A stretch of 24,000 bases of DNA from Candidatus Aquicultor secundus (GTDB taxonomy: Bacteria; Actinomycetota; Aquicultoria; Aquicultorales; Aquicultoraceae): contig PFFU01000039.1 of assembly GCA_002783345.1 (NCBI GenBank), forward strand, positions 1 to 24,000, in the 5' to 3' direction. Shown in pieces: positions 1-24,000 of the stretch. The position numbers were made by a program, and so were the translations under genes. The number at the start of each line of letters is the position of its first letter. Position 1 is the stretch's first letter. The notes beneath the pieces were generated by a model. The model saw nothing but the letters and a program-made list of their open reading frames with translations, did not search any database and was not told the DNA's origin.

Positions 1-22
1 ACCATTTATTATAGGAGGACAT

Positions 23-1183
23 ATGGAAATAGAGATAGGACGAGGAAAAAGGGGAAGAAGGGCGTACGGTTTCGATGATATCGCAATTGTTCCCAGCAGA
101 AGGACCCGCGACCCCGAAGATATCGACATAAGCTGGGAGATTGCCGGACACCGTTTTGAGCTGCCGCTTATGGCGTCGGCTATGGATGGTGTTGTTGATC
201 CCAAGCTTGCGATAGAGCTTGGCAAGTTTGGCGGTCTTGCGGTGCTTAACCTCGAAGGTATCTATACCCGTTATGCGGATACCGGTCCTATTCTTGATAA
301 AATAGCCAGTTTATCTAAGGAGGAAGCGACACGCGGTCTTCAGGAGATATATAATAAAGAGCCGGTTAAAGAGGAGCTTATCGCACAGCGCATCAAGGAG
401 ATCAAGGCCGGCGGGGTTTTGGCCGCCGCCTCGTTTACTCCCCAGAAAGTTGATACATACTATAAAATCGCGCTTGAAGCCGGGCTTGATTTTCTTATCA
501 TCCAGGGTACGGTTGTAAGCGCCGAGCATGTAAGCACACAGGTTGAGCCTCTGAATCTCAAGAAGTTTATAAACGAGCTTGAGATACCGGTTATCGTCGG
601 CGGATGCGCATCATACTCGACGGCTCTTCATCTTATGAGGACCGGTGCGGTCGGCGTTCTGGTCGGCGTTGGCCCGGGTGCCGCATGCACCACGCGGCGG
701 GTACTTGGCATTGGCGTCCCGCAGGCGACTGCAATAGCCGACGCCGCGGCCGCCAGGATGACGTATCTGGAGGAAAGCGGTCGTTACTGTCATGTTATCG
801 CAGACGGTGGTATGCGTACGGGCGGTGATATCGCTAAGGCGATTGCGTGCGGCGCGGACTCGGTTATGATCGGCTCCCCGATTGCCGGAACAAAAGAAGC
901 TCCCGGGCGCGGACATCACTGGGGCATGGCGACATTCCATCCGACCCTTCCGAGGGGAACCCGTGTTTACGCCGGTCAAAGATGCACGCTAGAAGAACTC
1001 TTGCTCGGCCCGGCGCGTGAGAACGACGGTACGCTTAACCTGTTTGGCGCCCTCAGGACATCCATGGCCACAACGGGCTACCAGAACATCAAAGAATTCC
1101 AAAAAGCCGAGGTCATGGTTGCACCATCTCTTCAAACCGAAGGCAAGGTTCTCCAACAGGCCCAGCGTGTAGGAATGGGGTAG
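23..1183 (+). CDS. IMP dehydrogenase-family protein without CBS insert (GuaB3-like)
   Basis: 386-aa ORF with AGGAGG just upstream. IMPDH-barrel hallmarks are present ([10 protein letters not shown]-terminus, [50 protein letters not shown]). It is too short to carry the CBS pair of canonical GuaB. It lies directly upstream of guaA. Confidence 0.85.
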
Positions 1184-1193
1184 GAGAAAACAA

Positions 1194-2750
1194 TTGTCCG
1201 CCGCTAAGGTAGTGAAAAACGAATTTCAGACGGTTCTAGTCGTTGATTACGGAGCGCAGTACGCTCAGCTTATCGCGCGACGCGTACGCGAGTGTAAAGT
1301 TTACTCGGAGATCGTGCCCCATGATATTTCAATTGAAAAACTTAAGGCCAAGAATCCGAGCGGATTGATATTTTCGGGTGGCCCGGCAAGCGTCTACGCT
1401 GATAACGCGCCGGCGGCCAATCCCGCGTTTTTTGAACTCGGCGTGCCCATTCTCGGCATATGCTACGGCATGCAGCTTATGGCCCACACGCTGGGCGGTG
1501 AAGTAGCGCGTACCGGCAACAGGGAATACGGAAAAACGGACCTGGTTGTTGATACAGGCAACGGTTTGTTTAAAGATGTTCCGCTTGATCAGGTTGTATG
1601 GATGAGCCATCAGGATGCGGTGCGGTCGGTCCCTGAAGGATTTAAGGTCTCGGCCCATACCGACGGCGTTCCGGTAGCCGCTATGGAAAATCCTCAAAAA
1701 GGATTCTACGGCGTGCAGTTTCACCCGGAGGTAGTTCATACCGCCTACGGCATGCAGATCCTTAAGAACTTCCTCTACGATGCCTGCGGATGCATGCCGA
1801 ACTGGACGATGGTCTCGATCATCGAGGAATCGGTTACAAAGATCAGGGAGCAGGTCGGCGACAACAAAGTCGTCTGCGGCTTAAGCGGCGGCGTCGACTC
1901 GTCGGTTGCCGCAATCCTGGTTCACAAGGCGATCGGCGATAACCTGATATGCATTTTTGTCGACCACGGCCTGCTTCGAAAAGGCGAGGCCGAAAAGGTT
2001 GAAGAGGCCTTTAGGAGGCACTTCCGTATAAACCTGATACACGTTAAGGCGCAGAACAGGTTCCTGGATAAGCTAAAAGGCGTGACCGATCCCGAGCGCA
2101 AGCGCAAGATTATCGGCGAGGAGTTTATCAGGGTATTTGAGGATGAGGCGGTCAAATTTCACGACGCCAAATTCCTGGTTCAGGGCACACTTTACCCGGA
2201 CGTTATAGAGAGCGGCACAAGGGATGCCGCAAAGATAAAGACACACCACAATGTCGGCGGCCTGCCTGAGGATATGGAGCTTAAGCTGGTGGAGCCGCTT
2301 CGCGCCCTCTTTAAGGATGAAGTACGCGCGGTTGGCGAAGAACTCGGCCTTCCCGACGAGATCGTGTGGAGACACCCGTTTCCGGGCCCCGGCCTCGCGG
2401 TTCGCATTATAGGCGAGATTACGCCCGAGCGATTGGATATCCTGCGAGATGCCGATGCGATCTTCGAAGAGGAGATAAAGCGGGCCGGCCTTTATCGGGA
2501 GATATGGCAGTCGTTTGCGGTCCTTCCGAGCATCCGCAGCGTGGGTGTTATGGGCGACGAGCGCACATACGCCTATCCGATCATCCTCAGAGCTGTTACC
2601 AGCGAAGATGCGATGACTGCCGATTGGGCGAGGATTCCATTCGACATCTTAGAGCGGATATCCAATCGGATAATAAACGAAGTACGCCATGTAAATCGGG
2701 TCGCGTACGATATTAGTTCGAAGCCCCCGGCGACAATAGAATGGGAATAG
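1194..2750 (+). CDS. guaA: GMP synthase (glutamine-hydrolysing)
   Basis: 518-aa ORF with a TTG start 7 nt after AGGAGA. The GATase-1 domain shows GICYGMQ and QFHPEV. The ATP-PPase P-loop is SGGVDSSV. The conserved C-terminal end is PPATIEWE. Confidence 0.95.
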
Positions 2751-2765
2751 CACTGGAGGAAATTC

Positions 2766-3035
2766 ATGAGTGACGACGCAATGCGCCAGATTGAAGAGTT
2801 GCGCAAACAGATCGACGATATCGACCGCGAGATCGTCCGGAAACTTAATACGAGAGCCGAGCTTGCGTTAAAGATCAGGGTGTTTAAGGCGCAGAGCGAC
2901 CTGCCTCTTTACGACCCCGGACGGGAAGAGAATATATTCCAGAAGATTACCACGGCAAATAACGGTCCCCTCTACGATGACGACCTCAGGGGTATCTACG
3001 AAACCATTCTGCACACGATGAAAAGCTTGGATTAG
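2766..3035 (+). CDS. chorismate mutase (AroQ class, stand-alone)
   Basis: 89-aa helical ORF with GGAGG upstream. The N-terminal pattern LRKQIDDIDREIVRKLNTRAELALKI and the later PLYDPGREENI match AroQ-type chorismate mutase. Confidence 0.8.
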   Translation: MSDDAMRQIEELRKQIDDIDREIVRKLNTRAELALKIRVFKAQSDLPLYDPGREENIFQKITTANNGPLYDDDLRGIYETILHTMKSLD

Positions 3036-3044
3036 GTGAAAGGC

Positions 3045-3809
3045 ATGATTGAAAGCAAACATATGACGATTATCTCCGGGCCGTGCGCGGTTGAAAGCCG
3101 CGAGCAGGTGATGGAGGTTGCAAAAACGATTTCTGAACTCGGCCTCACATATATGCGGGGCGGAGCATTCAAGCCAAGGACATCCCCATACAGCTTTCAA
3201 GGCCTTGAGGAAAAAGGGCTAAAATACCTCACCGAAGCCACAAAGCAATATGGGCTCAAAGCGGTAACCGAAGTTATGGATACCGAGCATGTCGAACTGG
3301 TTCTGCGGTATGCTGATATGATTCAGGTTGGCACGCGCAACATGGCGAACTTTGCGCTTTTAAAGAAAATCGGGGCCTTAACCGCCGAGAGCAAGACGCC
3401 GGTTATCCTTAAAAGAGGAATGTCGGCTACGATTGATGAGTGGCTTCTTGCAACCGAATATATTACAACCGCGGGTAACCCCAACGTTATCCTATGCGAG
3501 CGCGGGATAAGAACGTTTGAACCTTCGACCCGCTTTACACTCGATCTCTCCGCCGTGCCGGTGGTCAAAAAGCTTAGCCCGCACCCAATTATCGTGGATA
3601 TAAGCCATGCGATGGGTCGCGCCGACTACATCATCCCGATGAGCCGCGCAGCGGTCGCCGCAGGCGCCGACGGCCTGATGATCGAGGTCCATCCAAACCC
3701 CAAAAAAGCCCTCTGCGACGGCGCGCAATCCCTGACACCCGAGCAGCTAAAGCAGTTGGTGGGTGAAGTTAAAGCTATAGCTGAAGTTGTCGGCAAGCGT
3801 GTGGTCTAA
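3045..3809 (+). CDS. aroF: 3-deoxy-7-phosphoheptulonate (DAHP) synthase, type I-beta
   Basis: Motifs GPCAVES, RGGAFKPRTSPYSFQGL, ERGIRTFE and DISHAMGR are typical of the KDO8PS-like DAHP synthases. I prefer ATG 3045 (AGGTGA 5 nt upstream). GTG 3036, as in the ORF track, is an alternative start. Confidence 0.9.
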   Translation: MIESKHMTIISGPCAVESREQVMEVAKTISELGLTYMRGGAFKPRTSPYSFQGLEEKGLKYLTEATKQYGLKAVTEVMDTEHVELVLRYADMIQVGTRNMANFALLKKIGALTAESKTPVILKRGMSATIDEWLLATEYITTAGNPNVILCERGIRTFEPSTRFTLDLSAVPVVKKLSPHPIIVDISHAMGRADYIIPMSRAAVAAGADGLMIEVHPNPKKALCDGAQSLTPEQLKQLVGEVKAIAEVVGKRVV

Positions 3810-3838
3810 TCTCAATCGTTAATCTTGCATTAATCTTG

Positions 3839-3867
3839 TTGACAAATAGCGACCGCCTCTTTAGAAT
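3839..3867 (+). promoter_or_regulatory. sigma70-type promoter for the riboswitch-1 operon
   Basis: TTGACA (3839-3844), 17-nt spacer, TAGAAT (3862-3867). The predicted start near 3874 is immediately before the aptamer. Confidence 0.7.
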
Positions 3868-3875
3868 TATAATTC

Positions 3876-3948
3876 AGCGATGGAGCTCGCTAACTTGCAT
3901 TTGATGCTAATGGCTCCTGCCTTGAGGGGTAGGGGCCTATTTTTTTTT
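3876..3948 (+). promoter_or_regulatory. fluoride riboswitch (crcB motif), copy 1, with expression-platform terminator
   Basis: The RNA reads AGCG-AUGGAGCU-CGCU-AACUU-GCAU(UUG)AUGC-UAAU-GGCUCC-UGC. P1 is AGCG/CGCU. The P1 loop GGAGCU (3882-3887) can pair with GGCUCC (3912-3917) as a pseudoknot. P3 is a small hairpin, and UAAUG..CCU is the conserved 3' tail. The layout parallels the Thermotoga petrophila aptamer as I recall it (GGCG-AUGAGGCC-CGCC-CAAACU-GCCC..GGGC-UGAUG-GCCUC-UAC). The 3' pseudoknot strand is also the 5' arm of a 10-bp terminator stem (3912-3921 / 3928-3937), which is followed by T9 (3940-3948). Confidence 0.8.
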
Positions 3949-3974
3949 GCTTTGAAAGGAGACGCATAGGTTTT

Positions 3975-5090
3975 ATGAACGAACTTTTTACAACCGCTGT
4001 TATGGGATTTTTGGTGTTGCTGGCAAGCATAATTTCGGTCGAAGTCGGGATATCGGTTGCGCTAATAGAGATATTTTTGGGCGTCGTTGCAGGGAACCTT
4101 GGCATAAAGGTATTGCCCTGGGTTAGTTTCCTGGGAACCTTTGCAGGCGTAGTTTTAACGTTTCTAGCAGGTGCTGAGGTAGATATACCACTTTTAAGGG
4201 CTAAATTTAAAGAGAGCGCACTAATAGGCGGTTTAAGCTTTCTTTTCCCGTTTGTGCTCACGTTTTTATTTGCATGGTTTATAGCCGGATGGGATTTACG
4301 CGCGTCAGAAATTGCAGGCATCGCGCTCTCTACGACATCTCTTGCGGTAGTTTATGCGGTGCTTGTGGAAACGGGCTTAAATCGAACACAGATAGGAAAA
4401 CTCATAATGGCGGCGACCTTTATAACAGACCTGGCTACAGTTCTGGCATTAAGTATACTTTTCGTTCAGGTTAATGCCTTTACGATAGTCTTCATGCTGG
4501 TGTCTATCGCTTTGATTATTATCTTACCCAAGATCAGCCCGTGGTTTTTTAAGAGATATGGAGAACGGGTAATTGAGCCTGAAATAAAGCTCATGTTTTT
4601 CGTGCTCTTTCTCTTGATGTATTTAGGCGACCTTGGCTTAAGCCACGCAGTACTGCCCGCCTTTATATTGGGACTTGTCCTGTCCCAATTATATGAGAAA
4701 AACAAGCTACAGTTGCAGAGAATGCGTGTTGTTGGGTTTGCTTTGTTAACTCCATTCTTCTTTCTAAAGGCCGGGATGAATATATCCATTAGCGTTTTGA
4801 TAGCTAACTTATCTCTCTTGGCCGCCTTTTTTGTAGTAAAAATTGCCGCTAAGTTTGTAGGCGTACTGCCGGTTTCTAGGCGATATATACCTGAGTCGGC
4901 TACTTATACAACGCTTTTAATGAGTACAGGGCTAACTTTTGGCACTATCTCTTCTATTTATGGGCTGAATGCAGGTATCATTAATAAAGCGCAATTTTCG
5001 ATACTGGTAGCCGTTGTTATTGCCAGTGCTATTATTCCGACAATTATTGCGCAGCGTTTCTTCTCGCCGAAGATCGGTTTTGAAGAGTAA
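3975..5090 (+). CDS. cation:proton antiporter (Na+/H+ exchanger family, CPA-type, no KTN domain)
   Basis: 371-aa polytopic membrane ORF with AAAGGAG upstream. The hydrophobic repeat pattern and motifs (LGVVAGNLG, FLAGAEVD, ALLTPFFFLKAGM) are typical of PF00999-type exchangers. Confidence 0.85.
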   Translation: MNELFTTAVMGFLVLLASIISVEVGISVALIEIFLGVVAGNLGIKVLPWVSFLGTFAGVVLTFLAGAEVDIPLLRAKFKESALIGGLSFLFPFVLTFLFAWFIAGWDLRASEIAGIALSTTSLAVVYAVLVETGLNRTQIGKLIMAATFITDLATVLALSILFVQVNAFTIVFMLVSIALIIILPKISPWFFKRYGERVIEPEIKLMFFVLFLLMYLGDLGLSHAVLPAFILGLVLSQLYEKNKLQLQRMRVVGFALLTPFFFLKAGMNISISVLIANLSLLAAFFVVKIAAKFVGVLPVSRRYIPESATYTTLLMSTGLTFGTISSIYGLNAGIINKAQFSILVAVVIASAIIPTIIAQRFFSPKIGFEE

Positions 5091-5150
5091 TGAGTCTTGA
5101 CGTTATTATTATAAAAACGCGGGAGAGTTTTACTTATCGGGAGGTAGGTT

Positions 5151-5573
5151 ATGTTTAAGAAGATATTGGTTGCTAATGATGGCTCTGAAGGCGCAATAAG
5201 AGCCCTTGAGAAAGGAATTGAGTTGGCGCAAATATTTGGCGCCGAGCTTTGGTCGCTCTCTGTTGAGGGGCCGCTACCGGCTTATGCTGCAATCATTGGC
5301 GAAGTAGAAGAGGCCCGTATCGAAAGGGAAAATTATTTTAAGGCTATAGAAGACGAAGCAGAGAGAATAGCGAAGGAAAAAGGCGTTGAGCTTAAGACTA
5401 AAGTCGCCTATGGACATCCCGCTGACGTGATCATCCGGTTTGCGGAAGAAAGGAACTTCGATTTAATAATCCTTGCGCATAAAGGGCATACGCTGGCGGA
5501 TCGTTTCTTACTGGGAAGCACTTCGGACAAGGTTGCAGATCACTCAAAAAGCAGTGTTCTTATAGTTAAATAA
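5151..5573 (+). CDS. universal stress protein (UspA family)
   Basis: 140-aa ORF with GGGAGG upstream. The MFKKILVANDGSE start and the C-terminal LGSTSDKVADHSKSSVLIV ATP-binding-type motif are typical of Usp domains. Confidence 0.9.
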   Translation: MFKKILVANDGSEGAIRALEKGIELAQIFGAELWSLSVEGPLPAYAAIIGEVEEARIERENYFKAIEDEAERIAKEKGVELKTKVAYGHPADVIIRFAEERNFDLIILAHKGHTLADRFLLGSTSDKVADHSKSSVLIVK

Positions 5574-5664
5574 GCTGCTAAAAGTGGTAAACATCATAAT
5601 CAAAGCACCGTTCGGATTAATAGCATAAGCATTGGTTTTCGGATATAATTGCATCAGTATTGGA

Positions 5665-5694
5665 TTGACGATATTTCAAGCTATCGCTTATACT
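5665..5694 (+). promoter_or_regulatory. sigma70-type promoter for the riboswitch-2 operon
   Basis: TTGACG (5665-5670), 18-nt spacer, TATACT (5689-5694). Confidence 0.6.
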
Positions 5695-5716
5695 AATCTC
5701 TCAAAACGAATACGAT

Positions 5717-5789
5717 CGCGATGGGGCTCGCATAAATCGCTTTAATGCTAATAGCTCCTACGAGTTTGCGTAGGGGCTATTATTTTTAT
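5717..5789 (+). promoter_or_regulatory. fluoride riboswitch (crcB motif), copy 2 (minimal P3), with expression-platform terminator
   Basis: The RNA reads CGCG-AUGGGGCU-CGCA-UAAAUC-GC(UUUAAU)GC-UAAU-AGCUCC-UAC. It aligns without gaps to copy 1 across 36 nt (5723-5758 vs 3882-3917, 26 identical). The pseudoknot is GGGGCU (5723-5728) with AGCUCC (5753-5758). The 3' strand is embedded in an 11-bp terminator stem (5752-5762 / 5769-5779), followed by UUAUUUUUAU. Between the two copies, the pseudoknot pairs change between Watson-Crick and G-U while staying paired, and the terminator stem has a true compensatory C-G to G-C swap. Confidence 0.7.
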
Positions 5790-5801
5790 GAGGTGATTTA
5801 A

Positions 5802-7592
5802 TTGTTGATCAATTACGCAGAAGCGAAAACAGAGACACTTATGGCTTTAGGTAAGCTTAAAGCAAACTTGAATCATGATGAGTCGCTTGGAAATAACAAT
5901 ATGCTCGAATATGCGATTGAAAAGCTTACTGATAACAAGTTTAACCTTGTAGTTATGGGTGAATTCAAACGAGGTAAAACTTCGTTTATCAATGCTTTAC
6001 TTGGCGAATCCGTATTGCCGATGGCTGTAGTCCCGCTTACCTCAATTATAACCGAACTGGTCTACGGGGATATCCCTTCAGCAGAGGTCATTTTTGAAGA
6101 CGGCAAGAGAAAGACCATATCTCTTGAAGTGCTTGACGATTATGTGACGGAGCGTAAGAATCCCAGCAACGAGAAAGGTGCCAAGAAAGTTATTGTCAGG
6201 TATCCGTCCAAGTACTTACAGGAGGGCGTCATATTAGTCGACACCCCCGGTGTCGGTTCGATCTACGAACATAACACCGAGGTCTCTTACGACTATCTTC
6301 CTGAAGCGGATGCGGTTATATTTCTTGTCTCTTCCGACCCACCCATAAGCAAGACCGAGATAGCGTTTCTTGCCGATGTCAAGGAATACATAGAAAAACT
6401 CTTTTTTATCCAAAATAAGATTGATTATCTGTCGGATGGTGAGAGGGAAGAATCCCTCGCATTTAATAGAAAGGTTTTAGAACAAGCATTAGGCAACAGC
6501 GTAACTTTGATCCCGCTTTCTGCCAGGCTGGCCCTTCAGGCCAGACAGAACGGTAACCAAGAGATGCTTCTTAAAAGCAATTTGCCTGAGTTTGAGCGTG
6601 AACTTTCGGAATTTTTACTTAAAGAGAAGGGCATGCTCATATTAACTGTTGCAGTGAATCGTGGCTTACAGGCTACGAACAACATACTGCGGCATATCGA
6701 GCTTGAGCTTAAAACCCTTGAGGCTCCTATCGAGATTGTCGAAAAGCAACTGGGGGATTTCAAGAAATACGTTGAGCAAATCGAGCGAAAGCGCCTGGAT
6801 GCGCATTACCTTATGAAGGGGCAAATCAGCGAGCTTCTTAAGCAATACGACGAGGAAGTGGAGACTTTAAATAAGGAACGGCTACCGGAAGCAATTAATG
6901 AGCTTGAATCTGAATTTCAAAAGGTTAAAGCCGGACCTAAAAGAGAAATCGCCGAGAAGTTAGATGAGGCCGTCAGAGGCATCATTCTTTCAATCTTTAC
7001 CCGCTGGCGAAGCGAACAAGAGAAAAAGATGTCGAGCGGTTTTCAGGCGGTCGCCGAGCGCCTCATTGAAGAGACGAACAAAATCGCTCAAGAGATTGCG
7101 AGCACGGCATCAGAAATATTCGGGCTCTCCCTTTCACAAATCGTCGATACCGTTATGCTTATTGATAGCAAGCGTTTCTATTACCTCCTTGACGAAGAGA
7201 CAACCAGTATTGATCTTCTCGTCATGCCGGTACGAGGCATGCTTCCAAAAGTGTTTGCCGCAAAGATGATCTATACAGATTCAAAACAGAAACTGACGGA
7301 TCTTTTCGGCATGCATTGCGGCCGAGTCCGGGGCGATCTTTATGAGAGACTAGATGAGAGCCTGCTTTCATTAAAGGGTATGCTGAATAGCCGGGTATCC
7401 GAGATGGTAAGTAGCGTCGAATCGGCCGTTGTAAGAGGGCTTGAATACCGGCAGAAAAATGAGAGCGAAATCCAAAGAAGAAAGCTTGAGCTTGAGGCTT
7501 ACAAGGAAAAGGTTGAAAAAATCGACCTGGAATTAAAGGCGCTTTCAGCTAAAATAGATAACGAAAGAGGCGTAAATGAAGCAGCAAAATAA
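5802..7592 (+). CDS. dynamin-family GTPase (bacterial dynamin-like protein)
   Basis: 596-aa ORF with a TTG start 5 nt after GAGGTGA. GTPase motifs are G1 GEFKRGKTS, G3 DTPGVGS and G4 NKID, in the order and spacing of the Dynamin_N domain. The C-terminal half is long and predicted helical/coiled-coil. Confidence 0.85.
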   Translation: MLINYAEAKTETLMALGKLKANLNHDESLGNNNMLEYAIEKLTDNKFNLVVMGEFKRGKTSFINALLGESVLPMAVVPLTSIITELVYGDIPSAEVIFEDGKRKTISLEVLDDYVTERKNPSNEKGAKKVIVRYPSKYLQEGVILVDTPGVGSIYEHNTEVSYDYLPEADAVIFLVSSDPPISKTEIAFLADVKEYIEKLFFIQNKIDYLSDGEREESLAFNRKVLEQALGNSVTLIPLSARLALQARQNGNQEMLLKSNLPEFERELSEFLLKEKGMLILTVAVNRGLQATNNILRHIELELKTLEAPIEIVEKQLGDFKKYVEQIERKRLDAHYLMKGQISELLKQYDEEVETLNKERLPEAINELESEFQKVKAGPKREIAEKLDEAVRGIILSIFTRWRSEQEKKMSSGFQAVAERLIEETNKIAQEIASTASEIFGLSLSQIVDTVMLIDSKRFYYLLDEETTSIDLLVMPVRGMLPKVFAAKMIYTDSKQKLTDLFGMHCGRVRGDLYERLDESLLSLKGMLNSRVSEMVSSVESAVVRGLEYRQKNESEIQRRKLELEAYKEKVEKIDLELKALSAKIDNERGVNEAAK

Positions 7593-8769
7593 AAAAATCT
7601 TGGGCTTTTCAAGGAACGTTTTCTTCGTTGGCTTAACCAGTTTTTTTACGGATATTTCCACGGAGATGGTGTATCCGCTCATTCCGATATTTCTCACCAC
7701 GGTACTAGGTGCCCCGGTTGCAATCGTCGGTTTAGTTGAGGGTATTGCCGAGTCCACGGCAAGTTTACTTAAAGTTATTTCCGGTTGGCTATCCGACCGC
7801 ACCCAAAGACGCAAAAGGTTAACCGTACTTGGCTACGGCCTTGCCGCAATTGCAAAACCGTTACTTGCCCTTTCTTTTGTGTGGTGGCAGGTGTTAATTG
7901 CCCGGTTCGTCGACCGCTTCGGGAAAGGCGTCAGAACATCACCGAGGGATGCTTTGATAGCAGATTCAACCAGCAGCGAGGATTACGGCAAGGCGTTTGG
8001 CTTTCATAGAGGGATGGATACGCTGGGCGCCGCCTTTGGACCCCTGATCGCCTTTGCCGCTTTGCCCCTGTTACATAATAACTTCAGGTTGTATTTCAGC
8101 TTTGCCATTATCCCGGCCGTTATCGGTGTTGTTGTTCTTGCTCTTTTTGTTAAAGAAAAAGTAAGAGCTGCAAAAGTTGAAAATCTAAGGCTAAGTCTTA
8201 AGCCCTTTAACAGGCAGTTTAAGCTGTTTCTACTTATAGTTTTAATCTTTACCGTTGGCAACTCAAGCGACGCTTTTCTCATTTTAAGAGCAAACAATGT
8301 GGGTGTCGCGGTTGGCTTAATCCCCCTTGTTTATTTCGTTTTTAATACGGTTTACGCGCTTGCTTCCACGCCTATCGGCGCCCTCTCAGATAGAATCGGG
8401 AGAAAAGTCGTAATCATCGCCGGCTACTTGATATTTGCCATCGTTTACCTTGGTTTTGCTCTGGTAAAAAGTCCATTTACCATCTGGCTTCTATTTGCAG
8501 CCTATGGTCTGTATTATGCTTTTACCGAGGGTATCTTTAAAGCCTTTACCGCCGATCTTGTCCCGGAGAATTTGCGAGGCACGGCATACGGCTTTCTTAG
8601 TTTAGTGTTAGGGATTGCACTGCTTCCTGCAAGTCTAATAGCAGGATTTTTGTGGGATAAGATCAGCCCAAGCGCACCGTTTTTCTTCGGCAGCGCCGTC
8701 TCACTTATTGCGCTTGTGCTTTTCATGGCTTTAATTCCAAACGACAACCGCAATAACGCCGACGCGTAA
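7576..8769 (+). CDS. MFS transporter (unknown substrate)
   Basis: 397-aa ORF with about 12 hydrophobic segments. The loop 2-3 motif GWLSDRTQRRKR is MFS-like. The ATG overlaps the end of the dynamin gene by 17 nt, and AGAGG lies upstream. Confidence 0.85.
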   Translation: MKQQNKKILGFSRNVFFVGLTSFFTDISTEMVYPLIPIFLTTVLGAPVAIVGLVEGIAESTASLLKVISGWLSDRTQRRKRLTVLGYGLAAIAKPLLALSFVWWQVLIARFVDRFGKGVRTSPRDALIADSTSSEDYGKAFGFHRGMDTLGAAFGPLIAFAALPLLHNNFRLYFSFAIIPAVIGVVVLALFVKEKVRAAKVENLRLSLKPFNRQFKLFLLIVLIFTVGNSSDAFLILRANNVGVAVGLIPLVYFVFNTVYALASTPIGALSDRIGRKVVIIAGYLIFAIVYLGFALVKSPFTIWLLFAAYGLYYAFTEGIFKAFTADLVPENLRGTAYGFLSLVLGIALLPASLIAGFLWDKISPSAPFFFGSAVSLIALVLFMALIPNDNRNNADA

Positions 8770-8889
8770 AAGATTCATCACCTATGAGGAATATACAAAA
8801 CCATCTGCTGCCTAATGTCCCAAGAAATAGTAAAATGTTCTTTGTGCGCATCACGGGTAAGTCCGAAAATCGCGATAAGAGGAAAGCAA

Positions 8890-10992
8890 ATGCTGGATAA
8901 CTTAAATCAAGTTCAACAAGAAGCGGTAACACATAAAGACGGGCCGGTTCTCATCCTTGCGGGGGCGGGAAGCGGTAAGACAAGGGTGCTTACATACAGG
9001 ATCGCCTACCTTATAAAAGAAAAGGATATAAGTCCTTTCGATATCCTGGCCATTACCTTTACAAACAAGGCGGCTAACGAGATGAAGGAGCGCATCGCCG
9101 CGCTCGTGGGGAGGGTGAGCCGGGCGATGTGGATAAGCACATTCCACTCGACATGCGCGAGGGTGCTGCGACAGGAGGCGGAGCGCCTTGGGTACAGCAA
9201 GAACTTCGTCATCTACGACAGCAACGATTCGGGCAGGCTTATAACTTACTGCATGAGGGATTTAAACATCGATAACAAGCGCTACCCATCGAATAAAGTC
9301 GCCGCCGCCATTTCAAGCGCCAAGAATGAATTGATGGATGCCGAAACCTTTCGCGCGCGCGCGCAAACATACGCCGAGCGGGTGGTCGCCGATGTCTACA
9401 AGCTGTACCAGGATCGCATCTACAAGAGCAACGCGTTGGATTTTGATGATCTCATCATGGTGACGGTAAACCTGTTCCAGCTCTTCCCGTCGGTTCTCGA
9501 TGCCTACCAGGAGAAGTTCAAATATATCCTGGTCGACGAGTATCAGGATACCAACCCTGCCCAGTATGAGCTGATAAGAACGCTGGCCGGCAAGCACCGC
9601 AACCTTTGCGTCGTCGGAGACGCGGACCAGTCGATCTATAGGTTCCGCGGGGCGGATATACGAAATATCCTCGAGTTTGAGCGCGACTACCCGGATTGCC
9701 GCGTTATCAAGCTCGAGCAAAACTATCGCTCGACAAAGACGATCCTTAACGCGGCTAATTATGTCATGCAGAACAACCGCTCGCGCAAGCCGAAGGCGCT
9801 CTGGACCGAAAATGGCAAGGGAGACCCCATCGTCCGTTACCAGGGCGAAAACGAACACGAGGAGGCGACCTTTGTCGCCGGCGAAATCGAGCAGATGGTA
9901 AAGAAAGGCAGGCAGTATAAAGAATTCTCCGTGTTTTATCGCACGAACGCACAATCACGCGTTCTTGAGGAGATTTTCCTGCGCTACGGCGTACCCTATA
10001 GGATTATCGGGGGCTTGAAGTTCTACGAGCGCGCCGAGATCAAGGATGTCCTGGCTTACCTGCGCGTGCTTTCGAATCCGCAGGATACGGTCAGCTTAAA
10101 GAGGATTATCAACGTCCCGCGACGTGGACTCGGCAACACGACAATCCAGAAAGTTGACGCTTACTCGCTCAAGCACAACATCAGTTTTTCCCAGGCGCTC
10201 AACAACGTCGACGATATAAACCAGCTCTCGACCGCAGCGGTTAAGAATATCAAAAAGTTCCTGGTCTTACTCGACGAGCTACAGCGGGTTAAGGAGAAAG
10301 AGACCCTGGAGAACCTTACTAAGGCATTGCTGGATGCGACCGGCTACCTTGCAATGTATGATGCTTTAGGGACGGTGGAGGCAGAAGGCAGGGCGGAGAA
10401 CGTCCGTGAGTTTATCGGCGTTATCAAAGAGTTCGAGGAGAGCCGCGCCTCCTGTACGCTCGACGAGTTTCTAGAAGAGATAGCCCTGATCGCGGATATC
10501 GATAGCTACGATGACGACAATAACGCGGTGACCCTGATGACGGTGCACAATGCTAAGGGCCTCGAGTTTAATATCGTCTTTATCGTCGGTATGGAAGACG
10601 GCATTTTCCCCCACATCCGGTCGATGACTGAGACCGCCGAGCTTGAAGAGGAGCGCCGTCTTTTCTACGTCGGTATCACCCGGGCCATGCAGAAGCTCTA
10701 CTTATGTAACGCCTGGTCGCGAAATCTTTGGGGCGGGGTAAACTACAACTCCCCGTCGCGCTTCTTGCACGAGATCCCTGCGGATCTCCTCGAGAGCGCC
10801 GAGCAGGTTGATGTAAAAGCCAAACCGCCGTCTGAAATCGGCGCTTTCAATATCGGGGATAACGTCTTTCATAAAAAATTCGGAGAGGGCCGCATAACGG
10901 CCGTTAAGGGTGCCGACCAGGTAACGGTTCTGTTCGCTGCCGAGGGTGAAAAAACCCTGCTTCTTAATTACGCCCCGCTTGAGAAACGGTAA
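8890..10992 (+). CDS. pcrA: ATP-dependent DNA helicase PcrA/UvrD (SF1)
   Basis: Helicase motifs are AGAGSGKT, TFTNKAA, DEYQDTN, VGDADQSIYRFRGA, QNYRS, TVHNAKGLEF and VGITRA. I prefer the ATG at 8890 (AGAGGAAAG upstream; the N-terminus MLDNLNQVQQEAV is typical). The 25 extra codons in the ORF track have no support. Confidence 0.9.
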   Translation: MLDNLNQVQQEAVTHKDGPVLILAGAGSGKTRVLTYRIAYLIKEKDISPFDILAITFTNKAANEMKERIAALVGRVSRAMWISTFHSTCARVLRQEAERLGYSKNFVIYDSNDSGRLITYCMRDLNIDNKRYPSNKVAAAISSAKNELMDAETFRARAQTYAERVVADVYKLYQDRIYKSNALDFDDLIMVTVNLFQLFPSVLDAYQEKFKYILVDEYQDTNPAQYELIRTLAGKHRNLCVVGDADQSIYRFRGADIRNILEFERDYPDCRVIKLEQNYRSTKTILNAANYVMQNNRSRKPKALWTENGKGDPIVRYQGENEHEEATFVAGEIEQMVKKGRQYKEFSVFYRTNAQSRVLEEIFLRYGVPYRIIGGLKFYERAEIKDVLAYLRVLSNPQDTVSLKRIINVPRRGLGNTTIQKVDAYSLKHNISFSQALNNVDDINQLSTAAVKNIKKFLVLLDELQRVKEKETLENLTKALLDATGYLAMYDALGTVEAEGRAENVREFIGVIKEFEESRASCTLDEFLEEIALIADIDSYDDDNNAVTLMTVHNAKGLEFNIVFIVGMEDGIFPHIRSMTETAELEEERRLFYVGITRAMQKLYLCNAWSRNLWGGVNYNSPSRFLHEIPADLLESAEQVDVKAKPPSEIGAFNIGDNVFHKKFGEGRITAVKGADQVTVLFAAEGEKTLLLNYAPLEKR

Positions 10993-11219
10993 ACAACTAA
11001 AGACCTCCCCCACCAAAGCCCTTCTGCGATCTTACCGGCGATGGCTATGTCTATGTTACTAAACCTTACATAATTAACTGAAAGATTGATATTTATGATT
11101 GCGGTAGTGTTATGATATAGTACTATATGGGGATGATAGTATAGCCCTTGTTTGCACGATAAGCGCAACTCTTTGGTTTGCCTGGATATCAACCGTATTA
11201 AATCCGTGGAGGTACGGTC

Positions 11220-11855
11220 ATGCAGCGTATTGTTTTGAAACTGGTAGTTATCGTGGCATCGCTCGTATTGCTGAGCCCATCTTCCGCTTATGCCAAGCTC
11301 GCTCTTTATTCTCCTGCGGACATGATTACTAAATCGCAGCTAATCGTAATCGCTAAAGCTACACAGCGCTCTGAGCAGGGGCAGCGGGTGACCGGAAAGT
11401 TTGCGATTCAGAAGGTGCTTATCGGCGATTACGAGTCAAAGACCATCCTGGTCGAGCATAGGCGAGGTGAGTGCGATGCTACGCCCGACATCCCCGATGT
11501 GGGAACCGAAGTTTTTATGCTGCTGTCAAAGGATTACGAGGGCAATTATTGCTGTATCAACCCCAACTCTATGGGAATTATCAAAAACGGTCGGGTTGCG
11601 TGCATTTATCAGGGGGTTAACGTTGATCGCCAACCCTACGTGCACGTCTATAACTGCTTCATAGAGGGTATTGCGCGCATCGAGTCCGAATCCGCACGTA
11701 AGCAAGCCGACATAACGGGCGCGTCGACAAGCAAAGACGACCTTGCGAAAAGCCCTAACGGCTCTAAATTAATCTACACAGAGGTACTTATCCCCGCAGC
11801 TTTATTAATCCTGTTCTTATACCTGAGGCGGGAGCACTCAGAGACAGACCAATAG
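11220..11855 (+). CDS. hypothetical exported / membrane-anchored protein
   Basis: 211-aa ORF with GGAGG upstream. It has an N-terminal signal-like segment (LVLLSPSSAYA) and a C-terminal hydrophobic anchor (VLIPAALLILFLYL). I do not recognise any family. Confidence 0.6.
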   Translation: MQRIVLKLVVIVASLVLLSPSSAYAKLALYSPADMITKSQLIVIAKATQRSEQGQRVTGKFAIQKVLIGDYESKTILVEHRRGECDATPDIPDVGTEVFMLLSKDYEGNYCCINPNSMGIIKNGRVACIYQGVNVDRQPYVHVYNCFIEGIARIESESARKQADITGASTSKDDLAKSPNGSKLIYTEVLIPAALLILFLYLRREHSETDQ

Positions 11856-12061
11856 AGTTCACTCTTATCTAAACTTCCTGCATAAAGCCTTTTTGACCGG
11901 CTTCAACAGCCTTTTTAATCGACGCTTCAAGGTGGGGCGGAAGCCCCATAATATCGACAATTATCGTCCCGAACTCGTAGTTTATAGGAAAATATTTTTT
12001 GACAAGCTTGTAGCCATACGCAGAAAGGTCGTAGGATGAACAAAAGTAGTTTTCTAGAAGT

Positions 12062-12089
12062 TATAAGCCACACAATATAAGCCACATAA
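12062..12089. repeat. tandem 2 x 14-nt direct repeat upstream of the OsmC-family gene
   Basis: TATAAGCCACACAA (12062-12075) is followed directly by TATAAGCCACATAA (12076-12089), 13/14 identical, about 30 nt upstream of the ATG. Confidence 0.6.
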
Positions 12090-12120
12090 AAATTTATTTT
12101 TAAGGAAAGCGGTATAAAAC

Positions 12121-12534
12121 ATGAAAGCGAAAGTAAAGTGGGTAGACGGCCAACAGTTTGTCGGGGTGAACGAGCGCAACATGCCCGTAGTGATGGACTC
12201 CCTACCTGAAGGAGGCGGGGAGGGCGTTGGGCCCAAGCCGACCGAGTTGTTTCTAATTGCCTTTGCCGGGTGCACGGGAATCGATGTTATATCGATCATG
12301 AAAAAGAAACGCCAAAAGGTAACCGGCTTTTCAGTCGAGATCGAGGGAATCCAGGGGGAGGAGTTTCCAAAGCCGTTTAACGATATTAAGCTCATCTATA
12401 AAGTAAAGGGCGAAAACATCGATGCAAAAGCGCTCGAATCGGCGATTAAACTGTCCGAAGAAAAATACTGCTCAATACGGGCGACGCTGACCGGCCGGCC
12501 GAACATCACGCATGAGTATGTGATCGAGCCCTAG
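12121..12534 (+). CDS. OsmC/Ohr-family peroxiredoxin-like protein
   Basis: 137-aa ORF. The pattern GPKPTELFLIAFAGCTGIDV ... EEKYCSI has the two conserved Cys in OsmC-family context. Confidence 0.85.
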   Translation: MKAKVKWVDGQQFVGVNERNMPVVMDSLPEGGGEGVGPKPTELFLIAFAGCTGIDVISIMKKKRQKVTGFSVEIEGIQGEEFPKPFNDIKLIYKVKGENIDAKALESAIKLSEEKYCSIRATLTGRPNITHEYVIEP

Positions 12535-12786
12535 TTCTGCGGCTCTCGCGACCGTTCGGCTCTCAAAATTAAAATATATCGTCGACTTTATAGCTTTGTT
12601 GACAATCTACACAACGCCGTGTTAGCTTAAATTCAATGTCACTAATGCGTTTAATAGCGATACAGCCACTATATTGTGATGATGGGTACTTGCTTAGCTG
12701 TCATTCTGAAGCGTTGTGAAGAATCTCGAGTGCACTTGGGGTGATTGTCACTTATCAGCGTCTAGGTGTAGCTAAAGCGATATAAT

Positions 12787-13068
12787 AGCGATAATGGGAA
12801 CGAGTAGGTCTGAGGTTGACCGCTAAAGCGACCCGGAGAAGGTGAAAGCCGGGGCGGCGAGAAGACCGAACATGGCCCCAGAGCTTCCGGAAGAAACGGC
12901 GCCAACCGTGCGCCCGAGTAGAACCGGACGGTTCCAGCCGTTACCTGGATTAAGAGCAGCCGGCACCTGATAAGTGAAGACACTTCCTCGACGCGGAAGG
13001 GGCCGGGTGAATTTGGGTGGTACCACGGGAAATTTCCTCTCGTCCCATATGGGATTGAGGGGTTTTTT
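12787..13068 (+). promoter_or_regulatory. T-box leader (tRNA-sensing riboswitch), AUG/Met specifier, with terminator
   Basis: Stem I has base AGC/GCU with a GA-type K-turn (GAUAA / GA). The specifier loop carries AACGAGUA on the 5' side and GAAC-AUG-G (AUG 12872-12874) on the 3' side. The AG bulge is AAAGCGA and the distal loop is AGAAGGUGAAAG. An F-box CCGUUA lies at 12938-12943. The T-box sequence AAUUUGGGUGGUACCACGGGA lies at 13010-13030, and its UGGU bulge matches an A73 discriminator. A terminator (13034-13062) is followed by T6 (13063-13068). Confidence 0.85.
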
Positions 13069-13129
13069 GTTATGTAAGACAAAAATAAAAGCCCAGCCGA
13101 AAAGGTGGGCGCGGTGCAAGGGAGGTTAT

Positions 13130-14302
13130 ATGGCCGTCAAGAAAACGTACGAAGAGATTAACGAAAAGATTCGACGCGGCGAAGCGGTTGTCGTGACCGC
13201 TGAAGAAATCATCGACATCGTCAAAGACGAGGGCGTTGCGAAAGCAGCCCGGAAGGTAGATGTCATAACCACGGGGACGTTTGGGCCCATGTGCTCGACT
13301 GGGGCTTTCATCAACTTCGGCCACTCCGACCCACCGATAAGAATGGCGAAAGTTTGGCTTAACGATGTGCCGGCGTACGCGGGTGTGGCGGCGGTCGATG
13401 CATACATCGGTGCGACCGAGCTTTCCGAGGTCTTAGGTATGGCCTACGGCGGCGCGCACGTCATAGAAGATTTGATCGCCGGCAAGAAAGTGAAGCTGGT
13501 GGCAAAATCCTACGGCACCGACTGCTATCCAAGAAAAGAGATAGAAACCTATATAAACAAGGATGTCATAAACGAGGCATACCTGTTTAATCCGAGGAAC
13601 GCCTATCAGAACTACGCGGTAGCCGTAAACTCGTCGGCTCGCATTTTGTATACCTATATGGGGACGTTACTCCCGCGCCTCGGCAATGCCACATACTGCA
13701 GCGCGAGCCAGTTGAGCCCGTTAATAAACGACCCGTTCTATAGGACGATCGGCATAGGCACAAGGGTATTTTTGGCCGGCACGCAAGGCTATGTCGCCTG
13801 GCAGGGCACGCAGTTTAATCCGCAGCAGGCGCGCGGCGAAAACGGTGTCCCGCTCTCACCGGCCGGCACACTGGCGCTGATCGGCAATCTAAAACAAATG
13901 AATACCGATTTCATAAGGGCCGCGACCTTCCATAACTATGGTACGACCATGTTTGTCGGCGTCGGCGTGCCCATACCCGTCCTCGACGAGGATATTGTGG
14001 AGAAGGCCAGCATAAGCGATAAGGATATTTACACGACGATAGTGGACTACAGCGTCCCGCAGCGCTCAAAACCGAATTTCGGCCGGGTAAGTTACGCCGA
14101 GCTGAGAAGCGGCAAGATAGAGATAAACGGCAAGCAGGTGCGAACGGCCCCGATATCGAGTTACACCAGGGCAAGAAAGATTGCCGAGACGTTGAAGACC
14201 TGGGTTAAGGAAGGAAAGTTCTTCGTCCAGCAGCCGGTCGAAACGTTCAAGCTTGGTCAGTCGGTGAAGCCTCTTGAGATCGTTACAGAGGAGGAGATTT
14301 AA
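13130..14302 (+). CDS. homocysteine biosynthesis protein (COG1900/DUF39 family, sulfide-dependent route)
   Basis: The ORF starts at ATG 13130 (GGAGG 13121-13125), giving 391 aa. The upstream 52 codons of the track ORF overlap the T-box leader. The N-terminus MAVKKTYEEINEKIRRGEAVVVTAEE and motifs such as DVITTGTFGPMCS are typical of this family. It is paired with the NIL-ferredoxin gene, as in the methanogen MA1821/MA1822-type system. Confidence 0.8.
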   Translation: MAVKKTYEEINEKIRRGEAVVVTAEEIIDIVKDEGVAKAARKVDVITTGTFGPMCSTGAFINFGHSDPPIRMAKVWLNDVPAYAGVAAVDAYIGATELSEVLGMAYGGAHVIEDLIAGKKVKLVAKSYGTDCYPRKEIETYINKDVINEAYLFNPRNAYQNYAVAVNSSARILYTYMGTLLPRLGNATYCSASQLSPLINDPFYRTIGIGTRVFLAGTQGYVAWQGTQFNPQQARGENGVPLSPAGTLALIGNLKQMNTDFIRAATFHNYGTTMFVGVGVPIPVLDEDIVEKASISDKDIYTTIVDYSVPQRSKPNFGRVSYAELRSGKIEINGKQVRTAPISSYTRARKIAETLKTWVKEGKFFVQQPVETFKLGQSVKPLEIVTEEEI

Positions 14303-14704
14303 ATGGCAAAGAAAAAAATCGTCCTTCACTTCCCGGAGGAAAGCATAGAAAAACCGTTAACGTACCACCTGGTAAAGGACTATGATCTTATCCCGAACAT
14401 CCTCCGTGCGCAAATCGATGAAAACGAGGGTATGTTGGTTATGGACCTTGAGGGTGCGCCCGATCAGATACAAAAAGGCATTGCCTTTTTAAAAGAGCAA
14501 AACGTCGGCATCCAGGAAGCGATTAAAGACATCATCGTAGACCGCGAGCGATGCGTAGATTGCGGCTCCTGCACCGGCGTCTGCCGCCCCGGCGCTCTCA
14601 CAATGGGTTCCGACTGGAAACTCGCCTTCGACCAGGAAAAATGCGTTTTCTGCCAGCTTTGCATCAACGCATGCCCGGTACGAGCGATAAAAGTCCAATT
14701 CTAA
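14303..14704 (+). CDS. NIL-domain / 2x[4Fe-4S] ferredoxin protein (homocysteine-synthesis partner)
   Basis: 133-aa ORF with GAGGAGG upstream and an ATG that directly abuts the preceding stop. It has an N-terminal NIL-like domain and two CxxCxxCxxxCP clusters (CVDCGSCTGVCRP, CVFCQLCINACP). Confidence 0.8.
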   Translation: MAKKKIVLHFPEESIEKPLTYHLVKDYDLIPNILRAQIDENEGMLVMDLEGAPDQIQKGIAFLKEQNVGIQEAIKDIIVDRERCVDCGSCTGVCRPGALTMGSDWKLAFDQEKCVFCQLCINACPVRAIKVQF

Positions 14705-14820
14705 GAGAAGAAGCGGGGAGTCAGAAGCCAGAATTCAGACTGATAATTATGTATAATAAAAGCGGGACGGCGTTGTTACGACCCCGTCCTGACAAATCTA
14801 TAACAGCGAGGTAGACCCAC

Positions 14821-15879
14821 ATGTCTTTTGAGGCTAAATGCATGGCCACTGCCATAGGGAGTGTGCCGCATACCGACGTTGATGCCGCATGCCGGTTGGT
14901 GTTCGATAACTTGCGTGATATCCCGATGTGGCCGCAACTACCCAACCTGGGCTTTAAGGAAAACATATACGTGCAGTGCACCGAGGGTATGCCGGGCATA
15001 GTCGTGGACGAGGCTTCGAACAGGATTTATTTCGATACGACCAGGGATATCGTCGGTGAACTCGAGGTGCTTTACGGGCACTATATAAACAACGAGATCG
15101 ACCGGTTGGCGATAAGTCGCGAACATGCGCAGGGCCTCTACCGGTTCCTCGAGATTTTAAAGGAAGACCGGTATCCAGACATAAAAATGCTCAAAGGGCA
15201 CATAGTCGGCCCAATAACCATAGGGTTTACTGTCTCCGACCAAAACAAAAAGCCCGGATTCTACGACGACGTCCTGCGCGAGGGTATTGTCAAGACGCTC
15301 GCCATGAAGGCAAAATTCCAGGTCGAAAAGTTTAAAGAGGTGCGGCCCGATCTTCCCGCACTGATCTTTATCGACGACCCGTACATCACATCCATCGGTT
15401 CGGCCTTTGTGAGCCTCGACCGGGACGAAGTAATCAAGTATTTTAACGAGATAATCGACGCGGTCGACGGTTTCACCGGGATTCACTGTTGCGCCAACAC
15501 CGACTGGAGTCTTCTTGCCCAAACCAACGTGGACGTTATAAGTTTCGATGCCTACGACTACAGCGAAACCGTGGCCCTCTATCCTGCGGAAATTAAATCA
15601 TTCCTGGATAGAGGAGGGGTTCTTGCCTGGGGCATCGTCCCCTCCGGGCTCCCCACGCCCGAGACGGTTGCAGGGGAAACCACCGAAAGCCTTATCATAC
15701 GGCTGGAAGAGGGCATGCAGCTTCTCGTGGATAAAGGAATAGATAAAGAGGTCCTCATCAACCAGGCCCTTATAACACCCAGTTGCGGCACCGGCGTGAT
15801 GAGGCCCGACCTTGCCGAGCGCACCTTCACGCTCGCACGAGAGATTTCCGAAGCCATGCGCGCAAAATATTTCGATTAA
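14821..15879 (+). CDS. MetE-like single-domain methyltransferase (core methionine synthase-like)
   Basis: At 352 aa it is about the size of one MetE barrel. Candidate Zn-ligand contexts are GIHCCANTDW and ITPSCGTG. It sits in the Met T-box operon directly after the homocysteine genes. Confidence 0.65.
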   Translation: MSFEAKCMATAIGSVPHTDVDAACRLVFDNLRDIPMWPQLPNLGFKENIYVQCTEGMPGIVVDEASNRIYFDTTRDIVGELEVLYGHYINNEIDRLAISREHAQGLYRFLEILKEDRYPDIKMLKGHIVGPITIGFTVSDQNKKPGFYDDVLREGIVKTLAMKAKFQVEKFKEVRPDLPALIFIDDPYITSIGSAFVSLDRDEVIKYFNEIIDAVDGFTGIHCCANTDWSLLAQTNVDVISFDAYDYSETVALYPAEIKSFLDRGGVLAWGIVPSGLPTPETVAGETTESLIIRLEEGMQLLVDKGIDKEVLINQALITPSCGTGVMRPDLAERTFTLAREISEAMRAKYFD

Positions 15880-15905
15880 AGGGGGACGTTGTTTCCTGTG
15901 AGTCC

Positions 15906-16124
15906 TTATTGATTAGCGGCCCGTTTCTCCGGCGACTCTTGCTGCTCGGTTGGCGTATCGGTCTGGGCCTTGCGGCTCGGCGCGGTATCGATATATCTTA
16001 CATTACTCTCGTTTCGCGTTAATTCCGGCCCTAACCGCCCGGTCAAGCGCGCATAAATCAGCCTACCAAACAAGCCGAAGATAAACCCTATAATAAACAG
16101 GAGTGCAAAGTCAAAAACATCCAT
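15906..16124 (-). CDS. small hypothetical membrane protein
   Basis: An ATG at 16124 follows AAGGTGG by 5 nt. There is one N-terminal TM helix (FDFALLFIIGFIFGLF) and a polar tail. No family is recognised. Confidence 0.45.
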   Translation of the reverse strand: MDVFDFALLFIIGFIFGLFGRLIYARLTGRLGPELTRNESNVRYIDTAPSRKAQTDTPTEQQESPEKRAANQ

Positions 16125-16370
16125 AAAAACCACCTTAACTTTAGTCAGCCCTCAATTATTAATCCTTTGCTATGAATCCTTTATTAATGCACTTAAGGTT
16201 GCCCGGTATATTTACGAAATAACTCTTGTCGGCACTGATTTCTTTATTCCCGCCGTGAAGGTATTTAACCCATCGGTTGGATAAAGTTATTTGGTCGCTA
16301 AAGTTGTATAATGAGACAATTATTGACCGATTCGGCTTATGGATATAAATAACATTATGAAGGGATGTTA

Positions 16371-17165
16371 ATGGACCACAATAAAGACCTGATTAATTCG
16401 TCAAATCGCGAGAATGGTTTGACCAACATAAATAGGGCGATATATAAGAAGCTCATAGAGTGCCAGGTTCCTCAAATGATAGCGGTAAAACCCGCCTATA
16501 ACCTGGCCCAAATGTATATGCAAGCGCTGGATTTTACCGCAAAGGCCAACGACCTCATCAAGGCGACGGAGACTACGGATATCGCAGGGAAAATACTTGA
16601 GATGCGCGAAGCGGTAAAGAGCCTCCGCCATTTCTCCGAGCAATTCGGGCGCAGCTACTATGTGCTCATGGACAAGGTGAGCGCGCTGACGGAAAACTGG
16701 CTCAGTGAAGAGACGGATCAGGATGCGGATATGGATGAGGTTGAAGAGGTGCTCGAGGGGCTTAAGACCAACGAACTCGGTGAAGGCTTAAAGGACGAGG
16801 TAAAGGCCCACTCCAGGCAACAGTATAGCGTTGTCGTAAAGAAGCTTATATCAAAAGGTTGCCCCGAGGACATGACGAATTACTTCGCCGAAAATCTGTT
16901 TGAGCTTAAAAGCGAGACCGACGGCCTCATTGCCCTGGTAGACCGCCTTGTTTCTTTGGATGACGATTTTGAAGACCTGATTCTAGATGTCGAGGAAGCG
17001 CTTATAGAGTTATCTATCCCCTGGGTAGGCTTCAGCCCGGGCGAGACTGCGCACGCATTGTGGCATATCGGCGACCACGACGAAGACAATTTCTTCTTCA
17101 TGGGGTTTTTAGGCTGGTCGCTCGCCATCCTTGAAAACCTCCAGGAAAATATCGAAAACTTATAG
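16371..17165 (+). CDS. hypothetical acidic protein (orphan)
   Basis: The ORF is open from 16365. ATG 16371 has the better spacing to GAAGGG (16359-16364). The protein is Asp/Glu-rich, predicted helical, with no recognisable motif. Confidence 0.55.
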   Translation: MDHNKDLINSSNRENGLTNINRAIYKKLIECQVPQMIAVKPAYNLAQMYMQALDFTAKANDLIKATETTDIAGKILEMREAVKSLRHFSEQFGRSYYVLMDKVSALTENWLSEETDQDADMDEVEEVLEGLKTNELGEGLKDEVKAHSRQQYSVVVKKLISKGCPEDMTNYFAENLFELKSETDGLIALVDRLVSLDDDFEDLILDVEEALIELSIPWVGFSPGETAHALWHIGDHDEDNFFFMGFLGWSLAILENLQENIENL

Positions 17166-17195
17166 AAAATTCTTCCCGGTTTGCCAGTCACCGTT

Positions 17196-18656
17196 TTAGC
17201 CTTGATCCGGCTTACCCGGCCCTGCAGGGCCACTTAGTGCGCCTTGTGTGACGGATACCGCACCACCGCGCACAAGAGAGGCGACGACGCCGATTCCTGC
17301 AATAACCGATCCGGAAACAAATGCGATATGAATCGCCGATGCCATGTGCGGATCGGCGGGTCCCGCCGGGGCGTACGTGCCGACAATCGCACCCGCCATA
17401 GCCACGCCCAGCACCATCCCGACACTTCGCATTGTTGCTTGCATACCTGCAGCGATACCCAGGCGATGCCGCGGGACCGCCCCCATAATTGCGCTCGAGT
17501 TAGGGGACTGGAACAGCCCGGCTCCGAATCCGAAGAGACCAAGAAAAAGTGCTACCGGCAGGATTCCGGTGCTGACCGATGTCCGTGATAACCCCAACAG
17601 TGCGAGCGCGTTGATCGTCAGGCCTAGCGAGGAAAGCATGCGCGACCCTATCTTGTCGGAGAGGGTCCCGGAAATCGGTGCGACAAGTCCGATAAAAAGC
17701 GGTATTACAGTCAATACCAAACCGGTTGTTTGGATAGATTCGCCGAAGACGTCGCGCAGATAGAAGGGCGTCAGGAATGTAGCAATAAAAAGGGATGCGT
17801 AGTTTATTAACGCGCTGATATTTGCGGTCGTAAAGAGTCGGATTCTAAAAAGCGATAAATCAAGCATCGGCTCCTCGACTTTGTTTTCAAAATAGAGGAA
17901 TGCGGCGGCGAATACGACGGCCGCAAGCAGCAGCCCGATGGTTGAAGACGACCGCCAACCCCACTTATCCCCCATACTTAGTGCGAGCAAGACAGAGAAG
18001 AGGGCCAAAAACGCCATTGTCGCGCCGGCGAAATCAAAACGTTTTACCGTTGGCAACTTGCTCTCTTTAAGGATAAAAGCCGCCATAATCGAGGCTATGA
18101 TGCCGATGGGGATATTAACGAAGAATATCCATCTCCACCCGAAATTGTGCACGATAAACCCGCCAAGCGTCGGGCCGACCGTTAATCCTATGGCAACCGA
18201 GATACTGATCAAACCGAGGGCCTTGCCGCGCTCGGTCGGAAACGCATCGGTTAATATTGCGGGGCTGCTGGAAAACATGCATGTCGCCCCAACAGCCTGC
18301 ACGACTCGAAAAAACACCAATTGCTGGACTGAGCCGGAAATACCGCATAAAGCAGAGGCGGCCGTGAAAGTAAGAAAACCTATAATATAAATCCGCTTAT
18401 GTCCCACCATATCGCCAAGGCGACCGGTGCTTAGCAGCAGGGACGATGTGGTGAGCAGGTAGGCCATAACAACCCATTCCACCGTCGTGATCCCAACGGA
18501 GAAGTACTTGGTCAATGACGGAATAGCGATATTGACGATGCTCGAATCAAGCGGCCCCATAAATGTTCCTACGAATACAGTTGCCAAGACATACCAGTGG
18601 TAATTGCTTTTTGTGGCTTTAACTGTGTCTTTTTCGATGACCTCTGGTACTTTCAA
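17196..18656 (-). CDS. MFS transporter, DHA2 (EmrB/QacA-like, 14-TMS) drug:H+ antiporter family
   Basis: 486-aa ORF with a TTG start after GAGGAGG. Motifs are LDSSIVNIAIPS, GRLGDMVGHKR and FRVVQAVGA, with about 14 hydrophobic segments. Confidence 0.9.
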   Translation of the reverse strand: MKVPEVIEKDTVKATKSNYHWYVLATVFVGTFMGPLDSSIVNIAIPSLTKYFSVGITTVEWVVMAYLLTTSSLLLSTGRLGDMVGHKRIYIIGFLTFTAASALCGISGSVQQLVFFRVVQAVGATCMFSSSPAILTDAFPTERGKALGLISISVAIGLTVGPTLGGFIVHNFGWRWIFFVNIPIGIIASIMAAFILKESKLPTVKRFDFAGATMAFLALFSVLLALSMGDKWGWRSSSTIGLLLAAVVFAAAFLYFENKVEEPMLDLSLFRIRLFTTANISALINYASLFIATFLTPFYLRDVFGESIQTTGLVLTVIPLFIGLVAPISGTLSDKIGSRMLSSLGLTINALALLGLSRTSVSTGILPVALFLGLFGFGAGLFQSPNSSAIMGAVPRHRLGIAAGMQATMRSVGMVLGVAMAGAIVGTYAPAGPADPHMASAIHIAFVSGSVIAGIGVVASLVRGGAVSVTQGALSGPAGPGKPDQG

Positions 18657-18780
18657 GCAAGCCTCCTCATCGGGTGCCCCCGATAATAGCTAAAAGATAT
18701 TACGCGTTCACATATTAATAGCACCTCCGCCTGTTTCCATCAAGATTGGATACTAACCATAATCGCTTGCAGGTTAGCGC

Positions 18781-19980
18781 TTAATCAGAATAAGCCTTAA
18801 AGCCGTTTTCGCGATGCTTGGCCGCAATTTCACCGGCAAGGCGGTCCAGCGCAGCAAACGTCTCCTGCGTTGGCGCCCCTTTAACGATAACGGGTTCGAT
18901 TACCTCTACTTTAAGATTAGTAAGAATACCGCTTACTTGCTCAACCACTTTTGTCCCCCAGCCGTACGAGCCTATAAGCGAGACAAATCTCAACTTTGGG
19001 CGAAGAGCATTGGCAAGATGCGCTGCGTAGAGCGCCAGGGGATGTGCTCCCATGAGCACGGTCGGCGCTCCGAGAACGATGGTGGCAGCGTCAACAAGCC
19101 CGATCCCGAGCTCCCCGAGATCCACCGACGTCAAATCAAACTGCTCAACAGTAACACCCTGGTCGATCAGCGCCCCAACCAGGCGATCGACCATCAGTTT
19201 CGTGCTCCCGTGCATGGTCACATAGGGAATAACGACAAGGTTCTTAGGCTCCGGGTCGGCCCAATCCCGATACGATTCGATGATCGTTCTCGGCTTGTTA
19301 TAGAGGGGCCCATGACTCGGGGCGACAATATCGATCTCAAGCCCGCTTATCTTATCCAGGTTGTTTTGTATTGCAGCCCTGAACGGCATCATGATCTCGC
19401 CGAAATACCGCTTTGCCGCTATATGTAGCGCCGCCTTGTCATCCACAAAAAGATCGCTTGAAGCTAGATGGGCGCCCAAGAAATCACAAGAGAACAGGAT
19501 GCGATCCTCCTTAAGGTACGTCACCATAGTCTCAGGCCAGTGCACCCATGGCGTATAGAGGAACTGCAAGCTTTTGCCGCCAAGCTCAAGCGTTGCGCCG
19601 TTTTCTACGGTGTGAAATCGCTCTTCCGGGATAGCGAGAAGGTCGATAAGCATGGGCTTGCATTTATTCGAGCAGACAAGCTGTGCCATAGGGAAGGCAT
19701 CAAGCACAACAGGTAAGCTTCCAGAGTGGTCCTGTTCGGCATGATTAGCGACGACATAATCAATGCTATCAACCCCCAATTCTTTCAGATTGCCCAGCAA
19801 TACATGTGTCATTGTCGGATCAACCGTTTCTATCAGCATCGTTTTCTCGCCGCCCTTAACCAGGTATGAGTTATATGTCGTTCCTTCGGGCAGGGGAATC
19901 AGCGCATCAAACAGGCGCCTATCCCAATCAATCGCACCAACTGCATAAACATCCGTTTTGATCTTCCTAACGCTCATCAT
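18781..19980 (-). CDS. flavodiiron protein (FprA-type A-flavoprotein; O2/NO reductase)
   Basis: 399-aa ORF. The N-terminal metallo-beta-lactamase-like domain has the di-iron ligand motif NHAEQDHSG. A C-terminal flavodoxin-like domain follows (VVIPYVTMHGSTK). Confidence 0.9.
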   Translation of the reverse strand: MMSVRKIKTDVYAVGAIDWDRRLFDALIPLPEGTTYNSYLVKGGEKTMLIETVDPTMTHVLLGNLKELGVDSIDYVVANHAEQDHSGSLPVVLDAFPMAQLVCSNKCKPMLIDLLAIPEERFHTVENGATLELGGKSLQFLYTPWVHWPETMVTYLKEDRILFSCDFLGAHLASSDLFVDDKAALHIAAKRYFGEIMMPFRAAIQNNLDKISGLEIDIVAPSHGPLYNKPRTIIESYRDWADPEPKNLVVIPYVTMHGSTKLMVDRLVGALIDQGVTVEQFDLTSVDLGELGIGLVDAATIVLGAPTVLMGAHPLALYAAHLANALRPKLRFVSLIGSYGWGTKVVEQVSGILTNLKVEVIEPVIVKGAPTQETFAALDRLAGEIAAKHRENGFKAYSD

Positions 19981-20238
19981 TACATCTCCAACCTTTAAAA
20001 TAGTTATTTACCGCCATATATCTACTCTCCTGTCTCGTTTATTTTTCCCAAAGCGAAGACTCCCGTAACCTAAATATTATAGCGCCTTGCCTACTAACGC
20101 TCATTATACAATTTACCTGCAAAGCATTAAATCAACAAAACGTCGCCAATTGGATGAATTTTCTATAGAATATATAGTAAGATGTCGGAGTAGATAATGA
20201 AGTGAGGTAAGGCCGACTTTTGGCTTCAAGGTGAATAT

Positions 20239-21576
20239 ATGAAACGAGATAGATTTATTGGCATCTTGGTACTGGCTGCACTTTTGATCCTCATAGTCCC
20301 AACAACCGCATATGCGAACAGCGCATATCTAGGTTCCTCGGGAGTCCCAATAAAACCCCAGGACAGCTCAGACATAGAGCTTGAAAAACAAGTAATGCAG
20401 ATATGGCTCAGAAATGGCTTTGCTGAAGTAGAGAACGTCTATCAATTTCACAACGCCGGCCAGGAACAAGAATTCGTAATGGGAGTGCCGGAGGATATCA
20501 ACTCCAAAAGCGCTCTGAAATACGGGATTTTTAATTTCAAGGCCTACGTGGATGGCAACGAAGTCGACACACGCAACGTAAAAACGACCGATCAGAAAAT
20601 CGGCAACATGTACGGCAACATTAACTGGTATGTACATAACGTACTGCTGATAAAGGACCAGAGAAGGGTTGTTGTGCATAGGTACTGGATACGAATGATG
20701 CCGTGGAGTAACAAAATCGTTATCCCGCTCGATCCCGGATCGACGTGGAAAGGCTCAATCGGTGAGGCCACGTATGTCGTCCGCTTGATGGGCGATCTCA
20801 ACGAAAGAGCCCTTGTTTACCCGCAGGGGTTCGGTGAGTTTACCGGAAAATTCGCGGTTCTACCCATCGGATTCACGTCCGGCAAAGATCAACTGACCTG
20901 GGGCTTCACCAATTATGTTCCGCACGGGAACATGGAAATAGGGATTTTCCCAGATAAAGATTATCACTTTATACAGAGTATCAGAGTATCGGGCATCCAT
21001 GAGGATAACGGAAACCAGTGGGGCCCTAAGAACTTGGTTGACGGGGATCCCACAACCGCATGGGGCGTCGGTGGGCCAGGGAAAGACTCGTGGGCGATAT
21101 TCTTCTTCGAAAAAAAGAAATGGGTTCGGGAATTCAGGATAATACCCGGCTACGGTACCCTTGGAAGCATGTATAAGACGTATAATCGCCCGCGCAAGAT
21201 AACGCTGCGGTTTTCCGATGGCACAAGCCAGCGCTTCGAGCTTAAAGACGAACTTCAAATGCAATACCTGCCGCTAAAACCGGTGGAGACAAAGTATATT
21301 AAGCTCGATATAGATAGCGTATACAAAGGCATCTATCCTGATGTGAATTACATCAGCGAAGTGGAAATCGGGGAGCTAAGCTCGAACTCGAAATTCGACC
21401 CATCGAACTGGAAAATCGGCCTAAACCAGGTTGATGTTATGAACCTCAGATCCAGATACTCAACTACAGACCTCATAACCATAGCCGCAACCGCTACCGT
21501 ATTCCTCTTTATTGGCTGGCAGGTGGTTGTAGGAATAAGGATGCGCGTGAAGAAAAACAAGCAATCCCCGATATAA
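20239..21576 (+). CDS. exported, C-terminally anchored protein with discoidin (F5/8 type C)-like domain
   Basis: 445-aa ORF with AAGGTGA upstream. It has a signal peptide (ILIVPTTAYA). NLVDGDPTTAW ... YISEVEI is characteristic of discoidin/NedA-like carbohydrate-binding domains. A C-terminal TM helix is present. Confidence 0.7.
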   Translation: MKRDRFIGILVLAALLILIVPTTAYANSAYLGSSGVPIKPQDSSDIELEKQVMQIWLRNGFAEVENVYQFHNAGQEQEFVMGVPEDINSKSALKYGIFNFKAYVDGNEVDTRNVKTTDQKIGNMYGNINWYVHNVLLIKDQRRVVVHRYWIRMMPWSNKIVIPLDPGSTWKGSIGEATYVVRLMGDLNERALVYPQGFGEFTGKFAVLPIGFTSGKDQLTWGFTNYVPHGNMEIGIFPDKDYHFIQSIRVSGIHEDNGNQWGPKNLVDGDPTTAWGVGGPGKDSWAIFFFEKKKWVREFRIIPGYGTLGSMYKTYNRPRKITLRFSDGTSQRFELKDELQMQYLPLKPVETKYIKLDIDSVYKGIYPDVNYISEVEIGELSSNSKFDPSNWKIGLNQVDVMNLRSRYSTTDLITIAATATVFLFIGWQVVVGIRMRVKKNKQSPI

Positions 21577-21594
21577 TAGCAGGCAGGCGACGTA

Positions 21595-21622
21595 AAAATA
21601 CACTACAAAATATACACTACAA
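21595..21622. repeat. tandem 2 x 14-nt direct repeat at the -35 position of the GGDEF gene promoter
   Basis: AAAATACACTACAA (21595-21608) is followed by AATATACACTACAA (21609-21622), 13/14 identical. A TATAAT lies at 21630-21635. Confidence 0.6.
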
Positions 21623-21706
21623 TTCTAGTTATAATTGTTAAAGACATGTAACAAAACAGCCGATAATAACTCCTACACGCATCATTATTTTTTGAGGGGT
21701 ATTTAA

Positions 21707-23221
21707 GTGCGTTCCACTACATCCGACGATTATAAACAACGTTCGTCTTTAAAGGGAAGATTGTATATTCTTCTGGCGGTCATGTTGCTGCCGTTTATCG
21801 CTTTTTCAATTTATAAGGCAATTGATATTAACAACCGCCTTGAAGCGGAAATACAGGCAAAAAACCTGAGCCTTGTAAAAAGCGTGGCGCATGACATCGA
21901 TGAGTACATCAACTCTACCGGTGAAGTTCTTATTCCTATCGCGAACTTAAAAGATGTGCGCACCCAAAACTGGCCGGCGGTTAAAATCTACCTGGATCAG
22001 ATTGTTCCGAAATACCCGTTTTATCATCTCATCGCTTTTGTCGACGTTAAAGGCAACCTCAAGGTCGCTGCAATGTCCGAGAAGATGGCAAAAAGCGAGG
22101 ACGCTAAAAAAGTAAACGTAAGCGATACCGGATGCTATCGCCGGGGCATAGTCGCGAACGGCATAGCGGTTGGCGATTTCATGTATAGCAAACTCACGGG
22201 AATGCCGGTGACGCACGTGACATATCCGGTTTTTGATATGTCGGGCAAAAGAATCGGCCTTGTGGCGGCGGCCTTTGATCTAACGAAGATCCAGAATAAA
22301 CTCATGAAGACTAATATCACCCAACACACGGTGATCAGTGTCGTCGATAACATGGGCACGTATATCGCCAGGAACAAAGACCCAAAGAAATGGGTAGGCA
22401 AGAATATCGCCGATGCCGATCGCTATAAGCTCATGCTGGGTAAGACCGAGGGAACATATAAAGCGATGTCTGCAGACGGAACGAATAGGGTGTATGCGTT
22501 CACCACGGCATCAAAGGTTCCATGGATAGTTAGAGCGGGTATTGATGAAAAGTATATCCTCGATCAGGTTCGAGCAGAGTTAATCAACCATTTTGCCGTC
22601 TTCATACCGCTCTTGCTAATAGCCATAATCGGTTGGGTGTGGACGGAACGAGATGTTAACAAGCTGCACCAAAAAACCGAGTACTTAAGTATTATAGATC
22701 CGCTAACAAGGCTCTATAATTGCAGGAAGCTTAATAACGACTTAAGCCTCGAACTCAGTCGAGCAAAGCGCTGTAAGAGACAGCTATCATTTGCAATGAT
22801 CGATATAGACCATTTTAAGCAATACAACGATAATAACGGCCATCAGCTGGGTGACGAGGCCCTTGCATCGGTTGCCGAAATTATTCGAAATGCGGTGCGA
22901 GATATCGATTCCGTGTACCGTTATGGCGGCGAAGAGATGTGCGTTGTTCTCCCAGAGACGGATAAAGTGGGCGCGGCGGCCGTTGCCGAGCGTATTAGAG
23001 CCGATGTCGAGCAAGCGCGGTTTATAGGAGAGGAAAACCAGCCACTCGGTAAGCTAACCATATCTATCGGCGTAGCCACATATCCAAACGATTCTATCTC
23101 TAAAGAAGGCATTATTAAAAGTGCGGACATCGCTCTTTATAAAGCAAAAGACAAAGGCAGAAATAAAGTCGAGATGTACCGCGACCATGCATGCAGCTGC
23201 TCCCACGCGGCGAACATGTAG
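21707..23221 (+). CDS. sensor diguanylate cyclase (periplasmic Cache-like domain + GGDEF)
   Basis: 504-aa ORF with a GTG start 8 nt after GAGGGG. Two TM helices flank a roughly 250-aa extracytoplasmic domain. The GGDEF domain has a GGEEM active-site variant and an RDID (RxxD) I-site 5 residues upstream. Confidence 0.9.
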   Translation: MRSTTSDDYKQRSSLKGRLYILLAVMLLPFIAFSIYKAIDINNRLEAEIQAKNLSLVKSVAHDIDEYINSTGEVLIPIANLKDVRTQNWPAVKIYLDQIVPKYPFYHLIAFVDVKGNLKVAAMSEKMAKSEDAKKVNVSDTGCYRRGIVANGIAVGDFMYSKLTGMPVTHVTYPVFDMSGKRIGLVAAAFDLTKIQNKLMKTNITQHTVISVVDNMGTYIARNKDPKKWVGKNIADADRYKLMLGKTEGTYKAMSADGTNRVYAFTTASKVPWIVRAGIDEKYILDQVRAELINHFAVFIPLLLIAIIGWVWTERDVNKLHQKTEYLSIIDPLTRLYNCRKLNNDLSLELSRAKRCKRQLSFAMIDIDHFKQYNDNNGHQLGDEALASVAEIIRNAVRDIDSVYRYGGEEMCVVLPETDKVGAAAVAERIRADVEQARFIGEENQPLGKLTISIGVATYPNDSISKEGIIKSADIALYKAKDKGRNKVEMYRDHACSCSHAANM

Positions 23222-23251
23222 CTCACTTGGACAAAGAAGCCCCATAAGCAA

Positions 23252-23276
23252 ACAGCACTCAGGTGCTGTTTTTTTA
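23252..23276 (+). terminator. intrinsic terminator of the GGDEF gene
   Basis: ACAGCAC (23252-23258), loop TCAG, GTGCTGT (23263-23269), followed by a T-run to 23276. Confidence 0.8.
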
Positions 23277-23445
23277 TGCATTAATACTCAGCTCCGCCCG
23301 CAAGCTGTTTAGCAACAGCTCCTCCTGCGGCGGTGGCGATCGGTGTTTTTTGACCGGGGCAGGTGGGGCTGTTAGACTATAAATGCAGGGGTCACAGTGT
23401 GAACTCCGCAAAAAAACTATGTAATTATATAAGAGTGAGTGTATA

Positions 23446-23889
23446 TTGAACTGCAAGAATCATCCAAATCGAGAAACAAACGTTTCCTGTAGCAACTGCG
23501 GCGAAGGCCTCTGCCCGGAGTGTATGGTGTATACTCCGGTTGGCATTAAGTGCCGCGAATGCGCCGCGCCGAACAGGGGAATGTTGCGGCAGGGGAAACC
23601 ATCCCAGTATATCGGAGCGGCGTTGGCCGGGTTGGCTGCCTCAGTTATTGGTGGCTTCGTCTTAAGCATGGGGTTTCGCGGCTCCCTTTTCGTTAGTCTT
23701 ATCTTCGGCCTGCTGGTTGGTGAGGCTGTCCGCAGGGGTGCGAGGGGAAATCGCGGCCCCGCCTTCATGGCGATCGCTGCAGTGACAACATTGATCGGGC
23801 TTCTGGCCGCCGGATACGGGTTTAATCCCATGGGTTTTGTATTCGCCCTTATCATAGCGGGTATTGCTGCTTATCGCTTAAGCGAATAA
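23446..23889 (+). CDS. zinc-ribbon (B-box-like) membrane protein
   Basis: 147-aa ORF with a TTG start. The N-terminal CKNH..CSNCG..CPEC..CREC pattern forms 2 x CxxC pairs, followed by three or four hydrophobic helices. A candidate promoter is TTGACC (23350-23355), 17-nt spacer, TAGACT (23373-23378). Confidence 0.6.
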   Translation: MNCKNHPNRETNVSCSNCGEGLCPECMVYTPVGIKCRECAAPNRGMLRQGKPSQYIGAALAGLAASVIGGFVLSMGFRGSLFVSLIFGLLVGEAVRRGARGNRGPAFMAIAAVTTLIGLLAAGYGFNPMGFVFALIIAGIAAYRLSE

Positions 23890-23982
23890 TCTAGCCGCTA
23901 CGTACTCCGTATTAAATTTCAACCTTCATGGGAATAGTTCAATTAGTTTAATTAAAACGAAAAACTATGGGGGGTGGACGAT

Positions 23983-24000
23983 GTGAGCGATTTTAACAAT
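23983..24000 (+). CDS. possible 5' end of a CDS running off the window
   Basis: GTG at 23983 follows GGGGGGTGGA. Only 6 codons are visible, so this is not interpretable. Confidence 0.25.

Follow-up and report, generated by a model that had tools for sequence, protein, structure and literature searches.

A two-unit fluoride island carrying a dynamin-like GTPase gene in Candidatus Aquicultor secundus

To our knowledge, the cellular roles of bacterial dynamin-like proteins (DLPs) are largely open, and few of these proteins have a defined inducing signal. Cell-wall drugs induce mycobacterial IniA, a mediator of membrane fission (PMC6715688), Bacillus subtilis DynA gathers where pore-formers and phage have damaged the membrane and is implicated in membrane surveillance and repair (PMC12998192, PMC8844932), and bacterial DLP genes are mostly found paired in operons (PMC6104087). 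The known effectors of fluoride regulons serve fluoride export, pH and ion homeostasis, and the replacement of inhibited enzymes (PMC11139923). We analyzed 24,000 nt of DNA from Candidatus Aquicultor secundus (assembly GCA_002783345.1, contig PFFU01000039.1, positions 1–24,000, forward strand), referred to below as the window. The region described here is a two-unit fluoride island, in which unit 1 encodes a Na+/H+ exchanger (NHE) and a universal stress protein (Usp) and unit 2 a dynamin-like GTPase and an MFS transporter. No earlier description of a link between a fluoride riboswitch and a dynamin-like GTPase was found in the searchable literature. The features of the island are as follows.

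3839–3867, + strand: unit 1 promoter, TTGACA-17-TAGAAT (11/12 matches; the best promoter-like site within 3700–5700)
3867–3926, + strand: fluoride aptamer 1, crcB motif (RF01734, 30.0 bits, E = 8.6e-7)
3912–3948, + strand: terminator 1, an 11-pair stem (3912–3937) and T-run, overlapping the 3′ strand of aptamer 1
3975–5090, + strand: CPA2-type Na+/H+ exchanger gene, 371 aa (Pfam Na_H_Exchanger, 2.1e-36)
5151–5573, + strand: Usp gene, 140 aa (Pfam Usp, 1.5e-32)
5665–5694, + strand: promoter of the GTPase-MFS unit, TTGACG-18-TATACT (10/12 matches)
5709–5767, + strand: fluoride aptamer 2, crcB motif (RF01734, 30.0 bits, E = 7.6e-7)
5749–5788, + strand: intrinsic terminator, a 14-pair stem (5749–5782) and U-run (TTTTT), whose 5′ arm includes the 3′ strand of the pseudoknot
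5733–5800, + strand: candidate anti-SD helix, 5733–5744 with 5789–5800 (minimum free energy structure and RNAalifold consensus, n = 5 leaders)
5802–7592, + strand: dynamin-like GTPase gene, 596 aa, TTG start, BDLP/IniA class (Dynamin_N, 5.3e-31)
7565–7592, + strand: GTPase/MFS coupling junction (SD AAGAGG 7565–7570, MFS ATG 7576, GTPase TAA 7590–7592)
7576–8769, + strand: MFS transporter gene, 397 aa (MFS_1, 8.4e-47)

The six elements of the original prediction, which covered unit 2, were all recovered, in place or displaced by a few bases. It had overlooked aptamer 1, which lies immediately upstream of the exchanger and Usp genes and would control them. The exchanger scores under the cut-off of the NCBIfam CPA2 model, and none of the annotated open reading frames of the window contains a CRCB or CLC domain.

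Membership of the fluoride (crcB) class was assessed with RF01734, whose gathering score is 34 bits, and from the conserved core nucleotides (GAUGG..., CU-R-AU, and CUCCU). Both aptamers fall below the gathering score; the E value of aptamer 2 refers to a 201-nt search and corresponds to about 1e-4 over the full 24,000 nt, and a whole-window Rfam scan at the gathering cut-off does not report this sub-threshold copy. Both nevertheless retain 12 of 12 invariant columns in a 23-sequence aptamer alignment. The pseudoknot of aptamer 2 joins 5723–5728 (GGGGCU) to 5753–5758 (AGCUCC); this helix is 100% paired over the 23 sequences, five of which have a U-A pair replaced by C-G; aptamer 2 carries this double change. 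Its P1 (5718–5720/5729–5731) has three Watson-Crick pairs and a C.A mismatch, and its P3 (5739–5741/5746–5748) consists of G-C, C-G, and then U.U, where the P3 of its relatives (GCC/GGC) has C-G. Aptamer 1 has a four-pair P1 (AGCG/CGCU, including a compensatory A-U) and a three-pair P3 (GCA/UGC). The leaders of three positional orthologues in the Aquicultor lineage (L163, L164, and L165) score 40.2, 41.4, and 47.3 bits. A comparison of five lineage loci shows complete divergence of the 5′ flank next to an almost unchanged aptamer, terminator, and SD. Thus, the original prediction, staked on a covariance-model hit above the gathering threshold, fails if taken literally for the window's own copy and holds for its orthologues; its claim of a crcB-type aptamer with an overlapping terminator upstream of a dynamin-like GTPase gene is supported.

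Promoter-like sites are no more numerous in the region than in shuffled sequence, so that the argument for the promoter at 5665–5694 is its position, about 15 nt upstream of aptamer 2, and not its count. No terminator lies between the Usp gene and the GTPase-MFS unit, and read-through from unit 1 is therefore also possible. The 101-nt leader of the GTPase gene folds at −35.7 kcal/mol (z = −5.2). As in the window, 56 of 64 related leaders contain a hairpin and U-run whose 5′ arm is the 3′ strand of the aptamer. Because the 5′ arm of the terminator overlaps the 3′ strand of the pseudoknot, ligand binding should turn the genes on, as it does in RF01734 leaders with terminators. Judged by its geometry, by comparison with its relatives, and by the known mechanism of the class, the leader is very probably a fluoride-responsive ON switch. 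Without fluoride, the 14-bp terminator and its U-run would form, and in any read-through RNA the J/P3 strand of the aptamer would probably pair with the Shine-Dalgarno sequence. The helix that we tentatively propose for this ligand-free state takes in the SD (GAGGUG, 5790–5795) and has three pairs with compensatory double changes in RNAalifold, although over five lineage leaders only. With fluoride bound, the pseudoknot would sequester the 5′ arm of the terminator, RNA polymerase would read through, and the SD would be freed. Translation of the MFS gene would then follow by coupling, through the 17-nt overlap and a separate SD that lies within the 3′ end of the GTPase gene.

We asked how often such an aptamer accompanies the GTPase using the best-scoring 80 of at least 525 relatives, 78 of which were evaluable for an upstream aptamer. 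In 64 of the 78 loci the GTPase gene is preceded, on the same strand and at no more than 300 nt (median distance, 68 nt), by a fluoride aptamer; in eight more the aptamer lies further upstream, giving 72 of 78 when longer operons are counted; the available flank of the remaining six contains none. The curated Rfam model confirmed the aptamer in 37 of 39 loci tested (15/17, 17/17, and 5/5), including those of the cultured Thermincola potens and Desulfosoma caldarium. The recurrence of the crcB motif upstream of GTPase homologues, on which the original prediction partly turned, is therefore borne out, and about 90% of the subfamily members examined, the best 80 of at least 525, appear to be under fluoride-riboswitch control. 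The loci span Desulfobacterota, Nitrospirota, Bacillota, Actinomycetota, KSB1, Bacteroidota, Aquificales, and Ignavibacteriales. Their recurrent neighbors are classic fluoride-regulon genes (NHE, Usp, enolase, CrcB, DUF190, HAD, and Mrp). Among these 80 loci, a Na+/H+ exchanger occurs in 19 and enolase in 11, including three where it comes directly after the GTPase gene; NHE-Usp pairs adjoin the GTPase gene in other loci as they do in the window, and several loci already contain CrcB and DUF190. Genes 3′ of the GTPase gene also include NHE, HAD, and a HEAT/Zn-ribbon protein, and in at least 18 of the 80 loci the gene that follows runs in the opposite direction.

The 596-aa GTPase contains the motifs GEFKRGKTS, DTPG, and NKID, and residues G53, K59, T80, D147–G150, N205, and D208 (G1–G4) are invariant in 97 homologues. 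Tyr5 is nearly invariant among homologues, supporting the TTG start. A search of PDB sequences matched BDLP (1.7e-20) and IniA (6.4e-18), and a full-length Foldseek search with the AlphaFold2 model (pLDDT 78) returned BDLP (2j68/2j69) and IniA (6j72/6j73) with E values of about 1e-22 and TM scores of 0.42–0.51. The model places helices at 276–440 and 483–595, which form a neck/trunk hairpin after the GTPase domain, and N-terminal helices (2–43) that pack with that domain, the arrangement of the BDLP/IniA class. At the tip of the stalk (444–481), modeled with low confidence (pLDDT <50), the family consensus is rich in aromatic residues (F, F, W, FYY, F, FF) but includes no hydrophobic segment, and is neither transmembrane nor a clear hydrophobic paddle. 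The protein reaches no NCBIfam cut-off, scoring 73 against 1600 for DynA, 22.9 against 325 for LeoA/HP0731, and 20.2 against 1146 for CrfC. It falls within an unnamed BDLP/IniA-class subfamily whose members are usually solitary, with full-length matches in more than 150 clusters (50% identity) from at least eight phyla.

The 397-aa partner matches MFS_1 in two stretches, so that both six-helix halves are represented, and MFS_1_like over residues 31–369; it reaches no NCBIfam cut-off and, set against CRCB and CLC domains, matches only MFS families. The predicted 17-nt overlap was verified by the positions of the MFS start and GTPase stop codons, and an identical overlap is present in L163. The coupling is found in every Aquicultor-lineage relative, and the pair is conserved only there: only about 6 of the 80 loci have an MFS gene right after the GTPase gene, MFS homologues occur anywhere in 16 of them, and among 80 independent loci centered on this MFS subfamily only 13 have an upstream aptamer and only 4–5 a GTPase gene. 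The proposed two-gene module is therefore not conserved beyond this lineage, and a dedicated fluoride pump is unsupported given the scarcity of aptamers at MFS loci. The same observations indicate that the GTPase, rather than the GTPase-MFS pair, is the dedicated member of the fluoride regulon; the MFS protein, a predicted transporter, appears to be a lineage-specific accessory.

Taken together, the explanation that we find best, and consider somewhat more probable than not, is a fluoride-switched island that includes a stress-induced membrane-remodeling GTPase. As to what the protein does, we would give about even odds to a stress-induced, peripherally membrane-binding remodeling GTPase that preserves or reseals the cytoplasmic membrane under fluoride stress. 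Such resealing would protect the ion gradients needed by the rest of the regulon (Fluc/CrcB and the Na+/H+ and Mrp antiporters). Dynamin-family G domains dimerize in the transition state, and GDP with a metal fluoride (MgF3− or AlFx) traps that state. It is conceivable, if improbable, that a GTPase produced only at high cytoplasmic fluoride is locked by GDP and metal fluoride into a long-lived membrane-tethering or sealing clamp without nucleotide turnover, making fluoride both inducer and direct effector; fluoride toxicity would then have membrane failure as one of its primary and conserved targets.

Fluoride control of a GTPase could also reflect compensation for a poisoned enzyme, the protein being over-made to restore a housekeeping activity lost to inhibition by GDP with MgF3− or AlFx. 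The enolase genes at 11 loci, three of them immediately 3′ of the GTPase gene, lend themselves to this reading, as a review attributes the riboswitch link of enolase and PPase to inhibition (PMC11139923), and fold matches such as 8eew and 5gom are dynamin-family structures with GDP-AlFx or in transition-like states. We consider it unlikely, however: riboswitch control of about 90% of the members examined is a better fit to a dedicated stress protein, the loci show no constitutive paralogue, and the subfamily reaches the cut-off of no named housekeeping DLP.

The original prediction suggested an exporter of fluoride or a fluoride complex combined with membrane protection. In a dedicated export or vesiculation module of this kind, the MFS protein would export fluoride or a fluoride complex and the GTPase would assist it or shed fluoride-laden membrane vesicles. 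Fission by IniA-type DLPs (PMC6715688), the tight coupling of the genes in the window and all Aquicultor-lineage relatives, the 16 loci with MFS homologues, and the lack of a CrcB or CLC-F gene in the 24-kb window speak for it. Its probability is nonetheless low, given the rarity of MFS genes directly after the GTPase gene, the opposite-strand genes that often follow instead, the few aptamers and fewer GTPase genes at MFS-centered loci, and the CrcB and DUF190 genes that several GTPase loci already possess. We also know of no MFS fluoride exporter. Finally, aptamer 2 might be a relic that does not bind fluoride, leaving the GTPase-MFS unit constitutively terminated or otherwise regulated, as its sub-threshold score, reduced P1, and U.U in the third P3 pair could suggest. 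We doubt this strongly, because the invariant nucleotides and pseudoknot, the terminator, and the SD are all kept, and the U.U variant is shared with L001 (GTPase 77% identical) despite diverged flanks. Moreover, L030, with a 3-bp P3, scores 50 bits, and aptamer 1 is equally sub-threshold yet precedes the canonical NHE-Usp cargo.

The switched-island reading with a membrane-remodeling GTPase suggests that membrane protection or remodeling is an undescribed part of the microbial fluoride response. The near-obligatory link between aptamer and GTPase points to a membrane-integrity arm missing from accounts of fluoride resistance (PMC11139923). Such an arm fits a report of fluoride-triggered lysis in diverse bacteria (10.1101/2025.02.28.640611). 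Because the inducer of a whole DLP subfamily is here a defined small ion, sensed by a well-understood RNA, function becomes directly testable, and cultured hosts (Thermincola potens, Desulfosoma caldarium, and Desulfallas sp. Bu1-1) offer experimental entry points. The genes of the GTPase locus may also help in engineering fluoride-tolerant strains for organofluorine degradation.

Compared with RF01734 riboswitches built on a terminator platform, such as the Bacillus cereus crcB leader, the window leader has the same core, the same layout of P1, P3, and pseudoknot, and the same 5′-UTR position, and its neighboring genes, a Na+/H+ exchanger and a Usp, are typical cargo of the class. It differs in that both window copies have a shortened P1 and P3 and score under the curated threshold, that the leader probably adds an SD-sequestering helix, and that its cargo is a dynamin-like GTPase, a class absent from the regulon lists examined.

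Together with BDLP, IniA of the mycobacterial iniBAC operon is the closest solved fold to the GTPase (Foldseek E = 4e-22 over the full length, sequence E = 6e-18) and is of similar size, although the two share only ~19% identity. The iniA gene has a second DLP gene, iniC, and iniB beside it, whereas the window GTPase gene is solitary as a DLP gene; nor does IniA have a fluoride link, its induction depending, as far as is known, on a protein regulator that responds to envelope stress and not on a riboswitch. Nostoc punctiforme BDLP and B. subtilis DynA likewise combine a GTPase domain with a neck/trunk helical hairpin. However, BDLP has a defined hydrophobic paddle in place of the aromatic-rich, not strongly hydrophobic tip modeled here with low confidence, and DynA is a two-headed fusion whose NCBIfam model the window protein falls far short of. 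Unlike most bacterial DLP genes, the window gene is not paired with another DLP gene. The known fluoride-regulon effectors (Fluc/CrcB, CLC-F, Na+/H+ antiporters, enolase, PPase, and HAD phosphatases) share with the GTPase the same regulator and the same islands, and many loci have CrcB, DUF190, enolase, HAD, NHE, and Mrp genes as neighbors of the GTPase gene. Set beside these effectors, a membrane-remodeling GTPase would constitute a mechanistically different arm.

The region at 5665-8769 had been described as a fluoride riboswitch in front of a dynamin-like GTPase gene that is coupled to an MFS transporter gene, and this observation is borne out overall, with the caveat that the aptamer falls below the curated Rfam threshold. 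In a permissive-filter search of 5640-5840, the curated Fluoride model RF01734 matched 5709-5767 (+), hereafter aptamer 2, at 30.0 bits (gathering score 34; E = 7.6e-7), and the next-ranked family had an E-value of 0.32. Both fluoride aptamers of the window surfaced solely under an E-value threshold on short stretches; a whole-window scan at gathering thresholds returned a T-box leader as its sole match. The features referred to below are as follows.

3839-3867, +, promoter (sequence match, 11/12 positions)
3867-3926, +, fluoride aptamer 1 (RF01734, 30.0 bits, E = 8.6e-7)
3912-3937, +, terminator stem overlapping aptamer 1, with a T-run to 3948
3975-5090, +, CPA2-type Na+/H+ exchanger (NHE) gene, directly upstream of the GTPase unit together with the next gene
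5151-5573, +, universal stress protein (Usp) gene, just upstream of the GTPase unit
5665-5694, +, promoter-like site TTGACG-18-TATACT (sequence match)
5709-5767, +, fluoride aptamer 2
5749-5782, +, terminator hairpin of 14 pairs, followed by TTTTT
5802-7592, +, GTPase gene, TTG start, Shine-Dalgarno sequence GAGGTG at 5790-5795 (Dynamin_N, 5.3e-31)
7576-8769, +, MFS transporter gene (MFS_1, 8.4e-47)
12782-13050, +, T-box leader (111.3 bits)
13070-14302, HcyBio (homocysteine-biosynthesis) gene, downstream of the T-box
14303-14704, NIL/4Fe-4S ferredoxin gene, downstream of the T-box

We aligned the two window aptamers with 21 Rfam-validated aptamers from related loci (n = 23). Both window copies carry all 12 invariant columns, and the pseudoknot (5723-5728 GGGGCU with 5753-5758 AGCUCC in aptamer 2) is fully paired (100% of cells) in the 23 sequences, including a double change from U-A to C-G that is present in both window copies. 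Their loss of score is due to the helices: in aptamer 2, P1 consists of G-C, C-G and G-C pairs plus a C.A mismatch, and P3 of G-C and C-G pairs plus a U.U. We then compared the window with its four closest relatives (L001, L163, L164 and L165, all of the Aquicultor lineage), whose GTPases are 72-82% identical to that of the window. The 5' flank and promoter region cannot be aligned among these five loci, and the stretch from P1 through the start codon is near-invariant. The U.U variant in P3 is common to the window and L001; P3 is GCC/GGC in L163, L164 and L165, whose aptamers score above the curated threshold (40.2, 47.3 and 41.4 bits, respectively). The window copy of the predicted crcB motif itself falls short of the gathering score but its orthologues pass it; aptamer 2 is thus orthologous to genuine fluoride aptamers and has stayed under constraint.

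The terminator lies exactly where the original prediction had placed it, and the leader folds with -35.7 kcal/mol (z = -5.2). The 3' strand of the pseudoknot falls wholly within the 5' arm of the terminator (5749-5762), which is the standard layout where ligand binding prevents termination. By analogy with this known riboswitch class, fluoride binding would stabilise the pseudoknot of aptamer 2 and block the terminator, switching on the GTPase and, through translational coupling, the MFS as well. The coupling had been predicted from an overlap that we find unchanged: the MFS ATG at 7576 precedes the GTPase stop codon (TAA, 7590-7592), giving 17 nt in common, with AAGAGG at 7565-7570 ahead of the MFS start. 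In the ligand-free state a second helix is predicted, by both the minimum free energy fold and an RNAalifold consensus of five lineage leaders, between the J/P3 strand of the aptamer (5733-5744) and the Shine-Dalgarno region (5789-5800). Three pairs of this helix show compensatory double changes among the five related leaders, which suggests, tentatively given five related sequences, a combined transcriptional and translational control of the GTPase gene; fluoride binding probably also frees its Shine-Dalgarno sequence. The same J/P3 pairing may account for the unusual P3 sequence.

Desulfobacterota, Nitrospirota, Bacillota and other phyla are rich in homologues that share 35-40% identity with the GTPase along its whole length (about 590 aa). 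Against 1.84 billion cluster representatives, a profile search yielded 6,356 matches at E = 1e-30 or better, and more than 150 of the full-length ones had E-values below 1e-145. We measured the aptamer association in 80 loci from species-representative genomes, the best-scoring subset of at least 525 relatives, in 78 of which the upstream sequence was long enough for evaluation. When the crcB core was sought by regular expression, only about 25 of the 80 loci were recognised, a bad under-count; a covariance model built from the validated aptamers (R1) and run over all 80 loci, together with Rfam, raised this to 64-72 of 78. With R1, 64 of the 78 loci have a same-strand fluoride aptamer no more than 300 nt upstream of the GTPase gene (median distance 68 nt), and in 56 of these 64 the aptamer 3' strand forms the 5' arm of a hairpin followed by a U-run. 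Eight additional loci have an aptamer further upstream, among them three clear aptamer-NHE-Usp-GTPase operons and one in which the aptamer heads a long enolase-containing operon, and the remaining six lack an aptamer even when re-searched with filters off. Because R1 was trained on these loci, we checked the result with the independent RF01734 model at its gathering score. A passing aptamer stands beside the GTPase gene in 15/17 loci of a first batch (44-62 bits) and in 17/17 of a second batch made up of loci missed by the regular expression (38.7-58.7 bits), and Thermincola potens (47.8 bits) and Desulfosoma caldarium (37.2 bits) pass as well, giving 37/39 tested loci with the three Aquicultor relatives included. 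The motif thus recurs upstream of this gene in other genomes, in hosts that include Desulfobacterota, Nitrospirota, Bacillota, Actinomycetota, KSB1, Bacteroidota, Aquificales and Ignavibacteriales. The geometry of aptamer, terminator and Shine-Dalgarno sequence is a direct observation, as are its conservation and its linkage to the GTPase across phyla. In a KSB1 bacterium (L024), tandem aptamers (4651-4717, 69.7 bits; 4793-4857, 48.8 bits; R1) precede the GTPase gene and a third follows it, ahead of an NHE-Usp pair.

A second fluoride unit, absent from the original prediction, lies directly upstream (3839-5573). It has its own promoter, aptamer and terminator followed by NHE and Usp genes, both classic cargo of fluoride riboswitches, and with this arrangement the region reads as a tandem fluoride island, F*-NHE-Usp-F*-GTPase-MFS (F*, aptamer). 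No terminator was found between Usp and the second unit in the window, so the GTPase unit may also be fed by read-through transcripts from upstream, gated by aptamer 2. NHE-Usp pairs beside the GTPase gene recur in many other loci. Chorismate mutase (CM_2) is encoded just upstream of the island, together with DAHP synthase in the window (2766-3809) and in L164 (340-1385), and without it in L165 (1815-2093); we found no aptamer of its own here. Chorismate mutase is reported to be common fluoride-riboswitch cargo (PMC11139923).

The sequence of the window corresponds to Candidatus Aquicultor secundus (Actinomycetota). The 596-aa GTPase is 100% identical to a protein of that organism annotated as "dynamin family protein," and its translation contains the predicted GEFKRGKTS, DTPG and NKID motifs. 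By sequence, the nearest solved structures are Nostoc BDLP (1.7e-20) and mycobacterial IniA (6.4e-18), then a Campylobacter pair of dynamin-like proteins (DLPs) and mitofusins; assignment to DynA, LeoA or CrfC was dropped, as none of these NCBIfam models reaches its cut-off. An AlphaFold2 model built on a 97-sequence alignment (pLDDT 78, pTM 0.61) consists of N-terminal helices, the GTPase domain and a long helical hairpin (276-440, 483-595) with a low-confidence tip (444-481), and in Foldseek it matches BDLP and IniA along its entire length (E about 1e-22). The G1-G4 residues are invariant in the 97 homologues, as is a family-specific motif, G507-R-x-R-x-D...R516. It belongs to an invariant or nearly invariant segment at residues 507-520 (G-R-V-R-x-D-F-x-x-R-x-x-K-S; about 7320-7361 in the window), located just past the tip, where the returning stalk helix begins; being basic and conserved, this segment might bind lipid head groups or anions. 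We searched the tip for a transmembrane segment or hydrophobic paddle and found none, nor any hydrophobic segment in the family consensus. The tip is aromatic-rich in that consensus, which is compatible with peripheral, interfacial membrane binding without proving it.

Clustering of neighbouring ORFs in the 80 loci recovered NHE (19 loci), this MFS subfamily (16), Usp (14) and enolase (11), followed by a small HEAT-repeat/Zn-ribbon protein (9), CrcB (8), DUF190 (8), HAD hydrolase (6), HIT (6), Mrp-type antiporter subunits (5) and DUF6062 (5), a set that mostly corresponds to the known fluoride regulon. What stays constant is the GTPase gene; its downstream neighbour varies and lies on the opposite strand in at least 18 loci. 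The MFS gene directly follows in about 6/80 loci, the window counted; the order is kept in all four Aquicultor-lineage relatives, with the same 17-nt overlap in L163. As a contrast, we sampled 80 metagenomic loci centred on MFS homologues (45-57% identity) and found an upstream same-strand aptamer in only 13 and the dynamin-like GTPase in 4-5, i.e., an aptamer rate of about 16% versus about 90% for GTPase loci by the same method. The gene-order table and this sample rule out the GTPase-MFS pair as a conserved module, and the idea of a dedicated fluoride MFS pump finds no support. Given these low counts, we regard the MFS as a facultative, lineage-specific passenger.

Other genes of these loci deserve mention. 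A protein of ~128 aa that combines HEAT repeats with an N-terminal zinc ribbon is encoded immediately after the GTPase or GTPase-MFS genes in its nine loci (including L019 6644-7030, L021, L022, L043, L048, L001 and L164 6057-6443) and is absent from the window; it is a candidate GTPase partner. Extra fluoride aptamers also stand ahead of uncharacterised genes: in L001 one (8558-8623) precedes a DUF6062 gene (8635-9351), as happens in several other loci. In Thermincola potens (L161), an extra aptamer (804-868) precedes an unannotated 227-aa ORF and a GGGtGRT-domain gene (917-2608), which stand ahead of crcB-crcB-DUF190. In the window, a PcrA/UvrD helicase gene (8815-10992) begins 46 nt past the MFS stop (8769-8815), an order also seen in L165. 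There is no terminator-like site between the two genes, so read-through could extend into the helicase gene in a fluoride-dependent manner; the crcB motif has long been associated with mutS (Weinberg 2010). The T-box leader before the HcyBio and ferredoxin genes presumably acts as a switch that senses tRNA to control methionine or homocysteine synthesis, and a weak partial R1 match at 21649-21682 (+) (13.7 bits, E = 0.025), just before a dCache/GGDEF gene (21707-23221), is most likely due to chance.

What the GTPase does under fluoride can be approached by analogy. Drugs induce IniA, which brings about membrane fission (PMC6715688), and DynA gathers where pore-formers and phage have damaged membranes (PMC12998192, PMC8844932); likewise, the GTPase would be a stress-induced membrane remodeller. 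Our best guess, to which we give even chances, is a role in preserving the cytoplasmic membrane, or in resealing it, during fluoride stress. Such a role fits its neighbours, which are channels and antiporters that depend on ion gradients or re-establish them, and fits the fluoride-caused lysis reported in diverse bacteria (10.1101/2025.02.28.640611).

Two other readings turn on metal fluoride. GDP plus metal fluoride traps dynamin-family G-domain dimers, and GDP-AlFx and transition-like-state entries are among the Foldseek matches of the GTPase model. Induction might compensate for inhibition of the GTPase by metal fluoride, which we consider unlikely; it is improbable that GDP and metal fluoride lock the protein into an active clamp, making fluoride effector as well as inducer. 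We give little credence to a joint export or vesiculation device of GTPase and MFS, the latter following the former directly in so few loci. Similarly, aptamer 2, with its sub-threshold score and its near-invariant leader, is probably not a decayed, non-responsive switch in this genome.

The riboswitch class and the terminator mechanism are already known. A survey of fluoride resistance lists exporters, Na+/H+ antiporters, pyrophosphatase, HAD enzymes, enolase, formate hydrogen lyase and chorismate mutase (PMC11139923). Neither the main text nor the supplements of Weinberg 2010, where the motif was first described, mention a dynamin or GTPase as crcB-motif cargo, and we found no riboswitch-DLP link in a 2020 orphan-riboswitch review, a 2022 ligand review or that 2024 survey, and nothing relevant on fluoride riboswitches or crcB with dynamins or GTPases in the searchable full-text literature; a bare listing in the tables of Baker et al. 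2012 is possible. With that proviso, a known sensor and regulon are joined here to a qualitatively new effector class, a dynamin-like GTPase whose gene is solitary, whereas most bacterial DLP genes are paired (PMC6104087).
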